Below, piece after piece: positions 1 through 64,000 of a stretch of 64,000 bases of DNA (its first letter is position 1; each line of letters begins with the position of its first letter). A program made the position numbers and the translations under genes. The DNA lies in assembly GCA_002104905.1 (NCBI GenBank), contig MCFE01000051.1, positions 124,001 through 188,000 on the forward strand. The letters run 5' to 3'. The stretch comes from Basidiobolus meristosporus CBS 931.73. Its lineage: Eukaryota; Fungi; Basidiobolomycota. Below the pieces are notes generated by a model. That model was not told the DNA's origin and searched no databases. It saw nothing but the letters and a program-made list of their open reading frames with translations.

Positions 1-1388
1 GCGCATCAATCAAAGCACTAACCAGCGTGACTTTCAGGGAGATGGGGATCATCAACGACATCAGCAAGAGCATCCTCAACGGAATAATGAGGTAGTGGTA
101 CCATCGAGAAAGGCTTTCGGCGCTCAGGATAGGTGTGTCGTCCCTTGAAATAGCTTTCCTGCTGCACATCCCCAATGATGCCGTTCAATAGCACCAAGCA
201 GAGCTGGATCACAAAAATCATCATGCTAGCTCTTTCAACTTGACGGTCTATCTTGGTGAGTTTGACAGGGGGCACTCTTTTGTTCATGCCGATTTTGGTC
301 TCGTTGCCGGTGTACACCGCTAATCCGTACGCGAAATTGGTGTTCTTCAAAAACGTTCCCTGGAGAAGTAATTGCTTCGAGGTCAGCGCGGAGAATTCTC
401 CGGACTCTGGGGATGACTCGAGTCTTGCGTCGAACTTGTATATGTCCCCGTTGGGTTGCGGACAATGGACTGAGTCAGGTTGGTGAGTTGGCAAAGATTC
501 GTCGCATGAATAAAGTGAGCTGCATATTTACCAACACCGTCAAATGCGATCACCTCGGTATCGGAGAGGCTACTCGTCAGGCTAGGGGCAGTTCGGGTCT
601 TCAGGTCAGTCTCCCCGTCCAGGTTGGCAGTCTGAATGTAGCAGGTACCGTCCAAGGTCCGAGGATCGCAATAGAACCATATCGCAGGGTATTTCGGTCC
701 CTTGTTCAACCTAAAGCCAGCGACGACGTAGTGGGTAAGCAGCGATTTTCCAACGCATGAATGCTTGCAAGTAACGAAAAACATACCCGAACAATGTCCC
801 CAACTCCAATGTCTTGGCATCTGACTTTGACCCCGTGGCCATTCTTATATACGGTGTAGAGGCGTTTGTTAAATTCGTCATCAGATTTGTACCGACGGTA
901 ATCATCCAGCCCCTCCTTCAAGGCGGAAATCGAGAAGATCATGATGAGCGGCGTCCATGTGGTCAGGGGATTGACCGGTGTCTATAGGTATTGGATGGGT
1001 TATTACGAGAAATCTAAAGAGGGCAGACACATCACAAGAAACCGACCAGTGAGGCGTTGAGTTGAAGACAGGCAATCAACAGAAAGTAGAGATTCATAAA
1101 GCGGCTAATGGATTCCCGTTAGCAATGTAAGGTAGAAATGGCCTGACAACACCCCAGCAGACGTTACCTGAACTGCTCGAACAAGTTCTTTGGGAGAAAA
1201 CTAAGGACTGTGTATTTCGTGTTGGTGATCTTGTTCCGCGGGAAACTGGAGTTTGCTATTTGGTTGTTGGCAAACACCTGTCTTGGTGCATCTGGATCCT
1301 CCACGGGGGAGTTCCTGTGCCAGCGGCGCAACAAGGATTGTTTGACATTGGTGTATAAGGCCTCCAGTGAGCCAAGAGAGAGCCTCAT
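1..1388 (-). CDS. P4-type ATPase (phospholipid flippase), N-terminal part; gene runs off the left edge; multi-exon
   Basis: Spliced reading gives NKITNTKYTVLSFLPKNLFEQF-RFMNLYFLLIACLQ-TPVNPLTTWTPLIMIFSISALKEGLDDYRR, CYIQTANLDGETDLKTR and YGLAVYTGNETK, all P4-ATPase hallmarks. ATG at 1388 is the likely start. Confidence 0.93.
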
Positions 1389-1961
1389 ACTAGATAAGCG
1401 GGGAAGAGCGTTCACAGATACCAAAGTAAAATCCGTTCCGAACCAAAGTGGAGTAGAAAAATTCACGGGTAAAAAGGATTTACCCCGAAGATATCGAGCT
1501 TCCCAAGTCGAGCGAATTCCTTGGCAAATCAGAATTACAAGTCTCAATTTCCCATTCAAGATGTAACGTAATTCCAAGCTACCATTTACGAGCAACTAGG
1601 TGGGATTCTCATTGGCGTCAGGGATGGCATTGACGAAAACTGTCACGGCAACTTGATTCCAAATGACACAGCTTCCGACGATTTGTGCTACAATTTCCTG
1701 ACAATCACTAGGGGCTGAGGATATCCGTTCCTGCTTAAAATCCCGCTTAAGTGGGCATGGATTTGGTTTAAGTTTCCGCTCAACTCCCTACCATTTTATG
1801 ACGTGGCAATCCAGTAGCCATTGTTTTTCTGCTGGTTGGATATTACAGATTCGAGGTTACGAATAGGTAACACCTGAATTTCTTAGAAAAATTGAAGCTG
1901 TGCTTGTTTAAGTTGCATTGCTCAGCTTGTTTGCTCTTCTTCCTTACAACCCTCAGTCATC

Positions 1962-2874
1962 ATGCTACAAAAGTCGCTGGGAATCTTCGGTTTATTCCTT
2001 GTATCCACATTCTTGTTTGTTACCTTCGCTCCTAGCACGCAAGCCTTGTACTTCTATTTGCAAGGAACGGAGCAAAAATGTTTCATTGAGGAATTGCCTA
2101 AAGACACTGTGGTCAATGGTTAGGGGTGTGATTTAGCAACAGCGTGGTTCCTGTTTTCTAATCATGTTCATCGGCTGCTAGGTCAGTACAAGTCTGAGGA
2201 ATGGAACGACTCTGCCCAACAATACATGGAAAACCCTGCCAACGGCATCCAGATTACTGTAGAGGTAAGACCAGTTTAGGAGCTTCTCCAGGCCCGATTC
2301 CTGTATTCACCCGTCCATCTGTAGGAATTGCCTGAACAACACAGAATCATCAACCAGAAGGGTGCCCACTTGGGTCGTTTCACTTTCACCACTGCCGAAT
2401 CTGGACAGCACGCCATCTGCTTCTCCAGCAACAGCACCGGATGGTTCACCTCCACAGTTACCGTAAGTAGCATCTTACAGATTGGCAACCCAGAGGCCGC
2501 TCACTCATTGCGACGAATATGCAGAGACTTCATTTGGACATGACCCTTGGTGACACTGAGCCTGATAGTTATGAAGCCGACGAAAAACTCGATGGTTGGT
2601 TGCCTATTTGCTCACATAGAAAGCATCAGCATGGAACTCACGGAACTATCTAGGTATTGCTCGCAAGATCCGCGAACTGAACGGTCGCGTTGAGGAGATC
2701 CATCGTGAACAAGAGTACCAGAAGAGACGTGAGGCCGAGTTCCGCGACCAAAGCGAAAGCACCAACGGCCGTGTTGTTTGGTGGACCATCATCCAATTGG
2801 TTGTTCTGGGAGTCACTTGTGCCTGGCAAATGCGCCATCTCAAGAAGTTCTTCGAAGCCAAGAAGTTGGTTTAA
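1962..2874 (+). CDS. emp24/gp25L/p24 family protein (p24-alpha, Erp1/TMED9-like), multi-exon
   Basis: Signal peptide [32 protein letters not shown] domain start [38 protein letters not shown], coiled coil, TM and C-terminal [13 protein letters not shown] dilysine tail. Confidence 0.93.
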
Positions 2875-3123
2875 GGAGTCGACGGATGATGACCCTGTTT
2901 CTCCATCGGTATCTCCCTCCCCTTCTCCCTTCTCCCTTCCCCCTCTTTACGTGCTGCTGTTCGCATCATGGCTTCTTTTCAAAAAACGGAAATTTAATCT
3001 ATATCCAGTAAATTAGTCCACTTGCAGTAAAATAATACAAATGCTCAATAGATTTTGCCAAGTCACTACGTGTTGTTTATTATGTGTCTGCGCATGAAGT
3101 GGAATAGACGGTGTGAAGATGGA

Positions 3124-4443
3124 TCAGAGTGGCTTGGGCGGGTCACGCGTGAATGATTTGAATTCCGAGCGCAGGACGTCCATCGGGGATCCTGGCTTCG
3201 GGGATTTCGGGGACTTCTTGGAGGATTTGTGGGTCAAAGGCGGCTCCTCGAACAGCACCTCCTCCAACTGAGTTAGCGTATCGCTGGCGATCAGCTTGAT
3301 TTCCGGCTTGAACGGAGGTTCGATCCGCTTGGCTTCCAGCGCCTCCCAGTCGATGGTGTCAAAGAATGGCTGGTTCTGTACCCTGTTCTCTCCGCATCCA
3401 AGTCTTCGGCGAATGTCGCATTGCAGAAACCCTAGCACCACGGCGTAGCACTCCATGGAGATGTTCTGAGGACATTTCTTGGGAAACATCACTGCAAAAC
3501 AGATCGATGATGGGTTAGCGAACATGAAGGCAACCCGCACCACATTCAACACCAACACCTACATTCGCCCGCAACAATCGCTTCATTCAGCTTCTGGGTG
3601 GTCCTCCCTCTGAAGGGAAGTTTGCCGTACAAACACTCGAACATCAGCACGCCCAGCGACCACCAATCCACTGACTGGTTGTAGCCTACCTTCCGGACCA
3701 TCTCAGGGGCCATGTAGCTGTGCGTTCCTATAACAGACTGATGGACAGGCGTTAGAAAGCGCTGGGCCAGCTTTGGTGCCTTTGAAGAGCGAATACTTTG
3801 CAGGGCTTCTCTGAGCGAATCCTTCCGGAGGAATTGAAGTCGGTTAGATGGCAGTGGCCCCATTGGTCTAGGAGCACGTTGTCTGGCTTGAGATCCCTAC
3901 GAAAGGAAATCAGCATCCAGGTTGGAGGCGCGTGGCTTAGGATTACCTGTGAATGATGTTGTGTCTGTGCAGATACTCCAGGCCTGAGGCAATCTCGCAG
4001 GCGTGGAAGCGGACGGTTTCTTCGGAAAAATGGCCAATCCTGTTCAGATGAAACCTTAGGTCTCCCCCCAACATGAGGTCCATCAGCATGTACAAGTGCT
4101 CCTCATCTTGGAAGGCGCACCGAAGATTGCATACGAACGGATGCTCCACTCTTTCCAAGATGCGGCGTTCGCTGAGAATGTTTCTGACCGCCTTCTGTTT
4201 GATGCACTGGGCCTTGGAGATATACTTCAGAGCGTAAAGCTTCCCGTCACGCTTACTGCGCACAACCATGACCTTTCCAAACGCACCCCTGCCAAGGGAC
4301 CGAAGCAGGTCGTACTGAAACAGACTGGGCTCTACCTCTTGGGCGGTGTTGATGTCCGGCTCAGAGCCACAGGGGGCCTGGTAGCTGGGGTCAAATAGCT
4401 CAGGAAACTGTAGCTCGGCCGCTCTGGAGGCGTTGTTTCCCAT
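3124..4443 (-). CDS. AGC-group Ser/Thr kinase, STK32/YANK-like; predicted N-myristoylation (MGNNAS); multi-exon
   Basis: LGRGAFGKV, YALKYISK, HRDLKPDN, DFN in place of DFG (typical of STK32), GTHSYMAPE, DWWSLGV, PFFDTIDWEALEAKRIEPPFKP. Confidence 0.9.
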
Positions 4444-5349
4444 AGGAATATTATGCAGAAGGGACTGGTGGTTGTTTGATTGATAAAGGCACGCAAAATC
4501 AGGAGCAAATCAGACGAATCGATCGTCTCCTCAAAGCCTTGGTACAAACATCTTGAAGCCAGCGTCACGGAGGGATGCAGGGACATGATTAATTCGTTTC
4601 CTCAGCCGGTAAATCAAGCGCCCCTCTGCCTTCCCCAGTGGCATCCGAGTCCCAAGCGAGGTTAGTCCAGCCAGGGGAAGGCTTATGCACGTGCCTAGAG
4701 ACATTCATGAAGATCGTGGTGGAAGGGTGGTAGCCGGCTCGCAATGGCTGATACTCCGCGCCCCGGTCAAGCAAACGAAGCACAACGCTGCAGCTGAATG
4801 CTTCATCATCAACAATCCGGCAATGCATTGCCAATAAGAGAAAAAAACGGGATTCCTTAAACAAGTCCTTTTTTGCCATACTTTTTTGATCCGAGATGCA
4901 GGGCCTGAGGGTTTGAGGGTTTGAGGGTTTGATTAATATCATCATCAATGACCTGATTAATTCATCCCGACTTTGGTTACGTTCCTTTTCCTGTATTCGA
5001 TTGCCCATATTCTCTCTTTCAGCGTGAGCTCAACCTGACTGAGTACCCCGTCGCCATTCCCCGGATAATAGACAAAAGTTGATCCCCGCCACCGCCGTCA
5101 TCGCAGCTCTCCCCTCTGAAACCCAGCCCTGATCTACTTTCACCTTGCCTCTAGTGTACCTAGCTTGTTAAATAGAACAGTCCCAACAAACAATAGACCA
5201 GAGTCGCTGCCCGTTTATTCAACAGTAGTCCCTCCAAACCCTCAATTGAGCGATCTTTTCCTTTGAACCGAAGCCTAGTCACGCTGCCTGAGCTACCTTG
5301 GTTGTAACTTTTACCACACTTTGACTATCGCTATTTTTGTTTCGACAAG

Positions 5350-6976
5350 ATGGGCATGTGCTTATCGCAAGAGGAGCGCGAGGCTCGAATGAGAAGTACT
5401 GCCATCGATAAGAGAATCGAGGAGGACAGTCGCCGCTTCAACAAGGAGTGCAAGATTCTCCTCTTAGGTAAGTGTCGGCCCAGCCCCCCGTATCCCCGGG
5501 AAGAGCCCTCCCCTCTAACCTCGTTCCGATCGGCTAGGGAGCGGAGAATCCGGCAAATCCACCATTGTGAAGCAGATGAAGATCATTCACCAGAACGGGT
5601 ATACCACCGAGGAGCTGTCCTTGTTCCGAGTGACCATCTTCAAGAATCTGGTCGACTCTGCACAAAATCTGGTGGCTGGTATGACGAAGCTAAGCCTGGA
5701 GCCCGTCGAGCCCCAAAACAAGGTGGGTTGCCCTTGGCGCCTCGTGCGTGTCTTTCCGATACTAAGCGATATTCGTTCAGGAGTTCGCCGTGAAGCTTCA
5801 GGATTTCAAGGCCGAAGGCGCGTTCATGATGAAGCTTACCCCCGAGCTCGTCGAGGGGATTGAATCCCTGTGGAAAGATCCGGTCATAGCGTCGCTCATG
5901 GACAGACAGAACGAGTTCTACCTCATGGATTCGGCACCATAGTAAGTCTCATCCAGATCGAAAGGGTAAACGGACTGGGCGCTAACCTAACCTTGGTCCA
6001 GCTTCTTCTCTCACATCAGAAGGATCGGCGCTCCGGAGTACATCCCCAACGAGGCCGATGTCCTGCGAGCACGTACGAAGACGACTGGTATCATCGAGAC
6101 CCGGTTCAACATGGGCCAACTCAACATACAGTAAGTTCTCTACTCTGGCCGCACCCCTCACCCCCGATTGCTAATGGCTGGAAAGTATGTTCGATGTTGG
6201 TGGGCAGCGTTCCGAGAGAAAGAAGTGGATCCACTGCTTCGAGGCCGTGACGTCGATCATCTTCTGCGTCGCGCTGAGCGAATACGATCAAGTATTACTG
6301 GAAGAGTCGGGCCAGGTAAGCATCCAAGCTCGCATGCTGGGATTGATTCTAATTGGGCGGATTGTAGAATCGTATGACGGAGAGCCTGATTCTTTTCGAA
6401 TCGGTGGTGAACAGCAGATGGTTTCTGCGAACGTCCATCATTCTGTTTCTGAACAAGATCGATCTCTTCCGGGAGAAGCTGCCGCGGGTTCCCCTCGAGA
6501 AATACTTTCCCGAATATACAGGTCAGTCCCTGGCGACCGTCCTCTTGGCCGCATAGCCGAGACTCATCCGTTCTGCGTTGTCTAGGTGGCGCCGACATCA
6601 ACAAAGCTGCCAAGTACATACTGTGGAAGTTCACGCAGACCAACCGTGCCAAGTTGAATATTTACCCCCAGTAAGTCTCCTACCACACCCATTCAACCCC
6701 CACGCCATACCGCTCACCATTCCTCCTCAGTCTGACGCAGGCGACCGACACATCCAAGGTGACTTTTCCCTCATGTTAACCTCTCGTTTTACAGCCGATC
6801 ACTAACCTTTAGAACCACTTGCTCACTTTTGCCTGGTCCACAGATAAGGTAATGTCGAGATGAGATGGATACCGTTTACTGCCGTCACCTTACTAACACC
6901 CATGTCTAGATTGGTCTTTGCAGCGGTTAAGGAGACGATATTGCAAAACGCACTCAAAGACAGTGGAATACTGTGA
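5350..6976 (+). CDS. Heterotrimeric G-protein alpha subunit, fungal group III (Gpa2/GNA-3/GanB-like, cAMP pathway); multi-exon including a 5-nt microexon
   Basis: MGMCLS (myristoyl/palmitoyl motif), [37 protein letters not shown]-terminus [20 protein letters not shown]. Confidence 0.96.
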
Positions 6977-7392
6977 ATGCACACCCTGCACCCTGCACCC
7001 TCACCCTCACCATATACTACATACTTAGCCATATATAAGGATTTCTCTCTACATCTCTTTAATCCATCCTCGTACACTTACACATCATCCTTCACCTCGC
7101 CTCCTATCTGTAAATCCCAAACTGAACTTTCTACTTTTTAATAATCATCCCCTTCATGAAAATTCTTTGGTATTTTCATTCCTTCTTATATTCTGGTTTG
7201 ACGTTTATTCTCTCCCCGACGGGCTTCTTTAATAAAACCATGTATATCACTTTGTACCCGGTCTGGACCTGTGATGCTGTTGTGTGGTTTCGTGCCGCTT
7301 CGTGGGAATACGATCAGCTACCTGCATGCTGTTCCGATCAATCCGCTTGATATGGTAATGACTCTGGCTCCAGTTCCGGCTCTGGGGAGGGG

Positions 7393-8862
7393 CTAGATCG
7401 GCCTTGTGTACAGTTCGAAGACACCCTGCTCCCCAAGCAGAGCAGTCTTGCATTGGATCACCTCTTGATTGAAGGCGGGCGAATGCAACAGAGGGATGGG
7501 CAGAATGACTTTCTTGAGGCTCGAATGACCCAGTAAATGTCGGACGATCTGTGGGCCAAGGTAAACTCGGTACAGGTTCAGGTATTCCAGCCTTGAACAA
7601 TTCGCTGTCAGGGATCTGACCATCTCGTTATAGGCCATGGTTGGCGCATAGAGTGGGTGACCCAAGACAACATGGGAAAGCTGGGGGCATGTCATGGCGA
7701 GTTTGATGATTTGAGCACAGTCGAATTCCATGCCCCCAATATCTAGCTTTTGGAGGTTTGGGCAGTGCTTACTTAGCAATAGCAGCACTCGGCCCAAACA
7801 TCGCTCCTCTATATTGAGCGTCAACTCTGTAAGACGTTTTCCCAGTTTGGTGATGAGGATTTCGGCAGCGCCCGTGGCTACATAAGGGCCAGACAGATGA
7901 ATGCTAGAGAGCTTGGTACATTGTTGGCCAATGTCGGTTACCATCTCGGTGTTCACATACATGCCCTTCAGCGTAAGCGATTTGAGGTTCGGAAGTCGAC
8001 TCAACAGAAGTATACCAGAGTTGACCGAAGGGTCGACCACATCTTCTTGAATATCGCCTGGATTCATGTCAATGCTAAACCCCTCGAAGCTCTCAAGGTG
8101 GTGCTGGACTAGCGAATGTGTGATTAACGAGATGGATTTCAACGTCCCATTAATGCGCAGTTTGTTTAATGTGTTCTGCTTCATATGCACAATCAACTTG
8201 GCGACTGCTGCGTCATCCACTAGCAATGCGGTAATTCTTAGTTGCACAATATTTGGACAAAGCTCGTGGATTTTCCTGGACACTGAGGATCCAAAAACGC
8301 GTTGTCGAATATCCAAGGAGGCGAGGGAAACTAGTGCGGTATCGGAGGTGTTGAGGGTATCAAGTAGGGGGCATTCTAGTAGGGTTAGCTTTTGTAACTG
8401 GTGGGGCTTTCTCTTTACCATGAATGTCAGCAATTTCTCTCCTAATTTTCGGTATTTAGCAGCGTCGAATTGGCAAGGCGAGTCCCCGAACCCTTTGGTG
8501 GATATTAAGCGAAGTGCTCTTTTTAGCCAGAAAAAGTCGAGCGTGCTTAATAGTTGGTAGTACCCCTGTTTGGAGGATACTGCTAAAGAAGGGGGTTGGA
8601 GTGAATTATTCCCAACGAATTCTTGACTATCCAACGGTGAAAGGAGGGTTGATAGAAGCAGCGCAATTCGCTTAGGTTGCCCGGAATAACCCCAGTCTTC
8701 GTAGGGAAAATAGCGCCATGGGTCTTTATACATGTACTTCACAGCAACCGCGCACCAGCTGCTGTTGACCAGACTGATACTGTACAGAGTTTTCATATCA
8801 TTACAAAGTAATCGTACCAAATTATTTACACATTCCGAAGGTAAATGAGACGTCCGCTTCAT
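7393..8862 (-). CDS. F-box/LRR (RNI-like) protein, intronless
   Basis: N-terminal F-box-like LPSECVNNLVRLLCNDMKTLYSISLVNSSWCAVAVKYMYKDPW followed by cysteine-containing LRRs (CPNIVQL, LPNLKSLTL, CPNLQKLDI, CPQLSHV, CSRLEYLNL). Second ATG (8862) is preferred. Confidence 0.8.
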   Translation of the reverse strand: MKRTSHLPSECVNNLVRLLCNDMKTLYSISLVNSSWCAVAVKYMYKDPWRYFPYEDWGYSGQPKRIALLLSTLLSPLDSQEFVGNNSLQPPSLAVSSKQGYYQLLSTLDFFWLKRALRLISTKGFGDSPCQFDAAKYRKLGEKLLTFMVKRKPHQLQKLTLLECPLLDTLNTSDTALVSLASLDIRQRVFGSSVSRKIHELCPNIVQLRITALLVDDAAVAKLIVHMKQNTLNKLRINGTLKSISLITHSLVQHHLESFEGFSIDMNPGDIQEDVVDPSVNSGILLLSRLPNLKSLTLKGMYVNTEMVTDIGQQCTKLSSIHLSGPYVATGAAEILITKLGKRLTELTLNIEERCLGRVLLLLSKHCPNLQKLDIGGMEFDCAQIIKLAMTCPQLSHVVLGHPLYAPTMAYNEMVRSLTANCSRLEYLNLYRVYLGPQIVRHLLGHSSLKKVILPIPLLHSPAFNQEVIQCKTALLGEQGVFELYTRPI

Positions 8863-9473
8863 TGGGCTACAAGATATTGGAGAAAAGCAAAAGGTTAAAG
8901 GTACCAAGGGACGCTTATTGCATTGAGTGGGGGGGTATGTTCGAAGTTGTTGATTTTGGAAAAGAAAATAGTGTGGAAACACCGGACTTTTTTATACGAT
9001 CAACCTGGATAGCCAATCTCTTTCGAAGTTTCTATTATTGAATGCATGTTGGGACTTGGACTGGAAATGGCAATGGAATTAGATTCACTACTCGCTTTTA
9101 CTTGACGAATTTCACCCGATGATTTGTTCGACGGATTTTTGGAATGGAATGCATTTAGCCATATAAATCTAGGTAATCGTATCCCGATTAAGAGTGCAGT
9201 ACCATTCCTCTTGGGTGGTGATACAGCCATGGCCTGGGTTTCAGGCAAACCCCCCGGATGATTCGGGTGATACACCGCCTCCTACTGGTGACCATCAGGA
9301 AAATCATCTGTTTCATCAGGATCTAGTGATCTCCCATAGATGGAATGACCTCACACGCACAATTACTAATGGTTTATTCAGATGGCTGCGACGCTGATCG
9401 TTCAAAGGTTCCATAGGAAAGTTGGGTAAATGTATGCGGACATTGCTTTGAAATAGTACAAATCACATGAAGC

Positions 9474-10151
9474 TCAGATCTCATCCTCGAACCACTCATC
9501 TTCGGCTTCCGAGTCCATAGGGTATTGCATTCGGAACTTATCGAGATTAAACTTATGGTTGGGCTCCGGTGACTTCGCCTGCGGCTTCGCCGATTTGGAG
9601 AGGATGCCCAGAATTACCTCGCTGAACCAGCCACCTACTGCGCCAAAACATATCCCGGTCACCATGGCTATGGTCAGGAAGAAGAATACGGGATAAAGCG
9701 CGGTGAGCAGGTATTGCATGAGTATCAATGGCCTGAAAACCAACATGGTGAGCAGTAAGCTGGCGGTTTTCACGAACGGGGAAATAAAGAACGCTATCAC
9801 TCGGAATATCCGGGAGACTATGGAGCGAATGATGTTGTAGACAAACACTACTGGCGCTAATAGTTGTTGTATGAGGGGGGTTATCTCCTTTTCGCCTACT
9901 CGGTCCGGCGGATATGGTAGGGAAGTGCTGTAAATCGTCACAGTTGCTGTCCTTGCGGTGCTCTCTGCAGGGGATGGAGGGTGCACGTACTCGATTTCCG
10001 TTTTGGATTCTTCGGGGATAGCGGTTTGCACTGAACTTCCTAAAGCGACTGACGAGACTTGAGGAGCGTAATCAAGCATAGGCTGCTCAGCGGCTATACA
10101 AACGCCCACAACACATAGTATCAGAATATGTATCCATTTTGTTGACACCAT
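9474..10151 (-). CDS. Hypothetical membrane protein (signal peptide plus several hydrophobic helices)
   Basis: Single ORF: MVSTKWIHILILCVVGVCIAA signal-like start, S/T/P-rich linker, hydrophobic segments, acidic tail. No family recognised. Confidence 0.7.
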   Translation of the reverse strand: MVSTKWIHILILCVVGVCIAAEQPMLDYAPQVSSVALGSSVQTAIPEESKTEIEYVHPPSPAESTARTATVTIYSTSLPYPPDRVGEKEITPLIQQLLAPVVFVYNIIRSIVSRIFRVIAFFISPFVKTASLLLTMLVFRPLILMQYLLTALYPVFFFLTIAMVTGICFGAVGGWFSEVILGILSKSAKPQAKSPEPNHKFNLDKFRMQYPMDSEAEDEWFEDEI

Positions 10152-10674
10152 GTGGTTGGATGTACGATGAATGTGAATTGGAACTCTTCGTAGCCAGAGA
10201 TTGAGCTTGATCACAACGTCCGTTCAAAACAAAAAAGCGGAGGCGGCTATTGTCGAAATATATGGTTATATGGTGCACTTTATGCCCGTATGCCCACAAC
10301 AAAAAAAGTCAATTCTCAGTCTTACGAATAGACATTCAGCCTCGAGGAAAGTCATCGGTCACCTGAACACTCGAGATCAGCCATTTAATCAGCCGATTTT
10401 GAAAGTAGATAATTTCTCACCAGAGAACAACCATCTGGACTCCATTCAGAACATGTATTGAAATATTTGCCAGATGAGAAACTCGTCAAATGACAGCGGT
10501 GGGTAAGGTACATTGAAAGAAGCCAGAACGTCGACCAAACGTGATTATTACGGATTAGAAAGGAAGGGAATCAAGGCAGCTTGATGACAAAAAATTACAG
10601 CGCTGGGGAGATGTGAATAGTTGGAATAGCAGGCATTCAGCAGGGAATACATCATTACGATCTACACGTCATTT

Positions 10675-13612
10675 TTACACTAATTCAAGAACCTTTATCG
10701 TTCCTTGACTATTGGCAGCTAGCATCACATTCGAGTTCTTCTTCCAGCAGACCGAACTTACGAATTGGCTAGGGTCGTCATCGGTGGACGGCTCCCCGGT
10801 GACCGGGTTCGCAGTCTTGAATTTCACGGTGACGACCGGCTGCTTGAGGTTTTTGAAGTAGGTGTACACGGAGTTGTTCTCGCTCCCGCAGGAAATCCAA
10901 TCTCCGTTCACCGCCAATCCAACGAAATTCTTTTCGTTCACATGGCCCGAGAAGGTGCGTGTGCAGGACTGGGAGTTGGTGTTCCACAGCTTGAGGGTGC
11001 TGTCGGTGGAGCTGTGGAGAGAGCTAGGTTAGAGCAAGCATCCTGTCTGAACGATGGGAAACACACGTACGCAGATATGACTTCATTCATTCCCATGAAC
11101 TTGACGTACGAAACCGCCTTGCGATGTCCCTTAAATACCATCAACGGCTCCCGCTTGTTACGTATGTCGTAATAGTGAATGTGGTGATCTGCGGATAGCA
11201 GGTGTAAGAAGCCACGTCGTCAATGGGGGGGGGAATAATTAGCACGATGTCTTACCGGCGCTGCCAAAAGCAATGTGATAGCTGGATTCCGGGTTGAATT
11301 TCACGCAACATATGTTGGCCTTGGACTCTATCGTCAGGATGGATTTTTTCTGGTTGGTGGACCATATTTTGACTGGTCAGGCTGGGTTAGTGCTGAATCC
11401 TGGTTGAGGCGGTGTTGCTTGGGGGTTTACCTTTAGTGTCGTCACTGCCACTAGCGAGCCGAGTGGGATCGGTCTTTGAAAAATCGACGCTCCAAGCTCG
11501 CTTTTCGTGCTCATCAAAAATCCTCGTTTGCGTGCCAGTGTTCACGTCCCAAAGCATCACTATTCCTTCGTAGTCGGAGCTAACAATTTGTGACTTGATA
11601 TATGGGTTCCATGAGAGACAGCTGCGAGTGAGGTTGTGGCTTTAGCCAAGCTGTGGTTTTACCTAACATCAAGGGAAACGTCACGAACCTGATCTTGCTT
11701 CGACAGACCATCTCACGGATGGGATAGTGCATCACCGTATTGCCACCGTCATCCCTGCCCCAATCGATTGTGTCCGTGGTGCAGCCGGCCACGCCGGAGG
11801 CCAGGTTCCCAAATTCGAAGATCTTGATCTTCTTGGTGACTCCGGCGGTAGCAAAGTACTCGTCATCACGATCGAATTCGATGCTGGAGACTATCGAGGA
11901 AGTGTTGAAAATATCGCCATATCGTAGCGTCGATAGCTCGCGGAAGCTAGAGTAGCGTGTAAATTTACTCAGGGTAGATGTGAACTGAGTCAATGAGTGT
12001 GGAGAGCCGTTATCTATGAAAGGCGACGATTAGAGCACTGCGCGTCCGATAGGGCTATAGCGGACTTGCTTTACCTTCGAATCGGTGTCCGAAGTAACAC
12101 TCTTGCAAGTCGTCAAAATGCTCAGAAACCCGCTTTTTCTGAAGGGCCGGAAACTTGACCATAGGGGACTTTCCATCTTGGGCGTTCGACATACTGCAAG
12201 CGGCAGGAGAAGAGTTAGAATGGAGTCGGGAGCATGGGTTGCGCGCATGAAGTGGAGTACCTTTCAATCAACTCAGATACGGCAGCGGCCGAGAGCGTTT
12301 CTACGTTCTGGTAGATATGATGGTTAGCGATGGAGGGGAACGTGGCCAAACTCCACTTCCATACCTTGTAACTTCTCTTCTTTGGCTCAAGTACAGCATC
12401 CTTGTCTTCAGCTTTAATGATCGGAACCTGGGCTCCTTCATTTGCGTCGCCCAGGGTTTCCTGCAAGTTCACCAACGTTGATATTTCATTCCTAGCAAAG
12501 CCGATGTCGTCGTTGATGAATTGGAGTTCCTTCTGTAATCGTGACAACGACTAGCCACAAAATCAAAGGAGGATTACTATTGTGCTCTGGCCTTGAGGTT
12601 AGTGTTGGTGGGCATGCGTGTACCTCTTCTTTGCGCGATTTGGCTTTCTGAAGGAAGTCCAGTAGAACCTCGTACTCGACTCGCCTCTTCTGAGACTCCA
12701 GCTGTCTCTTTTTATCGACGAGCGTGGTCATCAGCTGGTTCAAATCTGGAGCAAGATGGTTAAGGATCGCCGAGCTTCGATTACTGGGGAATGACCAAGA
12801 AACGAACCTTCGACCCCCCACTCATTATCATTCATGATTGAATGCTTCAGATGGTCAAGGGGAGAGTTTGCGCTTTGGGCAGCGGCCCCCGCGGTCTTTT
12901 CTAAGAAACGGTTGACTAAAATAAACCAGAAGTTCAGACCCATGCCTTTGTTGGGGCTTCAACACTGAATAGAGAGTACGTAGGAAATTCGGGTAGATCT
13001 GGTCTCGATTCAGAGGCTGCTTGCAAGTGGGGCAGTCGCTTTTGTGCTCTAAATGCTCGACTATACAGAGATAGCTAACAGACCAACATCAGTACGGGCT
13101 TGCTACGTTTTAGAAACCAAGAAGATGTACCAAAATGAATGACCACAACGAGTCATAAACGCCTCCTTGATAACCTGTAGACATATGGGGCTATGGGCAG
13201 ATTAATACTTGTGTGCTGGTTGTGGAAGCGCAGGGACTCACCACAGGAAATCGTTGTCCTTTGCAATTTTATCTATCTCGAATTTCGCCATTCTTGCTGC
13301 GATGTTGTAGGCGGATTCACTGGGAGGAGCGTTGGAATTCTCTTGGTTGGCTGGATTAAGAGAGGAATCGGCCTTTTGTTTGGAGGAGCTCTCGGGCTTG
13401 GGAGCCAGGCGGGATCTTTTGTTAGGTCTATCAAACCCGTTTAAGGGCACAAAATTCATGGAAGTAGATAGGGGCTGTGGCTCACTCCAGTGCTGTACTC
13501 TAGGTTGTTGTGGAGGTTGTTGTCTTGAGGAACTTCCCGAAGCTCTGGATGCTGAAGGGGAACTGCTTTGAACATTCTCAGTTTGCTTTGGCGAGTTGGG
13601 CACAGAGGACAT
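10675..13612 (-). CDS. COP1: COP1/RFWD2 RING-coiled coil-WD40 E3 ubiquitin ligase; many exons
   Basis: Spliced [57 protein letters not shown], coiled coil, WD40 [81 protein letters not shown]. Confidence 0.95.
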
Positions 13613-14372
13613 ATCGAGGGCAGCTCTTGATTAAGAACAGGAATGTATTATCCGATGAGCCTGTGAGAAAGTTGAGCAAATGGCGAGGAGAAAACTCTCG
13701 TTGAACAAAGATATCTCTGACAAGTAGGAGTTGTTGCAAAAATCTGCACAGCCAGAGGAACAAGGGAGTACGTATCCAAAACTGTCAGTGCTTCTAAAAC
13801 GGCAAAGTCACTATGTAAACAGTCAAAAAGGGTTGAGCGGGTTCTATCCCTCACAATGATGAATTTTTTGAAATTGAAGTAAATTGAGGTAAATTGAGGC
13901 ATATTGTCACATCGATTTGTATTCTTTATCCCTCCCCCCATTCGTAAGTAGGAGGGGTGACAGGGGGAGAATGTTCTCTTAGGGAGTGGCTCTAGCTGAC
14001 CTTTTTTTGCAATCATGGAATTGATTCCAAACCCTAAGTACAAGTGAGATGATTGCCACCGCAGCCCTAACCCTAACTAGTGCTATACGCGCAGCGCGGC
14101 CTTTTCGGGATGTCGTTATCGAATGTCAATATTGAGGAATTAATAATAAATAAATTCATTGCCGTTCGATTGCCGCTCGATCGCTGAATAATCAGATGTT
14201 GGGAATGCTTGATCAGACAATCCTGTTGATAGTTCAAATGTGAAAGAATTTGGTTAGTGGCTCCGCAGCATGGCCGACTTGATAAAAGGATGGGCCCTGC
14301 CACTCGAGGTGGAGGTGTTTTCGACCGTCCTAGAAGAGTGACCGGTAGCCTCCATTGCTCCTAGTAAACGTT

Positions 14373-15893
14373 ATGACCAATGACGAGCAAGATGATAATT
14401 ACTATCTGAGGGAAGAGGAAGTGTTGGCGGTAGAAGTAAGTCCAGACAGTCTGCTCCTAGCAAATGCAATTTTCTGATCTCTAATGGAACCGACCTTCCA
14501 CCTCAGTCCATTTACGAAACTGCTTTCTCTTACAACAAATCGCCAGAAGGCATATATTCCGGAAGTCTCTCCATCAATGTAGAGGTAGACTGCCCAGTTG
14601 AGCTGAAAATAGCCGGGGAAGAGCAGCTAAGCCTGCAATATCTGACCCCAGTTTCGCTTAATTTCACCTTACCTAAAGAGTACCCTGAGGCTCAACCCGA
14701 GTATAATCTATCCTGCCTGTGGTTAACGAAGGAGCAGCTGAATACTGTGAGCGAACAGCTGGACAATATCTGGGAAATGGAGCGCAGTGTGGTTAGTTTA
14801 TTCTTGGTGGATTTCCTGGAAAACAGCACGGTTGTACTCATCCCGAGCGTTGCCTGCACAGATCTTGTTCACCTTTGCCGATTACATACAACATAATTTG
14901 TTGGGCCTACTCGACATTCAATTCCCGCTATTTTTGGAAGCAGGTGAGCACTTGAAAACGATCCAACCTATGGGCGCACTGTGGGAACTAACCGATAATG
15001 TGCTATCACCAGAGACCGGTCGAGCGGTGGCCGAGCAGCTCATCCGGTACGACCAGGAAAGACGAAACAAGGATTTCTTTCACGGATATTACGATTGTAA
15101 CATCTGTTTCGAGGAGAAAAGAGGAGAATATTGCGTACAGCTAGACCAGTGCAGACACGTATTCTGCCTAAACTGCTTACGTGGATACTTCGAGATGCTG
15201 ATTGAGGAAGGCATGGTCATGACCGTCCGATGCCCGCACCTGGACTGTAGAAAATCACAGCATCGACTGTCCGAAGCCACCCTTCGGCGGATCGTGGGCA
15301 GCCAGTTCTACGAACGGTACGACAAGCTCTACAACAAACAGCTGCTTGACGCCGACCCGAACGTCATCTGGTGCCCAAGGTTGGATTGCCAGGCTCCAGT
15401 GAGGAAGGAGAGCGAGACGGAAAAGCTGTGCATCTGCACGAAGTGCGGATTTGCCTTCTGTCAGTACTGTAACAAAACGTGGCACGGTTCGAAGGTGTTT
15501 TGTCAGGTGGAAAATAGCAATAGAGTTGTACAGGAGTATATGGCGGCCACCGAATACGTCAAGGGGATCATGGAGATGCGCTATGGCAAGAAGCATTTGA
15601 CCAGCCTGATTCGAAATTACCTGGAACATATGGAGACGCAGAAATGGCTACGGTCGAATGCCATGCCTTGCCCAAGCTGCAACACCAGCATCGAGAAAAC
15701 CCATGGATGCAATCACATGAAGTGCGTCGTCTGTAGCTCCCATTTCTGCTACCTCTGTGGGTCGATCATCGACAAAGACAACCCGTACAAGCACTTCAAC
15801 GCACAGAATAGTGGCTGCCACATGTTGCTCTTCGAGGGTGTAGAGATCGACGAGCCCTTGGAGCTAGATGATTTTCTGTTCGAGGAGATGTAA
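14373..15893 (+). CDS. RWD-RBR E3 ubiquitin ligase (RNF14/Itt1-like); two introns near the 5' end
   Basis: EEEVLAVESIY plus FTLPKEYPE (RWD-like), RING1 CNICF...CRHVFCLNC...CPHLDC, IBR WCPRLDC...CTKCGFAFCQYC, RING2 CPSC...GCNHMKCVVCSSHFCYLC. Confidence 0.92.
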
Positions 15894-16098
15894 TATGCCA
15901 AGACCCCACATTCGATGTATATTAGTCTAATCCAATGGCACTTAATTCACTTCCAGACACCCATTCTATTAAACCCCGCCATGCTCACAATGAAAGATTT
16001 GGTTCAACGAATATTATTGGGACGGCCACAGGAGACATTAGGCCTTGGCATGAGATGAGGACACTGTGTTACGAGTATATTGAGGGTTGACGATCTAT

Positions 16099-16737
16099 CT
16101 ACATGAACAGCATCGGTAGATTTCCCACACCAGAGGCAACGCTGGTAACCATGACCGAGTTCTCGATTGCCATTTGATCCTTCTCGAGGGATGTGGCCAG
16201 CCTTTTCCGTATCTCATGGAAGGTGAGGCCCTCCCACTCTGCTTTCTGGAGCACCCGGAAGCCGGTCGTAATTAGGAGGGAGATCAGGGCCGAGGTGACG
16301 TTGGGCTTGCCCTTGGGGAGGTAGACATGAGCGGAGCCAATGCTCATGCCGTAGGTAGGACTGATCATCGCTATGGTGACTCCCTTGTTGGAGTAACAAC
16401 GGAGCACGTCGTCCGTCTCCAGGACCCAGGTGTAGTAATTGGATTCGTACGAGAACGAGGCTCGGAACTTCCGAGGCTCCCAGTTGAGCTTGACGTTGGC
16501 GTATTGAAAGTGCTCGCTGGACAGATGGAAGCTCACGCCGTTGATTTGTGCTGTACATTGCCATAGTTGGTCCCGGCCGTTCTCGGCGTAAAGGACATCC
16601 TGGTCCTGTGAAAGACTCTGAAACTTGCAAAGTATCGAGTCGTCGCTAGTTCGACGAACGTCATACACGTTACGGAACAACCGCTTGGTAACTACAAGCT
16701 CTTCCAAGCCCATGGCCATGGCAGCGATATACAGCAT
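16099..16737 (-). CDS. Hypothetical protein (212 aa), weakly reminiscent of tubby-like/LURP-one/DUF6593 beta-rich proteins
   Basis: Intronless ORF with coding-like C/G-ending codons. RKFRASFSYESNYYTWV-type strand pattern. Family assignment unverified. Confidence 0.6.
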   Translation of the reverse strand: MLYIAAMAMGLEELVVTKRLFRNVYDVRRTSDDSILCKFQSLSQDQDVLYAENGRDQLWQCTAQINGVSFHLSSEHFQYANVKLNWEPRKFRASFSYESNYYTWVLETDDVLRCYSNKGVTIAMISPTYGMSIGSAHVYLPKGKPNVTSALISLLITTGFRVLQKAEWEGLTFHEIRKRLATSLEKDQMAIENSVMVTSVASGVGNLPMLFM

Positions 16738-17544
16738 CTCGAAGGGAGGTTAAAAGCGCAGTAAAGCCAGCGTTACTCGTTAATTAGATTAGCTAAAAGG
16801 AGGGGGTCTAAAAGTACAAAGAGGGCCGCGCGAGGAGTGGTATTAAAGGATAGAGTGAAATAGAAGTCCACCGCTGGCACTGCGAATGTGTATAAATAGG
16901 AAATCAGCGGATCACAGTATGGCCGTGGCTTAAGCTCGCCGAAGGGACATGTTACATGCGAAGCTATTAATGTAACATCACAAGCGGAATATGAGTCCAA
17001 TTCTATCCACATTAGAGCACTACATCCACGGAGCCAATACTTCACCAGCTTAGCATATTTATTATTGCTGTGTAGCATTAACAGGAAAAACTCGACCCAA
17101 ATTTTCCGTCACATGTCGTACAAGGTAAATACGTGCTACCTCAAACAAGCTACAAACCGGTTTCTGGAGAATAAGCACCAACGCATATTGATTGAGTGAT
17201 GAGCGTATATATGCCTCGAAATTGGTGGGTAAATGCGCATTTGTAGCCAGCGTGGAGGCAGGGGAGTACCATATGCTCATTAGCCATCTTGGGTTAGCAA
17301 CATGCTTGTTCAACTATGATCTAATGCGAATGGCACGGAGACGAGTGGTAGCCGCTATCGTTCCACTGGGTTGTATGCCTCACCAGTCGTGGTAAACAAG
17401 CCAGGAAATCCAGCGCTGGTTAGCATGAACCAACCACCTACGTAGGATCGAGGATGCAAGACTCGTGTAACTTGTCTGACAGCGTATCATATGATCCATT
17501 GGTTATATTGGGCAATGTTAATTGATGAGGATAATGCAACATGA

Positions 17545-18150
17545 TTGCAGCTTGTTCTCCAACACGATCCTGTAACGAGCCTTTCCATCGCGGACTCGCT
17601 GAAGGTCTTCGTTGACCTTGTGCATGATGAGTTTCTCAATCATGGGACGGATATTGTGCTTGGTGGAGAATTCCAGGGTGGCCCTCTGGTCCGCGATGGA
17701 GCCAATGATACTGCCGGCGAGGATGAGGTTTTTGGGAATCAAACTCAGGGGCTGAACTTGACGTCGTCGGGAAGCGCGAGCAGGATGATCTTTTCGAATG
17801 CGTCCAACAGGTTGGAGTACTTGTCGTATGGTGCGTCGGAGGTGAAGAACAGGCAGTCTAGGGAGTGGGCTGCTTTGCTCGCATCCTTGACACCCCTCAA
17901 AACAAAGTGGGTGGCACCGGGTCTCTTCGCCTTTTCCTTCCTGTTGGTTGAGGTGGAGATGGCGGTTACCTCGGCACCCAGAGCCTTGACATATTGAAGG
18001 ACAAGATGGCCAGCCTTCACACCATGCCTTCTCATGGGCGCGAACACTGTAACACCGGTACGAAGGGCGGGGCAACCTCTGCAGACTCGGGGATTTTAAA
18101 CGCATTGTGGGAAAGCACACGGATGCTCTTGGTCTATCCACCGCGTTTGG
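17545..18150 (-). pseudogene. Zn-dependent NADP alcohol dehydrogenase (CAD/Adh6-like) pseudogene
   Basis: Homology across frames: RGG*TKSIRVLSHNAFKIPESAEVAP / RTGVTVFAPMRRHGVKAG^HLVLQYVKALGAEVTAISTS...GATHFV / LSLIPKNLILAGSIIGS...NIRPMIEK...DGKARYRIVL. Lesions: TAG at 18134-18136, frameshifts near 18062 and 17750, deletion of the GxGGxG motif near 18010. Confidence 0.88.
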
Positions 18151-18670
18151 GTTGTTCTGGAAATGGGAACTCGGTTATTCGGGTCAACAAGGGCTGTATT
18201 GTCGTGATTGGCATGGAGTATTTCTTCAATTAGATCAAGCACATGGAATTGTCAAGAACGATAAGATGAAAAATAGCCCAGATATCTTGTCACCAAACTG
18301 GAGCCAGTACAGTGCATCCATTGATCAAATACAGAGGCTGGAATGGGGATCAGGATCAGTCCGTGCCACGCCTACCCGCAACTTGCTGTGGTGACCAAGG
18401 TGCAGTCGATTTGTACCTGTTGTTGGTGGCCGACTGTACCAAAATCGCACATGAAACGCCAAAACAATGGGAATATCATCCTCTGACCTCGGTGTAACGA
18501 AGACTGCTTGGCCGATCGGAGACTAAGTTACATCGATGTCCAATCCCAGGATTTATTAAGCCGGTGTTACCAACAGCACGCTCAAGTCTCTTCTATATCG
18601 AATCCGCTGCGTATTCCCTTTGATTTCATATCGAGAGGAGAGCCATTGTTAGTACAAATCACATTCACCA

Positions 18671-19873
18671 ATGGAGAGCTCCATGTTCATTCTATTGCTT
18701 TGGAGCATCAGCTCGGTCCTTGGAAACCAGACCCACCCACCCCAATCCACATCTCTGCCGACACTACCTTCCGGCTCCTTGCCCATTGGTGTCCTGGCTC
18801 CTCTGAACCCCGTAGCCATCAAGCAGATTGACTTCTCCCAGGTTCCCAACATCCCGGTCAAGGTCCCGGGTGCCGGGACATGTCCTGGGGTATGCCAGCC
18901 AGATGGCTGCGAGAACTGTTGGGAATCATGTGGGGTCTGCAAGAGACAGACTGATATCTGGTCTTGTCCAATACCCAACAACCTGGGACTTACCTTTGAC
19001 GACGGCCCAGGGTGAGTGAGAGGGTTTGCGAAGTATCCTGTGCAATTGGAGCTAAACGATCATTTCACTTCCTCTAGATCTGACACACCCAAGCTTTTGG
19101 ATATTTTAGCCGCCGAAGGGGTCAAAGCGACCTTCTGCGTCATTGGCGTGCTCCTGCAAAGCCCCACCCACGCGGAGACGATGCGTAGGATCTACAAAGA
19201 GGGACACACGATCTGCTCCCATACCTGGTCACATCCTCACCTGATGTCGCTAACGAACGAGCAGATCGTCTCCGAATTGAAAGCTACCGAGGATATCATT
19301 GTCAAGACGATCGGCGTGAAGCCAAGATACCTCCGACCACCCTGTAAGAGCAACATGATCCCTGCAATGTACGTCTGAAATAACTCACCCCATCTGTTTA
19401 CCTAGTCGGTGAAGTGGACGACCGAGTCCGTGCGATAGCGGAGGCCATGGGCTACAAAATACTGATGTGGAATCTGTAAGTCACTTTACGCTACCCCATT
19501 CCATTTGAACCAAACCAACCAAATGTCTAGAGACACGCTGGATTGGAAGTTCTGGCAGACCAATGCTAGCGCCATCGGTGATTCAGTTCAGCAGAACCTC
19601 GCAGCGTTGAGTAACCCGACCCGGAGTTGGGTAACGTTGATGCACGATATCTATTCTGCCTCCGTTTCGCAAGTCCCCGCCATGATCCACACCGCCAAAC
19701 AAATGGGCCTGGGCCTCCAGTCGGCTGGCCAATGCCTGGGGGATCCTTGGGTGCCAGTACAAGACGCTGTAAATCGAACCCAGACTACCAAGTCATCCAG
19801 CTCAAAGATCCTCACATTGCCAAGTTCCATGTACTGGTCAATATTGTTTATCTATGCTGTATACACTCACTAG
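18671..19873 (+). CDS. Chitin deacetylase / polysaccharide deacetylase (CE4, NodB), secreted, probably GPI-anchored; 3 introns
   Basis: Signal peptide, Cys-rich N-region, TFDDGP, HTWSHPHL, RPPFG (intron-split), DTLDW, LMHD, S/T-rich then hydrophobic C-terminus. Confidence 0.93.
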
Positions 19874-20290
19874 ACTGCAAGGACCTCCTCGGACATTTCA
19901 AAATTCCCCCGAAATCAGCCGCAACTAGCAAGGTGGGCAGAGCTCCCGAAGAGCGAAGCTCTCAACTGCCGCCGGACGAGTCTCCATCCTGCTTGTTTGT
20001 GCGCATGGTGACGACATCCTCGGTGTATACGAGGATCAATAATTTTATTGCAATAAAGCACGATACAAGTAGCATGACTATGTGTGGTGTATCTCCGCCG
20101 GTTGAATGCGGGGAACAATCATTATGTGTACAGAGGGTGGAGGGGGGGGGTTGTTCAAAGTGAGATTACAAGGAATGCAAAATTAGAGAAAGGGAATGAC
20201 GGCGGACAGATCGGGGATTCTCCTCTATGGGAAAGGGAAGGCATGAGTATTTGAGAGTGTGTATCGATCAGGGGAAAGCCTCGGCCGGGC

Positions 20291-23200
20291 CTACTTCGTT
20301 TTGAAATAAAAGTCCGGATTCCCCCAGTAACAGGTAATCGTGTTCTCATTGATGGTATTTGGATCGGAGGATTCAAACACCCTAGGCTTCGAGAACAGGG
20401 TTACCTTCGGGGGCTGAATAATAGCCTTGCGCTGAATGGCGCCCCGTGAGAGTAACACCTGCAGGATGTCTTGTAGCTCACACCGGGACATCACCAAGGC
20501 AAATTTCCTATGGATGTTCGATTCGTACACGCCAGGCTTCTGGATGATATAGCCAAGTACCGCCTCCGAGCAGGCCCGTAGGACGGTCTCTACCGTGTTA
20601 CCGTTGATGTCGTACCACATCCGGGCTGGCGCATACCTATGAACTGTGATCCGGGAAAACGGGTCACGGACTCTAGGGGACCGCTCTAATGAAGAGAAAT
20701 CCAATTCTGGTGCAGGCGTTCCTGTAGATCGTATTGGGGTTTGGCTTCTGGAATAGGAGCAGACGGTTCGCTGTGCTGTGTCCACCATCCAGAAAGAGAG
20801 GAACTCTTGGGTGACATATCTAAATGTGTTGAATCCAACGCGCCCGATCAGAGGGGGTGAGGCCGATTCAAGTTTTCCGAGATATGCTTGAAGTATGGCA
20901 TCATCCATAACGATGTCCTCATTTTTGATGGCCTTTGCCAAAGACAGTAGTGTGATCCCAAGCTTCCCACTGGTCTTGATACAGTCGAACACACGCTGTA
21001 CGTTGAATCGGTCCTCGTCGACCTCATATTGGCTCTTAACTTCTTCGATAAGGAGATTCTCGTCTATATCCGATGAATCGTCTATGGAGGGAGTAATGAA
21101 GGAGGACTTGTACCTTTTGGGGGTTGGGCTGTCGATGCTGTGGGAATCCTCTAGTGGACGTTTTCTAGTCAGGTTGACTGTGCCCGGGATGGCTTTGATC
21201 GGGCTTGGTGTCTGCTCATCTATTTCGGCGATCCTTTCGACAATGGGAGTAATGCACACGGAGAAATCCAGTCTTCGATGGTCGATTTTCCGACTCTTAT
21301 GATTGGGGACAATTTGCGCCTCATTCACCGACTCTGGATATACCGGTGAAAGGGTGATTTTGGAGTTAGACAGCAGGTTCAGCAAACAGGCCATCGTTCC
21401 ACTGTTGGCCAAAGGAGAGAATACCAGGGGACCTTTGATATGGTGATGGAAAGCTGTGGCTTGAGGAAGCATTCTCTCCGGGAAAGTTCCAGTCAAGACG
21501 GAGAGGAACTTGTCTGACACATGAAATCCGCGTCCGGGGATTCGTCTATTGAACCCTCCCTTGACTTTCACAATAGTTCCCGCTTCTTTGGCATCTTCCA
21601 AGGCCTCAACAATCTGATTGTGGGGGAAGATGTTCAGTATGGAGAACGCGTGTGAGGAGTCGTACTGATCTTCAGGGGTCATTAGGATCATCTTCACCAA
21701 GGCCTTGATAAGTTCCCTTTGGATTTTGTTTTCATCGACGTCCTCGGACACCAAGTCCAGATTGTCGTGCAGTTTGGTGCGGAGAATAAATGGATGGGCG
21801 TACATGACTGTCATTTTACCACGGAGTGATACTGCAAATTCGACTTGATCTTCGAAGTAAACGTCTTCCCGGTGAGTGGAGGACACGTAGGATGGATCGA
21901 AGATCGACTCGAGAATGGCGGGATTTCTGGGTAGGGGATACGAAGGGATAGGGTCATGGGTCGGAAGATTGCGCAAAGCGCTCATAAAGTATTCTAGTTG
22001 CCCTTTCAAGTCGAAATCTATCATATCTACATCATCTTCGTCGACAAACGCCCCAGTCTTCAGGCCTTCATGATAAAGGGCCTCCCAGTGAATAACTAGC
22101 GAGTTGACCCTGTCCTGATTCCGAGTATTTCGGAGTAACACATTGATTCTGCGACGGCAGTTTTCACTTACACGCTCAGGAAAGACTTGGGTAATTGATG
22201 CCCAGAGAAACTTTGATCTTCGCGCACGGTATCTTAGGATGACGTACGCATGAAGCAGCATCTCATCTTCCTGGGGTGACCAGTACGAGCGGTATCTCCG
22301 CGAGATAGATTCGTACTGTGATTCGAATCTCTCCTCATCACCGATAACGGGCAGGTTCTCTTCATTCTCCATCAAACCTGGGTTGGTAATAGGCTCTTGT
22401 TGCTTCCGGAGTTTTTCGCGTTGAGACCTTCTTCCGATGGATGACTGTGACGATTCCCCAGGAGTGTTCTTTCCCCTTCTCCTGCTCTTGTTTGGAGGGG
22501 TACTGTCTGAACCAAAGGAGGCCGATGCGGCATTTTTCAAAAGCCTCTCTCGAATCGTATCCCTGCGCTTCTTTCGAAAAGCGGACTCCCCATCTGGCAT
22601 CTTTGAACTAGCGATCAGCCCTTCGTGGGTATGGTGCTTCCTCGTCGCCTCCAAGGCTGCAGATGCTTGCCTTTCACGTTTCTTCATCAGTTTGCGCTCA
22701 TGATCGTCCTGGATTCTTTTGAAGAAAAACTTCACTCGTTGGACATGCAAACTCAGCTTGGCAGCAATTTGGCGACATTTGACTTCATCTTCCAATGGAG
22801 TCAGTCCCTTCCGGCGATTAACATAAGACTCCAAGACAGATCTCTGATGGGTAGTAAACGGATATGACGATTGCCAGTTCCGAGGGTTTGTGATATGATA
22901 CAGTGGATCATTCTTGGCATCCCCATCTTCTGCTTTCTCCGCCTTACCCCGCTTGGGAGTTGATTTGGAGCCATCTTCGCCACTCTCATCCGCGCTGTCG
23001 CCGCTATTTCCGGCTTCATTGTCACTTCCGACGTTGGCTCTTTCAGCCACCTTCTGTAGTGCTACGTACTGTAGCTCGCTCCAGTATATAGTAACATCCT
23101 GTATGGTTTCCAACACATATTCACGAATGACGTTGCGATTGGCCCCCGGGAAAGAGTAGTCGAACATGCGGACGTGTAACGGCAGTTGATAAGCCGAGCT

Positions 23201-26200
23201 GACGATTTGAAAGGAGGTTTCAAACTCGCCGTCATTCATCTCATCCAGGCCTTCATAGATTACATTGCCCTGCTCGTCAAAGTCTCTAGCAACAGGTTTC
23301 AAAATCTCCAGAGCAACCAAAATATCCAACAGCTGCTTGAGTTGACGTCGATATTTGTAGTTCCCACCGAAGATTGCTGTCCGGATGGAGTGCGGCAGAT
23401 CGATCACTCGAGTCGACAGATCGTTGTTACCTTTGATGTAGTTTGTCAACTCGGTATTTTGCGTGGTGTGACCAATGATTTTCAAGTAAAGGTCCAGAGT
23501 TAGGTCGGTAAACAGCATCGACGTTTGGAAGACTCTTGCGGAATCATCGAGCGCATCCTGGTCCAATTGGCTGTTGATCTTGCTTATCAGGAACTGATGC
23601 AAGAGTTTTGCGCGGACCATTTTGGCATTTATCCAACCATAGTCTTGGGCCGTGGAGAGCCACCACATATCGCTAGAAGGATTGGATTTCGCGGGGGTCG
23701 TAGGGCTGGTGTCTAGACGTGACTGAGAGCTGGTTGGGGTTTGTACCGTGCTGCCTATTCTCTTCCTCATATCCTCCAACCTCTCCACTTCAATATTCTC
23801 CTCCTCGATTTTGGGGGGCTTGAATGTACTGCCAACCAGCATTATCCGATCCCGCATCAACGCAACATACTCTTTAACCTCCGGACTTTGCGGTGTTAGT
23901 GAAGGATGAAGAAACAGGATCTTTGTGTTGTAAGTCCCGTTGAGGAGAGGGAGCTTTACGGTATACTGTGTGAGTAGATTCTCTTCTTCCAAGGATGTAG
24001 CCGTACGAGCCAGTGTTCTTTTATCTATCGTATGAGGCAAATGGGCACCGGTTCCCAGCTGAGATGCCAGCAGATCCTGGTATGATTTGATGAGCAAGTA
24101 ACTCAGTTCGAGGATTTTCTTCTCCTCTAAAAGCTGGAGTAGGAGTTTTCGACGTCTAACCGCAGTGATAGATTTCAGATGGGAGGTACTACTTGCACTC
24201 GCCACAGGGACAATCTTTCGATCAGGTGTAACAGGAACCTTATCTACCGCGGTATCACCATTGGTCTTGACCGGCTCTTCGTTCTCGCTTTCTTCAACTG
24301 CCGGTCCTTTGCCCTTACACCCTTTGCTGCAGAACCAGTTCCCTTTGGGGATCGCTTTCAGCGGCGGGTTAGAGCAGTACGTATGCTGGCCCTCGTTACA
24401 GTGATCACAAAGGAGAATGTGGCTATCATCATCACCCTTGTGACAAACCTTACAGACAATCTCATCCACATCCATACGATCATCGTTGGGTGTTGGAGTG
24501 GACGTACGGGTGGACACAGCTGCGTGCTTCGAAGAGTCGCGACGGCTGCGTGAGGGTGTGTTCCCATTCAACACCTTTCTCATTTCGGAAGTGATACCAT
24601 CCTCTTCTTCCAGCCGCTTAAATGCTTCAGTAGAATAGTAACGATACCGCCTCTCCCGTCCAACAAATTCAGCTACACGGCAAATCCCGACTTGGCCAGC
24701 ATCCGCCGGTGGTTTAAGCAGTCTGGTCAGGATCTTCTGCAATAGGCGGTTGTTGATATTACTAAGAGATTCTTGTATTGCCTGGGAGAGTGGGAAAGGG
24801 TATTAGTAAGTTGACTCGGCTCCTCTTGTAAGATGTCTGCACTTCCATTACCCCAGCTGTTATTCCATCATCACCAGATAGTTGGATCAACCGATACACT
24901 TGATACTCGAACGGTAAATCCGCAAGAACACCTTTCTGAATTATCGGTGCCGCTTGGTCTCGCGCTGGCGATGGCTCTGATACAAAGTCTTCACTAATAT
25001 CCACCAGTCGTTCGCGGATTCTAAGTGCTATGGTTGCCCATGGTTAAGATTGCCTCTGTTTTTGCACCCGGATGATCATCGGCAGCTTACCTTGTGGTTT
25101 GGACGGGATCAGGGGACTTGTATTATTTTGCGAATTCGGTACATAAGGCCTCAGCAATCTAAAACACCTGTCGTAGCCCTTGTCCTTTCTTGGTACGTTT
25201 ATCCTTTCGATGTATTTCTGCTTTACCAGGATATCAATGGTGCGGTTGAACCACTTCCGCTGTTGTTTGACTGTAGCCGTGTCTAAACCCTAACGTTGAG
25301 ACTCGATCAATCGGGATTCTGAACACACCTGGACATGAATATACTTACTAATGCATCCATCAGGTCTTGAGCCACCATCACTTTGTTTAGCGCCTGGCCC
25401 AATATTTCCGTTAATTTTTGCCTTACGAGGTCGCTGTGAAATGAGACCCCCGTATCCGGCGAAGACGGGTTGTTTTCGGAGTTTTCATAGTGAAAACGTA
25501 TGGAATCTTTCTCTGATTCGAGGGTAGAAACAGGATCCCCTCGTTCGCAGCTAGATGGCATCGTGGCTAGGTAGGCGGGGTTCAAATGGGCATAGCGAAT
25601 GTGAAGGCACAAGTTAGTGTAAGTGCCTCGCGTTACCACCGGACACTTGACTCTAGATGCACGTCAAAAGGATTAGCCCGCGTCCAATGAGAAACATGGT
25701 GAGACTAAGCGTACACAAGCTTCATTTCGCATAGCACTTTAATAAAATGGAACACAGATCTTGGATCCATCGACAAATCCTTGGCTATATCGGCTTGGGT
25801 TGCGCCCAATGTTCGGCCGCGTGCGATACGGCGTAATACCGAGGATATCATGGAGGAGAACTCTTTACTGGGCTATTCGATCCGAATCAAGCGATTGAGG
25901 GTCAGTAAGATCGTATCATAATGCTTCCTTCGGGAATATGAGAAAATACCCACACCTTGGTGGCCATAGAGGGCTTTTCGTTGCAAATCTGCGCTGGCAA
26001 CTACCTTCAGCTTACTACCGTAATATTGCTCCACCTCGTCCAGACTCATACTTTTGATCTCGGTTTTAAAGGCGGCCGTTTTCGTGGAGGGTTTTTCGGG
26101 GGATTTCTAAGAAACAACAGTCAAATTAGCGTTGAGCCTCCGAACCCATCGTATGTGAGCAGCTTGTAGACGTACTGTATTCTTCGGCTTCCTTCCCCGT

Positions 26201-26534
26201 GTTTTCCCCTTATTGGAAGCCTCCTCTTCGACAAGATTGATAAACGTCACTTCGTCCATTCTTCGTAAAATCTGCCATATATAAGATTTCATGGAAATGT
26301 CAAACACTTGAGGGCCCTCAGGATCTGGACCGGATTTCTTTCGACGTGAATTGGCGCACGCCGTGCTATAATATTCCTCAAAGAATTTCCATATGCTCGG
26401 TAAGGGGCAACCTGAAGTCAAAAAGAACCTTCGGTTGGTACGGTGGCAGACTGTCATCTGGTGGTGTAATCCAACTTACCACTGTCACCTTCTACGCCGA
26501 TTTCTTCCAACACGTATAGCAATAGATCATCCAT
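20291..26534 (-). CDS. TFC3: RNA polymerase III factor TFIIIC B-block-binding large subunit (Tfc3/Sfc3/GTF3C1) with an inserted PHD finger; several 5' exons plus one ~4.5-kb exon
   Basis: Start MDDLLLYVLEEIGVEGDSG, B-block-domain-like RIARGRTLGATQADIAKDLSMDPRSVFHFIKVL...TNLCLHIRY, IDKRTLARTATSLEEE, GWINAKMVRAKLLHQFL, YWSPQEDEMLLHAYVIL, IPGRGFHVSDKF, C-terminal GYIIQKPGV. Confidence 0.88.
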
Positions 26535-27019
26535 TGTCTAATCTGTGTTGAAGCTGCAGCAAATCCAAACAGAAAAACGGAGGGTAAAAATTCCGAGTTA
26601 AAACACGAGATTCATGATGAATCAAACAAAAAATATCATTTCTGATATATGGCTCAACGCATACAATCATCCCTGGATCGAAAAATTTAGCAGTCCACCC
26701 AGATTTGGCCAATGCGATTGAGGGATCCGCATGCCATATGCGACAGCTTGGAGTCCATCAACCCATCTTGGATTTGGGTCCAAGAGAAAGGTGGGTTGGG
26801 GATTGAAGCTTGATCTATGCAGATGGATGGTGGTAACAATGTCTAGTTAGCTCAGAAGCTCTTTATTTTACTGCTTTCCGATCTAGACGAATCAACCGTA
26901 GTGAGTAAATACGTGAAAAGGTGAACCAAAGATTATTAATATACATGATGAAGGGATCATATTCAAATGAAACGGTAGTGTATTGGAGGTGTTCCAGCGA
27001 ATATATAGGATTCTTAGGA

Positions 27020-30000
27020 TCACTTGGACCATTGCTTAGCAATGGACTGGAGGGCGTTCTGTGTTCTAGGGTTATCAACCGATCCCAACTTCCACAGAAA
27101 TGCGAAATCGCTCTGGGCAGCCAAGGCAGTTTCGTTTTGAATGCTGGTGATGGCTTGTTTCATGTGTTGATTTGCCTCGAATTTCTTGGCGGCCTCCTCG
27201 GCTTTATCTACAATGGCTCTAGGCACTCCAGCCATGTTGGCCACATTCATACCATAACTCTTGGGGCACGAGCCCTCGGTAAGTTTGTAAAGAAAGGTGA
27301 CTTCCTTACGTTCTTCATCCACTTGACAGCTCATATGCATTAAAGCGATATTCTTGGTTTTTTCCATCTCGGTTGTCAGCATGCCGTAGTGTGTGGAGAA
27401 GAGACCGAGACAGCCAACATACGTTGACAGATAGTGAAGAACAGAGTAGGCGATGGCGTACCCATCAAACGTACTGGTACCACGACCGAGCTCATCGAGG
27501 ATTACCATGGATCTGGGTGTCGCCTCACGCAGGATCTTGGAGGTTTCGCTGAGCTCCACCATAAATGTCGATTGTCCGGCGAGGATGTTGTCATTGGCAC
27601 CGATACGAGTGAAGATTCGATCGAACGTGGTCATACGGCAGCGGCGTGCAGGGACGTAGCATCCCAGCTGGGCCATGATGATTGCAACGCATGTTTGTCG
27701 TAGGAGTGTGGACTTACCACCCATATTGGGACCCGTCAGCAGAATGATGTTGGGCTTCTGGCCCCCGAGATAGGTGTCATTGGGAATGAAGTCAGTGGCA
27801 ACACCCGGAACGACACATGGGTGTCGTAGCTCTTCAAACTCCAAGACGCTCTCGGGGCCTTCGACGAACTCCGGTCGTGTGTATGGTTCGCCCAAGGATA
27901 TTGAGCTCTTGGCCAGGCTGAACAAGCAATCGAGCTCCGATATCACACTGACAGCCTTGCTCCATTGAGGGTAATTGGCGTCGAATTTCTGATACATCCT
28001 GCTCTGGATGTTGCTTAGGATGTTGCTGCGGGTCTCCTGCGCCTCATTCAAAGATTGGACCAACGATTTGGTGGTCATGTTCCAGTAGCGGTTGACGGCT
28101 TTGGTCTGGGAGAGTTTGATCCAGTTGTCGGGGACCTTGATATTCTTTGGCACTTCAATCTGGTAGATCTCCTTCCCAAGGTCCTTGTACTCGATTTTAG
28201 AGGAGTTGAGCTTCTTGCGGCAATCCTTGAGGTGGAAGGCAAACTGGTCCTCGATATCCTGAAGTTGTTTCACGACCGCATCGTAATCATCCTCTACGCC
28301 AAGGTGTGGCACCACGGTACCTTCCTTCTCAGCCTTCTCATGGTCGAATGCCTCGTTGAAGTATTTGATTGTGTCGGTGAGATCCGGGTAGCTGTTCAAC
28401 AGAAACACCAATCTTTTGGAGGTGAAGGTGGATGATTTCTTCTTCATCTTGTTCATGACCTCTCCGATCGCCTCAAAGGAGCGGAGAACGTTCAACAACT
28501 CCTTCAATTTACAGGTGCCGGCATGGATACGACTGATAATACGCTCGAGATCCGGAAGCGAGGTGAAGATAACCGAGAGCTCATCCTGCAGCTCAAAGTC
28601 AGCGTTGATGTTTTCGATAGCATCCAACCGTTCGTTGATCTGTTCAGCGGAGCGGAGTGGGTGACAGAGCCACTTCTTGAATAGTCTCTTTCCGAACGGA
28701 GTGGAGCATCGGTTCAAGAGTTTGAACACCGTTCCTTCTTCGCCGCCGTCAAAACTATTCTCGAAAATCTCCAAATTGACCAAGGTTTGCCCGTCCAGAA
28801 TCAATGATGTCATTTGGTGAATGGGGTCATAGGCGTGAATATTCTTGAGTGACAACAACTCCTTATCCAACTTCAAAGAACGAAGATACCACGTCAACCC
28901 ACCAAGCGCCGACAGCGCCAGATGCTTGTCCTGGAACGCCACGAGAGCAGCAGGCCATTTGCCGCCATCGGGGCCTGTTGACTGCTCATTACCCTCGCCA
29001 GCCTGGTCAAAGTAACCGCCGCGACGTAAGGCATCCAAGGTGGTGACACTATCCCAGAACTCGGTCTCCGGTGTAAGATAGTTCCATACTGGGGCGTTTA
29101 CCGAGTTTTTGAGGACCTTCAGGGTGCGTTGACTGATCCCATTCTTCTCCAGGATTACCTCCTTGGGTTTGATCTGAAGAATCAGCGTCTCGAAGCGGGT
29201 CCTCTCCAGGTCATCTTCGAAACAGCATATATAAAACGCTGCGGTAGCCGTGTCCACGAAGCAAATCCCCAACGAAGGCAATGCATTGTCACCGGCGCAC
29301 TCCTCCTTGATAGCCATACAATAAGTGGACATCTCGTTGTGTAACAGACCGGAATCGACCAATGTGCCCACGGTCAAGATACTGGTGAGCTCACGTCGAA
29401 TGATCTTCTCCTCTTTCTTTTGGCTGGAACGCTCGCGCATACTCTTCCCGATAGCCGTCTCCATTTGTTCGACCTTGGCTACTTTGTAGCCTTTGGCGAT
29501 AAACTGGGAGGCCCAGTGATCAAAGGACGACTCAGGGACCCCAACCATGCGCATGTTCACTCTGTCGGTCATCTTGAGGTCAAACTCTTGGTGACCGATA
29601 TCGGCGTCTTTTTCGTAGAGTTCGTAAAACTTGCCTTTCTTGAAGAAAACGACCGTGTCGAAATGGCTCGCCTTGATCTCCCAGAACTGCTTCTCGAACG
29701 GGGTGAATAGGTTCCATGCGGAGGACGGGATTTTCAAGGTTCTAGGGTCGTAGTCAGGGTCGCCCACGGATTTCCCGTTGGCATCCCGAACGTCCACCAG
29801 CCAACTGTATCTAGTCTCGTTCTTTTCCTTTTTCTTGTCGTTCCGCATGGGGCTAGCCTTGGATGGGGAGTCGAGAAAGCTAGCCGAACGGCGTGAGGTA
29901 GGGGACATAAACTGTTGGAATTTTGCTTTGGTGGTCCTCGGCGTGGTGGGCGTACGAGGGGCTATTGTGATGACTTTATTGGAGGTTTCTGGCTCTGGGC

Positions 30001-30469
30001 TAGCATCCTCGTCGTAAGGTAAATCCGGTTCAGGTTCAGAGTCTTGTTCCGCCGGTTTGAACTCCTCCTCGTCGTCAGAATTGGCGATCCTTCGAAGTTT
30101 GCGAGACGGGCCCTTTGGCGTGGAAACCTTGACAGGCACCACCTCTTTATCCTCTTCATCGGATTCGAAGTAAGTGACTCTTTTCTTGGCCCGTGAGGAA
30201 GCAAGTGGTGCGATTTCGTCAATCTCCATACGTTCAGGCGATTCGCTTGGGACCTTCCCGACCGGGCTTGATTCCTGAGTGCTGGAAGAAGAGTTGTTGC
30301 TACTCTTAGAACGTGGCACAGCCCTGTCTTGGGTGGAATCTTGGATTCCGGCTGAGCGCTCTACATTCTCCTTCGTAGGTTTGGTGTTGGCAGCGGATTT
30401 TGTCTCGGGAGCAGGAGACTTGAAAAACGAAAAGAGCGTCCTTTGGGTTTTTGGCGTGGAATTACTCAT
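27020..30469 (-). CDS. MSH6: DNA mismatch repair protein MSH6 (MutS family), intronless
   Basis: PIP-box-like QRTLFSFF, DPDYDPRTLKIP, FFKKGKFYELYE, TGPNMGGKSTLLRQ, DELGRGTSTFDG, STHY, GSCPKSYGMNVA. Confidence 0.98.
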   Translation of the reverse strand: MSNSTPKTQRTLFSFFKSPAPETKSAANTKPTKENVERSAGIQDSTQDRAVPRSKSSNNSSSSTQESSPVGKVPSESPERMEIDEIAPLASSRAKKRVTYFESDEEDKEVVPVKVSTPKGPSRKLRRIANSDDEEEFKPAEQDSEPEPDLPYDEDASPEPETSNKVITIAPRTPTTPRTTKAKFQQFMSPTSRRSASFLDSPSKASPMRNDKKKEKNETRYSWLVDVRDANGKSVGDPDYDPRTLKIPSSAWNLFTPFEKQFWEIKASHFDTVVFFKKGKFYELYEKDADIGHQEFDLKMTDRVNMRMVGVPESSFDHWASQFIAKGYKVAKVEQMETAIGKSMRERSSQKKEEKIIRRELTSILTVGTLVDSGLLHNEMSTYCMAIKEECAGDNALPSLGICFVDTATAAFYICCFEDDLERTRFETLILQIKPKEVILEKNGISQRTLKVLKNSVNAPVWNYLTPETEFWDSVTTLDALRRGGYFDQAGEGNEQSTGPDGGKWPAALVAFQDKHLALSALGGLTWYLRSLKLDKELLSLKNIHAYDPIHQMTSLILDGQTLVNLEIFENSFDGGEEGTVFKLLNRCSTPFGKRLFKKWLCHPLRSAEQINERLDAIENINADFELQDELSVIFTSLPDLERIISRIHAGTCKLKELLNVLRSFEAIGEVMNKMKKKSSTFTSKRLVFLLNSYPDLTDTIKYFNEAFDHEKAEKEGTVVPHLGVEDDYDAVVKQLQDIEDQFAFHLKDCRKKLNSSKIEYKDLGKEIYQIEVPKNIKVPDNWIKLSQTKAVNRYWNMTTKSLVQSLNEAQETRSNILSNIQSRMYQKFDANYPQWSKAVSVISELDCLFSLAKSSISLGEPYTRPEFVEGPESVLEFEELRHPCVVPGVATDFIPNDTYLGGQKPNIILLTGPNMGGKSTLLRQTCVAIIMAQLGCYVPARRCRMTTFDRIFTRIGANDNILAGQSTFMVELSETSKILREATPRSMVILDELGRGTSTFDGYAIAYSVLHYLSTYVGCLGLFSTHYGMLTTEMEKTKNIALMHMSCQVDEERKEVTFLYKLTEGSCPKSYGMNVANMAGVPRAIVDKAEEAAKKFEANQHMKQAITSIQNETALAAQSDFAFLWKLGSVDNPRTQNALQSIAKQWSK

Positions 30470-30957
30470 TGGGTCAAGCAATATACCAAGCAAAAGAAGT
30501 GGTTGATATCTTTGATTTGTGGTAAGTAGTATTCAGAAATGCGGGATCTATTTTTTGTTTTGATAATGCCATCCCTCTCACAAGCAAACACGGTCATGTT
30601 TATTTAGAGGAGCCATCAGTGATTGGCTGGGGCCTTGATGAACTGCGGCGCCCATACTACCTACCATCAGATTACCAGCAATGTATGCGATCTATGTGTG
30701 GAATATGAAGCTGAACTCGCGTCCACCATTGCCTGGACCATAGGAAATCATACGAATCTAGTTTATTAGGATGGTATGTGTTGAGGGATAAATGCCTTCC
30801 AACTGGCTGAGCACTGATCATCAGGTAGCCCAACCAAATGTATCTATAGAGAAAGTAAGACAGCAAGGCCAACACGTTAAGGCTAAAATACAACATTGCG
30901 AGGATATCAGATGTATTCCACGCTTACTAGAGACGTTAGGCCAGCTCATGCCAGGAT

Positions 30958-32655
30958 TTACTGCAACAGCTCCTTAATTTCTACAAAAACCTCGGGGTTA
31001 GTCAACCTTTCATGGCAGGGTTCTATTTTCTGGTGGGCTTACTCTGCTTAGTTTCTTCAGTCAAAGAGGTGGGGAACTGGACTGTGTACTCGACGAAAAG
31101 ATCCCCTTTCTCCTTGGAGTAGTTTGGATGAGGCATGCCTTGATCGGCAAGTGTCTGGACGAAACCTGAGGGAAGCCGTTTTAGCCAAGAACATGATCAA
31201 GGATGATTGAGGTGCAAAAACCAACCAGATGGGGTAACACCATCACGTCGTAGGATGATGGGGGTGCCATCCAAGTGCTCCATCGTCTTTTCAAAGCCTG
31301 TCAGAGCCTTTTTTCATTTGTGCATGTATGTTAGGAGAAGGCTTCGTCGCTTACCGACATCAAGAATGAAACTTACCTCGACAAGAGTGATATTCTCTCG
31401 GGCATACAAATTATGTCCTTGACGAGTGAATCTTTCGTGAGGGTTGGTACGAATAGTGAAGATGATATCTCCCGGGGTAATGTCTGGATGTTGGTCTCCT
31501 TCCTTCTCGTATACCTGGAAAAGCATCCCAACATGGCATTGTTAATCAAAATGTTCCCAGGTGGAAGTCAGATAGGTCACCTACAATCCTGTGGTTGTCG
31601 GCAGTTCCTTTCTGAACGATAACTGTGAGTTGTTCGTATCCACGCTCGACCTTGTTTCCGTGGCAATGAGGGCATTGAGTCTTGATGACCTTGCCCTTTC
31701 CTTGGCAGACATCGCACCTTGGAGCCGCACGCAACGGTTAGATTGTATTCGGTGAATCGCAGGAAAACTATGGTCTTACTCGGTTTGCATAATCTGGATT
31801 GCTGGGCCAAATTGTTGGCGGATCGTTCGGATACCACGGCCGTTACAGGTTGAACATACTTGGACATCAGAGGGGTCCTTGGCACCGGATCCATGGCAAT
31901 GATGGCATATCACTTGTTTGGCGATGTCAACCTACGGAAAGAAGTTAGAATTTGCAGTTGGCTACCGCTGAGAATGCAATAGGCTGGATACCTCAAGATC
32001 CACGCCAAGATACAGATCCTTTAGGTCAACCTCCAGATCCATGTTGATGGAAGGGCCTCTTCTCTCCGGAGTGTGGAAGAAATCTGGGGAGAAGAAGTTA
32101 GAGATCAGCCAAATGTGCAGGAGTTTAAAGACAAGTTGACTTTACCGCCGTTGTTACTACGAGAGCCTCCTCCACCAAAGAATCTAACGAAGAGTACTAT
32201 CAATGAAAGGCCCATACACATGTACAACATCACAAGAGCTTACTGTGAGAAGAAATCGAATGGATTATGTCCACCACCCTGTTGCTCCTGCTTCAAACCT
32301 TCCTCGCCATATCTATCATATATTCTTCTCTTTTCATCGTCACTAAGGGCTTCGTAGGCTACATGAAAAGCACCCGGTTAAGTAGCTAGACACAGACACA
32401 CGCCAGACAAATCAGCCTACCCTCGTTGAGTTCCATGAATTTTTTGGAGGCTTCCTTGTCCCCAGGATTCTTGTCAGGGTGATATTGCTTTGAAAGCTTA
32501 CGATAAGCCTTCTTTACTTGATGCAGAGTAGCATCCCGGGAAATGCCTAGCACCGCGTAATAGTCCGCACCAGCTTGAACCACCGCCAGCAGAACTGCTA
32601 CTGTGAACACGGAGAGGGCAATTAGCGTAGAACGAGAAATACTTTGGAACCGCAT
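30958..32655 (-). CDS. SCJ1: ER-lumenal type I DnaJ/Hsp40 (Scj1/ERdj3-like); multi-exon
   Basis: Signal peptide, J domain with HPD (YHPDKNPG), four CxxCxGxG-type repeats ([32 protein letters not shown]), C-terminal domain [12 protein letters not shown], ends EIKELLQ*. Confidence 0.9.
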
Positions 32656-33086
32656 GGTTGGGCACTAGCTTGGATTTCACAGTAGGAAATATAAAGCCGA
32701 AGAGGATGACGAACAAAGGGGGAATCGAAGTTGAGCTGTTGTTATCAGACAGTCACTAAGCTCTCCCGAAACGCTCTATGTTATGGTATAAAGGCAGGTA
32801 CTCTTCCAAATATCCTCGAATTTGCCCTCTAATATTATGCTCTATAGGTAATCTGGCTTGCATACTATTTGGCATACGCCGATTGGTGCATCTTATGATC
32901 AACCATACAGACTTGGCCAACACAGGACCAAATCAATGGAGAAGATGGGTGGACTGCTTTTTCATCATTACCAGAATGTTTATTTTGAGTATTCAATTAG
33001 TGACAGAACAGCGATGTTTCCGAAGACAACAGCACTTGCAGACCACTCGTGTCAGGAAATTGAGGAATGTCTACATTCAACGTCTA

Positions 33087-35008
33087 CTATATACATAATT
33101 CGTCGATTTGCGTTGGCGGAAGCGGTCGCACCCGTCTCGTGTTAAGTCGTGTATTGGACGAGGTCGAAGCACTGTGGTGTGAGGGACGTTTCGTTGCTGG
33201 TCTGGGAATCTTGGGCCAGCCATGATCTTTGGCGGAGGTGGGTTCAGACGACACGACCCAGTAACGTGGAACACCCTTGGCTGCGTTCGGGCGTCGAGGT
33301 CTGATAGAGACGTTTTGGGTTGATCCGTGGCCTGCTCTAGCCGATCTGATTTTCGATTTCTTTACACAATTTGGTACATATTCACCATCCTCGCTGTCTT
33401 TGTATGAGACCTTTCGTTTGGTTCGAACGAGAATCCCTCCAACATCTGAACACAATCGATTCTCGCCCCCGGAGAGAGTGCTCCATTTGCCTTGGCTTGG
33501 GCTACCGCCTGATTGTATGGAGAAGGTTATCTTGTAAGCCACGGATGTGGGATCGGATAGATTGCTGCAATGTGGCTCGTGAGGATATCTGAAATATCTG
33601 TTCTCACCAGTAACGTAACCTCTCTCCAATTCTCGCACCACCTCTGCCAACTCCTGAATGGTTGGACACAAAGTAGAGTTGGAATCCTGATAGATCGCAT
33701 TGTAGTGAGTAATTGAGTACTTTACAATCTCAACCCCCAGTTGATTCAAACGGAACCTCTGGCAAGTGCGTACCAACGCAAGAAGATTCTGATGCGTCAC
33801 GTAGGAGGTGATCACCACTTCTAGCTCTATCCGACTCCCTCCAGCGAAAACCTTTCGTGTTTGATTCACCCAGTGTCTGGTACGAAGACCGTGAACGAAC
33901 GAATAATTTAACAACAACAAGCACAGCGACAGACAACATGGAGAGAAACTGGGGATCCGCGCTTCCACCAACCCATCGGCCAGTTGAGCAAGCAAGCGGC
34001 TGCATCGCTCGGCGGACGTGGTGCTGGCAGTATCTTGCTTGTTGCTAAGCATCATGAGTTTGGCAATTAGAGCATGGGTCCATTGGGCGACACGCATCCG
34101 AACCAAGGGATCCCGGGCAATTGATCTTCGAGTCTTGACAAGTGTGAGCAGTGCATTCCATGCGTTTACAAGCAATGGAACTGCCAGGTGTGAGGATACC
34201 AGCTTTGTGATATAGTCCGTATACCCAGAACGCAAATACTGCTCCACGGACATGCTCTCTTCAAGTTTCGCTGTCAACCGACGGACGCACTTGTAGCGCG
34301 CAAAAGTAGTGAATAAATAATGAAATTCCTGCTTTAAACTTGGTGGGCGTAGCTTCACGGTATACTCGAGCAAATCGACCACCTGAAAAACAACCATATC
34401 ATTATAAGCTGGGGCACGTCTCTTTTTGATACCATGAGCTTCACACTCACCTGAAGGGTGAGCCCGTGCTCAGCATAAACCTCCAGGAGCGCACGATAGA
34501 AATGATAGGAGCCCACGTATTGCTTACACTCTTCCACAAGATGCGCACTAAGCACTTGTCGTCTGAAATGACTAGGAATCAATTCATAGTATTCTTCCCT
34601 TCGCCTGGAACACCTCAGCCTCCCTAGCTGTCTGCCGAGGGTGTGTGCGGCAAAGGTGCCCAAGCTTGGGAGCTCCGTGCTCGAGGTCACCCCTTTCCCT
34701 CTCGAGCCCGACCACAGTTTGGCCAACAAGTGTCTGAAGGCCTCTACTAAGGACGCCTCGTGTTTTATGACGATACTTTCGAAAAGCCCGATTGAGTCAG
34801 CCTCCGAGGCGCCATAGCCAACGCCTCCTCCCTCCCCTCTACTAAACACCAGCTTATTGTATTTATCACAGGTTTGACTTGAGACGTATGCAGCAAACGC
34901 ACCCGGAGAACCCTTAGCATCGTTCGCAATGGCGTTGAGCCTGGAACGAAAAGAGCGCAACATTTTCTGCATTCTTTCAGGTTGCAGTGTGTACTGGTGG
35001 TCTTGCAT
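33087..35008 (-). CDS. Hypothetical protein (~620 aa, one intron near 34385-34440)
   Basis: Two long ORFs (217 and 436 aa) joined by a GT-AG intron. Helical N-terminal two-thirds, basic low-complexity tail. No family confidently recognised. Confidence 0.7.
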
Positions 35009-35326
35009 GGTTTAATATCTGGGAAACCCCGAAAAGGACCAAGAAATCAAGGAACACAGTCACCCGATGGAACCACCAAATACCCGGTGCATCCAGAATT
35101 TTTCCATCCACACCACACCGTATCATCAAAACAAACCACCCGAATCACCCATCGTTTTTGGTATGCGTGATCAATATTAGCGTGATCAAGATTATTATTA
35201 TTATTATGTTCATGAAAAGGATGGAAATACTTGGGCACCAATTTGATACAACGTAGAATGGAAATGAACAGAAACGAAGGCCGAGTAATGTATACGATAT
35301 ATAGAGGAAATCAGAAACTGCCCCAT

Positions 35327-37346
35327 TTAGTGTCGGTGGAAACAATTGTTGCAGCTGTCTTTCCTGAACACGTTGGGTATGTATTCTTCACAGCCACATT
35401 GGTTGCATGATCCCATGTCGTTCTCCTCGTCAAATGGACTTCCAGTGAGGCGAGACTGGGGCTTAGCGATAGCTGGCCTAGAGGGAGGTGAGGCCTGTTT
35501 AGGAGCAGAGCTCGCTACCCGATTTCCAGATGCCATACGTGATGCAGGTGTCGATGAGGTAGGATTAGGCTGGCTTCCGCGACGAGGGGGGGGTGGTACC
35601 CTTCTGCGGGTGGGGACATCAGAGGGCTCTGACTCTGGGCCGTTGACCATACCAGCACCATTCTCACGGCCAGCTGGAGCGACGTTACTGGTGGTTCTTC
35701 TAGGAAGAGGAGGGTGCTGTTGGTTGGACTCCACGAATATTTCCTCGACGTAGTTCGATGGGAATATACCAACTCTCTTGCCGCTGTTGTCGACAATCTC
35801 GCCAACCCACCATCCGTCATCAATTTCATCGAGAACGGTCACTATATCTCCTTTGCGAATGGACAGTTCGTCGTTGGACTCCCCGTCAAACCCGTACAAT
35901 ACCCGAACTTGCTTCCGACTGCTGGCAACGGGTAACGTGACTGATCGTCTAAGCGGAGGCATGGGTTCAGGTACCGATGAGCGACCGACAGGTCGGACAC
36001 CGGTGTTTGATCTTTGCAATGAGCCAGAGTTCGGGGAGTAATCGTTGTACCCGCTGTTGCTTTTTGGCATGTCAAAGTAGGAATTACCACTCGAGTTTCC
36101 AGGTGTAGTGGGTGTTCTACTATAGCCACCATAACTGCCTTCACTGGGCTCGTACTCGTCGTAGCTGCTGGAATATGATGAATGGAAAGATCTCATACGA
36201 CGGAGTGACCCGTTTGCTTCTCCACGGTTGGCAAAACTGGGCTTTCTGCGAGGGGCTCTATTGGCGTAGTACTCGCTAGCGGCCCTCTCATTGAAGGCAT
36301 CTTTAATCGAGGACAGAACCTCCACTCCACGTTGGAAGAAGGCGAGTTGAGCATCGTAAAAAGCGTGCAAATCCTTCAGGCTATGTTCCTATCCGAGAGA
36401 CAACTGTCAACACCACACACCGCTCGAAATTGACCAGCCTACGATCAAAAACAAACCTCGGTATCGCTAATGTTAGCCATCCTTTGATATGCATCCTCCA
36501 TGGTCTCGTTGAACTTCATCTCCGCTGCTCTCATTTGCTCTTCTAGCTCCGGCTTTTCTTTCTTGGACTTCTGAACAGAGTTCAACTTTGCATTGTAATC
36601 CAATCTGCGCGATTCGAGCTTCTTACGAGATTGCTAAAGATTTCCATAAGAAAGCGTTAGCGCGAGGATGGGGTGGCACAAGAAGAGCCCGTATGGTACC
36701 TGAAGCTCCTTCATTTCGTCCAATGTACGCTCCAAACCTCCGAAGTAGCTTTGACGGAACTGCATGGCCAAATCCATCTGCGCGAAACCTATTTGCTCTT
36801 GAGCTTCACCGACCTTGATCATGGCCTGACCTGTTGACACGAGAGCATGTCACGCTGGTTAGAGGGTATGAACATGAAAGCAAGAAATACAGAATCTGGG
36901 CTATCTCACCATATGGGGAGTCTCTTGGGAGCAGTTGACCGTGGGAAACCATGGCATGGGCCAAAGAAACCACCGGGGAGACTTTGTTCTTGTCGTCGGC
37001 ACCTTTTTTTCTTTTTTCTACACAGAAGGATGGGTGGAGACGGTTAGCAACGAGAGGGAATGCTAGCTGACGACGGGTGATAACGTACCAAGTGTTTTGA
37101 GATACATCTCGGAAGAGAGGTAGAGCTTTTCCAGATTATCCTTCTTGGCATCAGTCTCTAGTTCGAGTCTCTGAAACTCGTCACTACACTCGGTCTTGTT
37201 GGCTTTACCAAGCTTCTCGCCGGTCCACTTTGTAAGGCGAGAAAGAAGATGTGTTAATATTCATGGAGGGTGTACAATCCATGCTGAGTGAAGGGGAAAC
37301 TAACCTGTTTAAATTTACCTAGGTTTTTACCGATTGTAGCGGCCAT
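35327..37346 (-). CDS. N-BAR plus SH3 domain protein with C-terminal Cys/His module; multi-exon
   Basis: MAATIGKNLGKFKQ-WTGEKLGKANKTECSDEFQRLELETD, ESRRLDYNAKL, FYDAQLAFFQRGVEVL, SH3 VRVLYGFDGESNDELSIRKGD...GWWVG...GIFPSNYVE. Confidence 0.88.
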
Positions 37347-38545
37347 TGCAAGTAGAGATCGAAATACAGTGGTGGTCGAAAGGAGTGTTGTTCAGAACCC
37401 GAAGTATAAAATAGGATGTGGGTGGGCTCTATGGCTACACAAGCGCGTTACTTGTCGTAAAAATCCAGAATTAACTAGGCATCCGCGAACCATAAATGCA
37501 TTATATACCACCAAGGAAACAGTTAGCACCTACGCCATGCCCTCACTAGCATTTCATAATTTGACCAAATGAAATGCCATCCAGAATTCAAGATCAATTG
37601 GAACAATTATTATGATCTCGTGAGAGCCAGACTATTCTTGAGAGCTTTAAATGTCCATATTCTCGGATCCATGGAAGTCCCAGTTTGTTCGACTGGTATA
37701 TATTTGTAGTTGATTCCTAAATAAAACAAACACCGACAGTCCGTAAATAGCCAATGAACATCAATAAGCTGGAGAGGTGGACGCATTTGAGTCCAATCAA
37801 GCTGTGTGGAAGCGTGATTTGTCTAACAGGAAGCCATAGAAAGTGGCTTACACTTCAGTGGACTAATAGAGTTAAAAAATTACGATCTATTGTAGCCGTT
37901 GAATGGTTGTTTATGGACCATGGCCTTCGATAAGATTGCATTGTACTACACAATGCCAGGTAATTTTCTGCCAATTCCAGCTTTGTACGGCCTTGGATCC
38001 GGATTCAATACTCCATTTGCTCTTTACTGGGTAATTCCAGAGGATGACCGCTGCATAGTGGTTGCCGGTTCCCATTTCAGAAACCTTAGTTAGTGAGGTA
38101 TCATACAGGTTCGAGATCCAACATATGGCGAATCGACGGTGCCCATACTGAGCATCAGCGCCAAATCACGTGGTGCGAACCAAATGGTCGAGATTGTGTT
38201 CATACAGTCATCACTTCCGTATAGTGGAGTGAGCTTGATGCTATATTTGCAGGCCATCAATGAACACACACGACTAATGATTCTTCGGAACAAACCGCCA
38301 ACGAATTTATTTCCAAAAAACAGAAAGGCAATAACCGCCACCACCACTGTAACCACCGGCTCTTCTGCTGATGAAGTATAGCGCGACTAGAGGGAAGAAA
38401 AAGGCAGATTATACGTTGAAGAGATAGAACAATGAAACCGAGATAAATGCTGTCTAACTAAAAATGTCCATTTGTAAAGAAGAAAATAATAATTGTCCGT
38501 AGATAATGTCCGTTATAAACAAGAGATACTTGAAAACCAGTAAAA

Positions 38546-39883
38546 TCATTTTTTCAAATAACCAGAAATGCGAAGCGCCTCTGCGAGGTCTTCTATTAAA
38601 TCATCCGCGTCCTCGATCCCAACACACAGGCGAATGAGATCCTCCGGGAGGGCTCTCTCCTTCCTAATATGAGCGGGAATGCTGGCGTGTGACATACGAC
38701 AAGGCATACTAAGCAAACAAAGTGTAAGAACTCGATCCCTATTGCCGACCAAATCTACAACCCCAACACAAACCTGATTAAAGAGTTGATGCAACCAAAG
38801 CTTACGCTGATAGCCCAAAGATTGACAGCCTCAACAATTCTTTCACTCATCTCGACATCACCAGTAGTAAAGCTAAGAACAGCACCAGCTCCACGTGCCA
38901 TGGTATGGTGAAGCTCATATTGAGGGTGGGAGCGCAATCCAGGGTATAGGACCTTCACCCCATGGCTTTCGAGAAATTCAGCAATGCGCATGGCATTGGC
39001 TTGCTGCCTGTCCATACGCAGTCCCAATGTCTTGACCCCACGCAACAAAAGCCAGCAGTCAAATGGAGCAAGCCCGCATCCGGATGCGTTGATGACAAAG
39101 AAAATTCTCTTGGCGACCTCCTCATCCTTCACCCCGATGATACCAGCCATCAAGTCATGGTGGCCACTGAGATACTTGGTGCCGGAGTGGTACGAAATGT
39201 CTGCGCCCAGTTCGAGAGGCTTTTGCAGGTAGGGAGACATCATGGTATTATCCACTACCACCAATGCCTTCGGACAATAGCGGTGAACCATCTGAGAAAT
39301 TGTGGGAATGTCGGCGATTTTGATCAATGGATTCGTCGGTGTTTCCAGAAGAACTAGACGAGTTTTTTCAGCGTTGAGCACGGGCTCAATACAAGCGGGA
39401 TTGGTGGTGTCCACATGATGGACAGTTATGTTGGAATGCTCTTTGAGATAAGTTAGCAATCTGTTGCTGCCACCATACAGGTCATCGCCAGCAATAATCT
39501 CGTCACCAGAGTCCACCAGACGAGTGATAACATCAAGAGCGGTCATACCAGTGCTGACAGCAAATGCCTTCTTGGCCCCCATGATCTTTGCCATGTGACT
39601 TTCTAGATAACAAACACTACTTAGCAGGGGGAGCATTCCAATGGGAAAATGCCAAACACAAACCTAACTGTGTACGAGTAGGGTTGCCCGAACGAGTGTA
39701 GTCGTATTCGCCCATATCGTGAAGTGAGGGCTGTTTGAAGGTGGCGGTTTGATAAATTGGGACGGACGCAGCATGGTATGGATCACGAACACCGGTACCA
39801 TCTGAATTGTCGATGAATACCAGCTCAGTGGCTGGCTTATACTTCCTTGGAACTACAGGATTGTTGGAGGAAGCGACGGTCAT
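38546..39883 (-). CDS. STR3: Cystathionine beta-lyase (Cys/Met metabolism PLP enzyme); 2 introns
   Basis: ASVPIYQTATFKQ, YDYTRSGNPTR, STGMTALD, LETPTNP, VVDNT, SGTKYLSGHHD (PLP lysine), VSFGCINSL, LIRLCVGIED. Confidence 0.93.
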
Positions 39884-40099
39884 GGTTGTGTCTCGTTACG
39901 ATGGAGCGATGAGTGCAGAGGGAGTCCACCATGGCGTCTTATACTTCAACTCGACCATAATCTTGCGAATTTTTCTTATTCTGGATTGGTCGGCTATATC
40001 CTTGGTGATTTTCGGCAATCTCATTTAAAGTGGGGGAATCAAGTATACGAATATATTTGATACTGTAGACCATATGCAAGGAGATAGAGGTGATCATAA

Positions 40100-40346
40100 T
40101 GACTCAACTCCCAGCGGGAGATGAAGATGGATCATGATGTTTCATACGACCTTTTCTAGCGTTCCGATCCTTGTCGAGTGTAAACCCTCCGTACCAGCCG
40201 CCTGATGACGAGTACTCATTAAGCCTCTTCTATATATGGGGCCTGTGACCACAAGTGTGACTCACTTCACTACCAAGCAGGTTGAATTCATCACTGCTGA
40301 TATCAAGGCATGCATAACAGACATTCACTGCGATAATAATGAGTCG
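40100..40346. promoter_or_regulatory. Putative Gcn4/CpcA response elements upstream of STR3
   Basis: TGACTCA at 40100-40106 and 40258-40264, plus one-mismatch TGAGTCG at 40340-40346, 217-463 bp upstream of the STR3 ATG. Confidence 0.5.
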
Positions 40347-40985
40347 TGATTTATGTGTTGAAATCTGATTCTACCCCACCACTGGGTGTGATGGGGTCGA
40401 ATAAAAGATTTTATTATTCAAACAAATTTCATTTGATTACTCAATGAAATATGCCTAGAAGATTGAGTGGATACTGGAAATTCAGGATCAAATAGCCAGT
40501 CCTTTGATTACGTTCTGTTGCTGATGCCAAAGGGATCGTAACAAGAACACGAATGTTGGTTAGCACTTCAGGGAGCACAGTGCAAGTTGCTAGAGTACCT
40601 AGCAGCTAAAGAGAGCGGGGAAATCACCAAGAGGCGAAATCCCTACTGGATGAGGGGAAAATCATCTAACTCATTGTGAAGATACCCAAATATCACAGAA
40701 ATGTCCGGGTCAATGAGATCGAAAGATAAAAGGGGGAAAAAATATGACAAAGAAAAGAAACCCAAGAAAAAGTCAACTCGGGTTTCGGAGTCTAGAAAAC
40801 TCAAGAATTAAAAAGAAATAAAAATCAAACCTATACTACTTCTTCTGTATAGAGAGCATGTAATATAAACATTGACGAAGTATCAGTTGTGCGTGGTTGG
40901 CATGCGAGATGCTGACCCACGAACAACCAACAAAGAAGAGATTCATAAGGAAAGTATATATATACAAATTCCCGCGGGAATCCCT

Positions 40986-41876
40986 CTAAGCCGGAACGAA
41001 TATCGAGGTTTGAGGCAAGCCTAAGGAATCCGGAGGGAAGCCCTGATAGTAGGGAAGATTGAAGGTGGGGTAGCCTTGAGCATGCACGGGATGAGCCTCC
41101 GGATAATAACAAGGAGCAGCATTATTATATACTTGAGGGGCTGGCGAAAAACCATTACCGCCACCGTTCAAGAGACTTAGCAATTTTTGAGATCTAAGAC
41201 GGAGTTCGTTCTCAGACACAAACGGTTGAGGAGCAACATTAATAGGTTGATGATAGCGTGAAGTGAGACCCGGCTCGTGGTAGGTATGAGTTGAAGGTGA
41301 CTTATGTACAGGACATTTAGGGCTGGATGAACGTCCATTGAACACCGGAACTGGAAGGGCGTCAGGAGTAGGGGCATTGCTGAAAGTGGGGCCAGCATAA
41401 AGTCCTTTCTTCTTGGACTCCCGATTGGGATTACGACGAGGGGAAGACTCTTCGTCCAAGATTAAATCTGGAGTGGTTTCACGACTGATGTTTCTAGGAC
41501 TGGCACCAGATTTATGCTTTCTATAAATGTCATCGGCAAGAAAAGAATTACGTGGAGGAGTAGAAACTTCAAAACTATCGGAATCGGATGAATAGGGGCT
41601 GACACCCTCCTCCTTGACGTGATGGCGACGAGAGGATTGCTTTTTACCGTTGTGTTTGGGTAAAGGCGATTGAGGAGCGGGCAAATGTTTCCTCTGAGGA
41701 CTGGTATAGTCGTTGGTTTTGGGGTACGTGTTTTTAGTAGGTGTCTGAGGGGCACTTTTAGAACGGTGGGTGTTCTCGCGTTTTGTTGTGGAGGCGTGGG
41801 CGGCCTCGTTGCGGCGCGAGTGGTTTTTCGTAGGGGTTCTTGGGGAAGAATGCTTTTGGAATCTTGAAGTCTCCAT
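40986..41876 (-). CDS. Edc1/Edc2-PNRC-like mRNA decapping enhancer (disordered protein)
   Basis: Low-complexity S/P/K-rich ORF containing LYAGPTFSNAPTPDALPVPVF (41340-41399), the YAGxxF...P..LP.P motif of PNRC/Edc1. Confidence 0.75.
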   Translation of the reverse strand: METSRFQKHSSPRTPTKNHSRRNEAAHASTTKRENTHRSKSAPQTPTKNTYPKTNDYTSPQRKHLPAPQSPLPKHNGKKQSSRRHHVKEEGVSPYSSDSDSFEVSTPPRNSFLADDIYRKHKSGASPRNISRETTPDLILDEESSPRRNPNRESKKKGLYAGPTFSNAPTPDALPVPVFNGRSSSPKCPVHKSPSTHTYHEPGLTSRYHQPINVAPQPFVSENELRLRSQKLLSLLNGGGNGFSPAPQVYNNAAPCYYPEAHPVHAQGYPTFNLPYYQGFPPDSLGLPQTSIFVPA

Positions 41877-42199
41877 TATGCGGCCAATAGAAGTTTTAAT
41901 GGTTCGGTAAGCGGTGGATGAACTTGTGCGGGTTCAAAGGCATAAAACGTCAACTAGGTGTGTACGAGGAAATGTAAAGCCAAAAAAAGAGCAAAGGCGT
42001 TGTTTCGTTGAGCAGTACAGTGTGGTAGCCAGGTTAGAAAAGGGCTTGTGAACGAAACGTACGCGGAAGTAGATTAAAAATTAAATTTAAACTACTAGAG
42101 AATCGTGAAAACAGGGACAAGGGAGTTTTTTTGGGTTTTTTTTAACTTTAAATGTAAACGAGAGAACGTTATAGACGGTCTAGGAATTAGACTGAAGAG

Positions 42200-43760
42200 T
42201 CAGAGGGTGGGAACGGAAAAAAAGATAATGAATCAATATCACAGAGGATATGCAAAGGAGGATTAGGAACGCTTATATCCAAAATAATCCGCTGCATGCC
42301 ATCTTCATGATTGGATGATGTGAAAGATTGATCTAGTCGATTCCAATGTAAAACCAAGGTGAGGAATTCGTACTCTTTTCCTATTTTTACTTTCACTTTA
42401 GATATATTGGCGAGTGATATATTTCCAGTATAATTAATTTTCGGCAAATACCCCATTTTCAGTGCTGAAGATAGACTTTTTAATTGAATTCTCTGCAGAA
42501 TTACTACATATTGTATATATTACAATGGAATGAAGCAAGATTGTATTAAATCAGATGATATCCTATATCGGATCGGATCATGTTCCCCTCTACTTTTACT
42601 AATAGAAATCGATTCAGCCGAGACCACCACCAATCCACGGCCATTATTCCCATTTGGCTGATGATGATCGAATGAACTCCATTTTATGGAAAGAAATATA
42701 GACTGCGTGTTCCGGTTGTGTACACATGATTGGAGTATGCCTGGTGACTCGATCCAAATGTCATCCATGAAAGTTCTTCAGTGGCAAAACCCCATTTCTA
42801 CGCAATCTACACCCGAACATGATAAGCCAATGATTTTACTGCTCCAATCCTCTTCATACATACAATACATTGATCCTTCCTTGAGTGTCAGACATCGAAA
42901 CACTTTATTTGTCGTTTCAGCACCTGGAGAATATTGGACTTCTGCTTGACGAATGTGTAACTGATGACTTCATTACCGCATTGAAGCATATGGCGACTAG
43001 AGTTTAGCCAAATGCAGAGTCGACACTGGATTGGAAAAGGTGGGATTCGGTGCTTCTGGCGACGACTCTATTCTAAATCCACCTATTCTCGCACCAAACG
43101 ATGTTACAAATCACGCGTTCCAGAGTTCGTGCCATGTCATCAACCATAGTACATGGAACTCCACCCATACTCGAGGGAACGTGATGTGGTGTGCAGCCAA
43201 TGCATATGCCCACTGGGTTAAGTCTCCCGCAGATTTTTTTCCCTGCCCCTCCTCTCCCCCGTTGATTGAGGTAGATCATGGTCAGGCATGAGGGGATTAG
43301 ACTCCTGGCTAGTGGCATACTTTGCACCACAATCATTTGGTGGAATGTACCACTATCATGTACATTAATGGAATTTTGGTTTTTGATGCTGAATCATCTA
43401 CATTGAGCCTGATGCCCCTTAAACAACAGTGGCTTCGAACGTTAGGTTTCCCATTGTATAACCTCATCGAACTGATGTTGTTTAATAAACAAATATATAT
43501 TCATTTGTATATGCACTCAAGGTGGTGTTTGAACCGGAAACCCAATCTGGGCAAATTGCCTTTTTGGTGCGAAACGCAAACTGGTCCTATTGTGGATTTG
43601 GAGCGCGTGAATTTGGAAGCGGGTCCATACAAGACGAAGGTGACTCGAAAAAAAATTCTTCCCAAAAGATCTTTCATGTGATTTGATACACATCGCATCA
43701 TGTCTGTATCAGTCCGGTCTTCCATATTCGGCATTGTGGGTGGGTTTATTACCATCGAGG
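42200..43760 (-). mobile_element. Degenerate non-LTR (LINE, L1/Tx1-like) retrotransposon remnant, 3' half of RT ORF
   Basis: Broken frames give, in expected order, LYGPASKFTRSKST (~LYExASxAKLNxxKS), PRLGFRF (~YLGFPF), LNPVGICIG / TFPRVW / LERVICNIVW (~LSxxGRxxxxNSLxxSRxW...LxxxIxxFxW) and LCDIDSLSFFPFP (zf-RVT-like). A-rich tract at 42126-42143 on the minus strand. No clear YADD found. Confidence 0.45.
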
Positions 43761-44498
43761 GTGCCACCACGATATCCACTTTGGTGCGGACTATTCATAT
43801 CTTCGAGTACGAATCTGTCCCGCCTTACCCGGCTGTCATCAGGGTTCAATCCCGCCTTTCCCGGCGGCCGTCTTCAGGGTTCGTTGTGTGTGGTGGCTCA
43901 TAGTTGGTTTAGCCAGAAGCATACCGATTTCCATAATGGTCAGGCCCACACAAGTGGGGTATTGGGTCATAGGGTGCTTCTTATTTATAATGGTATGCTG
44001 TCAGGGTTTACTTTATTGGCAATAGGCCTTCCACCAGTGGTTCTCTGTGCTGATGCTGGTCATTTGAAGGCACAGAGTTAGTTGATGTAGCTGTGGTCTT
44101 GGCCAGGGAGATTGTCTGGTGCCGGAGACCAATGGTGATGGGCCGACTCTTTCCGATATTACTCGGTTTCCAGAATATCCAACCTGGGTAGGGATTGGGT
44201 GCGGAGCTGAATCGATATTTGCTCGCCAGGCTGGTATATTGTGTATATTTCACAGACGCTTGGCTCGGTCATTAAACATCGTATCAAATCATGATTGACT
44301 GGCCAGATGAGCAATGGGGTGTACAACAACAATATACAATTCAATGAAATTAGCAGTCATGTTGGAGTAAGAAGGGGATCAAAAATTTCGACGCTATGGT
44401 GTATGGTGTGGGGGGGGGTGAATGGTGTTTTGAACAGCGCAGTGGACATGTAGTTGGCGTACACTTGGGATAAAGGATGGCTAGCAAAGCGTTGGGGT

Positions 44499-45914
44499 TC
44501 AGGTCATTTCTTTGACGATTGTTTCTTGATCTTCCAAGGTGGCTGGGTCGGCGGAGGGGATCTCTTGGTTGTTATGGATGCGCATGTGCTGGTGGAGATT
44601 ATCGGAGCGCGAGAAGCCTTTGGCACATCCTTCAACTGGACATATGTATGGGCGTTCGCCTGTGTGGGTGCGGACATGGCGTTTGAGATGTTCATAGCGT
44701 TTAAACTTGCGCCCGCACATGTCAAATGAACACACATAGTTTCGTTTGTCTTTATTTGGAGGTAGATTTTTGGTTTGATTTGGGGTGATATATGGCTTGC
44801 GCATACCCCACGTACAGCTGTTTAGCGCCATGTTTCTTCGCCTCTGCTTATACGCAGGTGATCCCTCAAACAGATTCATCACGTTGAGCATCTGTCCCAT
44901 CTGTCCCTGGGCCGCGGTGCCATACACCTTCATCTCCTCCGGGAGTGACCAATCGCCGGGTGCAGTGTTGGCTCCATCCTCAAAAGGGTTGGATTCCAGC
45001 AAGAAATGTGACGAATCCAGCATGGTTTTGTTAATTGTATCCGGGTTGGAGGACTTCAGAATCTCCATATTAGGTAGGTAGACCGGTTCCGGTGTGGGAA
45101 AGAAGTCACTGCGTTGAGCCTGGGTTGATGGTGTGCCAGGGCTCCGCTGGTCTGCCACGAAGGTTAGCAGCGAGTCCTGGGTGAGAGGCCCCAGGTCTTG
45201 AGGGTTGTTGAGATGCTCGAGAAAGGAGAATGATTTCGCTTCGGTGCAAATGTTGTCTGTGATCCACTTGTCTATAAGGACATCCCCATCCTCAAAGTAG
45301 ATCCGCGGGTCCCTTTGGCTCGAGGCTGAGGAAGGTGTTTGTGCCTCATTCAATTCGTCAGAGGACTCGCTGAGCGGAGCGTTCATGTTGGCCGCCACTG
45401 TTACGGGCGAGGGTATGGTCCTTGGCACGCCAGGGTCTCGGGGATTCAGAAGGGAAGTTGTTGTCTCTATGCCCAGCGCCTCTCGTTTGAGGTCTCTTTC
45501 CAAGGCGTCCATGAAGAGACGGTCGTGTGGAACAGAGTACCAGAAGAACACCTTTTGTTTCTTCTGAGTCCTGATTGAGTTGTTCTTGTATAGCATCTCC
45601 AAAAACTCCGAGCGTGGTTCTTCCAGCGTTGCATCGATGCCTGGTTTTAGATTGCGCAGGTCACTGAACACACCCTCCTCGAATTTTTTCATGTTCTTCA
45701 CAGGTCTATTGAACATCTGGAAGCGGAACACCAAGCAGCGGACGATGTCGGTTCCTGTGATGTGGAAGAGGTTGTTCCAGAGCACACAAGAGATGTATTC
45801 ACCATTGGGTAGCAAAAATCTTCGAATCGACTGATCGGGGTTCCAGTTGGTGGGTGCGGTGGCTAAGAAATATTTGAGTTGTTCTACTTGTTCTAAGGCA
45901 GACTGATTTTCCAT
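44499..45914 (-). CDS. STE12: Ste12/SteA transcription factor (STE homeodomain-like plus two C2H2 zinc fingers), intronless
   Basis: LKYFLATAPTNW, ISCVLWNNLFHITGTDIVR, KKFEEGVFSDLRNLKPG, RTQKKQKVFFWYSVPHDRLF, FEGSPAYKQRRR, CSFDMCGRKFKRYEHLKRHVRTHTGERPYICPVEGCAKGFSRSDNLHQHMRIH. Confidence 0.97.
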   Translation of the reverse strand: MENQSALEQVEQLKYFLATAPTNWNPDQSIRRFLLPNGEYISCVLWNNLFHITGTDIVRCLVFRFQMFNRPVKNMKKFEEGVFSDLRNLKPGIDATLEEPRSEFLEMLYKNNSIRTQKKQKVFFWYSVPHDRLFMDALERDLKREALGIETTTSLLNPRDPGVPRTIPSPVTVAANMNAPLSESSDELNEAQTPSSASSQRDPRIYFEDGDVLIDKWITDNICTEAKSFSFLEHLNNPQDLGPLTQDSLLTFVADQRSPGTPSTQAQRSDFFPTPEPVYLPNMEILKSSNPDTINKTMLDSSHFLLESNPFEDGANTAPGDWSLPEEMKVYGTAAQGQMGQMLNVMNLFEGSPAYKQRRRNMALNSCTWGMRKPYITPNQTKNLPPNKDKRNYVCSFDMCGRKFKRYEHLKRHVRTHTGERPYICPVEGCAKGFSRSDNLHQHMRIHNNQEIPSADPATLEDQETIVKEMT

Positions 45915-46133
45915 GGTTGGGTTGATCTAGCAAATTGGAAACAAGACAACGATGTAATAAGGCAAGTCTATTAATTTCAATCCGAGGGTTCCTCTATTTA
46001 CTATACAACAGGTAGGACGAAAAGGCATGAAGTGAGTCTACGAAAGCCGAAACATAGGCTATTTATGAGAACATGGGTGATGTCCCGTATGTGAGCGACC
46101 CCGTGGTTAAACACTGAGATTTACATACATGCT

Positions 46134-46230
46134 TTTTGCCTGCTTTTAGCACCCTTTTCTCAGATATCCACCTTTTGCCTGCTTTTAGCATCCCATTCTG
46201 AGATGTGTTTTTAGTATCCTATTCTGAGGT
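46134..46230. repeat. Imperfect direct repeat (TTTTGCCTGCTTTTAGCA...CT(C/G)AGAT x2 plus a partial third copy) in the STE12 upstream region
   Basis: Units read directly at ~46134 and ~46173, partial copy at ~46205. Confidence 0.8.
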
Positions 46231-46900
46231 TTCCGCTGATATAAGATAGACTTTGCCGAATCATGTTTAATATCAATGATCAATGGGTGCTGCATTGCTT
46301 TCTCGGCAAAGCCCTGAACTCTTCTGTAATCCCGTCTAGGCCGAGGCAAGGTTGTTTATCCTTCCCTTTGCGCGACCAACTGATGTTTAGGAGGTTAGAT
46401 CAGCATCGATATCATCTGAAGGTACGTTGATCTGCATGCGGCGAGCGACACATGAGGTTTGACAAACATTGATGTGCAAGTCAGACTCTCATGCACCTAT
46501 CCAGGGTCTTGCAGTTAAAGTATACCTTAATACTCACGAACTGGTACGTGGCACATGCGACGAGGTCACCGCCCTTCTGCCCTTCAAGCCCCTAAAGGTA
46601 CGCTGTGGTGAAGATTCACAGGGCTGTGGGAACGTGTACGATACATATCTGAGCGATACTCTGCCTAAATGCCAAGATAAATAGCATTTATCCACGCATG
46701 GTTTTAGATGTGTTGGTCACTATTCAAGGCTGCGGTAAAGAGGGTCCATTGAGGACTGTGTTGGAAGGATGGCTGGACTGGGTTGAGGAGCGGGATTGAG
46801 TTGAGCATATACTCACTACTCACCAAAGTTTCCTAATCTGGTAAATTGGCATCATGTGTAGATATCGGAGATCAAGGTGACTTTGGAATGATCAATCTAG

Positions 46901-46936
46901 TGCAGGCTATCTATTGCAGGCTACCTATTGCAGGCT
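46901..46936. repeat. 14-bp tandem repeat (TGCAGGCTA(T/C)CTAT) x2.5
   Basis: tgcaggctatctat tgcaggctacctat tgcaggct. Confidence 0.85.
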
Positions 46937-47170
46937 CAGTACAACAGCCAGGCAATATCTATCATGCAAGCTAGTGGGCAGATCAGGAGAAGGATATTTC
47001 CTCAACATGTTGTTTTAGGTTGTGTGTATGGATATCGATTGTATGTTGGGCCGGAAAATTTCCGGGTTTCGCAGATCAACTTCAAGCCAGCTAACTAGCT
47101 GACATTGGCTCAATAGTTTGGTTATTATGAATGGTGTATTTCACGTCATGGTGATACCAGAAGCACTGGC

Positions 47171-47240
47171 TTACTTGGTCGCAATAATATCTCCTCATAG
47201 CAATGTTACTTGGTTGCAATAATATTTCCTCATAGCAATG
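47171..47240. repeat. 35-bp tandem duplication
   Basis: ttacttggtcgcaataatatctcctcatagcaatg / ttacttggttgcaataatatttcctcatagcaatg (2 mismatches). Confidence 0.92.
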
Positions 47241-47376
47241 ATGCACCGATTATTCATCTGACCACAATGGCTATGTTTATGCAGTTTCAATGTATCCAGC
47301 TGAGGTGAGTCAAATAAAAACTGTTGGCACATCCGCCACACCAAATCATTAGCATTCCTCGTCTTCAGAATAGAAC

Positions 47377-48366
47377 ATGTCCAAGTTCCAGCTTATCTCT
47401 TTCGTGGCTGCAAGCATTTTGAGCAGCTGTGTTCTGTCCGGGCCAATCTACTTCACCACCAAGAGCCCCTCTTACTACCCCACCAAGGATATCCTGATCC
47501 CCCCCTCAAAGGATGCCTCCACGGTGAAGATTCAGGAGCTAGAGTTGGACGGGGGTGTGGATAGATTGGTCGTCGTAGGCGACTTGCACGGCAGCCTCGA
47601 GTACTTCGATGACCTTTTAAAGAAGATTGATTTTAATCCCAAGTTTGACCGAGTCGTTCTGGCTGGTGATATGACGTTCAAGGGTCCGGATTCTCTTGGG
47701 GTGCTGAGAAGGGCCAAGGAGATTGGCGCTGGTTGTGTTCGCGGCAACCATGACCATTCACTGCTCGAATGGAAGAACTTCCTTCGCAAGCTCTCGCCAA
47801 CCGACACTCCCTCTGAATACGAATTCCCAGCCGACTTAACCTTAACTCAATATTACCCTATTGCTGCGTAAGTCAGACCTCTCTGTACATAGGAAGCAGT
47901 CGCTAACCATCTTTTATTCTCCAGGGAGATGGACCAAGAGCTTTACGATTATCTCCAGAGCTGCCCCATCATTCTCTCTGTCCCTAAATATTCCGTCTAC
48001 GTGATGCATGCTGGTGTGGACCCTTCGAGGCCGATGGAGTCACAGGACCCCAACGTGGTGATGAATATCAAGAATATCCTGGCCGATGGAACGCCCACCC
48101 GCGGTAAGTTTGTGGGCGAAAACTGGTCGGTGGCCTGGAACGCCAAACAGAAGAAATCCAAGAACCCGTCCACCATAGTGTACGGGCACCAGGCCTCCCT
48201 TGGTTTAAACATCAAGGAGTACTCCAAGGGCTTAGATACTGGCTGTGTATACGGCGGCCAGCTCACAGCCATGATCTTCCCAGGAGAGCACCTTGTTAGT
48301 GTCAACTGTAATCGCACATTTGGTGCGTCCAACCGTAGCATTGCGCTCCAAACGACTCAACCCTAA
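47377..48366 (+). CDS. Calcineurin-like metallophosphoesterase, ApaH/Ppn2-like, with signal peptide; one intron (~47868-47925)
   Basis: GDLHG, GDMTFKGPDS, GNHD, HAG, YGH, LDTGCVYGGQLTA. N-terminus MSKFQLISFVAASILSSCVLS. Confidence 0.9.
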
Positions 48367-48676
48367 TGCCTGTGTTGGCCAAGAAATCCCAGATATTTAG
48401 AGTACTCGCTGCAAAGCAAAGCCCTCCTAAAGTTTAAATTTAACTAGATGATTCGCTATATACCCCAAATAAAGATCGTTGTATAAATGCCTGAACTCGT
48501 GACTGCATACTTCGATTCAGCCCGATGTTGTACCATAGTTGACTCATGCAGAGTGCATTAGTTCTCACAGCACCCCAATTTTCCGTGATTAAATTAGCTT
48601 CCATTGATTAGGCAGCAACTGGAGGAAGGTTGTTGTGTTTCTCTGAATCCGTCATATAGCTTAGAATTCTCGCCGG

Positions 48677-50343
48677 ATGCTTCAAAGGTTAACTCGTGTC
48701 TCCAGTGCCCCCCGTAATGGGTTGAAGATGCCCATTCGCAGCCTGATTGTACGTGCCATAATTTCCTGTTGTTTACCCTGGTAACTAACGCCGCATTGAT
48801 CTAGAACACCGCAGGAATCGAGAAAGCTCATTGTGCACTATTGTTCCCTGGTAAATACATGAGCCCATTTGCCTAGTACCGATGGGGGTCCTAATCAAAC
48901 ATTCGTCGCTTTTATAGGACAGGGTGCTCAATACATAGGCATGGGTAAAGATTTGTATAACGAATTCCCTGCAGCAAAGAGGGTGTTTGATGAAGTTAAT
49001 GAAACGCTGAAATTTAACCTGAGCGAGCTGATGTTCGATGGCGAAGCGGTACAGAAGACCTAATAGCCCTGCTACTTGACTACAAGTACACATACTTATT
49101 GATCCAACCTCAACCGTCCTCATTTCCAGGAAGAGTTGACCCTTACCAAGAACGCTCAACCGGCCATTTTAACACACTCTACAGCAATACTTCGTGTCTT
49201 GGAGGTACATTTTGGCTCGGCATACCACACTTGCTGTTGCTCAACTAGAGCTAATCCTCAAACGACTGCATCCTAGGAAGAGTTCGCTTTCAAGGTCAAC
49301 GAGATCTCCTCATATGTATTGGGACATTCGTTGGGTGAATATACTGCACTTGTAGCAGCCAAGGCGCTATCGTTGTCGGACGCAGTAACCCTAGTAGTAT
49401 GTGCAATCGTGTTGTCGTCGTCGTCATTCAGAACGTGCATTTACCGAAACGTCTAGAGACTTCGGGGCCAAGCGATGCAAGAGAGCGTTTCGAATAAACA
49501 GTCGACCGCCATGTCAGCGCTTGTTATTCGTAAAAAGAAGAGTGAGGAGATAGAGGCGGCATTGGAAAAATTGAGAGCGGAGCTCCCCGAGGGAGAGCAT
49601 GTCCAATTGGCAAATATCAATTCGGTAAGCTGAACCTGACTGCCAATCACTCTCGATCTCAGATACTCATCTGTGTCTGTCTGCGCGCTCGCATACAGTC
49701 GTTCCAGGTAATCTACAGCCAGCAATCTACTGGTGACAATGATTTACTTACCGATAGTGCATCTGTAGGTGGTCATTAGCGGTACCAGCAAAGGTGTTGA
49801 TGCGGCCTCACATTATCTTCAGGCAGAAAGGCTGGCCGCCAGAGCCGTTGATTTGCCAGTCTCGTAAGTTCGCTATCTGCTCCAAGCTTGTGATCTGATG
49901 GTAACGATTCCCCACCCCAGTGCACCTTTTCATTGCGACCTGATGAAGCCGGCGGCTGAGGTGATGAAGGAGGCATTGACAACCATTGAGTTCAAGCAGC
50001 CGATCGTGGATGTTATCGCCAATGTCACCGGAAAACCAGTAAGAGCAATGCATGCTTCCCCTTAAACACACCCAAGACTAACTGGGTACCGCGTTAGATT
50101 AAATCCAAAGAGGAAATCCCTGAGCTGCTGTACCAACAAGTCACCGGAACGGTTCAATGGCACCGTAGCATTCAATACTGCAAGACCGCGGCAATCGATG
50201 ATTGGGTTTCCTTTGGGCCAGGCAGAGTTCTAGCGAATCTCATAAAGAAGGAGCATCCCTTGGACAAGATCAGGCCGATAACATCGGCGGATGACATATT
50301 CACCCACGCCGAGTACTTCCAACAGGCCACCAAAGCCACGTAG
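48677..50343 (+). CDS. MCT1: Mitochondrial malonyl-CoA:ACP transacylase (FabD); many exons
   Basis: Presequence-like MLQRLTRVSSAPRNGLKMPIRSLI, intron-split LFPGQG, LTLTKNAQPAIL, GHSLGEY (catalytic Ser), APFHCDLM, VIANVTG, QVTGTVQW. Confidence 0.92.
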
Positions 50344-50660
50344 CCCGACGAATATCATGTATATCAAAACATCTCATCGAATATGGATAAAGCTCCCACA
50401 AGCACAGGGTGTTCTCAAACAGTAGCCATTTATATATTACATGCGCTAATGAGCTTTGGATAGGTTGCCATAATACATGAAGGGGCCTCACATTTTTACA
50501 TGAATAGGATGGGGTTATGGAAGGGAGGGGGCGGGAGAGAGGAATATTAAACATTAAAGGGGCTCATCGTTTACCCAATAAGCAGTGTATCGCCAAAATT
50601 AGTAGGTATTAGATAAATGGGAAACGAATGTTGGTGAGATCATGACGATAAGGGTCTGAA

Positions 50661-51923
50661 TTAGTGGGTGGCTTCAACCGCAGAGAAGGTTAGGTTATTT
50701 CGCGGTATCGTGTCGATTAGCTGGGTAGGGTTTGATTCGATCAGCAGAAGTTTAGTTGTTGAATTGTGGTTGCCTTTTGCGGGTAGCGTTTTCACCCTTT
50801 GCAACGCCGGCCTAAATGGCTCTGCAGGCGTGCTGTATGATGGGACACGATGAAGTGTGTGGGGCACGGGTGGTGGGGGATACTTCGGCATGGGCGCCGG
50901 TGCAGGGATCTGAGAGAAATTCATCTCGGCCAGTCTCGGCACCGACCGATTTCGGTTCGAGCTGGAGCTAGATGAGGTCGTTGAGGAGGTGGCAGTAGAG
51001 TCGCGAGAGCTTTTCAAAGCCGACTGCTGGCCAGGATATTTGTTCTGGATGATGGCCGATTTAATGCTACTCAGCCATATTTTGAGCTCCTCGAGGCTCT
51101 CCACTTGGATATAGCAAGTGGGGCGGCCAGCATTGTTGATTTCAATCACGAAACGGCGTGCCGGAAATTTTTCCGAAACATTGGCTTCTGTCTTGGCGGA
51201 TATCTCAATGGGCTCCAGAGATGCGGCGCTGGGTGCGGATGATTTGAAACGATACAGCGCTTTCGGTGTCAGGACAAAGAAGCGGCGTTTCCAGGTCTTG
51301 CGGGTAACGAAGAGCGGGTTGCTGATATACAGCTTGGAAACCCAGCCAGCCCAAAGCGCCGCGATATAGACCTCACTAAGGGTAACAGGCTGCCGCTGAA
51401 CGTAGCTAGGAATCTTCTGAGGTGGAGGGGGAGGCGGCGAGGTGGTGGTGGTGGCAGTTGAGTCAGCTATGGCTGATTTGAAGGAAGTGGCAAAGCGAGC
51501 GGACACTTTGGCAATGCTTTCCTGGCTGGGCCATAGGTTGCGCGTTTTGGCTTCAATCTCCTCCTTCGCAGCCTTAGTCTTGCTGGCCGCCTTGTCGCCC
51601 CCTTTTTTGGTGCCATATTCTCGACGCTTTTGAAGGTTTTCGAGGCACTCGTCCAGCTCCCTCAGCAGGAAGGATACATTCGTGGGAAGAGTTCTACGCT
51701 TAGTCAACTCGTTCTCTTCAGCGTCGGAGTTATCCTCCAGCCCAGAGAGGCCGGTGCCCACCGAATCCACCGACCCTCTGCGCTCAAACGTTCGCCGTTG
51801 AAGCGAAATTTTTCCAAGACAATTTCGCATCTTCTCCAGTTCGAGAGTGAAATCCGATATTGGCTCCCCATGGTTGTTGCAATAGAGGTCAGGGTTAGCA
51901 CAGCTGGGCAATATAGAAGTCAT
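50661..51923 (-). CDS. PH-domain protein with Pro-rich segments, intronless
   Basis: WAGWVSKL...KTWKRRFFVLTPKALYRFKS...IEIS...FVIEI...YIQVESLEELKIWLSSIK. PPPPPP and PPPP motifs. Start at ATG 51923 is inferred. Confidence 0.82.
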   Translation of the reverse strand: MTSILPSCANPDLYCNNHGEPISDFTLELEKMRNCLGKISLQRRTFERRGSVDSVGTGLSGLEDNSDAEENELTKRRTLPTNVSFLLRELDECLENLQKRREYGTKKGGDKAASKTKAAKEEIEAKTRNLWPSQESIAKVSARFATSFKSAIADSTATTTTSPPPPPPQKIPSYVQRQPVTLSEVYIAALWAGWVSKLYISNPLFVTRKTWKRRFFVLTPKALYRFKSSAPSAASLEPIEISAKTEANVSEKFPARRFVIEINNAGRPTCYIQVESLEELKIWLSSIKSAIIQNKYPGQQSALKSSRDSTATSSTTSSSSSSNRNRSVPRLAEMNFSQIPAPAPMPKYPPPPVPHTLHRVPSYSTPAEPFRPALQRVKTLPAKGNHNSTTKLLLIESNPTQLIDTIPRNNLTFSAVEATH

Positions 51924-53074
51924 TACCAAGGTGGAGGGAAGCAATGCAGTTGTGTAATATGCGAAACCAGCGATAAGCCAATCAAATGAAACGCAGTAAT
52001 GCTTCAAAAAGAGGGAACACTATCTCAGCCAAAATGGGTCAGGGAAGCCAGCCTAGAGTCACAAAAGTAAAGAATGGCAGAGCGTAGGAGATGGCGGAAT
52101 ACGCAAGGAAGCAAAATCCCAAGCAGCCTAAATGTACAGCTGCGTCACAAAATTTCAGCACCCAAGAGGGAGGCGGCAAGTATTTATACGCATCGCAAGC
52201 GGTGGAGACTTAATCGAGTTTAGAAGCTTGTGGGTGAGTCTAAATAAGGAAGGTGATAAAAGTGGACAATCAAGGAAATAGGGGACTTCCTTGATCAAAA
52301 ACGCCATATTAATCTCATGTTGATCAGAAACCCCATATTAATCAGCAGGATCCCCATTTAGCTACATCGGGGATTTTCCGCGCTGGCTTTGACTCTAGTA
52401 CGCTGGGGTGGATGGCTCCCAAAACCGAATCCTCCTATTTGGAGATATTGACCCACTCTGGCCTGACCCGTGTCTTGACGAACTCACTCTCCAACTTTAA
52501 ATTGTCTAATCTGGCAACGCTGAAACCACTAAACGGTTCCAGTTGGATGATCCAGAATGTTGCCCAGTGTGAAAGGCCTTAGCGATATCTACGACTGAAT
52601 CGGCCAGATCTCCAGCGTATATTCTGGGACAGCCACCTACGTAGTGATCCTATTCTTTTTCTCTACGTTGTTAGATAAGCACTAAATGGTGATATTCGGA
52701 TAAAAGACGCGCATATTTTTCAAAAAACCACCGCGTTCCCTTCATTCCGGATAAAATTGCTTTAAGGTTGATTTGCATCGGGGCCTAGGCTTGGGTTGTT
52801 TTCTTCCAAGGAGACCTAGACAGGCACATCTATGCCCAGAGAACTTCGACAATCAAGATAGCGCATTGTCCAGCTTGGGTGTTCGAAGCGCCATATTTAG
52901 TTTAGGTTCGTTCTTCAGAGGGTGACGCCTATAGGTGAGACAATCTAATTAATTTCATTCAAGTTGGTGGGTTATTTGGCTTCGCTATCACGAAAACTGG
53001 TTTTAAATTGGATAATGATAATCGATCTATGCTAATATGAGATGGGTGTGAAAACTAAGGGATGAGGGCGGTGG

Positions 53075-53110
53075 GTGAAGGGTGAAGGGTGAAGGCGAAG
53101 GGCGAAGGGC
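53075..53110. repeat. (GAAGGG(T/C))n 7-mer microsatellite
   Basis: gggtgaagggtgaagggtgaaggcgaagggcgaagggc. Confidence 0.8.
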
Positions 53111-53404
53111 TGGTCATTTACATGTATCACCAGTCCACAACCCAATCATCCCCAGCCCAATGAGCGTCCTGCGAATGGTTTAATTCAAGGGATGCTGCCT
53201 CCATCCAATGTGTCATTTGGTAGACTCGTTCTGCGTCACACATATCATTTAACTTTTACCAAGTAGTTTGGAATCTTCGTTTTGTGTGGATAGGTTCCAA
53301 AGCCGTCATTAATTGGACAAATCTATTTTTATGGGGTTTTTAACTCTAAACAATACGATATGTTAAATACTAAAGTGGTTCGAATCCAAAAAATCTCTTC
53401 AAAA

Positions 53405-54953
53405 TCATCGAGAATAAGGGTGGTAGCCATGGCGCGAGGAGTGTCCGTTGGGCGGGTTCGAGCCTCGCTGGGAGGGTGCGGAGGGCCCTCGTGCAGCGCC
53501 ATTGCGGCCTGCAGAGCGACCCGACTCCTGTGGGTATTCTTCTTCACGGTAGGAGGATGGTCCTCTACCGCCGTAATTGTCATAGGCTTGCGCTTGCCCA
53601 TACCAGCCGCTTGCCCTGCCCATGTCCGACTGGTTGTAATTACTGTAGCCACGACCGTAGTAAGCTGTCATGGCTGCATCGTAGCCTCGGCCGTAATTCC
53701 CATAGCTGCCGTAGTTGTAGTTTCCTCCATAGCCGCCATCATACATACCGCCATAACCATAGCCTACACTTCCTCGACTGGACCCACCGAACCGGTCGTA
53801 GCCATCGCCCCCTTTGCCGCCTCTCGCGCCGTAGGAGCCATATCGACTCTGCTCGTATCCGCTGCGTCCGCCTCGTGCAGATCCCATATAACGTCCTCCG
53901 CCTTGATACGGATCAGAGGGGTAGCGGCCAGGTGTTTTGTGCTTTGGCATGGCACGCTTGACCTCGACCTGAAAGAGGCAGTTAGCTACAGTCGGGAGGA
54001 GTTGGCCAGCACGCCTACCATTTTCCCTTGAATGGCCAGATCGTTTCTTTCCAGAGATCTCTCTACACCATCGGAGGACTCGAATGTAACGAAGCCAAAG
54101 CCACGAGGGCGCCCGGTTTCCCTATCAGTCATCAGTGTAGCATCAATCACTTTACCGAATTGCTCGAAAAATGCCCGGAATTCATCTTCATGCACTTCGG
54201 GTGCCACACCGCCCACGAAAATTTTTTCGGTTTTTTCCTGCTCGTCTCTGGGGACGGCTCGTTTCGGATCCACCTGGTTACATCGATTAGTTGGGTGCTA
54301 CCTGTGCATACTGTCCAACAGGCCACCTACCAATTTCCCATCCAAATAATGCTCGCTTTTGAGAATCTCATCGACCACAGCCGGATCAACAAATGTTAAG
54401 AACCCAAATCCACGCGATCTGCCTGTGGCGGAATCTCTCATGACTACACAGTCCGATATCTCTCCGTATTTAGCAAAGTAATCACGAAGTGATTCTAATG
54501 TAGCAAAGGGCAAGAGTGTTAGCAGAAATGCCTCCAAAGTGGGGATCTGATTCTACGCACCATCGGAGGTTTCCCAGTTCAGTCCACCGATAAACACCTT
54601 TCTAACAGCATAGTGATAAATCGTTAGACACGCTCACACACAATGATACTCGGTGTATGCTCTCCCTCGCGCTTGTGTATGCCTAGCACTGTACACGCAA
54701 GTCAAGACACAGACACCAACCCCTTGGTTAAAAAGGCATCATCAAATACTTACCCCTCATCGGGTATATTGCTCATGTCTGGGTGGTACATCTGTGTGTT
54801 AGGGTTGTGGTTCTCTTTGTTGTCGTAATAGTTCATATCCCTTGAGGCCATACTCTCGAGCGAGTATTGAGGCTCTGCTGGGATAGCACCATGAGTTGGG
54901 TCATATGCCTCTTCAGAGTATTCGACCGGATTAACATAAGACTCTTCAGCCAT
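53405..54953 (-). CDS. HRP1: Hrp1/hnRNP A-Musashi-type tandem RRM RNA-binding protein; 5 exons
   Basis: RRM1 [11 protein letters not shown]...[10 protein letters not shown], linker [26 protein letters not shown]2 [13 protein letters not shown]-rich tail, C-terminal PY-NLS-like RHGYHPYSR*. Confidence 0.9.
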
Positions 54954-55677
54954 CTTCAGTTGATGTATGTATATATGTCAGGTGATGCTTTCTGTCTTTT
55001 CCTCCTATTTATGTTCAGAAAATGCCCCGCTTTACTTATAAAGCAAAAGCAAATGGCATACTTGAGTGAGTTACTATGTCAATGCAAAAAGCACTCGTAC
55101 CCTTGACGCTGAAAGGGAAAGGACGAGTCTGTCTACTTGATAAAAACCTACACTACTTTCTCTCTCCTAAAAGTTGAGGCACCTTAGCTATCTGATATGT
55201 GGTAGTATCAAAGTTCACGATCCCCGTAGGTGTAGACAAGAACAGTGGCAGATTTGATAATAAAGTGGAGTTTCGAAAACAAATTCTTAGCAACCTTGTT
55301 TGAGCGAAATTTATGTTGTTTGCAAAACAGCGCAAGTTAAGAAGCAACAATGTAGAGTAAAAAAAAGAGAAAAAACCAAGAGAGTGATAACTACTTCTTA
55401 CCTAGTAATAATACGCTATCCTAACTTCCCTAGAATTTGGCAATATCACTAATGACTAACCCTTAAGTGTGCTACAGGAAAGATATGATGGATTGGTACG
55501 ATGGTGGTTGTGGTTCTTACGAAACTTTACTAACTTAATACAGATCCTGTAGGTGAACTGGCACTAGCAAAGCAGCACGAAACGTAACGAGTTCTGCTCC
55601 CCCAACTGTGAGCATGCTTTTCATTGGAACTTTTTCTTGACTTGGGTTCGCACAATGGGTGGCCACCAATAGCCACT

Positions 55678-57325
55678 CTAATACGGATTGACGTCAATCA
55701 GGGGAGAGGAATTGCTTGATATGGGGGGATTTGTTTAAATCACCAAAATGATGGTTTAAGATATGCAGGAAATGTTTAGGGAGTGGTGCTTCGACGATCA
55801 GAGGAGAGGGTTGGTCCTGCACCAGGGTTAGCTCATTAAGCCATGTCAGTTGATTGTCACGGTGCTTACCTCATTACTAACTGGGATTGTAAGCTTATGC
55901 ATGTGTAGAAATAGCGTGCCCACGTGATAACCCAACGTGGTTAATGTGTGTCCTTGACCGATTGGGCCATACTTCACATCACCGAGAATCGGGGCTACAG
56001 TTGCAAGCCGTCGTAAGTTGGAATTCTAAGGAGCATCGACAAGAATCATTTACTTTGGAGAAACTGAGCGCAATGTATGCGTAGCTGATGCTTCCTTCCG
56101 GTCTGTGGGCTTAGCTTCATGAGGGACAAATATGGCTATCAAGCATTCAGGGTTAAGGTCGTTTCAACTCTTGCTACTGGTAAAGCCAACCTGTAGCCTC
56201 GATCTGGCAAGTAATTCATATTCGGTAACCGCGGTTTGGGTAAGGGCAAGCTGCTCCGAGGACGTTGGTGGTGGTTGTGAAAGATTGTTCGAAATGGTAC
56301 GATAGTCGTGGCTTGAGCTTGTCACCTGCGAAATTTCGCAGTCAATCAGGCCGCGGTCAGAACTTGGTCCTCCAACCACTACGGCTAGATACTAGGAGGA
56401 AGGAGGAAGGATGAGAAGCCTTGAGGGAAGGGGATAATATCTGTCGAAATCAAAGCTACCTCTTTCTTGATCTGGGTCTCACGGAATTGCTGCGCAAGTT
56501 CGATGGCAGCTCGTCTGGTCCGGGCAAGAATCAAAAGGCCAGAGGTAGCCTGCTCCAAGGGTTAGCCAGGTAAGTTATCGCCATGTTATCTGAACTTACC
56601 TTGTCTAATCTGTGAACCACACGAGGGGTTTCAGAGCTGTCAAACTTCAGTGCTGTAACGGTAGTATGGTGAGATACTAGTGAGCAAGTGACTATCTAGT
56701 GGTAACCCCGACCTGGAAGGATCTTGTTGATATGGTTCGGGGTATTTGTTCCGCCTAGGAAGCCAGCCAGGGTTACTAATCTTCAAACAAGCAACTCATA
56801 TCAATGACAATACACAACCTTGCACCGCGATCCCACTTGGTTTGTCAATGATAAGAATTGAATCGCTTTTGTACCTGATGTTTTTTTTCAACTCCTCAAC
56901 CAGCGCCAGATCAACCTATCGAGGTGCTGTTAATCGTCACGCTGGTTAAATACACCAACAACCTCGTTACCTTGGTAGTTTCCTGAACTTTTTCCGCTCT
57001 AATCCTCAATTCACTATTTACTTGGACAATCTCATTTTCGTGAAGCCTGATGCCAGGTGGGATTTTACCTTTGGTCGTATGATCCTTTCCAACAATGCAA
57101 ACCTGATATCTTGTTAAATTAAACCTACTTCCCAGCAATCCTTTCGAAAGTTCAACATACTTTTTTTGTTCTTAATAATTTCTGAACCAGAGCTTTTGAC
57201 AAGTCGAACTTCCTATTAAGGAATCTATCCAGACGAACATCGTCAAATTCGGCTGTCACGCGAAAGGTATGGAAGCAGGCATTCTGCAGGAGCCTGCTAC
57301 GGTTGTGGTTTACGATTGACAGCAT
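55678..57325 (-). CDS. RluA/RluD-family pseudouridine synthase with S4-like N-terminus, probably mitochondrial; ~9 small exons
   Basis: Spliced reading: VRLDRFLNRKF (S4), IIDKPSGIAVQG, VVHRLDK (catalytic Asp), TSGLLILAR, YLAVV, TGRKHQLRIHCA, PILGDVKYG, LFLHMHKL. Stop at 55678-55680. Confidence 0.88.
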
Positions 57326-59320
57326 CGACGGAGCACACTGTCCTTCCAAGCCGAAGATTTTCAACAAAAAATTGACCAAGTGGATAATGAATCGTAATCA
57401 TGCAACTGCACCAAGACCAATCATCTAATAATTTCGGACTAAAACCCTTATTTCTCGTTTAGCCATGATATTTGATTCCTGCATAGATGCAGTAGATTGT
57501 CATGTCAAGCAGCGTATGTAGAAAGAATGTTAAAGTACTGCACAAATGAGGTCTCCACTCCATAATACCAGTGAATTAGCAGTTTCTGTAGGGGCAATAT
57601 TGGACAGCAAATCAAAGATCACACGTGACCAACTAGCCTAAATTCCACTGTGGTCATGAATCCTGTATGCAGGTCCTAGCAATGGAGTGAGTAGAGATGT
57701 TACAACTAAATAGCAGGGACATAAAGCATATTTGAGTTTACTCTAAAAATTTACAAATGGCCAAATGTCTGCAATCTGTGCCTTACTAAATAGAGTTCAG
57801 TCAAGGTAATTCTAAATCATTAGCATTCTTCCAGATTGTAGATGCTCAGTAGCCTAGACAAATTGGTACAGAGCACTTGGTTTATGGATAGATATCAGCT
57901 AAGCTATTGGGTATGAATATGTGAATAGATTTAAGCCATTTATGACCAACCACAAGTCTAGAGAAATTCAGTTACAATCTGCTTTCTCAGACTTCATGTA
58001 CATTCATTCAGTAGCAGCAGTGTAAGATCCAATACATTAGATGTGGTTCCTGAAATAGGCCTAGCAGACAGCTATGTTTAGCCAAGTCTTCCAAATATGC
58101 CAATAGAACTCCTGCTCCTCAGTTGCAATTGCTCGACATCTTGATCACTTATACTATAAGTATCTCATGACACAACCGTAGTTGAACTATATACCACATC
58201 CACAGAATTTTAGCTATCTTACTGACTACGGACAATGAAACTAGATCTGTCAAAGGCCCGTATAAAGGCCCGCATATTAGGGGGTTGATTCAATAGACCA
58301 AGTGCTATTGGTGGGCTTTGTGTACTTCTGTTATCCCGGTATGTTCAACTGTATCAATGGCCAAATAAACAGCTCAACCCTTCTTCAACAATAAGTTCTA
58401 CTGGGCATTTCAAATACTTTGTGCTTTCCTCCTCGGCTCATTTATGGATTGTAAGAGATTTGGCCAAGGCCCTGTACAGTCTGTATTGAGTGCTCACTCT
58501 CATCATGGTTGCGTGGTAAGGTGGCTTTGGGGATGCAAATTCAGCAACCTGTGAGTCGGTTGCCCAAAGCCCTCCAGACATCGATATCATCCTAAACCTT
58601 GGGCATTCTGGCCCAAATGGGCTACTGGATGCTGCCACCCAGTCTTATGTCTACTGGATCATACTCCACAATCCTTGCTCGCTATTCTGGATACTACACT
58701 TCTGTCTTGCCGTGATTACCAAAAGGGCGCTTCAATATGGACTAAGTTTTATTGTGTCAGTTCTGATTTATCTTGAAGGCTTGCTTTACCCTGTTCAAAG
58801 ACAAAATACGAACCAAAGGCTACAAGTGTAATACGCACTGATTATATGAAGGATGACCCTAAGGCCCTGGTACCACAACAATGACATATAAAAATATTTC
58901 AGTACAACACAGAAGTTGGTCTTTTTTATATCAAGTCTCTAAACAAATGACACAATCATATGGAATGGCATACTCAGAGCAAGGCACACCAATATTTGTC
59001 ACAAAACCATCCAAGACTCACATAGTAAAGCAGTTCTTTGGACTATACAGGTAGTTACGTTGATATTTCTCCCATCCTGTATCCTTGGAGGATCTACCCA
59101 TACGTTATGAAATTGGGGCTTGTTCTTGTCTATTTTATCGGTGTAACGAGGTTTGCCCTTTAATTTGGCTTATGATCTGCTATTTAACCCATTTTGTGAT
59201 TAATTGTATACAGTTTTGTCTCATGTTAAACCGTCCATTTGCATATATTTAGGTGCACTTGGTGCTGCCACCTTTATATATGCCTGGATCCTCTATTTGT
59301 TCAGCGAACTTTTCAGACCA

Positions 59321-59814
59321 TTACATTTGGCTTGTTAAGAATCGAAGACTCTAACACGAAGGAAATCAGAGAGTCAGAGAGATACTTGTTGTATGATCGA
59401 GAACTTGTAAAAGTTGATGCTTTATTGTAAGCACTAGTGTGGGTTTATATATGTATGTCCTCGGGTAATAGTTTCCGTTGGTGTTGGGCAAACTTCCAAG
59501 CGGAGTGCCTGATATGCATTAAATAAAGTGCGTGTAATACCTGAAAGTGTCTTTGAAGTTGATCTGATAGATATCAGTCTTTTGGACTTGTTTGTCCGCT
59601 AACGTCTGAATTGGGATAAAGCCTAATTCGCAGCACTATTACGATTGGCTTGTTAAGAATCAGAGAGGACTATCTGGAGGATTGGTAAACCAGTGAAAGG
59701 TTGATGCTTTATTGATAGTGTTTAGAAGGACTTGTATAGCGAGAGTCTCGGGAGGAGTGCTTCCGACAACGTAGGGCAAGCTTCCAAAAGGATGGTCCGA
59801 GATGTATTAAATAA
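59321..59814. repeat. Diverged direct repeat, two copies (~59321-59526 and ~59639-59814)
   Basis: Shared colinear blocks TTGGCTTGTTAAGAATC, GTTGATGCTTTATTG, TCGGG..TTCCG, GGGCAA.CTTCCAA, ATG.ATTAAATAA. Confidence 0.75.
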
Positions 59815-60481
59815 TATTTGTGTCATTGAGTGTGATTGATCGTCAGTGTGCAATTTCAAGGTGTTCGATCAGTAGTGTTCAAGTGATCGGTAGTGACTGG
59901 CTAGGATTTAAATCACAACAGGTGTTGTAACTCCTGGTACGGATAGAGATAGAATCTCGAGAATAGTACTAAGAGCAGATTTATTCGAAGGATCTTGGGA
60001 GATTGGGTCAAGGACGGGTTGGAGCTAATACCTTTAACTAACTGTCTGTTTCTTTTCGCGCCAGATTTTTAAGTATTCATTAACCTTGGTTGGGCTTGGT
60101 AAGGTGGTACAATGGCAGGCACTAGTCTCGTAGGTAACGCTAACTGGATTTTCAGGCCCTAACTGTGACACAGGACTGTGTTACGTACTTAAACAGTATG
60201 GAATTAGATAACGTGTATGTTATCTCGTAGATTCGACGGGGTAGTGTAAGAATATCTCTTCAAAGATTAGGATGGTGACTAGTAGAAATATATTCAAAAT
60301 AATATTCGTTTCTACCGCTCTTCCTACTTCTAACCAAACCTAAACTATATTTGGTATTTATATCTTGTTGTGAGTCTGATGATTTGTCTTGTTTTGCTTT
60401 TCCTTGGCTACAAAGTCGTCTTTGTATGCGTTGAAGTCACTTAACATCGACTGAATCCTTACTCCGTCACAGCTGTCGAAA

Positions 60482-60563
60482 GGTGAGATGGCCGAGTGGT
60501 CCAAGGCGCTGCGTTCAGGTCGCAGTCTCTTCGGAGGCGTGGGTTCGAACCCCACTCTCATCA
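60482..60563 (+). tRNA. tRNA-Leu (anticodon CAG), intronless, long variable arm
   Basis: Acceptor stem GGTGAGA/TCTCATC, A box TGGCCGAGTGG (60489-60499), anticodon arm GCTGCG-TTCAGGT-CGCAGT, variable arm, B box GGTTCGAACCC (60542-60552). Confidence 0.97.
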
Positions 60564-60567
60564 TTAC

Positions 60568-60572
60568 TTTTT
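60568..60572 (+). terminator. Pol III oligo(dT) terminator of tRNA-Leu
   Basis: TTTTT run 4 nt after the discriminator base. Confidence 0.8.
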
Positions 60573-61964
60573 GATAATGACTGAATGCTACTGCTGTAAC
60601 CTTCGTTTTCATTTCAAGTACCACCTTATGATCAACAAGTATTATAAGAAATGAACCACAGTCTGCGATATTACAAACAATGAATACAAGCCATATAGTT
60701 TTCCGTACATCGACAGCAATAAGTTAATTAGGAAAAGTACCAAGAGTAAATCTTATTGGAGCCCGCATTTATAGGAGTGGGAAGAGAGGCTGCGCAGAAT
60801 GAAGTAGTTGACAGTATACTACAAGCCAGCTTACAATTTACATTTCTGGAAGCTTTTGGCAGCTTTTATAATGCTATGATGTAGATTTCGACGGAAGCAC
60901 AGCCCATCATGGCAGTTCTTTCGACAACGCCCGATTGATGCTTCCTCAATTGTTTCACCTTCATAGCCACAACCTGCTCATTTGGTTAGAATGGTATTCT
61001 CATTAGCTCCATCATACCAAGGTTGATATTGTTCGGTAAGGTGATGGTTAAGTTTGATAATCTTTGCTTTTGCTGTAATTAATACGTTTATATAACTCGG
61101 TTGCTGACGGCATACTCGAGTAGTGTAATGAATATCAAGCTCGAAGTAAACTAGCGATTGTTATAGCAGGAGTTCTTGCTCAATCTTCTAGCATATTCAT
61201 TCTCTTTGCTTTAACTTGTTTAATGGTCTCAATTGTATACAGAATACACACTTATATCACAAGAAGTATTATTGAATATGCATAGTAGTTCATTGTAGCG
61301 TATATAATCATATCCAAGTGAGCCAAGAGATGATGACTCTAACTGTTCTCCGGGCAATCATATTTCTAGAACACATCAGTAAACCTATATGGGAACTCGT
61401 AATAATATGCATATCGTAGACTCGCGTCGCTTGATATTTGGGGATCAGTATCATGGAGGGAATGTGGATGTACTTGAGCTTGTAACTAGACCATTCCGAG
61501 TAATGCGATATCGGTTCAGAATTCCACAAAAAATTCTGTTCGAATGATCACTGAGCCAGTAACATGCTGTATACCGAACGTAGGATATGGTGGCTGCTGA
61601 AACAAAATGGATATTGCATTCGGGATAAGTAGTAGATAAACTGATTTGGCAACCGACTTTCTGATATAGGCGGTCTCAGCTACTAAAATTGGTTAAATGA
61701 TCACTCATAAGTTGATTATAGTTTCGAAATGATCTTCTTTTAGAAAATACCACTAGAAGGATAACGGGTTGATTAGGAAGAAGTTTAGAATTACCTGGAT
61801 GATGACTTCATACATCCAGATTTAGTAATCGAACTGTATGGTTTAGGCAGTAGGACTGGGATTGGTTATTAGCTTAACGAATATGGAAAAGAGCACAACC
61901 ATCGTTTAGATATATAAATCAGTCGTCTCACAGGTTTGTGTCAAACCATATTCAGTATCTTGCA

Positions 61965-62969
61965 ATGGAATCCTCAAAACTTTGCCCTCCAAATGGCTTC
62001 GTTAGCCAAGGAGCCACCGAGCTTAGACCTAGCGAAACTACCCTCAGCTTGGGCATCCCTTTATCCGCCGAAAACATCGCTTCGCTAGAACAACACATCA
62101 CTCGCAGTCGTCAAGCCTCTCTCAACGCTATTCCTCACAGGAAATCCCTTTCTGGTCTTGCAACACCTGAGTTTCATCCGGATGTTGTTGCTGATGAAGA
62201 CCATTTGACAATGGCCCAGATGCTTGACTGGTCTGAGTTCCGCAACCCTAAGATCTGGCGTTCAGGTGTGCATGAGCTGTTCTTGATGGCGTTATATGTA
62301 TTAGTTTCCTGCGGTGTAACCGTCTGGGCTGTCCGAGTTGGAGGCCCCGTAGTGTCCCTGAATGTTGGTCTTGGTGTCTTTGTAACCCTTACTCTATTCA
62401 TTATGGGTTCTGCCTCTGTCTCCGGTGCCCACTTCAATCCTCTTATTACGTGGACAGCTGTATTGACTCGCCTTTGCTCTGTTCCTCGTGCCATTATCTA
62501 TTTGTTTATGCACTGCGTTGGTGCTATTCTTGGAGGGGCTCTTCTTCGTGCTGCTTGTGGTGAGGCGGTCACTAATGCAACTAAACTTGGATCCTGGGGT
62601 TTCAAGCCAGATGTTGTCACTGTCGGTCAAGCTTTCTGCCTGGAGTTCTTCTTCAGTTGGTCATATGTATGGATCACCTGGGGTACTGCCATTGATCCTA
62701 AGCAACAAAAGGTATTTGGCCCCGTTGTAGGCCCAATCTGTGTCGCATTGGCTCTTGGCTTGAATATTTACGTAAGCGGTGGTATCACTGATGGATTTGG
62801 TGGTGTCGGTGCCAACCCTGCCAAATTCCTGGGTGTGGCTGTGGCCTCTGGGAACTACCAAGAGCATTGGATCCCTTGGATCGCTCCGCTCTGTGCCAGT
62901 ATTGTCCAAGGCGCCCTATACTGGGTCGCTCCTCCACATCATGAAGCTGAGAAACCAAAGAAAGATTAA
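61965..62969 (+). CDS. Aquaporin (MIP family), XIP-like, intronless
   Basis: Six TM segments, SGAHFNPLIT, GQAFCLEFF, DPKQQKVFGPVVGPI, GANPAKFLG, HWIPWIAPL. Confidence 0.93.
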   Translation: MESSKLCPPNGFVSQGATELRPSETTLSLGIPLSAENIASLEQHITRSRQASLNAIPHRKSLSGLATPEFHPDVVADEDHLTMAQMLDWSEFRNPKIWRSGVHELFLMALYVLVSCGVTVWAVRVGGPVVSLNVGLGVFVTLTLFIMGSASVSGAHFNPLITWTAVLTRLCSVPRAIIYLFMHCVGAILGGALLRAACGEAVTNATKLGSWGFKPDVVTVGQAFCLEFFFSWSYVWITWGTAIDPKQQKVFGPVVGPICVALALGLNIYVSGGITDGFGGVGANPAKFLGVAVASGNYQEHWIPWIAPLCASIVQGALYWVAPPHHEAEKPKKD

Positions 62970-64000
62970 GCCATATAGAGTACATATTCATACCATAAGC
63001 CTGTATAGTTCTTTACATAGATGTTGTCACTAACGGCAGCAACAATAATAACAACAAAATTGAATAGAGTCGATCTGATAAAGTCGGTGCCACTTTGTTA
63101 ATGTGAGTAGGGATCAATCCTGCGGCATAGCTAACTAGGCAAGATCAAATAATAAATAGAGATTCGAATAAAACGCGATTGTTTTTACTGGAAGAGTATC
63201 TTTATTAACTTCATATCATATGCTGATAAACAAGTATATAAATGTTCAAATTTTCTTGAATCATGTCTCCTGCTGTTGTGAGTGTTCGCGTATCAATGTC
63301 CAAGCGTTTTACTGAACATCAGGAAGTCAATCGTCTCCTGTAGGTTGCGTTCTGACCGGCTTGAGGGTGCTACCATATGCACGCTCAATAGTCAATGGCA
63401 ATGTGAAATATGATGCCATTTTGGTTCTGGTACCGGGGATTAAATTGACTCTTTCACAATACTGTGAAGTATATTTAGATTGACTGTAATGATACCATCG
63501 GAAACATGTTGGTACCGAACACCTTTTAGGGGATCAAGAGGAAGATGTGGTTGACCTTACTGGTGCTGATGTCTAGATGACTACATTGACTCCCGTAAAA
63601 GTGGATTGTTCCACCTCCTTAAAAGCTTGGTTAAATATGAAAAATGCTCAAAACACATCACCGCTAAATTGTTTCTTGTGCTCTCTTCCTTTGTATCACT
63701 TTTGCTCTATCATTCAGAGGAGTAGTGCTTATGCAAGTAGCTGTTGTCCCCGGACTGACATTATATGATGCGGATTACATTGATTATTGCTCATACAATG
63801 AGGCTTATTGGGATGTCTCATTTCTTGATGATCATTGCATTATGGAATACATAAGATCTGGAAGGTCTTAGTATATACTGAGAATGCATATTCTTGAAAT
63901 TCTTTCCTCTTTCAGATTAGATCAACTGTTGATACTTTTCATGAAAGCCTGTTTAGAGCCCTGCAGGTATTTGGTCACTGATGAAATACCAAAAGTTGTT

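What the first reader, a model, noticed from the sequence alone, without database searches (positions are those of the whole stretch)
24317..24454. PHD finger embedded in the TFIIIC B-block-binding subunit: a possible histone-reading Pol III factor
Seen: the 4.4-kb exon of the Tfc3/GTF3C1 homolog contains an in-frame canonical C4HC3 PHD (CKVCHKGDDDSHILLCDHCNEGQHTYCSNPPLKAIPKGNWFC), flanked by disordered linkers and lying downstream of the B-block domain. Established: S. cerevisiae Tfc3, S. pombe Sfc3 and human GTF3C1 have winged-helix arrays and, to my knowledge, no annotated PHD. The sequence resembles BAZ2A/KDM5-PHD1-type fingers, whose acidic residues before the first Cys (here DDRMDVDEIV) favour unmethylated H3K4. 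Inference: in this lineage TFIIIC may couple B-box recognition to nucleosome state at tRNA genes or ETC/insulator sites. This is the best candidate in the window for an undescribed mechanism.
Basis: partly seen in the sequence, partly recalled or inferred. Interest (0 to 1): 0.75.

Follow-up and report, generated by a model that had tools for sequence, protein, structure and literature searches.

The report
PHD finger inside fungal TFIIIC subunit
The large DNA-binding subunit of the RNA polymerase III factor TFIIIC in the fungus Basidiobolus really carries a histone-reader-type PHD zinc finger, but the same insert is found in about thirty chytrid fungi, so it is an old, unstudied feature of early fungi and not a peculiarity of this lineage.

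Summary
Observation confirmed. Window 24317-24454 (minus strand) encodes a complete C4HC3 PHD finger (Pfam PF00628, E 1e-10). It lies in frame in the last exon of an 8-exon gene (26534-20291). My splice model equals the deposited 1923-aa protein of Basidiobolus meristosporus CBS 931.73 exactly. The protein is a full Tfc3/tau138/GTF3C1 orthologue. The PHD sits in the disordered loop between WH4 and eWH, the two domains that clamp the B-box in the yeast and human structures.

BAZ2A/B, KMT2D and KDM5 PHD1 are the best solved matches, there is no methyl-lysine cage Trp, and an acidic patch is present.

"In this lineage" is wrong. The same WH4-PHD-eWH layout occurs in B. ranarum and about 30 chytrid orthologues across at least six orders. 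They share a rare C-x3-C last zinc pair. The PHD is absent from the Glomeromycotina, Mortierellomycotina, Mucorales, Blastocladiomycota, Dikarya and animal orthologues I sampled.

The likeliest history is an ancestral fungal insert kept in Basidiobolus and lost elsewhere. Reading of unmodified H3 tails is inferred, not shown. I found no paper describing it, and no RNA run was listed. The scan noted this stretch once before (s1-233695, same DNA).

The parts
20291..26534 (-). Tfc3/tau138/GTF3C1 orthologue gene, 8 exons, 1923 aa. Exons: 26534-26480, 26411-26176, 26106-25954, 25872-25715, 25652-25349, 25289-25091, 25027-24852, 24781-20291 (stop included).
   Evidence: The splice model from GT..AG sites gives one open frame and is identical to deposited protein P0001. 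Introns are 59-81 nt with GTAAGT-like donors.
25975..26534 (-). WH1 (PF23704 WH_GTF3C1_N), residues 1-141; includes introns 1 and 2
   Evidence: E 3e-6
25586..25839 (-). WH2 = B-block_TFIIIC domain (PF04182), residues 160-223; includes intron 4
   Evidence: E 5e-16
25122..25423 (-). WH3 (PF24538 DUF7599), residues 278-358; includes intron 5
   Evidence: E 5e-17
24611..24947 (-). WH4 (PF24657 DUF7646), residues about 396-484, with the conserved GRERRYRYYS motif; includes intron 7
   Evidence: AF2 pLDDT about 90. Corresponds to yeast WH4 334-416 and human WH4 367-437, which contact the B-box.
24467..24610 (-). Linker 1, residues 485-532, predicted disordered
   Evidence: pLDDT below 50. dN 0.22 against B. 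ranarum, with 15 of 48 residues changed.
24311..24466 (-). PHD finger, residues 533-584. The zinc ligands Cys537 to Cys582 map to 24454-24317.
   Evidence: Pfam PF00628. pLDDT 91-95. BAZ2A PHD E 2e-16. Foldseek BAZ2A/B rmsd 0.8-2.4 A. dN 0.032.
24182..24310 (-). Linker 2, residues 585-627, starting with the basic KGKG tail; predicted disordered
   Evidence: pLDDT below 50. dN 0.24, with 17 of 43 residues changed.
23828..24181 (-). eWH (PF24101 eWH_GTF3C1), residues 628-745
   Evidence: pLDDT 91-98. Foldseek hits 8cli_A, 9gc3_A and 5aim_B.
23063..23542 (-). DUF7647 (PF24658), residues 841-1000
   Evidence: below Pfam's cut-off (24.3 against 27 bits)
21230..22300 (-). DUF6581 (PF20222), residues 1255-1611, the C-terminal part that in human and yeast belongs to tauA (WH5-8); starts with a Myb-like stretch
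   Evidence: E 5e-54.

Best explanation
The gene is the single-copy-looking orthologue of the B-box-binding subunit of TFIIIC (Tfc3/tau138/GTF3C1) of Basidiobolus meristosporus. The loop joining WH4 and eWH, two domains that close around the B-box, holds an independently folded PHD zinc finger on two flexible tethers of about 45 residues. In yeast and human that loop is a long stretch lying between the assigned WH4 and eWH domains.

The insert is homologous to the one in chytrid Tfc3 proteins. It most likely dates from an early fungal ancestor, was kept in Basidiobolus, and was lost in Mucoromycota, Blastocladiomycota, Dikarya and some chytrids.

By sequence and fold it belongs with PHD fingers that bind the free N-terminus of histone H3 with unmethylated Lys4 (BAZ2A/B, KDM5 PHD1). 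The inferred mechanism is that tauB, once bound to a B-box, also holds the H3 tail of a neighbouring nucleosome. This would add avidity or nucleosome-state sensitivity at tRNA genes and at TFIIIC-only sites.

Shown here: gene structure, domain identity, position, fold, purifying selection, and distribution. Inferred: common origin of the insert, and H3 binding with its specificity and consequence.
For: - Identity and position: Pfam domains in Tfc3 order, with the PHD between DUF7646 (WH4) and eWH in Basidiobolus, Geranomyces and Synchytrium; alignment.
- Fold: the AF2 model gives three confident beads and two disordered linkers. Foldseek top hits are human and yeast tauB chains 8cli_A, 9gc3_A and 8ffz_B, then BAZ2B/BAZ2A PHD at 45-51% identity and rmsd 0.8-2.4 A.
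- Selection: against B. ranarum, with synonymous sites saturated, PHD dN is 0.032. WH4 is 0.048 and eWH 0.011, while the two linkers are 0.22 and 0.24.
- Distribution: 28 of 82 Tfc3-like representatives have the PHD at this site. Named ones are chytrids of Spizellomycetales, Rhizophlyctidales, Chytridiales, Rhizophydiales, Synchytriales, Polychytriales and Monoblepharidomycetes.
- Single origin: the eight best non-Basidiobolus BLAST hits of the Basidiobolus PHD are all chytrid Tfc3 PHDs, ahead of every other PHD pulled from 1.84 billion representatives. The last zinc pair is C-x3-C in 21 of 23 complete Tfc3 PHDs but in only 5 of 195 other PHD domains.
- Vertical descent of the gene: Basidiobolus Tfc3 groups with Glomeromycotina, Mucorales and Blastocladiomycota (SH-aLRT 99), apart from chytrids (99).
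- Reader type: all top PDB sequence hits are unmodified-H3 readers (BAZ2A/B, KDM5A/B/D PHD1, ATXR5, CHD4, PHF21A, DPF3, AIRE, UHRF1) and none is of ING/BPTF/TAF3 type. The BAZ2A peptide-contact positions D1688, L1692, L1693, P1714 and G1716 correspond to Asp546, Leu550, Leu551, Pro572 and Gly574. The position of the methyl-lysine Trp is Gly558.
- Geometry: WH4 and eWH both contact the B-box in yeast and human structures.
Against: - No binding data exist, and no RNA or protein evidence could be obtained.
- The exact acidic-wall residue (BAZ2A E1689) is Ser547 in both Basidiobolus species. Only 12 of 23 complete Tfc3 PHDs have Asp or Glu there.
- Some chytrid copies look degenerate (Batrachochytrium, Entophlyctis helioformis, Polychytrium, Gaertneriomyces; Powellomyces and Thoreauomyces are incomplete). 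The function is therefore dispensable or changeable.
- On the gene tree, presence or absence needs 4 changes at minimum. A losses-only history needs 5, so parsimony does not favour retention over a second gain.
- Other Zoopagomycota were not sampled.
- The representative search lists only the best 150 of 9113 hits, so PHD-bearing orthologues in distant eukaryotes cannot be excluded.
Confidence: 0.6

Rival explanations
1. The PHD is a protein-protein or structural module that does not read histones. It might bind the N-terminus or a basic segment of another Pol III factor or of TFIIIC itself, or act as an intramolecular latch between WH4 and eWH.
For: PHD fingers with non-histone ligands exist: UHRF1 PHD binds PAF15 (6iiw, listed), and BAZ2B has a histone-mimicking linker (title of PMC5663869). 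The acidic-wall residue is not conserved in Basidiobolus, and several chytrid copies have lost the acidic patch while keeping the zinc ligands. The finger sits between two domains that rearrange on DNA binding.
Against: All the closest solved relatives bind the H3 N-terminus. The backbone-contact positions and the P-x-G-x-W loop are kept. No candidate partner is known.
Confidence: 0.22
2. Basidiobolus acquired its PHD independently of chytrids, either by a second insertion at the same loop or by transfer of only this segment. In that case the shared architecture is convergent or mosaic.
For: On the Tfc3 tree Basidiobolus lies among PHD-less lineages, and a two-gain history needs 4 events against 5 for losses only. 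All the closest full-length relatives (Glomeromycotina) lack the PHD, and their alignments to P0001 break at residues 493-631.
Against: The insert is at the same site. The Basidiobolus PHD is most similar to chytrid Tfc3 PHDs and not to any other PHD. They share the rare C-x3-C last pair, a K-G-K tail and an acidic N-flank. No intron flanks the finger that would suggest exon shuffling.
Confidence: 0.13
3. The finger reads methylated H3K4, the mark of active chromatin, as ING/BPTF/TAF3-type PHDs do.
For: This is the historic default for PHD fingers. From my own knowledge, active Pol III genes in animals lie in H3K4me3-marked chromatin.
Against: There is no Trp at the cage position (Gly558). No aromatic-cage PHD appears among the 60 best PDB hits. 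Acidic-patch PHDs and cage-Trp PHDs are nearly mutually exclusive (PMC5415848).
Confidence: 0.04
4. The finger is an annotation or assembly artefact, or an untranslated relic.
For: No RNA run was listed.
Against: It lies in a single 4.49-kb open exon. An 87%-identical orthologue in B. ranarum has an intact PHD at the same residues in conserved synteny. There is strong purifying selection on the PHD while its flanks drift.
Confidence: 0.01

Closest known systems
Yeast tau138 (Tfc3) and human TFIIIC220 (GTF3C1), as in cryo-EM structures 9GC3, 8CLI and 8FFZ
   Same: The domain order is WH1-WH2(B-block)-WH3-WH4-loop-eWH, then a long linker and the C-terminal tauA-anchoring region. Foldseek places the WH4-eWH model on these chains. 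The loop length (143 aa) is similar to yeast (about 133) and human (about 174).
   Different: The WH4-eWH loop of the model organisms has no folded domain in their published domain maps. Here it holds a 52-residue PHD finger.
Chytrid Tfc3 orthologues (for example Spizellomyces punctatus, Rhizoclosmatium globosum, Geranomyces variabilis, Chytriomyces confervae, Synchytrium endobioticum)
   Same: They share the WH4-PHD-eWH architecture, the C-x3-C last zinc pair, the basic tail and the acidic flank. They give the best BLAST matches to the Basidiobolus PHD.
   Different: The rest of the protein is more distant (about 25-39% identity) than the PHD-less Glomeromycotina orthologues (about 33-42%). 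Most chytrids have Asp or Glu at the acidic-wall position, where Basidiobolus has Ser.
BAZ2A/TIP5 and BAZ2B PHD fingers (4Q6F, 5T8R, 4QF3); KDM5A/B/D and Lid PHD1
   Same: Sequence identity is 45-51% and rmsd 0.8-2.4 A. They share an acidic patch before beta-1, the L-L-C-D strand and the P-x-G-x-W-F-C loop, and they lack a cage Trp.
   Different: The host protein and context differ. The last zinc pair is C-x3-C instead of C-x2-C, and the acidic-wall residue E1689 is replaced by Ser. H3 binding has not been measured.
Glomeromycotina Tfc3 orthologues with AT hooks in the same loop
   Same: They are the closest full-length relatives of the Basidiobolus protein, and their WH4-eWH loop also carries a small accessory nucleic-acid/chromatin motif.
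   Different: They have one or two KRGRP[RK] AT-hook motifs instead of a PHD, and no zinc ligands (0-3 Cys in 9 of 10 loops, 6 in Cetraspora).

Membership tests
TFIIIC B-box-binding subunit (Tfc3/tau138/Sfc3/GTF3C1) | B-block_TFIIIC winged helix (WH2, PF04182) | tested here: met
   58.8 bits against a cut-off of 22, residues 160-223; also seen on exon 4 alone
TFIIIC B-box-binding subunit (Tfc3/tau138/Sfc3/GTF3C1) | Array WH1-WH4 plus extended WH in the family's order | tested here: met
   PF23704, PF04182, PF24538, PF24657 and PF24101 occur in order. Foldseek hits 8cli_A, 9gc3_A, 8ffz_B and 5aim_B.
TFIIIC B-box-binding subunit (Tfc3/tau138/Sfc3/GTF3C1) | C-terminal region that anchors tauA (DUF6581, WH5-8) | tested here: met
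   PF20222, E 5e-54, residues 1255-1611
TFIIIC B-box-binding subunit (Tfc3/tau138/Sfc3/GTF3C1) | Binds B-box DNA within a six-subunit TFIIIC | not testable with these tools
   Needs biochemistry. Orthology is supported by reciprocal similarity to named GTF3C1/tau subunits.
PHD finger (PF00628) | C4HC3 ligand pattern with cross-brace spacing | tested here: met
   Cys537, 540, 552, 555, His560, Cys563, 578, 582. The last pair is C-x3-C, which is unusual.
PHD finger (PF00628) | Profile score above the curated threshold | tested here: met
   37.9-41.9 bits against 24
PHD finger (PF00628) | PHD fold | tested here: met
   AF2 pLDDT 91-95. Superposes on BAZ2A/B, ATXR5, KDM5B and DPF3 PHDs at rmsd 0.7-2.4 A.
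PHD finger (PF00628) | Binds two zinc ions | not testable with these tools
   Needs metal analysis
Unmodified-H3-tail ('acidic wall') PHD subclass: BAZ2A/B, KDM5 PHD1, DPF3, MOZ, UHRF1 | No Trp at the methyl-lysine cage position | tested here: met
   Gly558 lies two residues before His560. Across complete Tfc3 PHDs this position is Gly in 15 of 23 and Trp only in Batrachochytrium.
Unmodified-H3-tail ('acidic wall') PHD subclass: BAZ2A/B, KDM5 PHD1, DPF3, MOZ, UHRF1 | Asp or Glu at the acidic-wall position (BAZ2A E1689) | tested here: not met
   This position is Ser547 in both Basidiobolus species. The neighbouring D1688 equivalent (Asp546) and Asp544-545 are acidic. It is met in 12 of 23 complete Tfc3 PHDs, mostly chytrids. 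I therefore say the finger resembles this subclass and do not file it as a strict member.
Unmodified-H3-tail ('acidic wall') PHD subclass: BAZ2A/B, KDM5 PHD1, DPF3, MOZ, UHRF1 | Backbone-contact residues for H3 A1-K4 (BAZ2A L1692, L1693, P1714, G1716) | tested here: met
   Leu550, Leu551, Pro572 and Gly574 align with them
Unmodified-H3-tail ('acidic wall') PHD subclass: BAZ2A/B, KDM5 PHD1, DPF3, MOZ, UHRF1 | Binds the H3 N-terminal peptide, weakened by K4 methylation | not testable with these tools
   Needs ITC, NMR or a peptide array

The most novel reading that the evidence does not exclude
The ancestral fungal TFIIIC carried a histone H3 tail reader inside its B-box clamp, so promoter recognition by the Pol III machinery was wired directly to the state of the neighbouring nucleosome. 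The module survives in chytrids and Basidiobolus. It was swapped for AT hooks in Glomeromycotina and lost before the origin of the model fungi, which is why it has never been studied.
Probability: 0.35. Interest if true: 0.6.

Novelty: new variant of a known kind. Interest (0 to 1): 0.5.

Why it matters
TFIIIC is known as a sequence-specific DNA binder. It also marks chromatin boundaries and ETC sites, yet no histone-reading domain appears in the domain maps of the yeast and human large subunits. A reader module built into the B-box clamp, conserved across chytrids and Basidiobolus, would be a direct physical link between Pol III promoter recognition and nucleosome state. It also gives a natural system for asking how TFIIIC deals with nucleosomes, because from my own knowledge Spizellomyces can be transformed.

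The finding also serves as an annotation warning. Because of this finger, some orthologues are named "Lysine-specific demethylase 5B" or "Methyl-CpG-binding domain-containing protein 9". The interest is moderate, because the architecture is already visible in public protein records and the function is inferred only.

Tried and rejected
- RNA evidence: the look-up of sequencing runs on 23800-26600 listed no RNA run, so read laying could not be used.
- The protein-atlas search on residues 395-745 gave no usable hit.
- A mixture-model tree on 1836 columns did not finish in time. The LG+G4 quick tree was used instead, and its long-branch warnings concern chytrids, not Basidiobolus.
- dN/dS ratios could not be given for the folded domains because synonymous sites are saturated between the two Basidiobolus species. 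dN values are compared instead.
- My first regular expression for the ligand pattern was too strict and failed on nearly all sequences. It was corrected.
- An attempt to name 12 unnamed PHD-less representatives with one alignment search named only Calcarisporiella plus a few Dikarya and animal orthologues. Other Zoopagomycota therefore remain unsampled.
- Literature searches for TFIIIC/Tfc3/GTF3C1 with PHD, chytrid or Basidiobolus found nothing relevant. The one paper holding all of the terms only lists TFC3 as a HAT, and Matsutani 2014 does not mention a zinc finger.
- Rejected: whole-gene transfer from a chytrid (tree) and exon shuffling (no flanking introns).
Full report
**1. The observation**

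On the minus strand, window 24317-24454 translates to a 46-residue string running from the first to the eighth zinc ligand of a C4HC3 finger. Pfam's PHD model scores 37.9-41.9 bits against a cut-off of 24, depending on how much flank is given. The finger lies in an uninterrupted reading frame of 1483-1496 codons.

I built the upstream exons from GT..AG sites alone. Only one combination keeps the frame open: eight exons from 26534 to 20291, with introns of 59-81 nt and GTAAGT-like donors. Its translation is identical over all 1923 residues to a deposited protein, K493DRAFT_334426 of Basidiobolus meristosporus CBS 931.73. The window is therefore from that fungus, and the finger is part of the accepted gene model.

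**2. The host protein**

The protein has, in order:
- WH_GTF3C1_N
- B-block_TFIIIC
- DUF7599
- DUF7646
- PHD
- eWH_GTF3C1
- DUF7647
- DUF6581

This is the Tfc3/tau138/GTF3C1 architecture with one extra domain.

In the yeast cryo-EM paper, tau138 has WH1 1-97, WH2 108-172, WH3 185-262, WH4 334-416 and eWH 550-640. WH2, WH3, WH4 and eWH all contact the B-box (PMC11724288). In human TFIIIC220, WH4 is 367-437 and eWH is 612-714. WH2 and WH4 form part of the rigid tauB core, while WH3 and eWH become ordered on DNA binding (PMC11811891).

In Basidiobolus, WH4 ends at about residue 484 and eWH starts at about 628. The PHD (533-584) therefore sits inside the WH4-eWH loop, within the B-box clamp. It is not in the long tauA-tauB linker further downstream.

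**3. Fold**

I predicted residues 395-745 with AlphaFold2 from a 28-sequence alignment. The model has three confident beads: WH4 at pLDDT about 90, the PHD at 91-95, and eWH at 91-98. They are separated by two stretches with pLDDT below 50.

Foldseek against the PDB returns the tauB chains 8cli_A (human), 9gc3_A (yeast) and 8ffz_B first. BAZ2B and BAZ2A PHD fingers follow at 45-51% identity and rmsd 0.8-2.4 A.

**4. Is it maintained?**

B. ranarum has an 87%-identical orthologue with the PHD at the same residues. It lies in the same neighbourhood, with a MutS homologue upstream and a polysaccharide deacetylase downstream.

Synonymous sites between the two species are saturated, so I compared dN values:

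| Region | dN | Residues changed |
|---|---|---|
| PHD | 0.032 | 3 of 52 |
| WH4 (exon-8 part) | 0.048 | 4 of 57 |
| eWH | 0.011 | 3 of 118 |
| Linker 1 | 0.22 | 15 of 48 |
| Linker 2 | 0.24 | 17 of 43 |

The finger is as constrained as the DNA-binding domains beside it, while its tethers drift. No RNA run was listed for this stretch, so direct evidence of expression is missing.

**5. Distribution**

I searched a profile of WH4-PHD-eWH against 1.84 billion cluster representatives. It gave 9113 hits at E up to 0.001, of which the best 150 are listed. Sub-profiles classified those hits, together with the earlier word-search hits, as follows:
- 82 Tfc3-like proteins, of which 28 have a PHD between WH4 and eWH and 54 have none.
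- 75 proteins that match only the PHD part.

The named PHD-bearing proteins are all chytrids apart from the two Basidiobolus species:
- Geranomyces variabilis and G. michiganensis
- Spizellomyces
- Fimicolochytrium
- Gaertneriomyces
- Powellomyces and Thoreauomyces (incomplete fingers)
- Borealophlyctis
- Rhizophlyctis
- Zopfochytrium
- Obelidium
- Entophlyctis
- Chytriomyces (two species)
- Podochytrium
- Physocladia
- Dinochytrium
- Phlyctochytrium
- Rhizoclosmatium
- Polychytrium
- Batrachochytrium
- Synchytrium
- Gonapodya

Named orthologues without a PHD are:
- ten Glomeromycotina
- four Mortierellomycotina
- Mucorales
- Calcarisporiella
- four Blastocladiomycota
- Piromyces
- the chytrids Quaeritorhiza, Blyttiomyces, Clydaea and Hyaloraphidium
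- Mycena, Rhodotorula and Talaromyces
- a hemichordate GTF3C1 and a vertebrate GTF3C1

Most of these loops contain 0-1 cysteine, so nearly all of the absences are real and not missed weak fingers. Rhizopus, Cetraspora and the vertebrate protein have 6 Cys but give no PHD hit.

There are two limits on this survey. No other Zoopagomycota orthologue was recovered. Only the best 150 hits could be inspected, so distant eukaryotes are not excluded.

**6. One origin or two?**

In a tree of 33 full-length orthologues (1451 columns, LG+G4), Basidiobolus groups with Glomeromycotina, Mucorales and Paraphysoderma (SH-aLRT 99). Chytrids form the other side (99). The gene as a whole was therefore inherited vertically and not taken from a chytrid.

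Presence or absence of the PHD needs at least 4 changes on this tree, and a losses-only history needs 5. Parsimony therefore does not decide. The sequence features do point one way:
- The eight best non-Basidiobolus BLAST hits of the Basidiobolus finger are all chytrid Tfc3 fingers. They rank ahead of all 75 PHD-only proteins that the profile pulled from the whole library.
- The last zinc pair is C-x3-C in 21 of 23 complete Tfc3 fingers, against 5 of 195 other PHD domains in the same set. In those other domains C-x2-C is the rule, at 166 of 195.
- The insertion site, an acidic stretch before Cys1 and a basic K-G-K tail are also shared.

I therefore favour a single ancient insertion with repeated loss. 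I put that at about 0.75, conditional on the finger being functional.

**7. What kind of PHD?**

The best solved sequence matches are:
- BAZ2A (E 2e-16) and BAZ2B
- a KMT2D finger
- Lid, KDM5B, KDM5D and KDM5A PHD1
- ATXR5, CHD4, PHF21A, DPF3, AIRE and UHRF1

All of these recognise the H3 N-terminus without K4 trimethylation. No ING/BPTF/TAF3-type finger appears among the 60 listed.

Bortoluzzi et al. (PMC5415848) report three relevant points:
- BAZ2A holds H3 A1-K4 through backbone hydrogen bonds with D1688, L1692, L1693, P1714 and G1716.
- An "acidic wall" Asp/Glu (E1689), together with D1688, is needed for full affinity.
- This acidic residue is almost mutually exclusive with the cage Trp of methyl-lysine readers.

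In the alignment these positions correspond to Asp546, Leu550, Leu551, Pro572 and Gly574. The Trp position is Gly558.

The acidic-wall position itself is Ser547 in both Basidiobolus species, preceded by Asp544-546. Among 23 complete Tfc3 fingers it is Asp or Glu in 12. The finger therefore resembles the unmodified-H3 subclass closely but fails one strict defining residue in this species. I say it works like that subclass and do not file it as a member.

**8. Mechanism**

The following is shown:
- a folded, selected PHD finger on two flexible tethers of about 45 residues
- a location between two domains that clamp the B-box

The following is inferred. When tauB is bound to a tRNA gene or a TFIIIC-only site, the finger can reach the H3 tail of an adjacent nucleosome. 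It would add avidity, or make binding sensitive to tail state, with K4 methylation expected to weaken the contact.

The closest PHD-less relatives, the Glomeromycotina, carry one or two KRGRP[RK] AT-hook motifs in the same loop in 9 of 10 species. This fits the idea that the loop is a platform for accessory chromatin or DNA contacts.

Several chytrid copies argue that the role is modulatory and can change. Batrachochytrium, Entophlyctis helioformis and Polychytrium have lost the acidic patch, and Batrachochytrium has a Trp at the cage position.

**9. Novelty**

No paper in the searchable library connects TFIIIC, Tfc3 or GTF3C1 with a PHD finger, chytrids or Basidiobolus. The structural papers describe only winged helices.

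The architecture is, however, already visible in public records. Several orthologues are auto-named "Zinc finger PHD-type domain-containing protein". Two are mis-named after PHD-bearing families: Gonapodya as "Lysine-specific demethylase 5B" and a Geranomyces copy as "Methyl-CpG-binding domain-containing protein 9".

My verdict is an undescribed variant of a known factor. It is ancient and widespread in zoosporic fungi, it is not specific to Basidiobolus, and its function is inferred only. The same stretch was noted once before by this scan (s1-233695, same DNA).

Noticed in passing
P0003, P0004, P0005, P0028, P0179, P0181-P0184 (Glomeromycotina Tfc3 orthologues), WH4-eWH loop: Nine of ten Glomeromycotina orthologues carry one or two KRGRP[RK] AT-hook motifs in the same loop where Basidiobolus and chytrids have the PHD. 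Geosiphon has none.
   Followed up: partly
P0093 (Gonapodya sp. JEL0774), P0185 (Geranomyces variabilis): These Tfc3 orthologues are deposited under the names 'Lysine-specific demethylase 5B' and 'Methyl-CpG-binding domain-containing protein 9'. The names apparently come from the embedded PHD finger, although both proteins have the TFIIIC domains.
   Followed up: partly
P0144 (Batrachochytrium), P0063 (Entophlyctis helioformis), P0046 (Polychytrium), P0032 (Gaertneriomyces): These PHD copies are divergent. The zinc ligands are kept but the acidic patch is lost. Batrachochytrium has Trp at the methyl-lysine cage position and a longer Cys2-Cys3 loop, which may mean a changed ligand.
   Followed up: no
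window 27023-30493 (-) and about 19016-19378 (+); L001 1-2402 and 9722-11015: A MutS-family mismatch-repair homologue (all five MutS domains) lies upstream of the Tfc3 gene and a polysaccharide deacetylase lies downstream. The order is the same in B. ranarum.
   Followed up: partly
window 20291-24781 against L001: Synonymous sites are saturated between B. meristosporus and B. ranarum although the proteins are 87% identical. The two 'species' are therefore anciently diverged.
   Followed up: no
P0202 (vertebrate GTF3C1), WH4-eWH loop, residues 386-623: The loop holds six cysteines in 238 residues with no PHD hit. I did not check whether any zinc-binding remnant exists.
   Followed up: no
just beyond the window's end (earlier notes s1-233517, s1-233569, s1-233547, s1-233694): Earlier first-reader notes describe arrays of truncated non-LTR retroelements with telomere-like junctions starting about 228 bases beyond this window. 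I did not examine them.
   Followed up: no
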